From Vicugna vicugna (taxonomy: Eukaryota), in assembly GCA_013265495.1 (NCBI GenBank), contig MU057733.1, positions 62,001 through 126,000 on the forward strand: a stretch of DNA of 64,000 nt. Direction: 5' to 3'. Shown piece after piece: positions 1 through 64,000 of this stretch. The position numbers and the translations under genes are program-made. The notes beneath the pieces were generated by a model. It did not search any database. It was given only the letters and a program-made list of their open reading frames with translations, and had not been told where the DNA came from. Positions within the stretch are counted from its first letter, which is position 1. Each line of letters starts with the position of its first letter.

Positions 1-2133
1 AGACATTTTTCATGAGTCATGATGGCACCTCCTCTCAATAAAAACAATGTTTTATGGGTTGTATAATTATTCAGTAATCAATTACACAAAATCATCTTCC
101 CAAGAGTAGGCTGCAAACAAAACTACCCATGTTAAGTTACTAGCCCCAGTCACAAAGACCTCAGATTAAAAAAGGCAATCTCCCTCAGGTGTCCTTTTTG
201 TTCCTTTTTCCCTGGTTCTAAGTTTTCAGAATGGAGTATATTAAATGCTAAACTCGCATGAAGAGATGGAAGCAAATTCTTTAAAACATGAAGTGGAGAA
301 TCATTTTTTACTCAAATTTTGAGGCTTTTACTTAGTTTTATCGATTAAAAAGGGGACAAGGATGTTTGTCCCTTTAGATTAACAGGAGCTATGCAGAAGT
401 ATTTCAGATTAATGAAACAACAGTTAAGAACTCACATGCCTAAAACTCATTTGAATGAATTCCAAAACCTATCAAGGTATGTAAATATTAATATGCAAAT
501 GAGAAAAACCAAGGCTCAGAAGTTAAGTTGTTCAAAACCAGTCACTAGTTGGTGGAATGAAGTTCAAACCAAGGGCTTCCTCTACTAGTTTCTCCTCGGT
601 ACAGAACAGTACATTGGTTCAAAATTATCTAAACCTTTAAAAATATTTTGTTTGTAATGCAAAGTACTCAATATGAAACGGTTCTCATAACCCTATTAAA
701 GAGCTTATCGTGCTAACTTCATCTGCTCCTTCATTTGTTAAAGAAAAATAACACACTTTACTTCAAATGGCACTAAGTGAAGCACAATTGTTTCATATCA
801 TTTCTTTACAAACTAAGTTAACTTTAAGCGAAATAATGTCAATGATGATAAATGCATTTCATTCTTTATTTAATGTTTAAGCTCTCGCACTAGATTTTTA
901 CAAGCTGGTGAACACTGACAAATTATTTCCCCCACAGAACTATAACCACATGTTCCCGGACAGTATAAATATATGGTTGAGCTAACGTTAATACACATCA
1001 CCATTTTATCAATTACATAATAAAACAAATTGTCAAGTATCCAAATATTAAGTTACACAGCTCAAAAGGCATATAAAATATTAAATGTCTGCTCAATTCA
1101 TTAGCAGAAACCCTTTTTTTTTTTGCAAGAGACTGGGAATCATACTTCAAACAAAAATAAGTTGGTAAACAACTTCAGATTAAGTATGAAAAAAAATTAC
1201 AAGAATTTCAGAAATTTTATGATTAAGAATTGTTTTAGCTACAATAACAAAGTATTTCTACCTTTTAAAAAAATATTTACTAAATTAAAGCGCATATTCT
1301 ACATGTTCTGCACAAGACAAAGGCAACATTTTACTAAAAATACTTAATCGCCCCCTCCCATTCTTTTTTCAGGCCCTCCCTGTAAGTTGCACCCCAAAGT
1401 GCAAACGTTAAAATTAACTGTAAGGCTTTTTCGTCTGGATACATTAAAGACATGTGCTTCTGTACAATGTAGATTTTCAAAACGGAGGTTTTCCTTAACA
1501 GCACAAAATGAGATTCATAGAAAGACATTAAATAATCACTGTTAAGACTTGGTTAATAAAAAGAAAAAAAAAAGGAGCAAATCTGATGTATACTGGGATG
1601 ACGTGGGAGATGTAAACATACTGTGAGCAAATAACCACATAGGCCCTTACTTATGTTCTAAGTTTGAAATGATGGAAGGAATAAACCACGTAAGGTCCAG
1701 AGTTTTCATAGTTCCTGGGATTTTAGTTCTATATGATACTAAAAATATACAAGTATTGTGCTGGGTATTTTGGCACCTAATCTTTCTAAATTTCTTAAAT
1801 ATTGATAAGATTCTGGCATGGAAACATTTAAAGACATAACTGAATACTGCGTGATTTCAGGAAAGGTCAATTGGTACAAATGAACAAATGATAAGCACAT
1901 TTTAAATGCTAAACAGCAAGAATCTTTTGCTAAGTGTCCAAATCAGTTGATCATAACCCAAACATAGAGGCTGTAATTCTGCCAGGCTTGTGGTCTGGTA
2001 AAACTGCTTTTCAACACTCCTATGGAAGCTTCATTTGACTTATTCACCAAGCCAATGTGTTGGCTAGTATGTATGACAAATCCGGTCCTGTCTCAAGTTC
2101 CACTCCCAAGGCATGGCACCAGGCACCCCACTT
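1..2133 (-). other. PTP4A1: PTP4A1 3'UTR (AU-rich; probably continues beyond window start)
   Basis: Downstream of stop; minus-strand AATAAA at 865-870; several AUUUA pentamers; 3' end not determinable from sequence. Confidence 0.75.
490..580. mobile_element. MIR remnant in 3'UTR
   Basis: GAGAAAAACCAAGGCTCAGAAGTTAAGT resembles the MIR core. Confidence 0.55.
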
Positions 2134-2251
2134 CTACTGAATGCAACAGTTGTTTCTATGACCATTGGAGTCTTTGAAGCGCAGCCGCATTTTAGGACGA
2201 TACTTCTCCAAATACAAAAGCTGCTTGCTGTTAAAAGCTCCACGCCGCTTT
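2134..2251 (-). CDS. PTP4A1: PTP4A1 exon 6 coding part: polybasic region and CAAX box CCIQ, TAG stop
   Basis: CAG acceptor 2254-2252; [38 protein letters not shown]; exon sum 105+93+131+75+118=522 nt = 173 aa + stop. Confidence 0.98.
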
Positions 2252-2474
2252 CTGGAAGAAAACAAAACATCAAGTATTTAAAGCAAAGTTCCTCTAGCTT
2301 ATCACTTACTGTGCTATAGGAGGCAATCATCCTCTTACTTGTGGCAATTTATCTTTTGATTACTTCATGACTTAATGCAGAAATATGGACAGGCATCCAT
2401 GTGTAAATGGAAAAAGGACAGTAAGAAGTTAATTTTCTAAATCTTCTTTTGAGTGGTGGTTATAATAGTAAGAA

Positions 2475-2670
2475 CATATGAATACATTTATTTAAAGTCC
2501 AAAGACAAAAAATAATTTATAGTGATACAAATCACAAAGAGGTTGCCCCTGGTGGCTGGGAAGACTACAAAGAGCATAAGGGCACTTTCTGGAATGATTA
2601 AAATATTTTCCTCTACCTTTGAGACTCATGCATTTTATTGTCTACTAACTATACCTCAATAAAAAGGCAA
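2475..2670 (+). mobile_element. Old L1M 3' fragment in last intron
   Basis: L1M-like 3'UTR ending in TATACCTCAATAAAAA. Confidence 0.5.
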
Positions 2671-2932
2671 ACAAACAAGCAGCATGTTCAATCAAGAATT
2701 CAAAATAAAATCATTCACAGAATTATTACTGGACTAGAATCTCTGTAATATGAGCATCTATATGGAATGCAAATAAGGTTAAGACCTTTCCTAGTATTAA
2801 TACTATCTTAAAAATGAACAAAATGATCAGATAACCTGTTGGAAACAAACCGGTTTTCATAGTAATATATTAAATTCACTGATATTAAACAAGGAAATAA
2901 AAAGTACAAATGAAAAGTCATTAAATACATAC

Positions 2933-3007
2933 TGTCTTATAAACTGGACTGCATCTTCGTATTTCATTCCACCTTCGATTAATGCTAGGGCGACAAGCAC
3001 CGGAGCT
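2933..3007 (-). CDS. PTP4A1: PTP4A1 exon 5 ([25 protein letters not shown])
   Basis: CAG acceptor 3010-3008, GTATGT donor; 75 nt. Confidence 0.98.
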
Positions 3008-3981
3008 CTGGAAAGGTAAGAATTCTGCTAAGTCATTTTTTTCACTATCAAATCCTGGAAAATTCAATACTCCAAACATTCCTCAATTCACAAGCACTGT
3101 TATTTAGTATACTTATGTTAATATCTGTAGTGTTGGACTTCATGTTAAAAAAATTAAAGTATCAGTATTTACATATCAAACTCGGGTTTTAATGTAGAAC
3201 CAAAAAAAGAACTATGCTCTTAACTAATACAAATAGGTCTAGAAATTAATTCTATTAATGGAGAGCAATATTGAAAACATTTAGGGGAAAAGGGCCAATC
3301 TTGATAAACACAAAGTTTTTTCTAAATTCTAAGCAGTAAAAAATACTTTCCACTTAAAGATTTGTTTTTTAAGACATGAACTCTTCCTAAAGATCTTCTG
3401 GACAAATTGCCTTCTTTGTTTTATTATCAATGAGACTATGATACAGTTGCACCACCAACCTTCCCAGGGACAGTTTTTCATTTTACTCTTTTCCACTAGG
3501 ACTTTTTTTTTTTTGGCAGAGGCAGCAGAGGGTGGTGGCAGTGATTTACAAATATGGATATTTACGTTTTGGCACTACTAGGCAATGAGTTCCTACTGAA
3601 TCAGAATCTCCAGAATCAAGGATTCTATCAAAAATACGTCATATGCAATGCAAACCACCTTAGAGACAATTCATAATCCTTTTTTCCAAGGAGCTTGGAA
3701 ATTGACTCCAGTACAACATTGATACAACCTGGAACACAGAATTAGGTAAGTAATTCTACCCAGAATCAAGTATAAATTGCAACAATAGCACTCGTTAGTT
3801 CCAGCTGTACTGGGATATATTAATTACTCTGCTATATTCATCTACTTTAAAATTTAGCTCAGCAAGTAACCTAACAAAGCCAACTGATTTACAAACTGGT
3901 TAAGTCTTTACCAGAGTCAAAATCAAGTTTTTACTAGAATTAAGACCAATATCATTAAATGAATTTAAGAAATTCTCTTAC

Positions 3982-4112
3982 CTCCCAAGGCCTGCAACAC
4001 AATGGACAGCAATACAACAACCAGGGTCTTCACGAAACTTAATTTTCACAAGACTTAACCAATCATCAACAATCTGGTTAGACGGTGGTGCACCATCATC
4101 AAAGGGCCAATC
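3982..4112 (-). CDS. PTP4A1: PTP4A1 exon 4: WPFDD loop and catalytic HCVAGLGR motif (Cys104)
   Basis: TAG acceptor 4115-4113, GTAAGA donor; 131 nt; translates [44 protein letters not shown]. Confidence 0.98.
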
Positions 4113-4449
4113 CTAAATCAAAAGAGTATTTAAACATTCAAAATTTTCAATATGAACACCACATTAATAATTCTAACACCCAAATGTTTTCAAGAGCATT
4201 TTAACATATTTAAACATTTGTTTTATGAAACCCCACTGTCAAAGAAATGCAAATAACATGCTGGATCTTTATGAAGATTTTTTTTACTACTTCAAACTTT
4301 TGCTCAGCTTCCATCTTTCTTCAGAAATTAAGATACTGTATAATTTTGTAACTTTAAAAATTGAGCTTTTTGATTTGAAGTTGGTGGTTTACTTGAATAA
4401 ACTTTTGCAGCATGGTATTATAAACACAGAGGAACTATTAAGTACTTAC

Positions 4450-4542
4450 AAGAACATGGATGCCTTCTTTCTCCACAAGAGTAGTGTCATAAGTTGCTTC
4501 ACATACTCTCACTATCGTGGTAACTCCGTATTTCTTAAGTTC
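4450..4542 (-). CDS. PTP4A1: PTP4A1 exon 3, aa 36-66 [31 protein letters not shown] (redox Cys49)
   Basis: CAG acceptor 4545-4543, GTAAGT donor 4449-4444; 93 nt, in frame. Confidence 0.98.
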
Positions 4543-5728
4543 CTGGATAAAACATACATGAAAAAACAATGAAGGCTTCATAATCACATCACTATTGCTC
4601 ACCGCTTATCATTTAGATCATCTAACAGGTATTGCTGATTAAAAGAAAATCATGTATATTTAACAAAGAAGCAAGGTCTTGTTTTAAGTGACAATACTAG
4701 AATAGCACAAAAGCAAAGGGAATGCTAAACATCACATAATTTTAATAAATTAAGTTAAAAAAAAAAAAACCGAGGCCCTTCATATACTGAAGTTGTATGT
4801 AGTCATGGTAATACTGGCTAGATGAAGCACTAACAAGAGAATGAGAAGCAATTCAGGAACAAAGGTAAATACATAGAACCAAAGGAATCACACGTAATGT
4901 AAAGAAATATGACTTGACTTCCAGTAACTCTTTAAACTTTTGCTCATTTTAAGCACAGTGTAATTTAGAGTATTAAAAGCATTCAAAGACTCATCTCAAA
5001 AATACAATATAAAATCCCCACACACCACTTAAAACCACAGGTTTAAGAACCATAATGCATTATTACTAATTATAACCTCTTCCAGCATTTAAAAAGTAGA
5101 GAGATGATAAAAATAAAAGTATTTCTATGACCTAGGGGGCCTATGTGTTGTTTCTGATTATCTGTAGATATTTATAAAATGTGTATGCATTCAAATACTA
5201 TTCAGCATTACAGTCCTTCCTCACAGTCAAAAGAGTTAAGTAGTGAGTTTTTGCTATCTAGCAACCACCAGGGAAGAATTAACAGATTAGTAGCCAAAAA
5301 TTGGATACTAAGTGTCAGGTGGGGCTTAAGACGTACAGTAACTTTGGTTTATGGTGTAAGTCATTAGGCTGAGGGGATATATGAAAAACCACTAAGTAGA
5401 ACTTGCTCCTATAAAATTAATTTTCTATAAGACAATGAAGACCCATACTGTTACACTGCCCATATATAAATTTCAGCAAACCGTGAAGTGTTAAGAACTA
5501 GATATTAATTTTTTAGAAAGATACTAACTTTTAAATCTAACTCACTCAAGTATATGTTCTTCTCAAAATGCATAATTTACTCTAACCTAAAGAAGACACT
5601 GATTTTTTGGGGAGTTGAACCGTAGTCATACCACCTCAAAACCCTGAAAATTATATTCATTTTGTTAAATAAAAGCCCCACTATTCAACTGCAATCAGTT
5701 TAACACATTAAAAAGCACCAAAACTTAC

Positions 5729-5833
5729 CTCTATAAATTTGTTTAGGGTCGCATTAGTTGGATTGTGTGTAATAAGAAATCTCATGTTCTTGTATGTGAC
5801 TTCCACAGGAGCTGGGCGGTTCATTCGAGCCAT
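5729..5833 (-). CDS. PTP4A1: PTP4A1/PRL-1 coding exon 1 (gene exon 2), aa 1-35 [35 protein letters not shown]
   Basis: ATG at 5833-5831; translation matches the PRL-1 N-terminus; donor GAG|GTAAGT at 5729/5728; 105 nt. Confidence 0.98.
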
Positions 5834-6280
5834 GTTAATTTAGTTAAAAAACACTCAATTGGGTTATGAAAGAATTTTAAAAACTGAATACAGAAATGAT
5901 GCAAAGAAATTGAGTCTACTTCAATATACTCCACTTGAAATTCTCAGTGCTTTTGAGTATGAAGTTGGGACTAATGGAAAATGAAATGAACCTCCTAACA
6001 AGAAGCAGCAATTCTTCAATCCAGTAATACTGAGGCAATAAAAAGGAAGTGCACTGAGGTTTACCCCATCCAGGTCAGGACTCTTGTAAAAAATGCTCTC
6101 TGGATTTCAATGCAACACTTCTGGTGTTCAGGTTAACCACTCTTACGGGGGCTTCTTGGTGGAGTAGTAATCAATTTCCACAGTTCACTTGTCTGCATAG
6201 AGGTCGTGCTGTGCCTGGCAGTAATCTCCACTGCCCTTCAGAAACTCCATAAATGTGTGACCAAGAACACCACAGAACTG
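5834..6280 (-). other. PTP4A1: PTP4A1 exon 2 5'UTR part, containing uORFs
   Basis: Polypyrimidine tract followed by tandem CAGCAG acceptor at 6283-6278. Confidence 0.9.
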
Positions 6281-9200
6281 CTGTTTAAAAGAGAGATAAA
6301 AAAAGGTTTTTTTCCAATTCAAAAGCTTTTAGCTTTTACAGTATTTAAGTGAGCAACTATCTGTTCAAATCAGGGCTGAAGCCACCTTCACTTTTTCAAC
6401 TTTTTACTTGAACCACAAAAATATGAGGGTGATTAGATTAATATGCATGGATTAATAAGCATAAAACAAGCATTCAAAGATTAATTTAAATTACTGATCT
6501 AATACAAAGACCCCTTCAAAGAATACCACTATTGCATTTAGTGGATACTCCTTCTACACATTTTTCTATTAACTATTCCTTTGAGTATCTGGTTGTTTGC
6601 TTCACATTGTTATAAATTATTACATACAACTGTATATTGATTTTTCCAACTACCAAAATATTTTGACATATTACAAACTTCATAAATACCCTGATGCTGT
6701 TATTCTTCGCATAATTCACTTACTTCTCTAAAGACTTAACCAAAATATTGAGAGAAAAAACTGGTTTTCAAAATGCTTGCATATACACTACCTAATGTGA
6801 TCCTTAACCTATTAATTTATCATTCCCCTTTAACAGATACTCTTCATCTGATTCTCTGGAAGTTAAAAGATCTTTTATAACTATAAAAAAGATATTCATA
6901 ATTTTAATAAGTCTTTTGTATTTTAAAACCAAAATTTCACTTATCCAGTCTAGAACTAAAATCCAATTCAAACAAAAGGATGGAGGGAGGTGTTGTAAGC
7001 TACATTTCTTTCAAGGGTCTCAAAAGCAAGGTAACTACAACCAGTAAGTGAATATAGTTTTATTTTTCCGAAGTTCTCCTTAAAGAACTGAATCAGTTTT
7101 ATGCCAGTATCAAATACTAAATGAATACTCACAGAGTATTTTCAGAATATACACACAGAAAGCATTGATGTTGACGTTAAGCCTCCTCCCAAATAGTTTA
7201 TAAAAGAACTTGTGTAGACAGAAGTAAACAGAGGACTAGGAAATATCACTAGCAAGCCGACAAGAGCAGAAGTACCAGGCAATGCTCCTAACACTTTATA
7301 GGTAATCTCATGGACAAATTACCGAATAAAATCTAAAACATCCGAAGATTCCGTTAGCTGTCTAAGCTTAAATTTAAATTTAACCATTAAAAGGCTTAAA
7401 ATTGAATGTAAACTATTTGATTCTGTTTTCACTTTACGAGTCCCACACTAGTTACAGTTTCCAGAAAAACTCTGCTACATTTTTAGTAACAATTCATATG
7501 AAAATCTAGCTGATCACAGAAAACGAAGTCAAAATCCCAGCTCATTTTTCTGTCAAAACAAAGGAACTAGCCTCAGAAGTCATTTTTAAAATAGGTGTCC
7601 CATAAGGAAGATAATTTATTATTTCAAATTTGTTCAAATCTGCCCTCAAGAGGCTGTAACTTCATCTACTCGCTAGCTGGGTTAAAAAATTAGTGGCGAA
7701 ATTATCATTAAGGACTTCACTCTATTACAGTGAGATGGCAGTAACTGGGAGTAATTTCAATTATACTTTCACCTCAAATCCTAAATACTACTTCCTTAGG
7801 ATAAAAGGTAAATTCTGGCGGCTTTCCAGTGACAATGAAGAAAGTAATATGCAAAGCTGTTGAAGTCAGTAACTTATCTCAGTATTCTGATTTCCAGGCA
7901 CAAACTTTTTTCAGTTGAAAGCCGATCACACACCATTTCCATATTTAATAGCTAAAATCCCTGTTACAGCTGGGTCTGAGTCCCTTCAAGTACGCAGTTT
8001 CATCAGAAGCACAGAAAGCAACATACAAATAGTTCATCTTGTGAAATGCTTATTTTCACTGAGTGGAGTCACTCAGTGGCTGGAGAGGGTTGGGGGGACA
8101 GTTAGACGATGGATTTCTACCAAAGCAGAAGTAACCACTAATACCTAGTATCTTTCTGTTCTGCCCAAGACGTTCCCCAATTCCCAATTCCTTCTACCCT
8201 GGAAAAACTACCAACGACAGGCAGTTAGGAAATACCTAGGATTTTCCCCCCTCCCACTTATCTGTTGCATCTAATCACAATAACGAACACGGGGAGGAGG
8301 AGGATGGGGAGAGCAATTTCTGTGCAGAAGCTTAAGTCAGTTTGTCATATAGCAGAGTCAAGGCAATTAATCTGTATAACTGTTGCCAGTTTGCTGGAGT
8401 TCGTTCTGAATCTACTTGTATCTTAGACAACGCATCTGAATAAAACGCGTTAATACGCTTACTCTTGGGAATGACTAGCTTTGTGGTTTTCAACTTTTTA
8501 CTGCCATCAAACAAAATTCATATAAAAAGTAACAGGAAGCAGTGGCTCAGAATCTGGATCTTAAAAACAGGTCGACGGTCCCAACTACAGTGCAAATAAC
8601 TTAATTCACCTGGAATGGGAGAGGATTTCACAGAAGATAAACCTCAAAACTCTGGGTCTGGTGGGCCACTGTGCCACAAGCCAACAGGACGCAACAACGC
8701 ATTACACCAGGGGTTTCAGGAAGAGTCTTAACAATCCCGGATTAAAAGGCGCCACTAGGGCCATTACGAGGTCAGCAGGGAACGTGCACGCTACGGCCCA
8801 GCCGGGACCCCTTCGCTGCATGCAGCCTGGCCCGGCGGCTTCCGCCGGCTCAGACCCTGGCCGCTTCTTGCCGGACCCACCCCGGAGTAGGGACAAGACT
8901 GGACTTGTCCCGGTTGTCCAGAGCCGGCGCGAGGCACGCCAACGGGGCGGGGCGGGCGGCTCACCTGGCGAGGCCGCGCTGGGGCCCGGGTCACGGGTTC
9001 GCGCGGCGCCTTCAGTCGGGCGCCAGCGCTGAGGCCATTTTGTCCGATCTCCGGTCCCGGCCCCAGAGCGCACGGTTGCCGCACAGGCCCAGTCCCGCCG
9101 GCTCCACGCCGGAGAGCCGGGCCCAGACCGCGAGCAGCCGCCTCGCCCGCCCGCCCGCGCCGGCCGGGGTCTCGGGGCGCGCCCGCCGCAGTGACGCGCA

Positions 9201-9528
9201 GCCCGCGCCCCGCCCGGGCCACGTCCCCGCTCCCGGGGCCCCGTAGGCAAACAAAGGGGCCTCGGGGCGCCGGCCGGGCCTGCCGGGCGCCGGGGCGAGG
9301 CTGCGGTCACAAAGGCGCTTCTGTGTCGCCGCGCAGGCCGGCGCCCCGCCCGCTGACGGGGCTCCGCAGGGGAGGGAGCCGTGCCGCGGGCCTCCGCGCC
9401 CACCGGGACTGCCGGGACCCGAGCCGGGACGCGGGCGGGCGAGCGCCAGGCTCCGAACAAAGGCGGCGGCGAGGAGCGCGGGTACTCACAGGAATATGTC
9501 TACTCATTGAAGATTGTGGCCTAATCAT
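6185..9528 (-). CDS. Spliced peptide uORF join(9528..9490,6280..6185): MIRPQSSMSRHIPQFCGVLGHTFMEFLKGSGDYCQAQHDLYADK* (44 aa)
   Basis: 39+96 nt, in frame across intron 1; in-frame ATGs at 9528, 9507, 6250; TGA at 6187-6185; C-terminal part resembles the known PRL-family magnesium-sensitive uORF. Confidence 0.85.
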
Positions 9529-9705
9529 ACAGCCGGTCCCGAGGCGGCGGCGGCGGCAGGGCAGGGGTGGCGGTGGTCGTCGCGGGGCGGCGGCTTCGCG
9601 GGCGGCGGCAGAGACACTGGACTCGATCCTGCAGTGAGCGGCTCCGAGGAGAGCGCGCAGCCTCGCCGGCCCGCAGTCCAGGGAGCCAATACGCGCGCCG
9701 AAGCG
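9490..9705 (-). other. PTP4A1: PTP4A1 exon 1 (5' leader); TSS approximate
   Basis: Donor CCT|GTGAGT at 9490/9489; TATAAA about 30 nt upstream of the inferred start; inside CpG island. Confidence 0.85.
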
Positions 9706-9710
9706 CCCTT

Positions 9711-9830
9711 GCGTCACAAGCCCTGCCATTTATAGTGGGCGTGACGTCGGCGCCCCGGGAACCAATCACAGCCTGGACCCAGGCCAAGCGCCGACGAGCG
9801 GGGGCGGAGGCCCGCCCCACGGGCGTCACA
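9711..9830 (-). promoter_or_regulatory. Core/proximal promoter: TATA, CRE-like, CCAAT and GC boxes
   Basis: Minus TATAAA 9734-9729; TGACGTCG 9742-9749; CCAATCA 9762-9768; GGGGCGG/CCGCCCC around 9801-9818; CGTCA half-sites near 9712 and 9824. Confidence 0.8.
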
Positions 9831-12800
9831 GCGCGGCGGCGGCCGCCGGTGTGAACCGGTTGATGAATGGCGACGCACCGCAGCCGAGCGCTATCGCGGC
9901 GGGGGGAGGGAAGAGGCCGAGGAGGGACTAGGTTGGACGCTTCCTGGGGTCGGGAGCGGGAAGGGATGCAGATCTACCCAATTAAAACCACCAGCCACTG
10001 CGCTCTTGTCACCTGAGGAGGCCTGAAGTTGGCCTCAACTTAAAATGCAGTCCCCTTGGGAACGCTCAGTCCCGGCCCTCGCTTCCTTCTGCCCTAAGTC
10101 AAACCACAGTCATCTTTGCCAGCGGTTTACCTTGGCACCTGCGCCCTGCGGTCCCCGTCACCAAATGTTTCTGTGGTCCTACCGCTGTCGGGTGACAACC
10201 CCTGGGGTGCCACGGCCCTTGGCCGGGACAGAGCGAGCACCGGTCGCGGGGCTCGTTCCAGCGGGGAGGACTTACTGCAGCAAACATCCTATAGAGGATG
10301 GGAGAGTATCTCGTGATGCAGATAAAGCCCTCTGCTCCCCAGTCTATTTTGGTCACGCCTTCGTACTACGTACGCGGGCAACAGCATTGGCTCAATCGTG
10401 GCATTTCGAAATCACATGCATCCTTTGTACTGCTGCTCACTTGATGCGTTGTCACTGATAATGAAAGGTTAGGGAGCATTTTAAAAATTAGGAATCTTCT
10501 GTTTTTGTCAAGGATTGATGTAATTTTTTGCGTCAGAGCTAAAGCTTTCCTTTTTGTTCATTTTCAGAACTGCCCCACTATGTTCGTAATTTAGGCCCTT
10601 AAGTAAAAGCCTTATCACAATTGTTCTGTGTTACACAAGGGCAACTCTGTCATTTATAATCTGAAAACTCTTTCTTCTCCGCTTTCTGGAAGGAGTAAAC
10701 AGGAGTTTTACCTGCTTTGAAGAACTCGATTTTCTGCTAACACTGAGGCCCTTTGTTTGCTGTTTTCACTAAGCAGTGGATTGGAGAGGGCTTTAGGGAT
10801 CAAATTGTTTTCTTGGTCAGCAGCGTCTTAGGATTTGTCAGAACTTATACTTAAGAGACTGTGCTTGCATACTTACTCAACTTTCTTATAAACGTATACT
10901 CTAAACAGAGTAAGTGCTTTCAAAAGGAATTGGGTCAGGCAGGCTTTTGCAGGAACAAAAGTCACATCACCTTCGTTTTAAATAAATTGCTTGTCAAGGA
11001 AACTTTTGAATCCCACCTAAATCAAGGGAAACTAAAGAACTTGAGAAATACATAATGTACCTTCACAAACTATGAAGGAGTAAAGATTTGAAGTTTTTAA
11101 GTCCTAAAAATATAGGAGGATTAAAAAAATAATCTTGGGGTGAGAGAGGCCTTCTTAACTAGATCAGAGAACTCAAGTCACAAAGAAAAAGACAGATTTC
11201 ATTATATAAAAATTAAAATCCTTGATATGGCAAAAGACTTTTGACAAAGTTAAAATACTTAATGGCCCATTGGGAGAGAATATTGGCGATGTAACGCGGG
11301 CAGAATTAACACCATAATATATAAAAGGCTTGACCCACATACACAATACTGTAGTTAGAAAACACATACAATCAGCAACTCTCACCCAAAGATGGTCAGC
11401 ACAGTGAGCTGGGGGGAAAGTGAAAGTATTTTTTCACCCAGTGGCTTTTCAAAAAATGAATTTGGTGGGAGAAGATATAAATTCAGCTAATAGTTAGCAG
11501 AGCTAATTCAGTATGAGCCAGTTTTCTTGTAGAACTTGTGATACGAGTTGTGAGCCTTGTGAGCTGGATCCTGTAATTAGCAATGCTGACATGAAGTATC
11601 CAGTCAGCTGTTGCTCATCAAGCTGGAAAAGCTGGGCTCAAACTCACAAGTGGCCTAACAGCTTCGGGCCGGGGGCGGGGGCGGGGGTCTGTTATTAGCT
11701 TCTCAGATGAGGAACTAGCTTGTTTCTACTTTGAAAGAACATAGTTCAAGGATAAAAAACTAGATAAAGCTTTTGGTATTGAAGAAAAAGGACACACTTT
11801 AAACAAGGTTTAAGTGTGGTCTCGCTGACCAGCTCACTGAATTCTCTCGGAGTAGTTATGGGCCTGGCACTCTGACAGCTGCCATGTTTATATGTGTCCC
11901 GTGCTATTGTGGTTCACTGCTATGCTGAGCGTGTCTGCTCTCCTGAGCCCAATAGTTTTAAGATGCTGATTCTCAGAGAACAGTAGTCCATCCCATCATT
12001 GTTTAGGAGAATCCTGTTGTCGGAGGACTCACTTAATCTCTATAGATTTGCACTTGGAGCATCAGAACCCATACTTACGGAAGTAGAGGTTCTCCAGACT
12101 GAGCTAGCAGGCTTGCAAATAGTGGTCCAGACATCCAGAGGTAAGAGAAAACCTCTGAAAAGCAATGTTCCAGAAGAAGCCCTAAGATTGAAGACTTCTT
12201 ATCCAGCTAAACAAAATGCCCTGGTAGGAGTTACTTTTCTCAGCAGAACATGTGTCCTTGAGCTCATGGTAGGCAGGACTTTCCATCAGCATATTCAAAA
12301 TGCCAAAGCCAACAGTTGGGAGATAAAGAAGACTATAAAAGAATCACGAGGAAAATCCTTATGGAAGATGAAACACTGCAGAAGACTGTTTCTGAAAAGA
12401 GTCTGTCTGGATCAGCAAACCCTGAAGATGAAGATGCAGAGAAATCTCTACAGGATGGCAGATCTCCTAGTAAACTTTGAATGATTCCATTTATACCAGA
12501 CATAAAAAGAATGGAGGATTTCAGTCCTTTCTCTCTCCTCAGATTTATTAAGGTTATAAATGGTAGGTTGAGGGAGTCTGATAAAAATTTTTTAATATAG
12601 TAAGAGTATTGCCACTGCAATGATGGAAAGATCAAAAGTGACAATACCAACCCAGAAAAAAAATACTAGATTGCAAGGTATAATGATGTGCCAAGTATAC
12701 TTAGTAGAGGCAAGTACCCCAGTAGGCGTCTGGATACCAGTGCAGAGGGCAATCTAAGTATATCCCCATACTTAAAAGGTGTCCTAAAAATTCAGGGATA

Positions 12801-13053
12801 CACAGCTTGTATCAACATTGTAACAGTTTGTTTTCCTTTTGTTGTTACAGAACAGCCTATTTTATTTTATATCTAAAATGAATCTTTTTATGTGGTTTGT
12901 AAAAAAAGGTTAAAAATGTAGAGTATACTTAAATTTCTGAGAACATAATTTTTGGCGTGTGAATGTTGTTTAAAACTGAAGTATGTTCTATGTTAAAAAG
13001 TGACTTCATTTTCCTCCTCTAAGTTACTGATTTAAAGATTCATCAAGTCTTTT

Positions 13054-13234
13054 AAAAAATCTATATTTTTGTGTATTATTACTTTTAAATTGACGCATAA
13101 TTGACATATAACATTATATTAGCTTCAGGTGTATGACAATGATATAATATTTGTGTATTTTACAAAATAATCACAATAAATGTAGCTAACATCTCTTTCC
13201 ATATGTAAGTACAGGTTTTTTTTCTTGTGATGAG
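13054..13234 (-). mobile_element. Short 5'-truncated L1 3' end with TSD
   Basis: L1 3'UTR reverse complement; ATCAAGTCTTTT duplicated at 13042-13053 and 13235-13246. Confidence 0.75.
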
Positions 13235-14789
13235 ATCAAGTCTTTTTTTTAGGAAGTTTGATGAATAACAAAACCCAAACAGCAATGCTGCATGATTATT
13301 TCTGTGCGAACTTTTAACACAGAAATCTCCAAAAAGCAATTAAGTTTGTCACAAGAAGCCTTTCAGGGTCAAAGTCCATAGGCCAGTCCCTGAACTTGGA
13401 CTACTGTGTTTCGACCCTGTCAGACATCCAGGTGGGTGCTGAAGATGTAAATATCTTTAGATAAATGAATCCTACTGGATCAGAAATAAACATTTTATTA
13501 AGTTGTCAAACTCAGTCATTAGAAGTAATGTTTTCTCTGTAAAACTGCTTTAAGACAATTTTCAAAAAACCTTTTAAAATTATCTATTTTAAGAAACAAT
13601 TCTCTTTAGTAAATCTCTAATATGTCCATTTTCTGTCCCTTTACCTTTCATGTCTAATTTTAATCAATTTGAATACAAACCCCAAAATTGCATAGGTAGG
13701 TCTTCAAATTAGAAACCCTGCCATTTAATATAGTGACTGTTCTGTGGAGGTTCCGTGCGCATATTAAGATGTGACAGACATATTAGTAAAAATATTTCTA
13801 TTTGCATAGTGAAAGGAACTGTCTCACTATTCTGTTTGGGACAGAATAAAGGGTTTATTATGAACCTATAATAATTGATAATATTTTCATAGCATACCAT
13901 TACTATGACTGATTCACATACTGGGTACCAGGAGGACTCTAGTTTTAGAAAACTCTTATTTTTAGTGAACTTGGAAAATTTTCTTTCTCTGTTCTAAAGT
14001 CTGAATAAAAATCACTTGGGAATTAGAAATCAGGAGGGCCACAGTCTTTATTTAATTGCATAAAAAATTATGCCACAGGCTGAAGTGAGGCAAAAATAGC
14101 TTTGGAAAGGAGAATTTAATCTGGCTGGAGCAACGGAGTGGAGTATAAATAAATTTTAAAGGTTTGTTATGCATGCTATGGCAAAGCTGTCATTTGGCAG
14201 GTTTAATTTACAGAGTTGGCATTTAGACTGCAGATAATCCAGGCCAACACTGACCCAAGCAGCATCACTGGGGTAAGCCTTACATAAGGAGGCATGTTCT
14301 TGAACAGTGTCCAGAAAACATAACATTTAACAGAAAAACTATAGTAGGCATGCCTTTTTCCTACTCTATCACAATTTGTTTTTAGCTGTTAACAAACATT
14401 GCTATTTTAGTGTATTTCTGTAGCTCATTTCATTACCAGAAGATACTGAATAAGAAAAAAGGAGCATAGAAGCATTTCAAAATTTCTTCTACTTAAGATA
14501 GTATCATATCATGCATTTCTGGCGGCCTCTGACATAATAATGCACCCAGGAGATACTCAGTCAGGATCTGTTCAGATATGACCAGATTAATTTCCCTTCT
14601 GAAATCCTTTGGGGGCATCCTGTTTGCAGTCTTCCTGTTTTCTTTGCAGGCTTCTCTTGGTTTTTCAGTCCTTTTAATGATGGTACTCACTGGGGTTTGT
14701 CCGAGGGCTGCCTGGCCCTGCTCCGCAGGCTCCCCGGGCTTTTCTCTCACTCCCGTAGCTGGGGCTACCCACCCTCCCTCCCTCCTCTA

Positions 14790-15480
14790 CACCTGTTAAA
14801 TGCCTAGCCTTTGCCAGGCACTCTGCTATCTTATGATGAACAACATAAACATTGTTCCTGCTGCCAGTGGAATTTATATACTGAAGAGGAAAGAGAAAAT
14901 AACAAGTAACTAAGCAAAGAATAGAATTATAAGTTGTAATATGCTCTTTGAAGGAGGTAAACAGAATAGCTGGGGCAGTGACTTTAGACTGGGAAGGCGG
15001 GCAGTGTCTCCCAGGAGACCTGGACCTAAATGGTAAGAATGAATCACAGAAAGAGGAGGAGGAGAGAGAGATTCTCGGTGGAGGAAATGACAGGACAGAT
15101 ACCCCAGGTGGAAGGAGCTTGGTTGTGCTCATGGAAATGAAAGACTGGAGGGGCTGTAGCAAAGTAAGAAAAGAGGAGAAAGGCAGGAGTCACCCTGGAG
15201 ACCTGGCAGGGACTGGGTCACGCAGAGCCTTCCAGGCCATGGTAAGTATTGGACTTTATTTTAAGGACAATGAGCAACAGCTGCTTAACAGGAAATTTCT
15301 GTTTTAAGAAAATCATTTTTTTCCTATTCTTTGTAGAATGGTGAAGAGAGCCCTAGAGTGGAATTGGTGTGATGGGGTGAAAGACTCGAGGTTTCCTGCC
15401 TTGCTAAATGGTGGACAGTGAAAGTGTTGACTATGGTGAGGACGGCAGAAACGAAGAGAAGTGAGTAGATCAAAGATAGT
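14790..15480. mobile_element. L2 remnant
   Basis: TGCCAGGCACT..., purine-rich body, TTGGACTTTATTTTAAGGACAATG typical of L2. Confidence 0.6.
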
Positions 15481-17149
15481 GAAATAGCATTGAGACAATT
15501 TGAATCACAACACGCCCTATAGCTTCCAATGTCCAAAAAACATATAAGGCCATTATTATAAGCTTATTTTATGCCATGGGGCTGAATTTTATAGGCACCC
15601 TGACAGAAAGTTACATAATTCACATGACCATTTTCATCAGCAAAGTGTTTGTAAGGAATAAACCAGAAGCATAAAAGAAATAAAGGTCCTCAAATTATTC
15701 TTGGAGAGGCATTATTTCTGATGATTTCAGGAATAGAGGAGTGGGAATGCCTAAAAATTGTATACTTAAGTTTCCACAGAACAGTCAAAACTCCTGATAG
15801 GTAACTATAATAGTAAGAAAGGCTAAAATTTATTGTGCTCTTAACTGTTTTTCAATCTGTGCTACACACATTTGTATTTTTTTCTTCAACTTACTCGAAA
15901 ACTCAGACTCTGAGATAGAAGTTGGTTAAAAAAATCAACACATAGTAGGTGATATCACTTGAGATACTAACATATGAAATATCTACACAATGGCATATTT
16001 TTCAGATATTAAAAGTAGCCTTTAATGACTTTGACATAGAGGAAATACTCTGTAATATTAAATGAAAAAAGAATATAAATTAAATAATTTGTATAATTAC
16101 AACCATGTAAAAATGTAAGTTAAAATAAGTTAAAAACAGGAAGAAATAAACCAAAATGTCAATGATGTTATAACTGATATTTAAGCTCTTTGTATCACTG
16201 GGTGATGTGATGAAAAAATTTTTTTCTTTACCAATTTCTATATTTTCTGATTTCTTTCCAAAAATGCTACCCTTATTATTGGGAGTGGGGAATATCAAGT
16301 GATGCTCAAATGAATTAAGTCATATCAAATATTCTTAATATTTTCAGAATTTCAGGGAATATTTTCAGAAAATGAATGTCTAGGAATGTTATTTTCATGG
16401 AAGAAAATTGAAACATTTAATCGTAGGATGACTATTTAGAAGTAGAGGAAGGAGTATTTATGTGGCATTTAGAAACTGGGAGTTAGAATTTGTCCAAGAG
16501 GTCGTTCTGATAGATCTGCAGCCTTATAATCTCAGCAGCAGAGATGAAGGCACTAGGTTATTCTAACCTGACTCCAGCTGTCAAAACATGACAACCATCT
16601 TGTTCTGAGTCCATGTTTCCAGAGAATTAATCCTATTATAATTTGCTTTTAATGTGAATTTATTTGCTATCATATGTGGAAATGTAATGCCCAGCCAGTG
16701 AGAAGTTCCCTGAGAACTTGAAATAAAAGCTAATAAGGTCTTCAGAGAATTAAACCAGAAACTTCCACAGTGAAGGTGTTTATATACCATATCTGTGGTT
16801 ATAAGCCAGAAGATTGCCTATAAATGTATGACATTTGGAAATATCTCAAACTTGAGTCAACATGACTTTGGTATAATCTAAGAGAAGTCGAACTAGAATG
16901 TGATTGTAAACTGATATTAAATCGATTTTATTGTATCTGCCTGGAGGAAGACTGAGAATGGAAGGAAGATGATACTGGGTACATACATAGAGGAGTAAAG
17001 CCTAAAGATTTGAGGGTTATCAGTGTTGATCCAGCGCTGCCCAGGGAAGAGGCGTTGATTCTGTATACAGTGAGCATGCTGGTTATTGTAGAGATATATC
17101 ATTATAGAATGGTATTCACATCAACTGATATTTATCGATTACTTATTAT

Positions 17150-17330
17150 GCATTAGATACTGTATTAAGTACTATATTAATCCTTTTATCAACCTCTCCA
17201 GATTGATATTATACCCATTATAAAGATCAGGACACAGAGCCTCAAAGTTTGTCACACAAGCATTATGTGATGTGGCTGGGATTCAAATCCCAGTGGCTTG
17301 ACAAGAGTCTCTGCCTTCAATTCTCTGCTA
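17150..17330. mobile_element. MIR
   Basis: CCCATTATAAAGATCAGGACACAGAGCCTC...GCTGGGATTCAAATCCCAG core. Confidence 0.6.
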
Positions 17331-19001
17331 AATTACTCTCCTTGCCTTGGAACATCCCTTAAGGTTATTTACTTTCTTATGCTCTAGTTCTTGCCCAATA
17401 AACTTTTAATGGGTTATTGGGAGTCCCCCAATTCTAATCCTGGAAAGGAATTACTCCAAAGTCCTTGCATTCCAGCTTATATGTTATCTTCTGTGAGTTT
17501 AGTAAAAGTGAATCACCAAATATGATAATGTAATAAATTACTGGGACTCCATCCTCCCTTCTCATTCTCATGAACATTTCAAGAGAAACTGTGCCCTAGG
17601 CCAATGATACTCCAAGTGTAGTCCATGAACCAGCGCCACCCTACAAGCTGTTACTGGTCTGTGACGAGATAAATAGAAACTGAGGCCAAGCCTTTAACAA
17701 ACTTTTAGAGCAGCTTGATAGGGTAACTTTATGTCTATTGAATTGAATTTTATAAATTAGGCTTGTATTTGTAAAATTTCACTTTCAAGTAATTCACTTT
17801 GATTAAGAAATACCGCTGAAAACTATGGAAATTGGTTATTATATTATGAAAATAATGGCTACGGATACATTCTTTAGTCTTTTGTGCAAGAGGCCACTCC
17901 ATGATCTTTTATAATATTATTTCTATTATTTCCTAGTCTGTCCTTCCTGGGTTGCTGTTGTCAGGAGGAAAGAAACCACTCATAACTGCTTCTTAGCTTC
18001 CTTTAATAAGCTTTAATTAAGAACTATGATTGTGGTTTTACAAATAAATGAACATGTTTTTGTTGATTTATTGGTGTGTGCCTGTCAGGACAATCTCCAT
18101 AGTGTTAAAAAGGAAACTGAAAATGTTATTTATAACATCAGATGACCTCCAGGAAAAGAATGTCTACGACAAGCTTATAGACTAACTGAATGCTCCCTCA
18201 CTCCCCATAAAGCTTTCCAAGGCAGAGGCCATGTCCTGTTAATTTCCCTGTGCCTAACACAGCGCTTGGCACATAGCAGGTATTTAATGAACAACCAGCA
18301 CATTTTGTGGTATTATTGTTTAATGCTTGACTTAAGGATGTGTGGAGGACAGTGCTGGTGTTTGGTAGGACACAGAACCCAAGAAATAGGATCTAGCAGC
18401 AGACAATGAGATTAGAAGGTGAAATCAAGAAAGTCAGGGTGATAACAGGCTGGCTTATCTTGAACAGTATCAAGGCCAGATTGTTTACTCTCTTTTGTGG
18501 TCTGTTGTTTCTATATTTGAGTATTTTTCCTAAAAGACTACTAATAACTCACTTTTACATTACTGCTTAGAATAATCTTACTTTTTATTCCTTGAAATGA
18601 ATAACAAGACCAAAGAATTGATAAGTAGTATCAGTGACCCAGAAATGAATTATTGATCTAGTACAGATTCACCTACAGTGATAGTGACATGCTGATCTCT
18701 TTGGCAGAGGCTTTGCACAGAGAATTCTAGACTTAACTTCCCCTCTGGCATCATCCTCCCTTCTGTGCACTATCAGGCAGACAGAAGCCAGGCCTTGAGA
18801 AAACACTTGACAGGGCAAACCTAAAGCAAGTGTATCATAATACTTTTAAATAGTTATATTTTACGAGTGTGAGTAGGCTTTTAGATTCGCAAAAATGTGA
18901 ACTTGAAGACTGGATTAACTTTTTGAAAATGTAAGGAGAAATTTTCCTTTGCCTTTATTTGGTTTGTTGCACCAAAGAAATGCTAATTAAAGTTTAATTG
19001 A

Positions 19002-19303
19002 TTCCACATATGAGTGATATCATATGGTATTTTTCTTTCTCTTTCTGGCTATTTAAAACAATGCACAGTATATTCATTGCTATTCATAATATTTCCAACT
19101 TTGTTCACTTTAAAAATCTTGTAAAAATTCAAGTTCACATACCTCCATTAAAACATGTGTTTTCTTCTCCATCAGGGATATTTATATATACTCATAATTT
19201 CTGTGAACAGAAATTGCTATTTGTCTAACATAGATCATTGTAATGTTATGTACATTTATGATGCTATTTCTATAAATAAAATAATGGTCACTTCATTAAA
19301 AAA
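19002..19303 (+). mobile_element. Chimeric retroposed insertion (inverted L1 fragment + non-repetitive polyadenylated sequence)
   Basis: 13-bp TSD AAAGTTTAATTGA at 18989-19001 and 19304-19316; AATAAA 19275-19280; A-run from 19298. Confidence 0.75.
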
Positions 19304-21015
19304 AAAGTTTAATTGAGAAGAGAATGGCATGTATTCTGTTAACTGGTGGGTAATCTCTACCTACACTGAAGTTGCTGACCAGTTAATGGTAATGATAGTT
19401 ACTTAAGAACAGATTTTACAGTATTTTTAATAGTTTTCCTTCAATTAAATCCTTTTTGAGAGGGGGGAATCCCCACCAGTGGTTGCTGTACATATAGGGC
19501 TTAATTCAGGATGGCAAACATCTTGTTGTGTCCTATTTAGTGTTTTATCCTGCATCTGTGTACCAAATTTATGATCATGGAATCATTAAAAATGAACCTT
19601 CAATGTTTTTAGTTATTTTTTTATTCTTGGACCCCTTGCTTCTACGTAATAGTTTTTCATTTTTAAGGAGATTTTGTCTTTTCAAAGCACTCTATCTACA
19701 TGGCCCAGTCTCTCTGTCTGCCATGGTTATTGTATAAGGACACTGCAAATCGTAAGAACACTGTGTGCCTTTTTGGAACAGCTGAGATTCAGAAGCTGTT
19801 AGAATGATGAGAGGCAGCAAATGCAGTAAGAGGTTGGAGGATGGAGTTTTTCCAAACATGAGAAGATGAAGGAATTTTAGAGCCATGTAAAGATAGAGCT
19901 AGAAAGGCCTGGAAGATCGTTTATTATACCTCAGGGAACAGAGCCCTGGAGAGGATAAGTGACTCACAGAAAGTGGCAAAGTCTCCTAGCCAAGGGGAAG
20001 TCCTCCTTACAGGACCATAACTTGCCTTTCCATGCAATTTAACTCCCAGGTGATTTCCTTTATATTATCTGATTGCATCTCTTGCCAACTCTAACAAGGC
20101 ATTGGGTGGAGAATTGGCTTCTCCATCTTCCATAAGGAGAGGCTGAAACACACTTATGACTGAACTAGTCAAAAACTGAAAACTGCTCCCAGACTGATTG
20201 TTCTTTTCATGAAATCAGGATCCATGGGTTCCTTAAATAAATACTCAAATCTCCTGAGGTTCTGGCTCCCCTAGAGGCACCTGCAGTGATTCTGATTCAC
20301 AGGTTGGGGTCTGTGAACGCTAAAGCTCCCAGGTGCTGCTGCTTCAGTCATCAGCTAGGCAGGGTGAAAACATGCCTTTGATGGTTTGTCATGCAGAAAG
20401 ACAAAACCATCTACCCATATTGCCTCTTTAAACATACTTCTCCTTGTAGGGGTCTGATGAAAGTTTCTGTGAGCATTTACTATGCACGGGCACTGGTCTA
20501 AGAGGTGAGGCTCCCACTGTGAAAAATGATGCTAGCCTCAAAAGTGACCCACGTGTAAACAGTTACAGTACAGCATGATAAAATGTATAATCAGTGTTTT
20601 CTGTTGAGTGCTATGGGAACCCTGAGGCAAGATGCCTAATTCTGCCTGAGGGGTTGGAACGTGAGAGTGGAAATATAGAGTCTTCCTACAGAGGGACTAG
20701 AGTCTGGAAGAGAGAGTATGAGAACTTCTGGTCTCAAGTTTTGGCCCAAATACTCCCAGTGTGATGTTAATTGGATGGAAAACAAAACAAAAAACACAAA
20801 TCCTTTTCATATTGGTTGAAATTTTCCAGAAGGATGAGAAGCTTGACAATACAGAAAAATTCTACTGTAATGAAGGGTACTTGGAGACAAAAAAAAAAAA
20901 AAAAAAAAAAACAGAATTGTAACTAAATACACTTCTGCTGAGAATTCCAAAGGCTTTTTAAATGCTTTTGCTGAGAGGAGTCTACCATCAGTGAATTTGA
21001 ATATTCATGCTTCCA

Positions 21016-22361
21016 AGCTATTCAGCCATATGTAAATCAATGAAGTTAGAACAGTTCCTCACACCATACACAAAAATAAACTCAAAATGGCTCAAATACT
21101 TAAACATAAGGCAGACACCATAAATCTCCTAGAAGAGAGCATAGGCAAAATATTCTCTGACATAAATCATAGCAATGTTTTCCTGGGTCAGTCTCCCGAA
21201 GCAATAGAAATAAAAGCAGAAATAAACAAATGGGGATCTAATCAAACTTATAAGCTTTTGCACAGCAAAGGAAACATAAACAAAACACAAAGACAACCTA
21301 CAGACTGGGAGAAAATATTTGCAAATGATGCAACTGACAAGGGCTTAATTTCCAGAATACACAAACAGCTCATATAACTCAATAACAAAAACAAACAACC
21401 CATTCCAAAATAGGGCGGAAGACCTAAATAGACATTTCTCCAAGGAATCGTACAGATGGCGAATAGGGACATGAAAATATGCTCTACATCACTAATTATA
21501 GAGAAATGCAAATCAAAACTTCAATGAGGTATAACCTCACACCAGTCAGAATGGCCAGAATTAAGAAGTCCACAAACAACAAATGCTGTAGAGGGTGTGG
21601 AGCAAAGGGAACCCTCCTACATTGTTGGTGGGAATGTAATTTGATGTAGCCACTATGGAAAACAGTATGGAGATTCCTCAAAAAACTAAAAATAGACTTA
21701 GCATTTGATCCAGCAATTCTACTCCTGGGCACATATCCAGAGGAAATTTTAATCTGAAAAGATGCATACACCCCAATGTTCATAGCAGCACTACATACAA
21801 TAGCTAAGACACAGAAGCAACCTAAATGTTCATTGATAGGTGATTGGATAAAGAAGATGTAGTATATACATACAATGGCATACTACTCAGCCATAAAAAG
21901 AATGAAATAATGTCATTTGCAGCAACATAGATGGACCTAGATATTATCATACTAAGTGAAGGAAGTCAGACAGAGAAAGACAAATACTGTATGATAGCAC
22001 TTATATGTGGAAACTAAAAAAAAAAATGATACAAATGAATGTATTTACAAAACAGAAACAGACAGACATAGAAAACAAATTTATGGTTACCAAAGGGGAA
22101 AGGAAGGGGAGGGATAAATTAGGAGTTTGGAATTAGTAGATACAAAGTACTGTATATAAAATAGATAAACAACAAGGTCCTAATGTACAGCACAGGGAAC
22201 TACATTCAAAACTTTGTAATGATGTAAATGAAAAAGAATGTGAAAAAGGATATATATATTATATATATAGCTGTATAACTGAATCACTATGCTGTATACC
22301 AGAAAGTAACACAACAATATAAATCAACTGTACTTTGATAAAAAGCTATATAAAAATTATA
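21016..22361 (+). mobile_element. 5'-truncated L1 (ORF2 C-terminus + 3'UTR), decayed
   Basis: ORF2-like peptides (RQPTDWEKIFANDATDKGLIS); degenerate 18-bp TSD at 20998-21015 and 22362-22379. Confidence 0.93.
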
Positions 22362-23746
22362 TGAATATTTGTGCTTCCAGTATTTCTTTAAAAAATTTTT
22401 AATCACTGAATTACCAAAAAAAAAAAAGTATAGTTTATGTCTATGGAAATTTCTAGATTGATAGCTAGGAATTTCCAGCGGTGTTTATAAGTTTCTTAAA
22501 ATAATGCCAACTGATATGACTTCACTAACTTTGATGCCTTGCTATTCTTTCTTATTTTCTGCTTTAAACAACTGTAACCATTGTTTTTAAAATATCTGAG
22601 TCAAATTAATTAATTGCACCCCATTTCAAGTACACTCTCAAACTGGACAGTAGTTTCATTTAGCTGTTCACACCATAATTTCCCCTTCCTTTTCCCTCTC
22701 CTACAACCCCTGTATGAATTTTAAATCATGCTTTTGATCTTTCGTGCTGTTATATACAAAGACGTCGAATTCCAATTCCCCGATTTAATCAGAGATAAAG
22801 CGCGAACAATTCTTCACCAGTGAACTGTACATTCCTTACCTGTGATGCCTGAGTTGGGGGGCATCGAGTTCTAAACATGTGCTAAAGCTGAAGAAAGTCC
22901 TGTTACACTGTGGCATTAAAGTCACTGTACTACATGACAGGATTCCAAGCCGGCCCTGGTTAACCTGACTTAGCCAATGAGAATTCTATACTTAGGCCAC
23001 CGTGTAATTGGTTATTTCTAAGGAGGAGGCAAATTGACCTTTGGCTTTCACTATTGAGCATGAAGACCAAAACTGTTTTTCACACACCACCATTCAATTA
23101 CCATGCAGATTCTATTCAGACTTGAATAACCAAGGGTGCCTTTTAAAATAAAAGCTTTGATATCTTCAAGCATTCCACTCATTAAGCCTTACAACATGAT
23201 TACTGGGGACTTATTTGATTAAGCAGGTAATCAAGATCAAGTATGTATAATTAGATTCCCAGAGCAAAAATACCAGGTTATTAAAAAAATTATGGTTCAC
23301 CTTTCCAATGCCAGATTGGGTTTTTTTAATTATAAAAAAATACTGATTTTTAAACTTATCAGTGACCAGACATTACATTATATAATATATGTCTTATTGG
23401 ACGTGGCTTCAATCTTTAATAAAATAATCCTTTGATAACCAAATATAAATTTTGTGACCATACTTCCCCCGATTATCTGGGATAGGTCTGATGTCAAATA
23501 TTTGTTTTACAGATATTTGGGCTGTAAAATGTAATCACCTGTGTAATCTGGAGATAAAAGATCCAGATTACTTTTTTTTTCTTTTTTCAGGTTACTTCTT
23601 AACAAACTGAAACTTTTTTAAATAGAAAAATTATGCACAGTTCTAAAAATCCTAGAGATATGTTCAAAAGCAAACTCCCCATTCACTTCTGCACCCCAAA
23701 TCTCACTCCCTGGAGGGAAAGAACCATATTGACAATTTCTAAGGCC

Positions 23747-24124
23747 TGCGAAGCCCGACTTCCCACCCTTTCACACACGGGTTGGTGAGATCTACTCACC
23801 CTCTCTCCGGCCTGCTCGCCTGGTAATGCGATGAGAGGTCCTCTCTGGTAGCTTCCCTCTCAGGTTGCCAAGTGGGTCACCCAAGCCTCTCTCCACTCCT
23901 TTTATACTCTTGAGGGAGTAGGTAAACCATTCTTCCCAGATTAGATTATCGCAAACCTTTCTTCCCAGATTAGATTATCATAAACCTTTCTTCCCAGATT
24001 AGGTTATCTCCACAGGATCTTTTTTCACAGCTCTTTTGATAGCATTCTAGGGAGTGGCCCCCTAAGACCTTTGTTTTGAATCCATTCTGTAGATTCAAAA
24101 AGCAATCATTGTAGGTTACCTACA
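23747..24124 (-). mobile_element. Probable solo LTR with internal 3x29-bp tandem repeat
   Basis: TG...CA ends; minus TATAAAA 23906-23900; tandem 23924-24010; no clear TSD, so boundaries are uncertain. Confidence 0.6.
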
Positions 24125-24149
24125 CGTGTTCCCTATTTTTTTTTTTTTT

Positions 24150-24311
24150 AGGGGAAGCACAAAACACAGTCCCCCACTACCACAAATACACAGTTGAGTC
24201 TTCCGCGTTTGGGGAAATCACAGGGGTCAGAACACCTGGAGTGCAATGGATGAGCGTCTCCCTGGGAAAACCATCTCCATGATCACGGTATCTCCCCTGC
24301 CAGGGAAGTAT
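24150..24311 (-). pseudogene. RNU1: Full-length processed U1 snRNA pseudogene
   Basis: Minus strand reads ATACTTCCCTGGCAGGGGAGATACC...TCCATTGCACTCC...ATTTGTGGTAGTGGGGGACTG...CCCCT + poly(A); TSD TG(T/G)TCCCTATTTT at 24127 and 24312. Confidence 0.95.
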
Positions 24312-24419
24312 TGGTCCCTATTTTTTTTTAATAGTTAAGTAAAACAAAAAAATCAGCTTTACTAAGGGATAAATAAAAATTGCATATATTTAAGATGTAC
24401 CATTTGATGTTGCTTATTT

Positions 24420-24870
24420 TTTAATTAAAAAAATTTTAAATTTGAGTATAGTTGATTTATAACATATTAGTTTCAGAGGTACAACATAGTGATTCCAAAT
24501 TGTTATAGGTTATGCTTCATTTAAAGTTATTAGAAAATAATGACTACATTTCCCTAAGCTGTACAATATGGCCTAGTAGCTTACTTATTTTATACATAGT
24601 AGTTTGTACCTCTTAACTCCTACCCCTACCGTGCCCTTCCCCCCTTCCTTCTCCCCACTGGTAATCACTAGTTTGTTTTCAATATTTGTGAGTCCGTTTC
24701 TGTTTTATTACATTAATTTATTTGTTTCATTTCTTAGATTCCACATGCAAGTAATAACATAGGGTATTTGCCTTTCTCTGTTTAACTTACTCCACTTAGC
24801 ATAATATTCTCCAGGTCATCCTTACTGTGGCTTTGATTTGCATTTCCCTAATGATTAATGTTGAGCATTA
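24420..24870 (-). mobile_element. L1 3'UTR fragment
   Basis: TAGATTCCACAT..., CCCACTGGTAATCACTAGTTTG, CTTTGATTTGCATTTCCCTAATG. Confidence 0.85.
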
Positions 24871-25481
24871 CCAATTGGACAACACATTCCCTCTGACTTC
24901 CATCACAATCTTCAAATATGGCACCTTTTATAGGTGAAATTTCTTAGGAATGGATACTCAGGAGCTAAGTTGCAGGGGCCATAGTGTATATTTGTATTGG
25001 TTTGATCAAGAAACTCTAGATTGTTTTCTAGAAAGCTCCATCACTGCACCACCAGTAGGCATGAACATTCTCATATCCCTGTATCCCTCCAGCATCAAAC
25101 CCTCCAATACTTGGCATTACTCAACTTTCTAAGTTTTGCCCATCAAATGGATATAAAATGTTATTTCATGCTTTTAAAAAATAATTGTATACTTTTTTTT
25201 TAAGATTTCCTGTTTCTTAATGATTTTCTGTAGTTCTCTGCAAACCATAAAGAATAACAATTAGATATGAAGGATATTGATTACTCCTAGGGTTGAAGTT
25301 GGAAGAGGAATGGAATAGGAAAGATGTACAGGAGCTTTCAACTGCACTGTAATGTTTAATTTCTTAGGTTAGGGGTAGGTTACATATATTTATTTACTTA
25401 ATCTTTATCTCTTTATAAAGCTTATGTGGTATGTAACTTTAAATAAATTCTGCATGCTGGAATCAACTCAGTATTCTAAAT

Positions 25482-25665
25482 CAGCGCTTCTCAAAGTGTG
25501 GTGCCCAGAGCAGAACCATCAACATCACCAAAGAACTTGTTTGAAATGCAAAATCGAATTGCTCTCCAGACCTCTGGCCTCAGAAACTCTGGGAGTGGGG
25601 CCCAGCAATCTGTGTTTTAACAAGCCTTCCAGGTGACTTTGGGGCAGCTAATGTTTTTGAATTAT
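25482..25665. mobile_element. MER5A-like hAT element
   Basis: CAGCGCTTCTCAAAGTGTGGT...GGGCCCAGCAATCTGTGTTTTAACAAGCC. Confidence 0.8.
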
Positions 25666-25904
25666 TGTTGTAGGGAAAAACTAAAGGACATTTTGATGCT
25701 TTCTTAAAAATGAGAAATTATACTGTTGAGACCCCCAACTATTCTTTTCCATTTTTATTTTTTTCATGCGAATTCTTTGTATCTGCAGTATTTTATATGT
25801 CTGGACCAAATTTCAAATTCTTATTATTTGATATAATGAGATAGCATAAATAACTGGGATATATAACTACGTCACTGTCTTCAACTGAAAGTTAATCTAA
25901 TCTA

Positions 25905-27187
25905 TCCAGTTTTCTGTCAATGGACATTTAGGTTGTTTCCACGTCTTGGCTATTGTTTGTAGTGCTGCTCTGAACATTGGGGTGCATGTATCTTTTTGAA
26001 TTAAAATTCCCTCTGAATATATATGCCCAAGAGTGGGATTACTGAATCATATGGTAAGTCTATTTTTCGCTTTTTGAGGACTCTCCATACTGTTTTCCAT
26101 ACTGGCTACACCAAACTACATTCCCACCAACAGTGTAGAAGGGTTCCCTTTTCTCCACACCCTCTCCAGCATTTACCATTTGTGGATTTTTGAATAATGG
26201 CCATTCTGACTGGTGTGAGGTGATACCTCATTGTAGTTTTGATTTGCATTTCTCTGATAATTAGTGATACTGAGCATTTTTCCTTGTGCTCTTTGGCCAT
26301 TTGTAGGTCTTCTTTGGAGAACTGCTTGTTTAGGTCTTCTGCCCATTTTTGGATTGGGTTGTTTGTTTTTTTTTAATTAACAATTGTATGAGTTGTTTAT
26401 ATATTCTGGAAATTAAGCCCTTGTCAGTCTCATCATTTGCAAATATTCTCTCCCATTTTGTATGTTGTCCTTTTGTATTGTTTATGGTTTCCTTTGCATA
26501 AGGTTGCGTTTGATTAGGTTTATTTCTGCTTTTATTTCTATTCCCTCAGTAGACTGTCCTAGGGGAACACTGCTAAGATGTATGTCAGATAATGTTTTGC
26601 CTATGTTTTCTTCTAAGATATTTATTGTGTCTTGTCTTATGTTTAAGTCTTTAAGCTATTTTGGATGCAAAACCTAAATGTCCATTGACAGATGACTGAT
26701 AAAGAAGTTGTGATATATTTATACAATGCAATACTACTCAACATAAAAAATAATAAAATAATGCCATTTGTAGCAACATGGATAGACTTGGAGGTTGTCG
26801 TTTTAAGTGAAGTAAGCCAAAAAGAGAAAGAAAAATACCATATGCTATCACTTATATGTGGAATCTAAAGAAAAGACAAATGAACTTATTTTCAAAACAA
26901 AAACAGACTCACAGACATAGAAAACAAATTTATGGTTATGGTGGGGGGAGGGGTGGGAAGGGATAAATTGGGAGTTTGAGATTTGCAGGCATATATACAG
27001 TAGATAAACAGCAAATTTGTACTTCATAGCAGAGGGAACTATATTCAATATCTTGTCATATCCTATAATGAAAAAGTTTATGAAAATGAATATATGTATG
27101 TGTATGAATGGCTGAATTATTATGCTGTACACCAGAAATTGACACAACATTGTAAACTAACTTCAATTAAAAAAAAGATTAAAAAAC
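25905..27187. mobile_element. 5'-inverted L1 insertion (minus 25905-~26665, plus ~26666-27187)
   Basis: Orientation switch near 26665; 18-bp TSD GAAAG(T/G)TAATCTAATCTA at 25887-25904 and 27188-27205; A-tail at the 3' end. Confidence 0.9.
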
Positions 27188-28149
27188 GAAAGGTAATCTA
27201 ATCTAATTTCTGTCTAGTTTCTTTTAAATTAGAATATCCAACATTCATCTTTTACAATTCAATCACTAAATTAGACTCAATTTTTGCATGTTTATCTTTC
27301 TTATGAAGAATGGAAATCCCTTTAACAATGTCTGCTAAACTTTCAGTACAATTACTTGAAGTCTTGGCGCTAGAGAAACTAACAGCAGACCAGTCCTGCA
27401 TTTCTGTCTCTCTCTCGACGCCAGCTCACCAGGGAAACCTGGGAAACGGAGTCTGTTGAGCAACCTGCTGGTACACACCCCATCTCATATTCCAGAAAAC
27501 CTTTAATGCTGATGATTGGGTATAATCTGCTGAGCTAAGTGCCTAGAAATTTGCATGTATATTTAACATCAGCAAATTTTTTAAAGTTTCCCCAATATTT
27601 TGCAGAACAATTTCAGAGATAACTTTGTGTCTGACTCATCTCCATTTGGCTGTACAAAGGTAGCTTCAGGTAAACTCTGATGCAGGTGAGATTTGTCTGT
27701 GACACCATACCTGCTTTTTGTGGTTTTAAACCCTTGTCTGGGCCTGCCTGTTATTCTGATGGGGGACTCTCCTGCCCTTCCCTTCACTAGAGCCCTGTCC
27801 CTTTCTCCATATTCTCTGCTGTTGGGGAGTCCTCACTGTGCCCCACGGGTCAGGATGGTCATCCCCTTCCGTATTTCCACACAGACGAAAATTAACTCCA
27901 GGGTCCCTTCCTTCAGAGTCTGGCTCTAGTGACACAGTTGTTAACGGATTTAAACAGAATTAATCAGTCCTGACTCTACTCAGCTCGTAGTTTTCACACT
28001 TCTTTTAAGAAAACCTTTCATTGAAAAAGAAGTAAAACAAGCCAGTTCAAGACATAATTAATCCTGCTGCAGGAGGGTTAAGTTTGGAGCTCAGCCAGTT
28101 GGCTCCTTCTCTCGGAGGAAGAGGGGCTCTCCAAGGAAGTGACTCTCTA

Positions 28150-28475
28150 TCCAACACTGGAAGCATCTGAGGAGTGTTGAAAGCCATACTGATGCCAAGG
28201 CCCTGTCCTCAGAGGTTCTGGTTTAATTGGCCTAGGACTTGGCCTGGGCATTGGCTGTGAGTGCTGAACGCTCCCAGGTGTTGCTCACTTGATTCTCCGC
28301 CTGTATCAGGCATCAGACCCTCCTGAAGGGCTTGGTTAACATTTGACTACTGGGCCCTGCACAGAGTTTCTGGTTCAGTGGGTCTGGGATCCGGGCTGAT
28401 AATTTGCATTTCTAACAAATTCCCCAGGAAGCTGAGGCTGCTGGCCCAGGGGCCACACTTTGAGAACCACTGCTC
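28150..28475. mobile_element. MER5-family hAT remnants
   Basis: AATTTGCATTTCTAACAAATTCCCCAGG...CCACACTTTGAGAACCACTG. Confidence 0.75.
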
Positions 28476-30129
28476 GAGTGAGAATTTGAAAACCTCTGTG
28501 TTAGGAGAACTTTGATCTACCCAGGAAACACTGTCACACCCTTCCTTTAAAAAATACTTTTAAATTTAGAATTATGAACATTATTCTCCTTAATTCGTTC
28601 CATGTTATTATCATCATTAGTCCATGAGAAAACTTCTCTCATTTTAAATTTTTAAAACTTTTTAGCTTACTGCTCAACTTCTACCCCCATCCCCTCCTCC
28701 CCAACCAAAGGTACTCCCTCTAACTCATTTGATGTGTGGCCTTTTTGTAATTATGTTGAAATACCATTAAAAAAAAATTCCCACCTGAAGCAGTTAACAC
28801 TAGTCCTGAGAGTTTAATCACAGAGAGTTTGCTCAGAGGAGAATTTTAAATATGGAATGCTTTGGGGAAACTTCGAGTTACAAAAAGGCCCTGTACTTCT
28901 AAGCTTTTATATACTCAAACCTTAAGTCTATTATTTTTGTTAAAGAAGTAATATTTTGAAGCCCTACCTAATAAATCAAGGTGGATTTCTTTGTAGTGAT
29001 ACTTTTCTATGGAGTAGAACGTTTCTTTAGAGTATTAGTCATGCTGATAACTCACAGCTGACATATCAATCATTCCTAGATTATCTTTAAAATTGCATAA
29101 AACCATGTAGATAAAATATAAATGGGGCTTTATTTCCCATGGGGCTCCTGGGTTTGGATGTTTTCTAGATGTTTAGATGTCTTCTCTCTCAGTGAAGCTA
29201 ATGAGATATTCTTAAATCTTTATGATTGGCTTTCAAATACCAGCAAAGTTAAAAAAAATGACCTGAGCCAAAAATAAACATAGATTTTGATTTTTAACTA
29301 GTCATAATGTTCTAGAAGGCTGTCAGGTTTCTGATCCTTTGATACATGTGGGGCACAGTCCTTGTGACTAACTCATCAAAGCTACTCCAACTGTGTTTGT
29401 GATGCTGCTCTGAGTATCACACTTATTTTTATAAATATTTCTCTATTTGTATTAATATTCTGTGTATATCATAATATTACCCTTAGAGAAATCCTAATGA
29501 CACATATAATTGACAAATGTCACTAATTTTTGTTATGGAATAAGTGAAATTTATTTACTACTTAGTTAAGGAAGAAAATGCATATTATTGTTGTGTTTTT
29601 AATCCTTCCAAATTCTCTTTCACCCACAGATACCATGCCCTATGCATAGATCTTATTGCATATAGTACTTGGTGCAATGTTATGCCTAAATGTTTTACAA
29701 GTACTGGTTGACTTGACTTCAACAGACTCCAATTTTAGGCCCCCATGTCACTGCTTTGACATTCCTTCCACTAAGAAAAAAAATCTGGTAGATAGAAATC
29801 TATCAGATACAGAAGCTCTGTAGTCAGATACCCATAGGAAATCATTTTCTCCTGAGTTAGAGCAAACTTTGATCTAGGAGAGATCGCGTGGCACTTTTGA
29901 TCTAGGAGAGGATCATTGCCTAACTACTTTCCCATGGGTAGTGGGAAAATACTATTTTCTCTTTCGTTTCACTCACACTGTTGTTAAGCCACTTCCAAAA
30001 TGAAGCATTACAAAAAATGTAATTGCTATACTTACTGAAGTGTGTTCAATTTGTGCTGGGTGGTGATTTCTGCATTTAAAAAAATGTTTGTTGAGGAATT
30101 TGCTACATTTTGTTTGTGTAGTTAAAAAA

Positions 30130-30480
30130 ATCCTAAGTGTACTTTGCCACATATTCCTTAGTACAGTTGCTCATCAGCCTTTTATCTGACTTCTTGTCCA
30201 GTTTTGCAAGGTCATTTAGAATTCTAATCCTATCTTCCAAGTGATAAGCACTTATTCCAATTTGCTATTGTCTGTAAATTTAATCATCATGTGCTACAGT
30301 CCATCAACCATACGACTGATGAAAATGTTAAACAGCCTTGTATTCAAGATGAAGCAATGAATGCTCTAGTTTGGCAGGAACTGTTTCTTGCACAACGTTA
30401 GTATGGTTCTCCAACCAAACTATTTTTCAGACAGCTGTATATTAGCCTTTATTTTCTCAAGTAATCAATGTATGTAATAT
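30130..30480 (-). mobile_element. L3/CR1 RT remnant
   Basis: ATTGTCTGTAAATTT (decayed KFADD motif on minus) followed by ACTGATGAAAATGTTAAACAG. Confidence 0.45.
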
Positions 30481-32649
30481 GAAATTAGGATGTTATTAAT
30501 GCCAAGATATATTTATTTTATTGTTTTCTTTTAATCTATCAAGTATTTTAAAGCAGAAAATGAATGCCTATAGAGTTTGATGCCCCTGTCAGGTCAGTAG
30601 TTCTTCAAAGATGGGGTCTGGTGATATATTTCTGTGTTTACCCCTCCTTCCTGATGCCATGGGTTATAGACTAGCATCAGGAATGCAATACATTAACAAA
30701 TTACTAACTAACCAAAAAATAGATTTCATTTGATCATCATAACAAGAAAATCTCCATTGTGCACTATCTTATTTTTTTCCAGACACTATTTTTGGATAGC
30801 TTGTTCCCACATAGAATGCAACATTATGGGACCTGAACACTGATTTAACATACTCGTCTGATTTTGTAAAATTTATACCAATGGAATATTTTACCTCTGG
30901 TCAGTTAGGACTGATTTTTGTTTCATTGCATAACTTCTTCAACACACTTCCCCTTCAGTTGGGTGATGAGCCTATATACAATTTTGAGATCCAATAAGGG
31001 GCAGTGTATAGAGAACATTCTTGTTTGGGTTTAATGGCATATTTACCTGGTTTGCAATTACTCTCACGTACAGTTAGCTGCCCTGGTGTAAAAATGGCTC
31101 TCAGAAATAGTCCCAACATCCATTGTGCTGTGCCAACCCATGCGGAGGATGTATGAAGCCATGAGCAGAGCCTGGTGCTTGCAGTGTGTGAGTAGTGGAG
31201 GAGATTCAGCATTTGAGAGGTATGGATCCAGAAGCTAGACTGTGTAAAATTCTTCTAAATGTTTTGGCCATATTGGGGGAAAAAAAAAACCCTAATAGAG
31301 TTCTACCTAAATCTGATAACATTCCTGAAAATTTGTAGGCCACCACTGATAAGAAATTGGGATGCTAAAGGAGTTTTTGAAATTATCAATAATGAAAACA
31401 ATGTCAAGTTATACATGCTAGAGGAAATAATTATATTTCTTTTTTTTAATATCATCTTTATTTATGAGTACATTAGAAACTGACACAGATCTCTTTAACA
31501 GGAGACTTAGGTTCTCATGGGCATCTACCCTCCACTCACTGTTAGAAAATGCCACTTCAGAATGGCAAAAAAGGCTAAGTAATAACTTAGAGTTATTATG
31601 ACAAGTTTCCAACTTATAGGAAACCTGGAAGGGTCTCTGGGCCTCCCAGGTCAAGACTGTACTGTCCTTTTAACAGACCTGCCCACACTCCTGTGTCATC
31701 TGGAATTCCTTAAAAATTTCATTGTGCCCCCAGGCAACAGAATATTCAATCACTCCACTGGTTTTTAAGGTGCAATTCTAGGGTTAAACACTGCGCCCAA
31801 ACATTTTCAAGCTGTCCAGACTTATCTTCCAAAAATAGTGTATTACTCACTTTACCAACTCTCCCTGCCAAATAAAGGACCCAAAGCATTAGTGTTAACT
31901 GCAAAATTAGTGAGGCTCGTCTTCTCTCCCCAAATCAAGTTATCCCCAGTCCCCAGAGAACGCTGTAAAACAAGGCAGGTATGGGCTTAATCTCTACCAT
32001 AGCAAAACTGATTAAAGCAAATTTTCCCTTGACTTCAGATCAACCCAGATCCAGACAGGTTGCTCTAGAGAGCTGATTCCTGCATAGTCTATCTCCCGGG
32101 TTATTGTCCACAGGACTCTGAGAAGCTGCAGGAACATGCAGGCGCAGACTCAAGGCCCGGCTTCATCTCCAACGTTGTGGAAAAGGACTATTCATCACGG
32201 GGCACAGCCCTATGCTTCCCTACGCCACCTGGACAGAGCTCGGGGAGAGTGACCTCCCGGGGTATCCACGTTGGTCACTATAGTTGAGAACTAACTTCAC
32301 CCAGTTGATAGCTGCTTCGGGAGATATCTATAAGGGAGTGGATTCAAAACACCTGGAGTGTCAACAAAAATCCCAGCCCAAGACCGATAAGCAGACCCAT
32401 ATTAGTCATCTGAATTTTCAGCCAGGTCTCCAAAGAAACATCTAGAAACCCCAACAGGCGATGAGCTTGCTGCTAAAGAAATAGGGAATGCGCAGTTGTT
32501 ACAGCAATGAAAGCTCCTATCGTTAATCCGATCATCTGGAATTGGATAGCAACCTCAAAAGATGAAACAATAGCAGAATTAAAGCATCCGTTTCGAAACC
32601 ACATAAACTCTTTCAAACAAAACCAGGAACAAAGTGCCCTGCAATGCAA

Positions 32650-32995
32650 CTCCACTGAGGACGCCCACGCGCCCCCTCAGGACGCAGCAAGCAGTCCGGA
32701 GGGCGGGCGCCGCGCATTCAGCGGGTGGGCGCTGAGGGTGCCGGCCCTGCCCGCCTGGCAGTTTCGGCCCCAGCGCACCTTGGTGACCAGGCCCCGAGGC
32801 CCACACCCGACCCAGCCGCGTTTTGCTAGTAAATGTAGTTACCACGGTCGCGGAAGATGCAGAGTCATTCTGAATAGTAGCTTCCCACGGAACAGGCTGG
32901 TTGGCGCCCCCGGGTAGCAGGCCTAGAGTTACCGCCACGCAGGCGGTTAGGAAGACTTCCCCGGCAGCCGGGGCAGCGGTCTTCCCCGGAAAGCT
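32650..32995. promoter_or_regulatory. Small orphan CpG island
   Basis: Local GC/CpG enrichment, GGGCGGG box, GCGGAAG ETS-like site; no coding exon recognised. Confidence 0.65.
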
Positions 32996-33171
32996 TTCTG
33001 TTTTTCTTTATTAACTATTATACAATTACCACATGAAGAGGCAATCAAAGAGAATGTGTCAAAAAAAAAAGTCGAAAAAGTTATGGAGGGATGAATCAGG
33101 AAGCAAATTAATTAAAATGTCATGTTTTCTTTTTTGAATTTTATGATGTCTATGGCATTTTGCAGCTTTTT

Positions 33172-33870
33172 TTTTTTGACCCCCTCCATCCCAGGACGCT
33201 GCCCTCCCCTGGCAACCCCAGCCTCCCCCTCAAGGACCTCCCCCCGCCCTCCGCCTGAGGACCCCTCCCCACTTACCCCCCAGGACCCCTTTCCTCCTAG
33301 GACACCACCCTCCCTTATAAAGACCTCCCCTTCCCCCAAGGACCCCGTCCCTCCGCCCCTCCCAGGACGCTGCCCTCCCCTCCATACCCTGGCCTCCCCT
33401 CAAAGACCCCCCTCCCTCTGCCCAAGGACCCTCCTTCCTTTCCCTCCCTCCCAGGACCCCCTCCCTCCAGGGCCGACACCCTCACCTGTAAAGACCCCTG
33501 ACCTTCCCCCGAGGACCCCCTTCCCTCCTAGGAACCCACCCTCCCCGCCTTCCTCTGCCAGATCCTCCTCTCCGCTCAAGCCCCCATCCCTTCTCTCAAG
33601 GGCCTGCTCTCAAGGGCCTGCTCACCGCCTTGGCCCTGCCTTTGTCCCTCCGCTGTACTCTGTCCCGGCCTCTCTCCTAGCTCCGCTCCCTGTATCTACC
33701 TCAGCTCTTTATTCTGCTCCCCCTCTACCTCAGTCCCACTTCTCCTCTCTGTGCACCCCTCCTTGCTCTGGCCGCACATCTCCTCTCCCAGCCCCTTACC
33801 TTCTTCCCTCTACCTCAGGGCTGTCCCCGCTTCTCCTTTACCTCAGTCCCACTCCTTGCGCCCCTCTCCT
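33172..33870 (-). mobile_element. Unclassified G-rich VNTR-like retroposed insertion
   Basis: Perfect 16-bp TSD CATTTTGCAGCTTTTT at 33156-33171 and 33871-33886; short A-tail; TTTT/AAAAA target site. Confidence 0.75.
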
Positions 33871-35574
33871 CATTTTGCAGCTTTTTAAAATTTATAATTT
33901 GTTTTTACATTCTAAATAAATAATCATTTTCTTAATAAGTTTGTATTTTAAAAAATTGTTTTACTTAAAGAGAACCCCCAGGTTGTGTAAGTTCCAGGCT
34001 TCACAAAGCCTGTGCTTAACCTCGGATCCCACCCACTCCCCAGTGTGTGGCAGTGATGTAGTGACCCCTGGTCTTTGCTCCAATCCAGTGTTAGTCTTAC
34101 AATATGGCCATCTTATGTATCAAATACTATAGAGAAGAAAAGTAGATATTAATTATGATTTTTTTTGAAACCAGAAAACCTGGTACCTGTTGAAATTATC
34201 TGAATTACCTGTAAAGTTGCTAACAAATATTTTTATAAAAACATGTTTTTCACTATAAGTCTCTGTGGAGGGTGCCATCAAAGGCATATGTGAATTCTAT
34301 TTTTCAGAGACCTTGACAGGAACAGAAAATATATGCAGTGTGGTCTGCTACCTGTACTGTCCCCCTCTATGTGGCTAGTGTGCTTGAATTTTGTGGGCCA
34401 GTAAGAATGTCAGTGGGGACTGGGTCACCCAGGACTGAGTAGGTGGGTGGTCACCTACTCATCTTTAAAAAGATGGGAAGGAGCTGGGGGCATAGAGAAG
34501 CTACACTTACCTCTCTGCTGCCTGCCTTCCTCCTCCCAGAGCTATGCTCCTGGCTGGGGTGAAGGGGCAGTGGGGCACCTCCAAGAGCCCAATGAGTTCC
34601 TTTCATGAACACACAGAGGCTTGTCTAAGTCCAGTAGAAATCTGGTTCGGTGGCCTGACCATGACACTTATCTTCAGGGTCATAGCAGATGGTCGGGCAC
34701 TGCTGGTGAGTCACCCCTCTCAGGTGGTTCCTGGCATTGAAGTGAGGCTCTGCAGAGCAAGAAGCGTGATCTGTCAGGTGATTTCATCAGGGCATCACCA
34801 CTGTCTGAGTGCTGACTTCCCCAGAGGCCATCTAATGTGTGTGAAATGAGCCCTTGTCAAATTCCAGGAATATCACTGTCTCATTATGTGACCTTCGACA
34901 AGGTCACTTAAATTCTCAGAGCCTTGTTTCCTTGGTTAAAACGGAAAGTGGTTCCACAGAGTTGGCATGAAAATTTGAACTGTTAATGTATGGAAAGTGT
35001 TATGCAGATCTAGACAAATGAAATTATTTTATAACACTGTGGATATAGTATAAGACATGTAGATACTATTTATAGCCTCTACATTTGCAAGAGAACTTGA
35101 GATATTTACAACAGTGGAGGAGAAAGGAACAACTGAAAAAAAGTAGATGACATTCTAGTGTCATTTATTCACTCAACAAACACACACTGGTCACTATCCT
35201 GTGCAAGGTCTGTGAGGCACTGTGGGGCTTGACTTCAAAGAATTTACAATCTAGGAGGGAACACTGGATATATATACCAGCGATTCAGAAGGTAACATTT
35301 GCTGGGTGTAAAATGTGTGCATAAAGTAACCGCTATGGCAGTTCAAACCAGAATAATCCTGAGGAAAGTTTACTAAAGAGGGAAGGCGGTAGAGGCCGGT
35401 CCCAGCATGTGTTGAGTTCCTAGTGTGTGCACTACTCCAGGTGTCTGTACTCTCAGTGGGACTCCAGGCAGAGGAAACTGTCCCCACAGAGGTAGGGAGA
35501 CAGAGTCCATATATAAGATGTGGCAGGGAACAGGCTTCTCAGAAGGAAGCAGGCCCCAATTAAGATGATTTTTT

Positions 35575-35727
35575 GTTTTCACTTTTTAAAAAATTTTATT
35601 TTATCTTTTTATTTTTGGGGGAGTAATTAGGTTTATTAATTTATTTTAACGGAGGTACTGGGGATGAAACCCAGGACCTTGTGGTTGCTGAGCACACACA
35701 ACCTACCGCTGAGCTACACCCTCCCCC
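35575..35727 (-). mobile_element. tRNA-derived SINE (camelid type)
   Basis: Minus GGGGAGGGTGTAGCTCAGCGGTAG...GTCCTGGGTTTCATCCCCAGTACCTCC...TAAACCTAATTAC. Confidence 0.85.
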
Positions 35728-36174
35728 TGCAACAAAGATAATTGATTTGAGTTTGAAGAGTTGTCCAGGTACAGCATGATGGACGGCTTCAAATGTAAGG
35801 TCAAGATTTGGTCTCTGCCTGGTGGATAATGCAGGTGATGCTTCCTATGGAAGCCCTTAAGAAGAATACAAGTCTTTTTTGAGCAAAATTTGTGTTCTCC
35901 TCACAAGGCTCACCAGTGAGCCAGTCTTACATGTTAGCTCTGAATGCAGGACAGATTGTGTAAGCAAGTTTCACGTGTGGTAACAATTCCAACTTTGTCC
36001 TGTGCTCATCTGGAAATTTCTTAAGGCAATGAAATGTGGCAGTTGAAGCTCTTGGTACCCGTTTTTTACTTACTGGTCCCAAAAGAGGAGTTTAAACAAT
36101 TGCGAGTGACCCCTTGGCTAGGGGATTAGTTGTCTTAATCCTCCAAGTCACTAGAACTCAAACTTTACTATTTT

Positions 36175-36830
36175 GTCAGGGACCTAGTCAGGACAAAAGA
36201 AACCACAATTATTTAAAGAGACAATTTTTATATAGGGAATTGGAGATAGAGGTATTGGAGAACTGAAAAGGAACAAAGCCAACACAGAAAGAGTAACTGC
36301 AGGAAGCAGTTATCACCACTGGGCGCNNNNNNNNNNNNNNNNNNNNNNNNNNNNNNNNNNNNNNNNNNNNNGGGGGTTGGGAGGGGTGGGGGCAGAGGGT
36401 AAAGGTCAGGTTGTTGGGAATTAGAAGCTTGGAGGAGGAATCCAGACCTCTGGATTGAGGAGGTTGCCCCAGGGGGGCTGGGACCCCAGGAACTCAGAGG
36501 AGAGCCTGGGGGAGTGGGGCCCCAGATTTCAGCAGGTGCTGTTGCTCTGACAGAGCTCCCTAGGGTTGCTTCTATGAGATGGGGACAAAGTGGAAACTGA
36601 AACCACGTGCTGCAGAAACAGCCGGAACTGCTGGGATGAAGAGCTGCAGCGGGGAGATGCCGACAGGAACAGCAAGCAAACCGGAAGGAGGGCAGCCTGT
36701 CTCCTTCCTCCTCATTTCCGTTCCCTCCCTAGTGCCCCTTATTGGTAAGAACATAACAGGGAGCAGGATGGCAAAGAAAAAACGTGGTCACGGAGAGCCA
36801 GCCTCAGCCTCATGATCCTGAGAGGTTATT
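36175..36830. mobile_element. MaLR/ERVL-type LTR remnant spanning a gap
   Basis: TGTCAGGGACCTAGTCAGGACAAAAGAAACCAC start, MLT-like. Confidence 0.5.
36327..36371. other. Assembly gap (45 N)
   Basis: Run of n. Confidence 1.
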
Positions 36831-37246
36831 AGTAATCAGCACTCATGTATCTGATTCACCAGGATAACTTACTTACATTTGAGAGTCTTGAGATCCATAC
36901 CTGAAATTCTGATTCAGAAGAGTCAGAGTGTGGTCCAGAAGTCCTCATTTCTGGAAAGGAATCTTGAACAGTCTGATTCAGGGGATCTTCAAACCACACT
37001 TTCAGAAATGCTGCTCTAGGTTTTCTAAGCTAAATCCATGAATCAAGTTAGAACAAGAGATTGTAAAATGCTCCATCTTAGTAATTTGGTTTTCTGAGAA
37101 AATTATGCTCGTTAATTAATTTTGCTTCCTTAATTTTTTTTCCATTTTAAGAAATGCTAATATGAAGAATGCCTCCGTAGTATCTACAAAAACTACAATT
37201 GAAAGTTCTGTCCATTACGATGTTCAACATCTGTTTTTGGCATTCA

Positions 37247-37722
37247 TGTAACTGAGCAGGACCCTGGGGGGTCTTCTAGGGTCAGACTCCTCCCCCATAC
37301 CCTCTGCTGTAGCTCCTCTCTGATGCACCCATGTAATAGTATCTCATGTGTATTTCCTGAGTTTTTCAGATGCTTAAAACTGCCACCAAAGGGAAGAAAT
37401 TAACTACTTGATGATCGAGAACATCTAGCCCCCAGACCTTCTAGCAGTAGGAGGTGATAGTGTTGACTGCCCTGTTTCCTCAACATCAGCCAGTCAGAGA
37501 ATTGTGCACAAGCTGATTAGACACCCTGTGACCCCCTCCCTCACCTGGGCTTTAAATAGGCTTTGCTGAAACCTTTCATGGAGTACAGGGTTTTTCCTGA
37601 GTGTGAGCCATCCAGTCCTCCTTGCTTGGCCCTGCAATAAACATTTCTCTGCTCTGAACTTCAGTGTTTCAGTTTGTGTGGCCTCATGGTGCGGCAGGAA
37701 CATGAACTTACTTTCGGTAACA
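37247..37722 (+). mobile_element. Solo ERV1-class LTR
   Basis: TGTAAC...GGTAACA; 4-bp TSD TTCA (37243-37246, 37723-37726); TTTAAATA then AATAAA near 37637. Confidence 0.85.
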
Positions 37723-38321
37723 TTCATATATAATTCCTCCTATGATTTAATACTGGGAAAAGAAAATCTATCTTTTCACATGAATTTGTATACTTTCTCT
37801 TATCAGGAAAGAAAGAAAATTAACACCGTGAGTTTCTCTTTTGCTTTGGCTGCCTGGAAGCTCAGAGTCATTTAGTGCAATCTCTCTCAAGTTTTCTGAT
37901 TAAATCACTTTTAACGTTTTGTAAAGTTATGAGTTATCTCACATCCTTTTTTTCTTGAAACAGGCTGGACGTAAATAAATGCATATAATAATTTAAATTA
38001 TATATTATATTTTTCAAAATACTTTGATACAGTAACTTAAAGTTTCATACTGATTAACTCAAGATATAATGAAGGCCAAAGTTGATGTATTTTTATAGAA
38101 AATGCATCCACTGTAGCAGTTTTGAGATGATACTGGGCTTGAATGTGGAATCATTTTTCATACTAATGTACATTCTTATTATGTTTCCCTGGCTTCTGTG
38201 CACTTTATGAGTGAAATTAAAAGCCGATGGATAAAATTCTACCTTTTCTATAACTGCTTTATTTCTACTGTTTTTATAGTTCTATCTTGGAAACTTGAGA
38301 ATGACAACAAAGCATAATTAT

Positions 38322-38445
38322 GGGGGTGGGTGGGTATAGCTCAGTGGTACTTAGGATGCACAAGGTTCTGGGTTCAACCCCCAGTACCTCCATTAATAAC
38401 TACCTACCTACCTACATTCCTATCTACCTAATTACTGCCCTCCCA
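38322..38445 (+). mobile_element. tRNA-derived SINE (camelid type)
   Basis: GGGTATAGCTCAGTGGTA...GGGTTCAACCCCCAGTACCTCCA; A/B-box-like motifs. Confidence 0.85.
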
Positions 38446-38919
38446 ATTATTATGCCAGGAGTAGTTGATGAACTGAATATTCAGACACAGAATGCTCTAG
38501 GCAGGTAAGATGTCTTGGCCCTGTTTTGAGAAGCTCATTGCAGGCTGATACGGGATTTCATTTATAAACATCACATCGTATACAATACCTAAGAAAGCAC
38601 ATATAAACACTGAAATATAGTAAACACTGTGGGCCCTCAATTTATGGTTGTTTTCTGATAATTTTTTATCTTATATGGGAGATCATATCTCTACCTCTTT
38701 GTCCGAATGTGGTAATTTAAGCAGATGCACTGAATCTTCCACTGTAGCAAATAGTATCATGGTATCACCTCTACTGTCCAAGGAATAGAAATTCTGAGTA
38801 AATATACAAGCAAATGTTTGTTTTCTGGCCATCACTCTACTTCACACTATATTATTATTGTGTTCTTTGGACTAATACAAATAATATAATTAGGGGGAAC
38901 ACTCAACTTATAGAGCCCT

Positions 38920-40235
38920 CAAGACAGCATGGTATTGGTACCAAAACAGAAATATGGACCAATGGAACAGAATAGAGAGCCCAGAAATGAACCCACAAAC
39001 CTTTGGTCAACTCATCTTCAACAAAGGAGGCAAGAATATACAATGGAATAAAGACAGTCTCTTCAGCAAATGGTGTTGGGAAAACTGGACAGCAGCATGT
39101 AAAACAATGAAGCTAGAACACTCCCTTACACCATATACAAANNNNNNNNNNNNNNNNNNNNNNNNNNNNNNNNNNNNNNNNNNNNNNNNNNNNNNNNNNN
39201 NNNNNNNNNNNNNNNNNNNNNNNNNNNNNNNNNNNNNNNNNNNNNNNNNNNNNNNNNNNNNNNNNNNNNNNNNNNNNNNNNNNNNNNNNNNNNNNNNNNN
39301 NNNNNNNNNNNNNNNNNNNNNNNNNNNNNNNNNNNNNNNNNNNNNNNNNNNNNNNNNNNNNNNNNNNNNNNNNNNNNNNNNNNNNNNNNNNNNNNNNNNN
39401 NNNNNNNNNNNNNNNNNNNNNNNNNNNNNNNNNNNNNNNNNNNNNNNNNNNNNNNNNNNNNNNNNNNNNNNNNNNNNNNNNNNNNNNNNNNNNNNNNNNN
39501 NNNNNNNNNNNNNNNNNNNNNNNNNNNNNNNNNNNNNNNNNNNNNNNNNNNNNNNNNNNNNNNNNNNNNNNNNNNNNNNNNNNNNNNNNNNNNNNNNNNN
39601 NNNNNNNNNNNNNNNNNNNNNNNNNNNNNNNNNNNNNNNNNNNNNNNNNNNNNNNNNNNNNNNNNNNNNNNNNNNNNNNNNNNNNNNNNNNNNNNNNNNN
39701 NNNNNNNNNNNNNNNNNNNNNNNNNNNNNNNNNNNNNNNNNNNNNNNNNNNNNNNNNNNNNNNNNNNNNNNNNNNNNNNNNNNNNNNNNNNNNNNNNNNN
39801 NNNNNNNNNNNNNNNNNNNNNNNNNNNNNNNNNNNNNNNNNNNNNNNNNNNNNNNNNNNNNNNNNNNNNNNNNNNNNNNNNNNNNNNNNNNNNNNNNNNN
39901 NNNNNNNNNNNNNNNNNNNNNNNNNNNNNNNNNNNNNNNNNNNNNNNNNNNNNNNNNNNNNNNNNNNNNNNNNNNNNNNNNNNNNNNNNNNNNNNNNNNN
40001 NNNNNNNNAGGGTGGGAAGGGATAGACTGGGATTTCAAAATTGTAGAACAGATAAACAAGATTACACTGTATAGCACAGGGAAATATACACAAAATGTTA
40101 TGATAAATCACAGAGAAAAAAATGTGACAATGAGTGTGTATATGTCCATGAATGACTGAAAAATTGTGCTGAACACTGGAATTTGACACAACACTGTAAA
40201 ATGATTATGAATCAATAAAAAATGTAAAAAAAAAA
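38920..40235 (+). mobile_element. Young 5'-truncated L1 spanning the assembly gap
   Basis: Open ORF2 peptide [31 protein letters not shown]; perfect 15-bp TSD AACTTATAGAGCCCT at 38905-38919 and 40236-40250. Confidence 0.93.
39142..40008. other. Assembly gap (867 N)
   Basis: Run of n. Confidence 1.
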
Positions 40236-40313
40236 AACTTATAGAGCCCTTTTCTAGTTTAAAGAGAAAGTGCTTCCCACTGTTCTCTTTGCTTATCTAA
40301 AGCTTATCAAGAA

Positions 40314-40440
40314 GGGGAGGGTATAGCTCAGCTGGTAGAGCATGTGCTTAGCATGCAAAAGGTCCTGGGTTCAATTTCCAGAAATACCCACTCCCCGCCA
40401 AAAAAAAAAGAACAACAACAACAAAAGCTTAAAATAAAAT
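40314..40440 (+). mobile_element. tRNA-derived SINE with TSD
   Basis: GGGGAGGGTATAGCTCAGCTGGTAGAG...GGGTTCAA; TSD AAAGCTTATCA at 40299-40309 and 40441-40451. Confidence 0.88.
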
Positions 40441-40525
40441 AAAGCTTATCATGGAAAGAGTCTTGGTGAGAGTGACAAAGAACACTGACATTTGACAGCA
40501 CTTCGGCCTGTTGTTCCATTTGAGT

Positions 40526-40714
40526 TGTAACCAGAGTCTCCTAATAAGAATCATCTGATCGAAGAACTAGTTTTTGTTGTTCATCATCTTTATTGTCACT
40601 GGAATTCTTTTACACAAGGTGCAGAGCTAGCAAGACTAAGCCTAGGAGACAGGGCTCATGGTTAAAGCCAAGGAACAGATGTAATATGGAGTCAGATTAT
40701 TCTTTTCTGTTACA
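40526..40714 (-). mobile_element. Short or internally deleted LTR
   Basis: TG...CA ends; minus 5' end TGTAACAGAAAAGAATAATCTGACTCCATATT resembles the start of the 42041 LTR; minus AATAAA present. Confidence 0.55.
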
Positions 40715-42040
40715 ATCCAAAGCAGGAAACGTCATCTGAGGGAGCCTGTGGGAAAGAGCACTAGAGAGGGAGTCAGATGACAGTTCCAGTCTGGGCTCTG
40801 CCACTAACTAACAAATCAGGACCCTTTGGCTACCTCAATTATTCCATCTAAATAACCAGAGGATTGGATGAATAATTTTATTGTAAGATTCCCACTAGTC
40901 TAACTGTCTGTCCCTAAGTGATCCATAAAATACCCATGTAAGTAAATTTTAGAGTTATGTTTGTTGAAAACTAGCTTGTAGTTTATTCAGAATCCATTCT
41001 GCATACAGATATTGAAAAAAGCAACAAAGGGCTTGGTAGAGCCAGAAAATGGATGGACATCATTTAAACTGTTAATGAGTCACTGCAGGGGAGGCAGTGA
41101 GGGGGTCGGCACGTGTGTTTATTTTGCAGTTTATATAGGTTAAGGGGCAGTTTCTGAAATATATGCAATTTGTTTCCGAACTGTACTTCTTCGGGAAAGA
41201 AAGAATTTTGATGATTAATGTCAATACTTGTAAATCTTAGTTATGGCATTTAGCCATCTGTCATTTACCCATTTTGCAGGTGTTGTTTATATCTTCTGTT
41301 TTTTATGTAATTAGCTACTTTTTTGCATCTCTATACAGAAGGGTGGCTGCCTCTTCCTGATTCTGCGTGAGATTCTGAAAGAATTAGACTGAGGGAAAAA
41401 AACTGAGTTGAGAGCTGATTAAAAAAATAACGATTTATTTTATGTTAGGGTATGACAAGCCAGATGTTATTTTCTGCATGATAATTGAAAATTATTTGTT
41501 ATTTTTTCTTTTCTTACTCAGTTTAAAATCTGATTACCCATTAGCACATGCCCTGTGGCACATGGTCTAATTAAGAGGTGTCTTAATCACCTGTTTACAA
41601 AAGAAAAGCAAAAAATAGTAACCATTGTCACCCTGACCATGGTACCGTAAACACAGATCACAAGTTTGACTTGTGCTAAATCCTTTTTCAGATGTCTACT
41701 TTCATTTTTTGTGTTTTACAATTTTTCCTAGTTCTTAACAATATTAATTGATAAATCTCCTACAGACCAAGACCAACTCATTCCAACATTTAAAAATCAG
41801 AACTACATAAACATCTAATGAGAAAATATTCCCAGTTGTAGAATCAAGGAAGGCTGAAGATACAAAGAGATGCCCACAGACGAGGAGAGAAAATTATCAA
41901 CGCAATATTAGAGTATAATGATGTAAGAGCGCCAGTGGTTAATTTTTTAATTGATAGCTTTATGCTTACTTGCAAATTTGTCTGTAGTTTTAAAATATGT
42001 TGAATCCAGATATAACGGTTCCTCAGCAGATGACAGGTGA

Positions 42041-42537
42041 TGTAATAGGGGAGAACAAATCTGATTGCATATGGGATCTTTTTTTTGTTTGTTTTTACTT
42101 TTACCTTTGTATTCTGTTGCTTTTGCTACAAGTTAAGAATGTTGCCTCCTGAAATATACAGGCTAGCTCGTTCTCAAGGCTTTGACCTTTAAAGGTATAA
42201 CACTTTTCCATTCATGTAGAGATAGAAAGTTGCAGAGCAGAGAGTAACATTGGTCTTATTGTAGGTTTACAGGAACACCATGGCCTGATCTACATTGACA
42301 GCTGCAAGAACAAAGAAGTCTGACACCAAGAAGTTTACAAAGACCAGCCACCCCCCACCCTTTTAGTATAAAAAATGCCTGAATCCTACCTTGGGTAAGA
42401 TGGTTCTTTGAGACACTAGTTCACCAACTTCATCTGGTGGCTTTCTGAATAAAGTCACTATTCCTTGCTGCAACAGCGCATCTCTGGATTTATTGGCCTG
42501 TCATTCAGTGAGTAGAATGAGCTTGGACTTGGTAACA
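42041..42537 (+). mobile_element. Solo ERV1-class LTR
   Basis: TGTAATAGGG...GGTAACA; TATAAAA near 42367, AATAAA near 42448; near-TSD GTGA/ATGA. Confidence 0.8.
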
Positions 42538-43539
42538 ATGATGACATTTTAAATCACCCTACAGGTTTATACAGTTACAGGGTAGAAATGATTGCCTGCT
42601 GAATTTTAATGTGTTGAATGTTATTTCAAGTCCATTTGTCAAAGTGAAGTATAGTAGCAAATGTCTTTAACCTGAACAGGAGGAACCTTAATAGCACACT
42701 GATGATTGAGTTTCAGGGACTAACAATCTATTTATACAGTACCTTCTAATTTTCTTAATTGTTTATTTGCAAGTGTGAAAGTTGGAAGTTAACTGTAGTT
42801 GTAACATTGAGTTAGAACTCTCACACATGAATTACTTAATAGATTACCTGAGTTTTAGTAGACTGACCTGTATCTCATTTTCATAGCCTACTTTCTAACT
42901 GAATCACATAATGAACAGTAATTGAGTCACAAAGCAGGAAACAAGTTTGTGCCAAGTATATGGGACACACTTGGCACAGGCAGTGTCTTCACTGTGTTAG
43001 TGGAAAGTCAGTTCTGGTAAATCAATCTGTCTATCATGCGTATTTCCCTCACTTGGTAAGACAAGTACGTGTCTACGTCCCTTACCTGCAATTATGAAAT
43101 CCAAAAAACTGAGGAAAGAGGAAGTACTTTAGAAATTCAAAATCTGACCTGGCCTGAACTCATCCAGTAAAGAAAGCTACTGAACTGATGTATGACTTTT
43201 ATAGTCTTCCATTTAGTGTTACTTTTCATAGGCTTCACAGAAATATGAATGTGTTTGAAAATGGGATGCTATCCAGATCCTAGAGGAAGTGTGTCACAAC
43301 GTATATGTGCCCTATTTTCTTTCTAAATCTGAAAGATTCTGAATTCCAAAACATTTCAGTCCTCAAGAGTATGTTTTCTTTGAGCTGAGAATTTCTCAAT
43401 GTTGAGTCCCTCTTTTATCTTTTATGCAACTTCCCAGGTACATTCATGACTATTATGTTACAATTGCAAGTAATAAAGGCAAAGACCTGCTTTTATGCTC
43501 TCTGTTGTCAGCACACACTGGAGGCTGGAGGGCTTGCTG

Positions 43540-43660
43540 GAAAGAGCCCTAGCTACAGAGGTAGATCTGGAATCAAATCCTGGTTCAGCTGCTCACAAAC
43601 TGTGTGAGCTTGGTCAAGTTACTTAACATCTCTGAACATTACATTTGTCTGCTTGTAAAG
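43540..43660. mobile_element. MIR
   Basis: AAATCCTGGTTCAGCTGCTCACAAACTGTGTGAGCTTGGTCAAGTTACTTAACATCTCTGA. Confidence 0.75.
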
Positions 43661-44673
43661 TTTTAATGCTGATACCTATATCCCTTTATTTTTTGTCTCA
43701 GTCTCAAAGATGTATGAATCCTGGTGACGTTAATATGGTCTTTATCTTTAACACAGTTAGATTCCATTGCTAGCTCTTTCATTGCAATGGGGATGCCTAA
43801 AACACTAACTTTATACTTAGCAATTATAAAATTTATTCTTGCCTTTTCTCTCAGGGTCTCAAGATACCTAGGCAGTAAGTTAAGGTACAAGTAACTGGAA
43901 AAGTAAATAAAACCAACCAAATTGGTATTGCTCTTATTAGGGAAGGTAAAATAGCAGTCTAAATAGTGCTCTGGCAGCAGGGGTGTTACAGAAATGAGGT
44001 GAAAATCATGTCAATGGGTTCATTAAAAAACTGTTGGGTTGCATCAATAGGAATCTTTTTATGACATTATTTTGGACATAGTCTGTCATTGGGGGAGGAG
44101 GGAGGCTGCTCCTGAATTTTTAAATTCTCCACCAGTATCTATCATACATATTGTATAATTTCAAATGATTCTTGATAATTTCTGATGCAGAAATCATAGG
44201 TATATATATTTTTTATTCATTATATATATATGTATATTTACACTAATAGTCCTTGTTTTGCACATTTAGAATTTGTTTCTCTTTCTAAAATTGCTTCTTT
44301 TGTGCATAATGATAAGATTAACATCAAGACATCCATCACTCAGAGCGTTTTGCTTTACCAGATACCACATATTCGTACTTTATTTTCCATTTAAAATTTT
44401 TCACTGAAAAAAAAAATTCAGTGTCTTTCAGACTGAGAAGTTTAGGCAATACTTTCTGTAGGAAAATTATGTGGTTACTATTGGGATTAGGGGCTATCCC
44501 AGGTCTATTTGACTTCCTTTCTATTGCAGGTAATTTATTCTAATAATACTAAAAGTTGCATCCCAGAAGAGAATTTATCCTTTGGTAGGTTTATAATTCC
44601 TTGCTATTAGGTGGAAAGGTAAGCTTTTCTAGATATGTTTTTATTCTGCTGAGTATTTAGCCCATAATATTGT

Positions 44674-44676
<3 letters not shown>

Positions 44677-44715
<39 letters not shown>
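44677..44715 (+). repeat. (AAT)13 microsatellite
   Basis: Read directly. Confidence 0.95.
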
Positions 44716-44887
44716 CGGTATCAATTGTTGTGCACTCACTATACAGCTTGCACACTATCTCATTTAATTCTCAAGACATTTCTTTGTGGTAGTATTATCA
44801 ATTAAGATTAAGGTTGACAGAGAGAGAATAAATACTCTCGAGTAATGGCTTAAGTCAGATGTTTTATTTCTCTTTCCTGTTCAGGTA

Positions 44888-45369
44888 CAGGCAGACCTCA
44901 TTTTAGTGCACTTCACTTTACTGTGCTTTGCAAATACTGTGTTTTTTCCAAACTGCAGTTTCGTGGCAACCTTGCATCAAGCAAGTCTGTTGATGTCATT
45001 TTTTTTCCAACAGCATTTGCTCACTTTGTGTCTCTGTGTAACATTCTGGTAATTCTTGCAATAGTTCAAACTTTTTCATCATGATTATGCCTGTTATGGT
45101 GATCTGTGATCAGAGATCTTTGATATTACTACTGTGACTCTTTGAAGGCTCAGATGATGGTTAGCATGTTTTAGCAATAAAGCACGTTTTAATTAAGATA
45201 TATTGTTTCTTTAGACATAAAGCACACTTAATAGACTACAGTATAGTGTAAATATAACTTTTATATGCATTGAGAAACAAATGAAAAATTTGTATGACTT
45301 CTTTATTGTGATATTTGCTTTATTGTGGTGTTCTGGAACAGGGCCTAAGATGTCTCCAAGGTACATCTG
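44888..45369 (-). mobile_element. Internally deleted Tigger1-like element nested in an MLT-like LTR (~44810-45750)
   Basis: TIRs CAGGCAGACCTC / AAGGTACATCTG with TA duplication; Tigger1 5' sequence on minus. Confidence 0.85.
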
Positions 45370-47229
45370 TAGTTCAGAAGCAGTCAGTCCAGGGATAATA
45401 TGACAATGGTGGCAGGGACTCAATCTCTTCCTGTCTTACACTTCTGGCATTCCATTTCCAAGGTTACCTCATGGACAAACGTGGTTGTTAGAGCTCTTGC
45501 CTTATGTCCATAGTCCAACTGTAGGAAGAAGGAAGGGTGAGGAGGTCACGCTCCCTTTCTTTAAGAACACTTTACAGAAATAACACATACCATTTCCACA
45601 TATATCCCCAAACTTAGACAGATGACCACACCTAATTATAAAAGAGAATATTTTTCAGTCATTTGTTTAACTATCTAAAAATTAAGATTCTATTGCCAAG
45701 AAAGGAGGAGAGAATGGTTATTAAGAGATGGCCAGCAGACTCTGCTGCACTTGAACGATTATCATCAATCTTACAAGTGGAGAAGTTGAGTCATAGAGAA
45801 GTTAAATTGACTTACTAAGATCTTGTAAGTTGTACAGCCAAGGTTCAAGTCCAGATCTACCAAACTTCAGAGCCCTTAAGTACTACTTTGAAGTGTTTCT
45901 AACTTAAAACAGTTATTTGACTTTATTCTGTCTCTTCAACTAAGTTAGTATGGAGAAAACCTTTCTGACTCAGTCGCTAGGTCAGTCTGTTGAAACAATG
46001 GAATCCTTTATTCCACCAAGCGTTCTGGCAAAGGACAGAGCACTGGTATCAACCTGTGCGGTGACGCCTTTACTTCTGCTGACCTTATAGGTAGGTAGAT
46101 TCACAGAATTTAGTGACAGGTTTAGAAAATTGCTTGGCTGACAGATTAAAGTCATTTTTAGTATTCTGCTTGTTTGGGGTTGCAACAAGTTTAAACTTCA
46201 TGAAAATATGCTTTGCTATCTTATTGATAGTTTAGATTTTAAGTGAGGTGTTCAATAACAAGGGCCAATAAAAAGGATTTACTATAGGAAAATGTTAACA
46301 GTATTATGATTATTTTTTTCTTAAAAGATACATTTTTAAGTTAATGACAGCACATCTTAGAATAAATCAGACCACACTACTTTTAAGTTATTTGAAAATT
46401 ATTACATTTGGATGATTAACCTGTGACTCTCTAGTGTCTTATCTGAGTAAAAATCTAAGTCATCTGACACATTATGAATGAGGGCTTCCTTCCTTCCATA
46501 CCATAAATCTTAATTTGTTATTCTTTTTTTTTTTTAAAGCTTCAGTTTTATTCAGGTTCTTGTCTCTGCCTAGCTTGTGAGGGTTTTAAGTCTTTCTTAT
46601 GCCTGCCTAGCTCTTTGCTTTCTTAGCACCATGGGAGAACATCCAAGTGTGAATGAATAAATCAGCAAACAAGTAATTGCCAGGTTTTATAAATATCACA
46701 TCTTAATGTTGCCGCGTGGCTTTAAACTTTCAACATCTAAAGGAACCTCTGTAAATTCATTAAACTTTTCAAAATGCAATTAATATAGTTAATATGTATC
46801 AGTGGCTCAATAAAAGTCCTTCAGTTAACTAGCCTCAGCAACACTAGGGACACCGAGTGGCCACTGACAAGCTTTCAGGTTTGGATGATTGCCTTGAAGT
46901 AAAGAGACATTTTCACTGCAGTGAAAAGTTGAAGGAAAGCCTTTTTTTTTTTTTTAAAATGAAGAAACATGTGCTAAGATGTCAGAAGGAACAGTGTTCA
47001 CACAAGATATCAAGAGTCGTTGCTTAGCAGAGATTTCAACTTGTTTGCTGTTAACTTTGGTCTGGTTCTTTGCAAGTTTTAACCAAGAATAAGGCCAGGG
47101 GCCAGATGACATGGACAGAAGAACACAAAAAGATCTATTTAACAGATTTTTCCACTGATCTTTTTATTTATTATTAACTTGTATTTAAACAAGTGACACA
47201 TTAATGCATATTCCTTATTAAAATTATAA

Positions 47230-47740
47230 AGCTCCATTTGAATAAGATCAAAAATCTTCATTTTCCTGTGATTCTTCACCAGCAGTATCTTTATTGTATG
47301 GTAAGGAATCTGGAGATAGTTTGGCTCCTGGATTGGCTCAACCATGTCAAAAGGACCCAAGTTCTTTCCATCTCTCCAGGATTGCATTCTTGGTGTGATG
47401 ATTTAGTCCTCAAGCTTCATCTTGTATTTTTGCAGGATGGCTGCTGCAGATCCTGTCATCTCATGAAAACCCAAGAAGAGGATCATTTCCTCCCAGGCAC
47501 CATATTTTCTTAGAGAAGAATACATTTCCCTCACACCCCTCGAAGAACTAGCCCCATAGGTCAAAATTGACTTGTGTGACCAGTCATAGGTCACTCATTG
47601 TACAAAAGATATAAGGCTACCATGATTGGCTTGGGCCAACAAGATGGATTTTTCTGGGACTGGAGAAGGGTCTATTCTCCCTCAGAAAATGTGTTAAAAG
47701 GTAAACAAATGTGGGGTTTTGTTAGCAAGGAAAAAGCAGT
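47230..47740. mobile_element. MLT1-like LTR remnant
   Basis: GGACCCAAGTTCTTTCCATCTCT, GATGGCTGCTGCAGATCC, CCATGATTGGCTT motifs. Confidence 0.55.
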
Positions 47741-49066
47741 GTAAGGCAAACTAAATTTGCATTGAATATTTTGTTTTTGGAGCAATTATGCTCAAAATAA
47801 AAATTCAATATAAAACAGATAAAATATCTTTACCACAAACAAGTTAAGGCATGATCTGATCTAAAATCCACTCATTTCTTTTTCTTTCAGTAAATATTCT
47901 TTGACCACTCACTGCATGTCAGCCACTCTTGTCAGTACTAAGGCTAGAAAGATGGACAGGACAGACATATATCTACATTAGGAATGCATTCAGCAGCAAG
48001 TAACATAATAGGCATTTCAACGTGGCTTAAAACATAGGGACATTTAGTGTTTACTGAGCAGAAATTTAGAACGCAGTCCATAGTCCAGTCCCTCTAAAAT
48101 GTTATCAAGGATAAAAATCCTTTCTTCTCTGTGTCCTTACATGCTGGCTTTTGTCTTTCTTTTTGTTACCTCATTGTTCAACGGCTACCATAGCTCCAGA
48201 CATCTCATCTGCCTTCAATTCAGAAAGAAATGTCAAAAGAAGCTCTCTTCTTAGTTTTGTCCTTTTTACAAACATTGAAAAACACTCAGAAGCCTCCTAG
48301 CGGATTTCTATGAAGTCTCATTGGCAGACTTGTGCCATGCTGGTATACCAGTAGGAAAGGAGTCTGGGAAAGTAATTATCTCACCATGTATTATGGGCTG
48401 TACACATCACTGCCCCAAATAAAATTGAGATTCTGTTTATCCAATAGCCAGTTACAATGTCTTCCATAGTCCCCTTCATGAACCTCTCTAGCCATTTCAT
48501 GGAAAGGTAGAGCTAAATCAGGAGTTTTTGTTTTGTTTTGTTTTGTTTTTACTCTAGTGTTTGAGATTATTTCTGAGGAATTTGTATAGCAACTGGCCCT
48601 TAGTGTTTCTTTTTGCACATTCAGAGAAAAAAGCTATTTGCTTACATAAGCTTGGCATGAATTGGGGCCTGGGATCTGTAGGGCTTCACTGGGTTCATCT
48701 TGTGAACCTAAGATGTTGTGGAGCGGGCTGGGGATGTAGAACCAGACATTTGTTGAGTATTAGCTGATAGTTGCTCCTGGGTAAAAAGTGCCATGAACAG
48801 ACCATCCAATAATTTCCTTATAGCACCAACCACATCTTGTTGCCATCAGGAGCTTATTTGTATAGCTGCTACACTAAATAATTAGCTTTCTTGAGAGAAG
48901 AGACTATATTTAACTTATTTCTGTATTCACAACCCTGAGGATGGTGTCTTGTAAATAGTAGATACTCAATGAAAGTTGGAAGTGGGAGATTGTCTTTCAG
49001 GGAGTACAATGTAGGGAAGAAAGTTCCAATATTACATATTGCAGAGTTAAAATTTAAAGAGTTTAC

Positions 49067-49796
49067 TCCTACACTCTTGGTGGGGATGCAGTTTGGTGAA
49101 GCCATTGTGGAAAACAGTATGGAGATTCCTCAAAAGACTTAAAACAGATTTATCATGTGATCCAGCAATCCCACTCCTGGGCATATATCTAGAGGGACCC
49201 TTTAAAAAAAAAAACAAAACACCTGCAACCCAATGTTCATAGCAGCACTGTATACAATAGTCAAGATATGGACACAACCTAAATGTCCATCAACAGATGA
49301 CTGGACAAAGAAGATGTGTTATATTTATATGATGGAATACTACTCAGCCATAAAAAATGATAAAATACTGTCATTTGCAGCAACATGGACGTCCCTGGAG
49401 AATGTCATTCTAAGTAAGCCAGAAAGAGAAACAAAAATACCATGTGATATCACTCACATGTGGAATAAAAAAAAAAGACAAATGAACTTAAATATAAAAC
49501 AGAAACAGACTCAGAGACAAAGAAAACAAAGTTATGGTTACCAGGGGGAAGAGTGTGGGAAGGAATAAATTGAGAGTTTAAGATTTGCAGATACTGACTG
49601 CTATATATAAAATAAATAAACAAGTTTATACTGTATAGCACAGGGAAATATATTCATATCTTGTAGTAGCTTATGGTGAAAAAGAATATGAAGAAGAATA
49701 TATGTATATTCATGTATGACTGAAGCATTGTGCAGTACACCAGAAATTTACACAACATTGTAAACTGACTATACCTCAATTAAAAAAAAAAGGAAA
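49067..49796 (+). mobile_element. 5'-truncated L1 3' end
   Basis: [28 protein letters not shown]2 C-terminus, 3'UTR and A-tail. Confidence 0.92.
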
Positions 49797-50941
49797 AAAT
49801 TTGAATGGTTTAGAAAACAAATTTTTAAATAGTAGCAAAAAATAGAAACAGGTTAGGTGACAACTAGAATTTAGGAGGAGTAATTTGTCTATTTTTTTCC
49901 TTCTCTCTGGGAGGTACAGTTGAGGTCATGTGAAGTTTGTCCAAATGGCTTGAGTCTGCATGGCACAGAAGTGAGGTTAAAGTGCAAGTGAGGTGGAACT
50001 CAGAAAAGGCCTGTCAAAACAAGCATGATTTAAAGCAGTTGCCGCATACAATGTGTCATTTTCACAGCACTGAAAGCAGCAATGAAGTTCTTTCTGCAGT
50101 CACAAGCTACCCTGACTATATCAGATGGGTGAATTCAAACAGGTCTTAAAAGATGTTCAAGAGTGTATTGTTGCTATTTTTGTTTGTCCTTTCTTTCTTA
50201 AAAAAAATCAAAAATAAAACTCCTATATTAATTTTTGACATTTGCTTTACTGGATTGTTATTCCATTACAAATGTATCTTTCAATGGTGATGTTGCTTAA
50301 TTATAATTTTCACATATTCATGTTTTAAAAAATTAGTGAAACTTTCCTTAAAGTGCAAGTCTTTGTGTTCTCCCTCCATACAGCGTGGGGGAGGCAGAGC
50401 CCTGGGTTGCCCGGGCCCTCTCCTAGGTCACAACTAACTAATCTGGGACCGTGGCCAAGTCAGCTAGCTTATCTGCTGCTTGGTTCCTCCATCTGCAAAA
50501 CAGAAGCATGCGAGATGATCTCTTATGATTTCTAGTAGCTGTAAAATTTTACGGTCATATCATGTTAAATGCCTGTGTTTATAGGAACTGAAGAGGATTA
50601 AGGGTTACTATTTGCCCTACAAGTTAAGTTTATCACCTCATTGTTTGTAATAAAACTTTCTTCTTACAAATTATTATGTTGTACATTAAAGAAGATATGA
50701 TGGCTATATAAAATAACAAAAAGTTGAAAAGCACAGTTAATGTTTGGTATATTTATTTTAATGCCTGTTTCTACAAACATCCAGCATGCGTATGCATAAC
50801 TGGAATCATACTGCATATAGAATTTGTATCTTTCTTTTTCTCATTGAATTTTATATTGTGAGAATTTTCCAATCCCATTAAAAGATCCTTAAAACACAAT
50901 ATTTTTCTTAATTTTTTTTATGTTGTTAAATATAACAAAGA

Positions 50942-51491
50942 TGTTACCCCAAAAGGGGAAGGGAAAAGATCCCAGTTCTTGTCATACCCAAAATGTAAGA
51001 ATTCAGATGGGAGATGTGCATTGTGTGGTGAAAGATTTTAAAGGATTTATTAGCAGAAGGAAAGTACCCCTCCAAGAATGGGAGGCGGGCTGATCCAAGG
51101 GCAGGTAGCAGAGCAGGTCTTTGGTCCCCTGTCTTATACCCTCGCTTAGAGGTGGTCTTTGAAGTGATTGATGGCTCTTGCCCCTGGAGTGCTTAGTCAT
51201 GTTTGTCCCCTTTGTGCATGTCTTTACCTATGGTATATACAGAAGAACCCATGGATGAGGCCTAAACCACAATGCTAATTGTGTTACAATGAGCATTGGG
51301 TCATGTCCGGTTAGGTCCTTGTCACTACCACACAGTCATGACTGTCGGTTTCTAACTGATTTCTTGCTGACACTCATTTAGAAGAAGTAAAGCCCCTTTA
51401 TGGTGGAGGTGGGCATAATGCCATCTTCTGGACCATCCTCCCTCTCCTCCACCTGTCTGCCTGGTGTCCCCATTTATCTAACTACCTAACA
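50942..51491 (-). mobile_element. Solo ERV1-like LTR
   Basis: TGTTACC...CTAACTACCTAACA; minus AATAAA near 51046 and TATAAG near 51134. Confidence 0.7.
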
Positions 51492-52424
51492 GAAATACAG
51501 AAAACAATATTAATGAATACAGCTACCACCTCTCTCAGCCACCCTAGAAACACACTTCTAACATAACTCGCCTCTCTCCTCACTAAATATTAGTGCCCTA
51601 ATGACTTCATGGTAATCATTTCCTTATTTGTCTTTATATTTTTGCCACCCAGTGTGCATTCCTAAACATGACTATTTAGTGTTGCTAACCATACAGTTTG
51701 TAATAGATGTGAATTCGTCCATCACACAAAGATACATCAATACATGCAAGTACAACTTATTGGTTTATTTACTTTCCTTCTTGAGAGCTTAGTATTTTAT
51801 TTTTTGAATAGATGACCTGTTCATATAATGCAAAGTTTTAAAGGTTGAAAGGAAAAGCAGTGAAAAATCTCCCTTTCACTTCTGCCTGGCTATCTCTAAG
51901 ACCAATTTCTAGGAGGCTGTTTTTGAGGAAAAACAAGCCTAAGAATGGCCTTTATATATTTCCAATTTTAATGTTCTAAATTAATCTAAGCAGGTACAAA
52001 TAAATAATTCTTCTTAAAGCATGCAAAATCTCTGTAGTTTATTTTTATTTTGTGTTTATAAAGGTGGCATAATTTCTTGAGTGAGATAAGTTATTTCACT
52101 CTTAGGTTAGTTAAATGCATAACATTGAACAGTTGTGTGAATTGGGTGTGGAATAACCACACAAGGAAGTCTAGGATCAAATTAGATATAAATAGTGTTG
52201 TGGTGGTTTACTTTGCTTTACTGTAAAGCTGAAAGACCCAAGTCATTTTCTTTGTCTTTTGGACACAGTGGAAAATTCAAATAGTTTCCTGTGTTTTGTT
52301 CTGGCAGATCAATAAGTAATGTCATGATGATAAGTTACGTTATGCAAAACTACATAATTTAGTTTGTATGAATGGAGAAACTAACTGCTGTTTAACCTGC
52401 CTGACCAGTACACCATTTTTATGC

Positions 52425-53240
52425 ATCAGGGTTCTTTGGTTGCAAGAAATAAAAAGTAGAATTTGCTTAACTTAAATGAAGGGTATTTATTGGAAGGATT
52501 CAGGTACCCATAGTTTGGCAGAAAGGCTAGAAAACTGGGCTTTGAAGTGCGCTGAGATAACACAACTTAGGAGGTTCAGGAGTTGGGGACGGCAAGAATG
52601 GTCTCTATCAAAATTGGCTTTAGTTCTTTTCTTAGATTCCATAAGTAACTGTGGGTCCCATCATAGAACATCAAGTAACTACACAACTAGAACTGCCCAT
52701 CATGGTCTTATTAGATACAGAGAATGATAAGTTTGGGTGGATGTATCAGCAGACATGATAGAAATGAAACACTAGGATGTAGTATCCAGAAGTATCCAGA
52801 AGGCATGAATGTAGTATCCAGAAGGCATGGATGTAGTATCCAGAAGGCATGAATGAATTAGATTTATGCGTATCTTAAACTCTCTTGTCACCTGTTACCA
52901 TTCCACCAATGGCCTTCTCTCAACTCACACCAAGGCCTCATGGGGGAGGAGGAGACTGAGTGGCCCCCCATGACCGAGTGATGGAAGACAAGATAATTCA
53001 GGCTCAGTTTACACATGAATTCGCACGGTATATTAACCCTAGGGAAAGTGGATTGCCACCACATTATAGCCTGGCCCAGGGATGGAAGGACAATCTTGAA
53101 AGAATTTCCCTGTACGTAGTGCAAGCAGTTACTGACTTAGCATGGAAAGGGAAAAGGTGCTGAGTGTGGGTATTCAGGGGCTCCGGGGGCAGCCAGGAAG
53201 CGCCTGGCAGAAGCAAACTGGAAGACTGGTGGTGAGATGT
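52425..53240 (+). mobile_element. MLT-like LTR followed by ERVL/MaLR internal RNase H remnant
   Basis: Peptide APHDRVMEDKIIQAQFTHEFARY...AVTDLAWKGK resembles ERVL PYDQLTEEEKTRAWFTDGSARY...HFAWKEK. Confidence 0.6.
52777..52853 (+). repeat. 22-bp minisatellite ATGTAGTATCCAGAAGGCATG(A/G), about 3 copies
   Basis: Units start at 52777 (with an internal 10-bp duplication), 52809 and 52831. Confidence 0.85.
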
Positions 53241-54574
53241 CCTGACTGGCTCTCCCACCTTCCTCTTTTCATTCTTCTGTTCTCTGGGTTGCAGGGATAC
53301 TAATCAGATAGGATGACGTGGACTTTTGCCTCAGCTTGGAGGAGAACCCAATCTTTCTGAAAAGTTCAGTGAAACATTTGTGGGCAATTCAGACCCTAAG
53401 ATTAAATTATACGTGCTCCACCCAAGCAATAATACATGTCTACTCATGGCTCAAATTACTTTATGACTGTTTTCATTATTTGAGAAAGTAAACAAAGGGA
53501 AGCTTGTCAAAATTATCTCTGATAACTTTCAAGTATACTCCTCTGAAAGTGTCTCTAACTTAATGATTTATACAATGACTGAGCTAAAAACCTCTTTATG
53601 AAGAGATTATTCAAAAAATTGTCTCATTAGAAACATGAGAGTTCCTCACTTTTCCTTACCCTGAGAAAAACCAGCATGTAAACAAAATTATATATGTATT
53701 TTTCCTTAAAAGTACTCAACAGGTTAAATCTGACTATTTCTCAATACTACTGTCAATTTGGTCAAAAACCTAAGTGAAGAATCTATGCACTTCTTAAAGG
53801 GTTTCTCCCTCTTTGCCCCTTGATGGGTCAGAAACTGTTGAACAGTAACTGTTCTCCTTAGTTTAGCATTTGCAACATCTCCTATCTAAAAATACAGAAT
53901 GGGAGGGTTTCTTCTTAAAGACAGAGGGAAAGCAGTGGCAATGTGACTCCTTGGCCTCACTTTATAATGCTTGGTGGCAGTGGAGGGTGGGGCGGGGGTG
54001 GGGGTAAGATATTCATAAGGTACAAAAAGCAAGTCACCAATAGGAACAAGGAAGCAATAGGGAGAGTCAGCATGTGGAATGAGGTGACATTCTAGATATC
54101 ACAGGACACTGAGAAAGAGAAGCCCTGTCTACAGTGATGACTGTCCAGTTGGTGCTGTGGAAAAAGTACAGCTGATCTTATCAGTTTAGGTGACATCATT
54201 TGTACCTTTCCCCATGACTCAGCATAGCGTGTGACAAGCCACTTTCTCAACAGATCAGCTGGTTGTGTCACCACTCAGCAGTGGGGAGAAAATTCTGTTA
54301 ATGGACTGACTACATAATGAACCCCTCAGAGCTTTTGACCACTCTGAACTCCAGCTTGAATAAAGTCCACTTTGCCATGCCTATAGTTCAGTGACTGAGG
54401 TTATCAAGAAAATGATAAGGAGCTTCCTGGGTTTTTGGAATGGCTGTAAAGAATGATTTTCATTTAACCAGAAATTGAAAATAAGTAAGGAAATTAACAA
54501 AAAGTGGTTAAGGATGGTGTATTGGGCATCTGTAATTTGTGACTGCCTAGAATTCATTTCCCTTCTTTTTTTTT

Positions 54575-55105
54575 TAATTAGTAGAGTTAATTTTTTTTAG
54601 AGCAGTTTCAGGTTCATAGCAAGATTGAGCAGAAAATACAGAGAGTTTGCACATAGCCCTCCCCACCCACACAAATATAGTCCTCTGGCCTCAACATCCC
54701 TCATCAGTGTGGCATATTTGGTACAATCAGTGAACCAACATGGACACGTTATTATCAACCAAAGTCCATAGTTTACATTAGGCTTCGCTTTTGATGTTGT
54801 ACATTCTATGGGTTTTGACAAATGCATAATAAGATGTAGCCACCACTATAGTATCATACAGAATAACTTCATTGCCCTAAAAATCCCTGTGCTCCATCTA
54901 TTCATCCCTCCCTCCCTCCCTCTCCCCAAGCTCCTGGAAACCAGGATCTTTTTATTGTTTCTGTAGCTGTGCCTTTTCCAGAATGTCATTTGGTTGGAAT
55001 CATACAATTAGTAGCCTTTTCAGACTGGCTTCTTTCATTTAGTAATATGTCTTTTAAGTTTCTCCCATGTCTTTCATAGCTTGATAGCTCTTTTTTTTTC
55101 ACTGC
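54575..55105 (-). mobile_element. Older L1M 3' end
   Basis: TTTTAGAGCAGTTTCAGGTTCATAGCAAGATTGAGCAGAAAATACAGAGAG...TTTTCCAGAATGTCAT. Confidence 0.85.
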
Positions 55106-55224
55106 ACATCTATTTTAAAATTTACATATATGTACTGAACATCATTTCTAAGAACATTTAGAGCTTTAGCTTTTTAAACTTACATGGTTATCAAAGGAAT
55201 AAAGCCAACCACAGAATAAGAATT

Positions 55225-55745
55225 AATTCAAAAAAGATACATACACCCTGCTATTAACAGCAATATTATTTATAATTGCCAAAATATGGAAGCATCCTAA
55301 GTGCACATCAATAGTTGAGTAGATAATGAAGATGCAGCATATACATATATATATATATGTAATGGAATACAGCTCACCCATAAGAAAGAAGGATATTTTG
55401 CCATTTGCGGCCCTTCATTCACTTTTTTTTCACTTCAAAAACCAGAACTTTATAACTGGTAGAGACATTTCCATTACATCAAAAACAACAACATACCCAG
55501 AAATAAACCTAACCAAGGAGGTTACCTTACTCCAAAAACTGATATGACACAAAGAAATGGAAAGATTTCTTGTGCTCTTGGATTGGAAGAATCAACACTA
55601 TCTAAATGGCCACACTACCCAAAGCAATCCACAGATCCCATGCACCCCCTGTCAAAATACCCAAGACATTCCTCACAGAACTAGTACAAACAATTCCAAA
55701 AATCACAAGAAACCACAAAAGACCCTGAACAACCAAAGCAATCTT
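55225..55745 (+). mobile_element. Two L1 ORF2 fragments in non-collinear order
   Basis: 55225-55410 is ORF2 C-terminus; 55470-55745 is an upstream ORF2 part (YPEINLTKEV..., SWIGRIN). Confidence 0.8.
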
Positions 55746-55749
55746 TTGT

Positions 55750-57627
55750 AGGTCTTTTTTTTCCCCCCCTCTTTCTTCTTCTTATTCTCTTTTCTTATGG
55801 TTTGATGACTAGAGAAGGTCTTTTAACATTTGTTGCAAAGCTGGTTTGGTAGTGCTGAATTCTTACAACTTTTGTTTATCCGTGAAGCTTTTGATTTCTC
55901 CATCAAGTCTGAATGAAAGCCCTTAATGGATAGAATATTCTTGGTTGTAATTTTTCCCCTTTCATCAATTTAAATATATCGTGCTCCTCCCTTCTGGCCT
56001 GTAGAGTTTCTGCTGAAAAATCAGCTGATAATCATAAGGGAGTTCCCTTGTATGTTATTTGTTGCTTTCCTCTTGCTAATTTTCATATTTTCTCTTTATC
56101 CTTAATTTTTTCAATTTGATGACTATGAGCCTTGGTGTGTTCCTCTTTGTGCTGATCCTGTGTGGTACTCTCTGTGCTTCCTGGACTTGGGTGACTGTTT
56201 CCTTAACCAAGTTGGGGAAGTTTTCAGTGATTATCTCTCCAAAAATTTTCTTAGGTCCTTTCTCTCTCTCTTCTCTTTCTGGGACCCGATAATGCAAATG
56301 TTAGTGCACTTCATGTTGTCCCAGGGTGCTCTTAAACTATCCTCATTTCTTTTCATTATTTTTTTCTGTTCTGAAGTAGTGACCACTAATCTGTCTTCTA
56401 GCTCACTGATCTGTTCTTCTGCCTCATTTAGTCTATACTTATTTCCTTCTAATTTATTGTTCATTTCAGTGATTTTATTCTTCAACTCTGTTTGGGTATT
56501 CTTTATATTTTCCAACTCTTTGCTAAAAACTTCACTCTGTGCACCTATACTCCTCTTGAGTTCTCTGAACATCTAGGCCATCGTTACTTTAAACTCTTTC
56601 ACAGATAAATTGCTATCTCCTTGTCACTTATTTCTTCTTCTGGGATTTTATCTTGTGCCTTGGCCTGGGAGATATTCCTTTGCCGCCTCATATCGCCTAT
56701 CTTTCTGTGTGTTTGTGGATCCCTTCCACAGGCTTTGGGATTGTTCTTTTCTTATTTCTAGTATCTGCCCTGGTGGATGAGGCTGGACCAGAGGCTTATG
56801 CAGGCTTCCTGGCAGGAGGAGCTGGTGCCTTCCCACTGCTGGGTGAAGCTTGGTCCTGGACCTCTGGTGGGTAGGCCTGTGTCTAGAGGCCTTTGTGGCT
56901 TAGGAAGTCTGATGACCGGTGGGGCTGTGCTCCCACCCTGTGTGTTGTTTGGCCTGAGGCTTCCCTACAGGCTGTTGGGTGGGGCTGTGTCTTGGTGCTA
57001 AATCAAGATGTCAGCCTCCAGGAAAGCTCATGTAGGTTAACACTCCCAGAATGTTCACCACCAGGTTTTATGTCCCCTTGGTAAGCCATAGCCATCCCCC
57101 ACATCCCCAGGAGACCTTCCAAATCTAGCAGGCAGGCTTGGCCCAGATTCCTATGAAATCACTACCAATGCCCTTGGAACTGGCACACATGAGATTCTGT
57201 GTACGCTTCCCAGGCAAATGGAGTCTCTGTTTCTCCTAGTCCTGTGGGGCTCCTGAAGCCAAGCCCCACTAGCCTTCAAAACCAGATGTTCTGGGGTCTC
57301 CTTCTCCTCCCAATGCTAGAACTGGGGCTGGGGAGCCTGATGTGGGACTTAGAACTCTCAGTCCTGTGGGGGGGGGGCTCTGTGACTTAACTGGTCTTCA
57401 GCTTGTGGGTCACCCAACCTGGGTGAATGGGGCCCAATTATACGGCAAGCACATCCCCTCTACCGTCCTACTGTAGTTCCCTCTTTATGTTTCCAGTTGC
57501 AGAAGATCTTTTTTGCTAGGTTCCAGGGTTTTTTTTTTTTCAATGGTTGTTTACCATTCAGTTGTGGTTTCATTGTAGTCGCAAGGAGAGGTGAGCTCGT
57601 GGTCCTACCACTCCAGCATCTTGACCA
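55750..57627 (-). mobile_element. L1 5' half: 5'UTR and decayed ORF1
   Basis: Minus start GGTCAAGATGCTGGAGTGGTAGG; ORF1 coiled-coil FSKELENIKNTQTELKNKITEMNNKLEG...RLNEAEEQISELEDR; ENFPNLVKET. Confidence 0.9.
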
Positions 57628-58174
57628 GAAAATACCCATTTCCCCTTCTTGACAACACCACATTCTTTTAGAGGAATAATGATTGTATTATTATTATTAT
57701 TACTACTAATTATTTTAGATTCAGCCTGGTGGACTTGTACTCCAGGATTTGTACTTAATTGAAGTCTTGAGTGTATGATTGAAACTAGGTCAGTCAGACA
57801 CTTATTCTTAGAATTTAAATCTGGAGTCAAAGATTAAAGACAGAAATGAATGGTAAGAATTAATCTAATCTAGGGATGAGGTCTTGTATTTTTACCGCCA
57901 TGACACTACTCCTGTCATCCCCAGATCCTGGACCATGAGGGATACTTTGGCTTTGCACATTTCCAAGTCTAGTTCTCTAGACTTGCTGCCAGATAATGAG
58001 GTCTGATATTTTTCACTAAGTTTCTTTTGTATACATTAACCAATGTCTGTTGTTTGCAACTATAGAGCTCTGACTCGTTCAGAAGGTATTCCTTGCCAAT
58101 TAGGCAGGTTAAAGAAAAGTTGGCTTTATTGCTACAAAGTGGTATGGGGCCATATCAGAGGTAATGCTGGGGGA

Positions 58175-58420
58175 AAGGAGGTGGGAAGGGATAAATTTGG
58201 AAGTTTGAAATTTGCAAAGGTTAACCACTGTATATCAAAATAGATAAAAAACAAATTTCTTCTATATAGCACAGGGAACTATATTCAGTATCTTGTAATA
58301 ACCTCTAATGAAGGAAGAATGTGAAAATGAATAGATGTATGTATATGCATGACTGGGACATTATGCTGTACACCAGAAACTGACATACTGTAACTGACAA
58401 TTCTTTAATTTAAAAAAAAG
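58175..58420 (+). mobile_element. Short L1 3'UTR fragment
   Basis: GTGGGAAGGGATAAATTTGG...TATAGCACAGGGAACTATATTCA, A-tail. Confidence 0.85.
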
Positions 58421-59055
58421 TAATGCTGTACTTAATTACTTAAGAAATAATTTTTTAAAAGTGTGTAGGAAATATTTATCAATGATAAACACAACAATTT
58501 TAGAGAGGGAAAAAAAGACTGGGAAAATATGTAATATTGAACAAAAAGCCAGATAATGTAATTTTGATAATTATCTCTTGGTAAAAATATGAAAACGATG
58601 ACAATAGAGTTTTTAAAAATCTGGTATCAATTGATTAATTCATTGCTGGCCATTGACAGATTAGCGTATAGGTCTCATTCCAGCTGGTATTACTTCCTCA
58701 CTACTACTTGTTCCTCACTATTTAAAGCCTATGGAAACTTTCTGGCTAGATCTGTATTAGTAAGTCTACAGAGGCATAACATTTCAGGGCTATGGAACTT
58801 GATTTGACTCAAATCCTCTGTGAAGTGAGAATTGTGTAGTGAATTTAGTCAAGTGGTATTTAATTGGATCCAAAATTCAGGATTTATTTATTTTTCCCTT
58901 TGAGCATTCAGTAACATCGATGACTTTTGTGTGGGACGAATGTCTTGATATACCATGTTAAAAAAACGTAAAGGCCTGATTGCTTGTCACGTTCCATCTG
59001 AATCATAATCCTAAAGGATCATCATCCTCTTTATTAATAGATAATATTATCACCC

Positions 59056-59512
59056 TGTTACCAAAGGCAAGTTCACGTGCCCGACACACCACAAGGCCAA
59101 ACTGAAACGTAAGAGTCTGGAGCAGAGAAAGATTTACTGCAGGGACGAGCAGGGAAAACAGTGTGGCCATGCCCAAGGAAACCCCAAACTTCCTGAAAGG
59201 TTTCAGCAAAACATGTTCAAAGGTCAAGTAAGGGGGGCAGGTCTCAGCTCATGTACAATTCTCTGAGTGGTTGATGTTGAGGTAAGAGGGCAGTCGACAC
59301 TATTAATTCTAAGGTGCCAGAAGATCTGGGGGCCACATGCTCACTATCATCAAGTAGTTAATTTCTTCCCTTCAGGGGTGGCTTCAAGCAGCTGAAAAAT
59401 GCAGGAAATGTACATGAGATACTATCATCTGGGTATTCAGAGAGGACCTGCAGCAGAGGTTATGGGAGAGGGGCGTGACCCTGGAAAGCCCACAGGGTCC
59501 TGCTTGGTTACA
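59056..59512 (-). mobile_element. Solo ERV1-class LTR, same family as 37247-37722
   Basis: Ends are reverse complements of TGTAAC(C/T)(A/G)AGCAGGACCCTG and GAACTT...GGTAACA; shared GGGAAGAAATTAACTACTTGATGAT. Confidence 0.85.
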
Positions 59513-62500
59513 ATCTTCTTTTTCTTTCAAGCTTTTTTTTTTTTTTTGGAAATGAAGTCTTATTTGTATTCAATGTCTGAGTTTCATTCTCACAGAAATT
59601 GTGTAGAACAGAAGAGAGTGAGCCACAGAATATCAAATATCATAACCTTCAGTACAGAAGGACTTTGAGAATCATCTCCCTAACAGGTACCCAGATGGCA
59701 TGAAGAAAAGACTGGATGAAGTCTGATGCGACAATTACACCTACACTTAACTCTCAGCTTTTTCTCAGAAGAGACAACATTTTTCCAACAGATAATCTCC
59801 ATCTAAGGAGAGAAGTTTCTGAAGTCTTTCCTCTCATTTTAAGGTGGTGTCTCCCTTTGCATCTGATAATTTATATTGTTACGAATTTGTGACCTAAACT
59901 GTATTCATCATAGAAAGTTTACAGTAATGTTTAGTTAGTGATCTAATTCTCCACACAGCACTGGGAATCTTCATAAAAGATCCCTAAATAGAGTATCTCT
60001 TCTTAAGAATGATCTTCTTAAAAAATGATTATGCCACTACTTTGCTGTACTAGGAAGGTTTTTAGCTGCAAATAATAGAAAAATCTAGCAATTGTTTAAA
60101 CAAATAGCATTTTATTTTTCTCACATCAGGTAAAGTCTGGCAGCAGATTTCAAGGCTGTGCAATGACTCAGTAAGTTCACCAAGGATGCATCTTTTGGGT
60201 TTTTCTACTCAGCCATCCATAGCATACTTGCTTGTTGCTTCATTGTCTCAAAGTCTGCTAATGCTCTCACTTGCCAGAATATAGTCTCACACCCACCCCA
60301 AAACCAGTCTCTGGGGGTGACAGCATTACTATGATTGGTTAATATCAACTGTCATTCATCTCTTGGGTAGGGGAATAGAGGTTCCAAGGGAATCGACATT
60401 CCCTACATAGAGGTATCTGTGCTGATGACCAAAGCACAGTTAGAGCAAAGGAAGGGCGCATGTGCTCTGCATGGGGTGATAGTCTTTCTGCTTTTGGCCC
60501 AGATGGTTCCTTCTTATTCTTTAGGTCTTACTCTTTAAAATGCTGTCTCTTCAAAAAGGCCTTTCATGACCACGTAATCTGACACAGTCCCCCTGATTAT
60601 TTTTGATCACAAACAACTGCCTATAGCATTCTTCTCAATTAGTAGTTATGTATTTTTTGCTGTATTGATTTGTTTATAATTTTAATATATCAATTATATA
60701 TTAATATATTATCAATTAAGTGTTAATATAATATAGTAATTAAAATATTTAATGTGACTATATTAAATGTATAATTATAATATGTATATTTATAATTTAT
60801 ATGTTATACACTTATTTTATTATCATCCTCAAGGACCATACCCCTCTGTGTGAAATGCACTTTAATGGAATTTGTGGTTTATAGAGCAAAATAAAAAACC
60901 TATTCCATTCTTGGGGGGGGTACAGTTAATAAAGAATTTAACTAAACTACATAATAATAATGTCTTTCTTTTGGGTGGAGGGCAGATTAATTTACTGAAG
61001 GGCAAGAATGATTTTTCTTCAATTTCTGAATCCCAGACAAAACTGGAGATTTAGACTTGGGGGAAGAGTAATGGCAATGACATGATAGGAGGTGGGTTAG
61101 TCCCTAGAGTGTGATGGTGGGCGGAGTGCTGGAGAGACACCGGCAGGAACTGTAACGATGACAAACACAATAACAACAGTGATAGTAGAGAGATGCCGGA
61201 TGCTCACAAGGCATCCAGCAGAGGTCTGAGTATACTTAGGGTGACTCATTTTATCTATTCAAGAGATTTTTGTGGCGTGGTTTCCCACTGAAACACGGAG
61301 ATTCAAAATAACCCGTCACAGTTCACGCCCTCCCAGGCTGCCCATTTCTCAAGCCCACGCTCTCGGCCGCTGCCTCCTTTAGACCAGAGATGGCTGCTTC
61401 ACAGAATTATGTTCTCCTTTTCTTATTGTATTTCCCTCTTCACATCCTCAAGTCTTCAGTACATTCTGTTAAATGCTTAGCATGGTTTTAGCTACACTCG
61501 CTGTGTTTAGGGAGGAGTCTCTGCTAACACTTATACCAGGAAAATTTGGGGAGGCAGTCCTGGCCGATTACAGTGATCTGCAGCGATCTGGAGCAGGCAA
61601 GGAGTGACAAGCAGCAGAGCTGTGCGGATTGAGAAATATGCCTTCCTCAGAGACAAATGGCCAAGAACATGAGGGTACCCTCTCAAAAGCATGGAGTCGT
61701 CGTTATATGGAAGCTTAAATGATCATTACCTGGAATTGTAAATAAGGACCTCAAAAGGCTGAGACCTTGGCTACCTGGTTGCATGAGTCTCTGGCATCTG
61801 GTTTCCATCTCTTGGACTTCATCTAAATTGGATGTATGGACATAACCAAATCCACCCTGCCGCTAATTCCAAATTAAACCTCCATCCTGCCCTGTCCATC
61901 TCTTGGATGCCATGAAGAGGGGATTGGATTGGTCAGGCTGCACAGAGCCTAGAGGGGTCCCAGCAGTGGGGGCCTTTTAACAGCATAAAAGCCATGACCA
62001 GACGTCTCCTGGGTGGTGGACAAGGGGAAACCTACACCTGGAGTGCTGAACTGGACATTTCGGCAGCGATTATGAAGATTTTCGATGTACCTGAAGCAGG
62101 AGAGAAATATGGTTTGCTCAAATGCCATATGGTCGTCAAAGAGAGGATCATTTCCCTATAACCCCGCCCCCCCAATTCATTGTTAAGGAACAGGAGGGAC
62201 TGAAAGGCCCTTGAAGTCCCACTCACAACAGCTTTTTCAGGAATCTCGTGTTCTGAGGTAGCTAAATTTTCAGCGATTACTATTTGCCAGGCATATTTAT
62301 TGGATTCTCACAGCCCTGTGATTGCAGAGATCTCTCCGTCTGACAGACTCCAGCGCAGCGTTTCTTGTCTGAGGTAACAAGATTCCCAAGCTTTCTTCCA
62401 GTGAGAGTCCACACATGCCCGAACATCGATGTGAAAGACATTAGAAGTCCAATGTTTAAGGAGAATCCGCTGCATTCTGGGTCACATCCAGGGCATGGAC

Positions 62501-63094
62501 AGACAGATCGCTAACTACCCACGCAGATTAAAACTGAGTTACTTTTGGAGGTGGCACAAAAAAATCCCAGAAGCAATGTGTGCCGAAAGCATTACACTTG
62601 ACTTTCACACTTTGAAAATTCTTAAAAGAATATAGGATGTGGGAAAGAAGCTCTAAAGATGTTATATTTAATGTTTTTTTTTTTTTTGGTTAAAGCACTT
62701 TTTTTTCTGTAGGGGCTGATAATAATAAATACATTTATTAATGTAAACTCTGTGTAAACTCAAGTAAGGATGAGCAGAACTTTTGGTATACTGCTGCTCT
62801 GCCATTTGCTTTCTTTGTCCGGCTACCCTACGATCTTACCAGTGTTATTCAGTCTAAAACAACCACTTTTCACTGTTGGGAGAGCATCCCATAAAGTTCC
62901 CGGGTTAATTCTTGTTTTCTTTCATTTGCTGCCCACATTAACTCTTGTAAATTAGCAGGTATCTCATAATCAGAGCAGTGGGGGCGGGGGCAGGTAGGAA
63001 GCATGAGAATACACGGCCCCTCAGCTGCCCTGTGCATTTCAAGCACCATTCCACGGTTATTGACGAGACTGACTACACAGGCTTTCGGGATCTG

Positions 63095-63250
63095 GGTTTC
63101 ATTCATTCATTCATTTCTGCAACAAAACTTGATGGAGTGCTTTCAAGTTGCCAGACACCATGTAGTTAAAGATCAGACAACAGGACTGACCCCAGACTCT
63201 GCTTTCATTGAGCTTTTATTCCATTGAGAGCAAATAGAAAATAAACAAAA
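63095..63250. mobile_element. L2 terminal remnant
   Basis: CATTCATTCATTCATT...TGCCAGACACCATG. Confidence 0.6.
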
Positions 63251-63924
63251 TGTAGAGATAAGCCACAAGGGGGAGGGTACTCTGTTGCAGAAGACAATAG
63301 AGGATGAGGGAAAGAGTGATGGAGTGTGTGGAGGCGGGGCACATGGAGTGATGGAGTGTGTCTGTGCTGCCAGGTCCCGAAGGCTGCTCTGACTGGGTTT
63401 CCTTTAAACTGAACTCTGCGTGACAAGGAGTCAGGTCAGGCTCTGATCTGCTTGTGCCTCTAATTAGGGGAGAGACTGATGACAAGTCCTTGAAACTCCA
63501 AATCTCAAGAGTTTTCTCTCCAAACTAAGAAACACAACAACTTTATAGAACTGTTAAGAATAATAAAATAATTGGTCAGATAACTTTGTACATGGGAAAA
63601 TGATGACCATATTCAGTTACTGAATTTAGAATGTATCTTAATTATCTCACTAAACACAAAATTAAAAACCAAATAAAGGTCTGTGGTTGTTTGTTTTTCT
63701 TTTTGTTAAACTCCCTTCACCACCCTGGTCCTTCCCCAGCCCCATGGCCCCAGATCAGTCTTCGGTGCTCCTTCTTCCTTAAGATGACTTCCCAGGAATA
63801 GCCCAGCTTCTCCTTTTTCCCTTGTACTTTGCCATTACAGCTTTCTCTCAGTGTCATGCAGGCTATAACTTTCTACTATTCCAATCAAAAACTTTTGTTA
63901 AAAGCTTTGAATCACTGTTCTCCT

Positions 63925-64000
63925 TTTACTTTTATTTGTTTGTTTGTTTTCGTGGGGGAGGTAAGTAGGTTTATTTTATTTATTTATTCTTAATAGCAGT
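63925..64000 (-). mobile_element. Tail of a camelid-type SINE (cut by window end)
   Basis: GGGGGAGGTAAGTAGGTTTATTTTATTTATTTATT matches the tail of the 35.6-kb copy. Confidence 0.6.

Follow-up and report, generated by a model that had tools for sequence, protein, structure and literature searches.

A probable L1-mediated retrocopy of a G-rich, minisatellite-bearing RNA beside a SNORA73 host-gene retrocopy in the vicuña genome

Background

Retrocopies produced by the L1 machinery carry, in the part of PMC4859970 that treats them, a common set of hallmarks, namely a target-site duplication (TSD) of 4–20 bp, an L1 endonuclease (EN) site, a 3′ A-run and a 5′ join through microhomology. Template-switch chimeras (U6 chimeras) are described in the same part as a known L1 product, and the domains given there for SVA elements include a CT-hexamer at the 5′ end as well as a 3′ domain that closes with a poly(A) signal. 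Composite families of the SVA type that are built around a VNTR are, in the cited sections of PMC7353768 and PMC4432496, specific to hominoid primates. A further class, the snoRNA retroposons (snoRTs), is characterized in the cited passages of PMC1687206 by shared insertion spots and by nested retroposons that each have their own TSD.

Here, we investigated a 699-nt G-rich insert in a 64-kb stretch of vicuña DNA (the window, meaning that stretch at its full length), the sense strand of the insert being the minus strand. Like L1 retrocopies (processed or semi-processed pseudogenes), it has a TSD, an EN site, an A-run, a 5′ microhomology and, for 243 of its 693 nt, a candidate parent elsewhere, but its template would have been an unspliced G-rich repeat, antisense to an intron and without a poly(A) signal, rather than a spliced, polyadenylated mRNA, and two thirds of it have no surviving parent sequence. 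With orphan L1 3′ transductions it shares unique non-L1 sequence bearing L1 hallmarks and a parent locus that has an upstream L1 in the same orientation; it departs from them in that this L1 is 5′-truncated at ORF2 and non-autonomous as it stands, and in that no sibling insertions were found. SVA, LAVA, PVA and FVA elements likewise have a G/C-rich VNTR core, mobilization by L1 and G-quadruplex (G4) potential, whereas the insert is single copy, has neither a CT-hexamer nor a 3′ poly(A)-signal domain, and is not found in a hominoid. A second retrocopy in the window, hereafter the neighbour, resembles the snoRTs of PMC1687206, as far as the cited passages describe them, in its U17/SNORA73 copy, its exons from the host gene, its A-rich tail and the short duplication that flanks it, and in lying beside another retroposon in one old repeat; the three snoRT types described there begin at the mature snoRNA 5′ end, whereas the neighbour begins at the transcription start of the host gene, with exon 1 and the whole of intron 1 retained.

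Results

The features of the locus are collected in Table 1. The two copies of the 16-mer CATTTTGCAGCTTTTT are identical at 16/16 positions and enclose a T6 run followed by a C-rich block of 693 nt (33178–33870). Only two exact direct repeats of at least 16 nt occur at a spacing of 100–2000 nt in the 64-kb window, this pair and a 22-mer internal to the insert, and none occurred in 30 of 30 block shuffles of the window. The reconstructed empty target reads TTTT/AAAAAG on the minus strand, and the reconstructed nick site on the plus strand, CTTTTT/AAAA, fits the L1 endonuclease site TTTT/AA. Since the TSD begins AAAAA, the tail can be read as anything from A6 to A11, and its run length differs in contigs from other runs, by 1 nt in X3/X8, by 2 nt in X17 and by 4 nt in X18; the sole AATAAA on the sense strand of the insert (33713–33708) lies ~535 nt ahead of the tail. 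The original prediction had described an exact 16-bp duplication around the C-rich block, a minus-strand TTTT/AAAAAG target with a short A-tail and no nearby AATAAA, and a junction signature of L1 type, all of which agree with these results, the last being backed by the TSD, the TTTT/AA site and the minus-strand A-tail. The flank to the right of the insert is unique in the genome (one match, itself).

Table 1. Features of the insert and its surroundings (positions within the window; a dot marks features without a strand)
Feature	Position	Strand	Remark
Left copy of 16-bp TSD	33156..33171	.	3′ side of the insert in minus-strand sense; exact match to 33871-33886
A-tail of retrocopy (T6 on plus strand)	33172..33177	-	A6 to A11
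3′ part of insert: G-rich minisatellite, ~19-37-nt GGGGTCCT-type units	33178..33627	-	450 nt, VNTR
5′ part of insert: CTGAGGTA-type repeats	33628..33870	-	243 nt; only part with a detectable parent
Right copy of 16-bp TSD	33871..33886	.	5′ side in insert sense; then AAAA
Old AT-rich interspersed repeat hosting the insert	32994..33155, resumes 33887-34010, and ~31149-31435 left of the neighbour	.	One copy
Semi-processed retrocopy of U17/SNORA73 host gene (neighbour)	31436..32993	-	Separate event, orientation as G-rich insert

The 5′ end of the insert reads AGGAGAGGGGCGC and its 3′ end GGAGGGGGTC, followed by A6. Its minisatellite contains a 171-nt unit present 2.0 times at 33189–33528 (76% matches) and a 14-nt unit present 2.5 times at 33589–33623 (both TRF), and the exact 22-mer stands at 33189 and 33360, where the two copies of a 171-bp higher-order repeat had been predicted. 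The sense strand is 52% G (361/699) with 56 runs of three or more G, and seven non-overlapping canonical G4 motifs, every one within 33178..33627, confirm the strong G-quadruplex potential noted earlier. Rfam at the gathering threshold reported nothing inside 33156–33886. A stop-free, proline-rich frame of 267 codons on the plus strand spans the whole insert (33116–33919); its coding potential was rejected, neither it nor three further frames of the insert having a Pfam match and the chance of such a frame in an A-poor strand being roughly 1 in 4 (an estimate from base composition). A bacterial promoter/terminator scan, which is not applicable to this genome, found nothing.

A search of the 2.03-Gb assembly with the whole insert returned itself and one other locus, on contig C6364, which matches the 5′ 243 nt only. 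For the 450-nt VNTR part, the assembly holds no copy other than itself (one match, E ≤ 10), the reciprocal search with the C6364 parent stretch returned the window only, and the 22-mer with up to two mismatches had no further copies in the assembly, in searches that skip simple repeats and in an assembly fragmented into 12,405 contigs. Within the scope of these searches, the element is a single copy and not an SVA-like mobile family. With a single copy and one partial, parent-like locus in 2.03 Gb, the SVA-like, multi-copy family that had been proposed is not supported; the second option offered with it, a G-rich transcript retrocopied once, is supported. A single other locus without a TSD had been named as what would be the source gene; the C6364 relative, which sits at its intronic position with neither TSD nor tail, is such a candidate, but it matches only 243 of the 693 nt, and the remaining 450-nt VNTR is without a parent in the assembly.

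The parent stretch (C6364:1799887–1800122, positions 1500–1736 of L002) is 83% (BLAST) or 85.2% (237 aligned columns) identical to the 5′ part of the insert, and the first position of the match coincides with the 5′ edge of the insert, where there is 1 nt of microhomology (G). Directly past position 1736, L002 has GGGGGTCTTCGGGGAGG-type units; the VNTR compared with L002 1737–2400 gave 33 against 23.7 ± 3.0 (maximum 34) for shuffles, which is not above the shuffles. With an identity of 83–85% and differences that run through all the units (GAGGTA in the insert as opposed to GAGGCA/GAGGCG in L002), an allele or paralog that has been lost or left unassembled may be the true source. The parent stretch adjoins a CpG island and lies within what is putatively intron 1 of a SCAN-KRAB-C2H2 zinc-finger gene, to which the copied strand is antisense. 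Downstream of the C6364 island, minus-strand exons match SCAN (1e-35, with an acceptor upstream and an ATG), KRAB (5.7e-22) and C2H2 (3.9e-21), and the assignment of exon 1 and intron 1 is presumptive. One RNA-seq run (X17) contains a 1614-nt contig with an L002-like version, the loose end of which matches L002 upstream sequence. In this contig, the strand of which is not readable and which may be DNA, a 45-nt VNTR-like stretch lies 69 nt past the 5′ module and is 91% like 33357–33401 (41/45) in the same order and on the same strand, which argues for a colinear source. A weak zf-LYAR match (E 0.006) at L006 1898–2185 was read from its translation as the 3′ terminus of an L1 in inverted orientation.

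Relative to the parent stretch, the insert differs in 18 of 201 non-CpG columns (9.0%) and in 17 of 36 CpG columns, and its CpG o/e is 0.355 as against 0.74. The insertion is old rather than recent, with CpGs lost since, and the earlier description of a young element is not upheld by this divergence, by the CpG depletion or by the presence of the insert in runs whose labels give the organisms A, B and D. The perfect 16-bp TSD is no proof of youth because, at ~4.5% change per site, 32 sites would remain unchanged with an estimated chance of ~0.24.

Four paralogous copies of the host repeat (L013, L015, L016, L017) all align straight across the site once the G-rich insert is removed in silico, and all four cross it without the insert and with one copy of the 16-mer region. 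When both inserts are removed, three of the four are colinear across both sites, the best alignment of L017 covering the G-rich site only. The insert was further examined in the runs X3, X8, X17 and X18 (4 of the 24 runs X1–X24, with organisms C, E and F left out). One X3 contig (3311 nt) and one X8 contig (3289 nt) each span all of 32990–34100 with four other letters and one or two small gaps compared with the window, and the left junction is also crossed by X18 and X17 contigs, which leave 33902–34100 and parts of the VNTR without cover. The single joint listed in the four runs derives from a paralogous contig and no joint skips the insert; missing cover or joints are no evidence on transcript ends or on the absence of an empty allele. 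The insert is not a misassembly, a possibility raised with the original prediction, as contigs of independent runs carry both junctions.

The neighbour is 82–88% identical to C11847:2662161–2666210 (L029). The 894-nt GT..AG intron 2 of its parent, which holds SNORA73B, is precisely missing at 31928/31929, and the retained intron 1 includes a decayed SNORA73 copy at 32071–32274 that scores 46–52 bits under its parents. An AATAAA stands at 31462–31457 and an A8 run at 31447–31440, and the flanking repeat is TTTCTTTTTTT/TTTCTGTTTTT. The CpG-rich block at ~32650–32990 (CpG o/e 0.81) ends near 32993, 163 nt from the TSD, and is the 5′ part of this retrocopy; of the orphan CpG island that had been placed about 160 bp away, the distance stands and the orphan status does not. 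The CpG block together with SNORA73 would also suit the true U17HG/SNHG3-RCC1 locus, which an RCC1-repeat search ruled out: at least 95 matches were obtained (150 of 200 candidates scored), with none on the window's contig and four on C11847, so that the window holds a copy and not the locus. Elsewhere in the window, 13 frames of a strong CpG island at 8500–10500 matched 0 Pfam families.

Discussion

The insert is probably a single-copy retrocopy, made by L1 through target-primed reverse transcription, of an unspliced, G-rich, minisatellite-bearing non-coding RNA. In such an event, the L1 endonuclease would have nicked the plus strand at CTTTTT/AAAA within the old AT-rich repeat, a short A-tail at the RNA's 3′ terminus would have given the T-run its priming site, and ~690 nt would have been copied before the 5′ end was joined via 1 nt of microhomology, staggered second-strand cleavage then leaving the 16-bp duplication. 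L1 is the presumed agent, the identity and 3′-end formation of the RNA are likewise deduced, and an RNA from the G-rich strand at C6364 is the putative source. A first look at the genome gave 10,402 L1 ORF1 candidates, and most of the 150 that were scored have a 322-aa open frame. The retrocopy is most likely without function.

Mobilization of an antisense, intronic, unspliced sequence that lacks its own poly(A) signal would be explained by an orphan L1 3′ transduction, in which a read-through transcript of an upstream L1 is retrotransposed in cis and 5′-truncated until only non-L1 sequence is inserted. A plus-strand L1 with EN and RT matches (L006 4455–8815; RVT_1 8.1e-21) does lie in the orientation of the insert's sense strand and ends in an A-run at L002 ~421–429, from where it is 1,070 nt downstream to the parent stretch, and the reinterpreted "novel non-coding gene" insertion of Solyom et al. 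2012, as cited in the relevant part of PMC4859970, offers a precedent. We nevertheless consider a transduction unlikely. This L1 begins at the ORF2 start, its ORF2 is broken into many frames, and ORF1 and the 5′ UTR are absent, only an inverted 35-codon ORF1 piece adjoining it (L006 4206–4311), so that it is not retrotransposition-competent as it stands. Further, the 1,070 nt between it and the parent stretch (L002 430–1499) match only themselves in the genome, and thus no sibling transductions were found, and no poly(A) signal was seen downstream in L002.

The two modules are of different repeat type and a parent was found for the 5′ one only, as would be expected had the L1 reverse transcriptase switched templates between a VNTR-bearing RNA (3′) and an unrelated C6364 RNA (5′); the X17 contig and the GGGGGTCTTCGGGGAGG-type units past L002 1736 both point instead to a colinear source, and such a chimera seems very improbable. 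The VNTR core, the junctions of L1 type and the build from two modules would also suit a member or founder of a lineage-specific SVA-like composite family with its remaining copies absent from the assembly, and GC-rich tandem repeats are frequently lost from fragmented assemblies. However, no more copies were retrieved with the whole element, with its VNTR part, with the parent stretch or with the 22-mer (up to two mismatches), the CT-hexamer 5′ end and the 3′ domain with a poly(A) signal are lacking, and the sole relative stands in its intron without TSD or tail, which makes a family extremely improbable. Equally remote is an origin at the DNA level, by segmental copying or by the capture of filler DNA in a break, or else in an assembly artefact: the very short tail and the lack of a poly(A) signal would be compatible with either, but L1 suits the length of the TSD, the TTTT/AA nick site and a T-run that stands at the end where one would expect it, both junctions are bridged by contigs that come from two other studies, and no terminal inverted repeats were seen on reading the insert ends.

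The element, as an L1-mediated retrocopy, is an ordinary kind of genomic fossil, an old L1-inserted copy of a G-rich non-coding RNA, and it matters little beyond annotation, where the proper label is a single retrocopy and not a new family of repeats, and where the CpG-rich block is not to be taken for an orphan promoter. An unspliced, G-rich, antisense intronic RNA without a poly(A) signal does raise the question of whether read-through from an L1, internal priming or a short nuclear oligoadenylation supplied the A-tail. We regard it as highly doubtful that the two retrocopies jointly form a new transcription unit, in which the G-rich, G4-dense copy would give a start site or open-chromatin element driving the host-gene copy. 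The latter arrived without a promoter and kept a CpG-island-like 5′ end, and the G-rich copy lies 163–190 nt upstream in the same orientation; RNA-seq library contigs cover the 5′ 400 nt of the insert and also run from inside it over the spacer into the host-gene copy. Against such a unit stand the possible presence of DNA in that library and the SNORA73 copy's score of 46–52 bits under its parents. That a single old repeat holds two unrelated retrocopies, with 190 nt between them, agrees with the shared insertion spots of snoRNA retroposons described in the cited passages of PMC1687206.

Structure and authenticity of the G-rich insertion

Re-reading of the window confirmed the sequence as first described: CATTTTGCAGCTTTTT is present in two exact copies, between which lie six extra T and a C-rich block (see table). 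In minus-strand orientation, the insert starts directly after the right-hand 16-mer and ends with ...GGAGGGGGTC and A6 before the left-hand 16-mer, which itself begins with AAAAA, so that the tail is readable as 6 to 11 A. The rebuilt plus-strand target, CTTTTT/AAAA, matches the L1 endonuclease motif TTTT/AA given in an excerpt of PMC4859970, and the proposed L1-type junction signature (target-site duplication (TSD), nick site, and A-tail on the minus strand) holds. Exact direct repeats of at least 16 nt spaced 100–2000 nt apart numbered two in the 64-kb window (the 16-mer pair and an internal 22-mer) and zero in 30/30 block shuffles. The sense strand of the insert contains 52% G and 56 runs of three or more G, with all seven canonical G4 motifs in the VNTR part; its sole AATAAA lies ~535 nt ahead of the tail, and its 3′ end falls within a repeat unit.

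Features of the window (window coordinates)
Feature	Position	Strand	Details
CpG island	8501-10000		strong; GC up to 0.80, CpG o/e ~1.0, long open frames
U1 snRNA match, full-length	24149-24311	-	118.7 bits (gathering 69.5)
Semi-processed retrocopy of U17/SNORA73 host gene	31436-32993	-	spliced intron 2, AATAAA + A8
SNORA73, full-length	32071-32274	-	Rfam, 162 bits
Left-hand 16-mer	33156-33171
Extra T6	33172-33177
C-rich block	33178-33870
VNTR part	33178-33627
171-nt unit x2.0	33189-33528		76% matches, TRF
14-nt unit x2.5	33589-33623		TRF
5′ module	33628-33870
Right-hand 16-mer	33871-33886
Assembly gaps (runs of N)	36327-36371, 39142-40008
tRNA-like match	40319-40390	+	39.4 bits

Judged by alignment, the insert flanks are parts of an old AT-rich interspersed repeat (left flank 72% identical to contig C10341, right flank 70–74% to three further contigs). 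When the insert was deleted by script with one 16-mer retained, all four paralogous repeat copies (L013, L015, L016, and L017) aligned unbroken over the site, with one 16-mer region and nothing between. Contigs from four of the 24 public runs listed were compared with the window. Single contigs of 3311 nt in run X3 (organism A) and 3289 nt in run X8 (organism B) span the whole of 32990-34100, with four other letters and one or two small gaps; contigs from X18 (organism D; 95–99% alike) cover 32994-33296, over the left junction, and 33599-33866, and those from the RNA-seq library X17 cover 32994-33243 and 33479-33886. These spanning and junction-covering contigs rule out misassembly as the origin of the structure, which is common to runs labelled as three organisms. 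No insert-skipping contig was listed in the four runs, and contigs lose rare variants.

Copy number and parent locus

The copy search covered an assembly of 2.03 Gb in 12,405 contigs, with simple repeats skipped and counts thus being lower bounds. The whole insert found itself and one other place, C6364:1799887-1800122, through query positions 451-693 only (83%); the VNTR part alone (423 nt) had no match beyond itself in the assembly, even at E<=10. A reciprocal search with positions 1080-1900 of L002, a stretch of C6364, returned itself and the window only, and the 22-mer, with up to two mismatches allowed, occurred at the two insert places and one unrelated place. Within these lower-bound counts, the insert is a single copy with one partial related locus, not the SVA-like family first suggested: it fails the defining test of many copies and has neither the CT-hexamer nor a 3′ domain that carries a poly(A) signal. 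SVA-like VNTR composite families are given as hominoid-specific in excerpts of PMC7353768 and PMC4432496.

The insert's 5′ 243 nt align with L002 1500-1736 at 85.2% identity (35 mismatches in 237 columns), beginning exactly at the 5′ edge of the insert with one G in common; 17 of the mismatches fall within the 36 columns with CpG in either sequence. L002 is G-rich over 1100-1860, where TRF gives short tandem arrays only, and leads into a strong CpG island (1860-2400; GC 0.78, o/e 0.95). Downstream on the C6364 minus strand lie exons for SCAN (1e-35; with an upstream acceptor and ATG) and KRAB (5.7e-22), as well as C2H2 fingers (3.9e-21), with no further CpG island between. We therefore infer a zinc-finger gene whose first exon is located in the island and whose first intron contains the G-rich repeat; relative to this gene, the strand copied would then be antisense.

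The VNTR part had no significant match in the downstream L002 sequence (score 33 vs 23.7 +/- 3.0 for shuffles, max 34). An L002-like X17 contig (1614 nt), whose loose end matches upstream L002 sequence, carries a 45-nt stretch resembling 33357-33401 (41/45 letters) 69 nt past the 5′ module, in the order and strand of the insert, which favours a colinear source, either a repeat that was longer at the time or an unassembled allele or paralog. Divergence between the two 171-nt copies (24%) exceeds that between the insert and its parent, so the array was probably already present in the RNA before copying.

Age of the insertion

Non-CpG divergence between insert and parent is 9.0% (18/201 columns), and the insert has a CpG o/e of 0.355, vs 0.74 for the parent stretch; by its composition, the insert has decayed in the manner of methylated DNA. 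Together with the loss of CpGs and the occurrence of the insert in organisms A, B, and D, this divergence speaks against the young age originally proposed. At ~4.5% change per site since insertion, we estimate p ~0.24 for 32 unchanged sites, so a perfect TSD is compatible with an old insertion.

Origin of the copied RNA

The insert works like other L1-mediated retrocopies of cellular non-coding RNA, and a one-off event of this kind from a G-rich transcript, the second option of the original prediction, is supported by the L1-type junctions, single copy, and partial parent; we consider this reading likely. L1 is abundant in the genome with intact genes (10,402 ORF1 candidates at first look; 150 were scored, most with a 322-aa open frame). 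The A-tail of the source RNA could have been a short non-canonical one, or might reflect internal priming, as described in an excerpt of PMC4859970. A third possibility is retroelement read-through, which would make the insert an orphan L1 3′ transduction, the main rival reading. A plus-strand L1 with EN and RT hits (L006 4455-8815, also on C6364) does end 1,070 nt ahead of the parent stretch, with matching orientation, and a transduction would account for mobilisation of such an RNA. However, this L1 starts at the ORF2 start, has beside it only an inverted 35-codon ORF1 fragment, and is separated from the parent stretch by 1,070 nt that are single-copy in the genome, making a transduction rather unlikely. 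Either way, retrocopy or transduction, the insert is a known kind of event. The layout of the C6364 L1, with the short inverted ORF1 fragment at L006 4206-4311, resembles a 5′ inversion with internal deletion.

The neighbouring SNORA73 host-gene retrocopy

The nearby CpG island, previously regarded as orphan, is the 5′ end of a semi-processed U17/SNORA73 host-gene retrocopy. Window positions 31900-33000 match C11847:2663661-2664710 at 82%; that contig has a second SNORA73 and, 18–24 kb further on, four RCC1-repeat matches on the same strand, whereas none of the 95 RCC1-repeat matches listed is on the window's contig. U17HG is located just upstream of RCC1. The copy starts at the host-gene start (GCTTTCCGGGG, ~32993) and runs through exon 1 and the entire intron 1 with SNORA73 into exon 2. 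The parent's 894-nt intron 2 (GAG|GTAAGT to ...TTATTCAG|GAGAG), which contains SNORA73B, is absent exactly at 31928/31929. This precise loss, the retained intron 1, the terminal AATAAA (31462-31457) and A8 run (31447-31440), and the flanks TTTCTTTTTTT / TTTCTGTTTTT identify a semi-processed retrocopy. According to an excerpt of PMC1687206, the non-coding U17HG carries U17A (SNORA73A) in its first intron and U17B (SNORA73B) in its second; the window copy begins further upstream than all three snoRT types described there.

Non-CpG divergence from the parent (10.0–11.5%) is close to that of the G-rich copy, and CpG o/e is still 0.81 at the 5′ end. The window SNORA73 looks decayed from its score of 162 bits vs 214 and 208 for the parents. 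The host-gene segment occurs a third time at C8150:8824801-8828177 (match 1501-2385), with 78.6% identity to window 31431-32285 and a SNORA73 scoring 173 bits. The 894-nt intron is missing there too, and this copy is probably a further retrocopy.

With both inserts deleted, three of four paralogous repeat copies were colinear over both sites. As read from the alignments, the two copies arose separately within a single old repeat, where they lie 190 nt from each other in the same orientation; shared insertion spots of retroposons are described in the excerpt of PMC1687206. That they now form one transcription unit is very improbable, the sole hint being contig cover from one RNA-seq library possibly containing DNA.

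Other features of the window

The U1 snRNA match lies in AT-rich, L1-rich surroundings. Pfam gave no match on 13 frames of the 8501-10000 island. A GC of 0.205 in bin 38001-40000 is due to the assembly gap there. The tRNA-like match shares sequence with window 35602-35729 and with L006 8094-8304, an insert within the C6364 L1, and probably represents the head of a tRNA-derived SINE.
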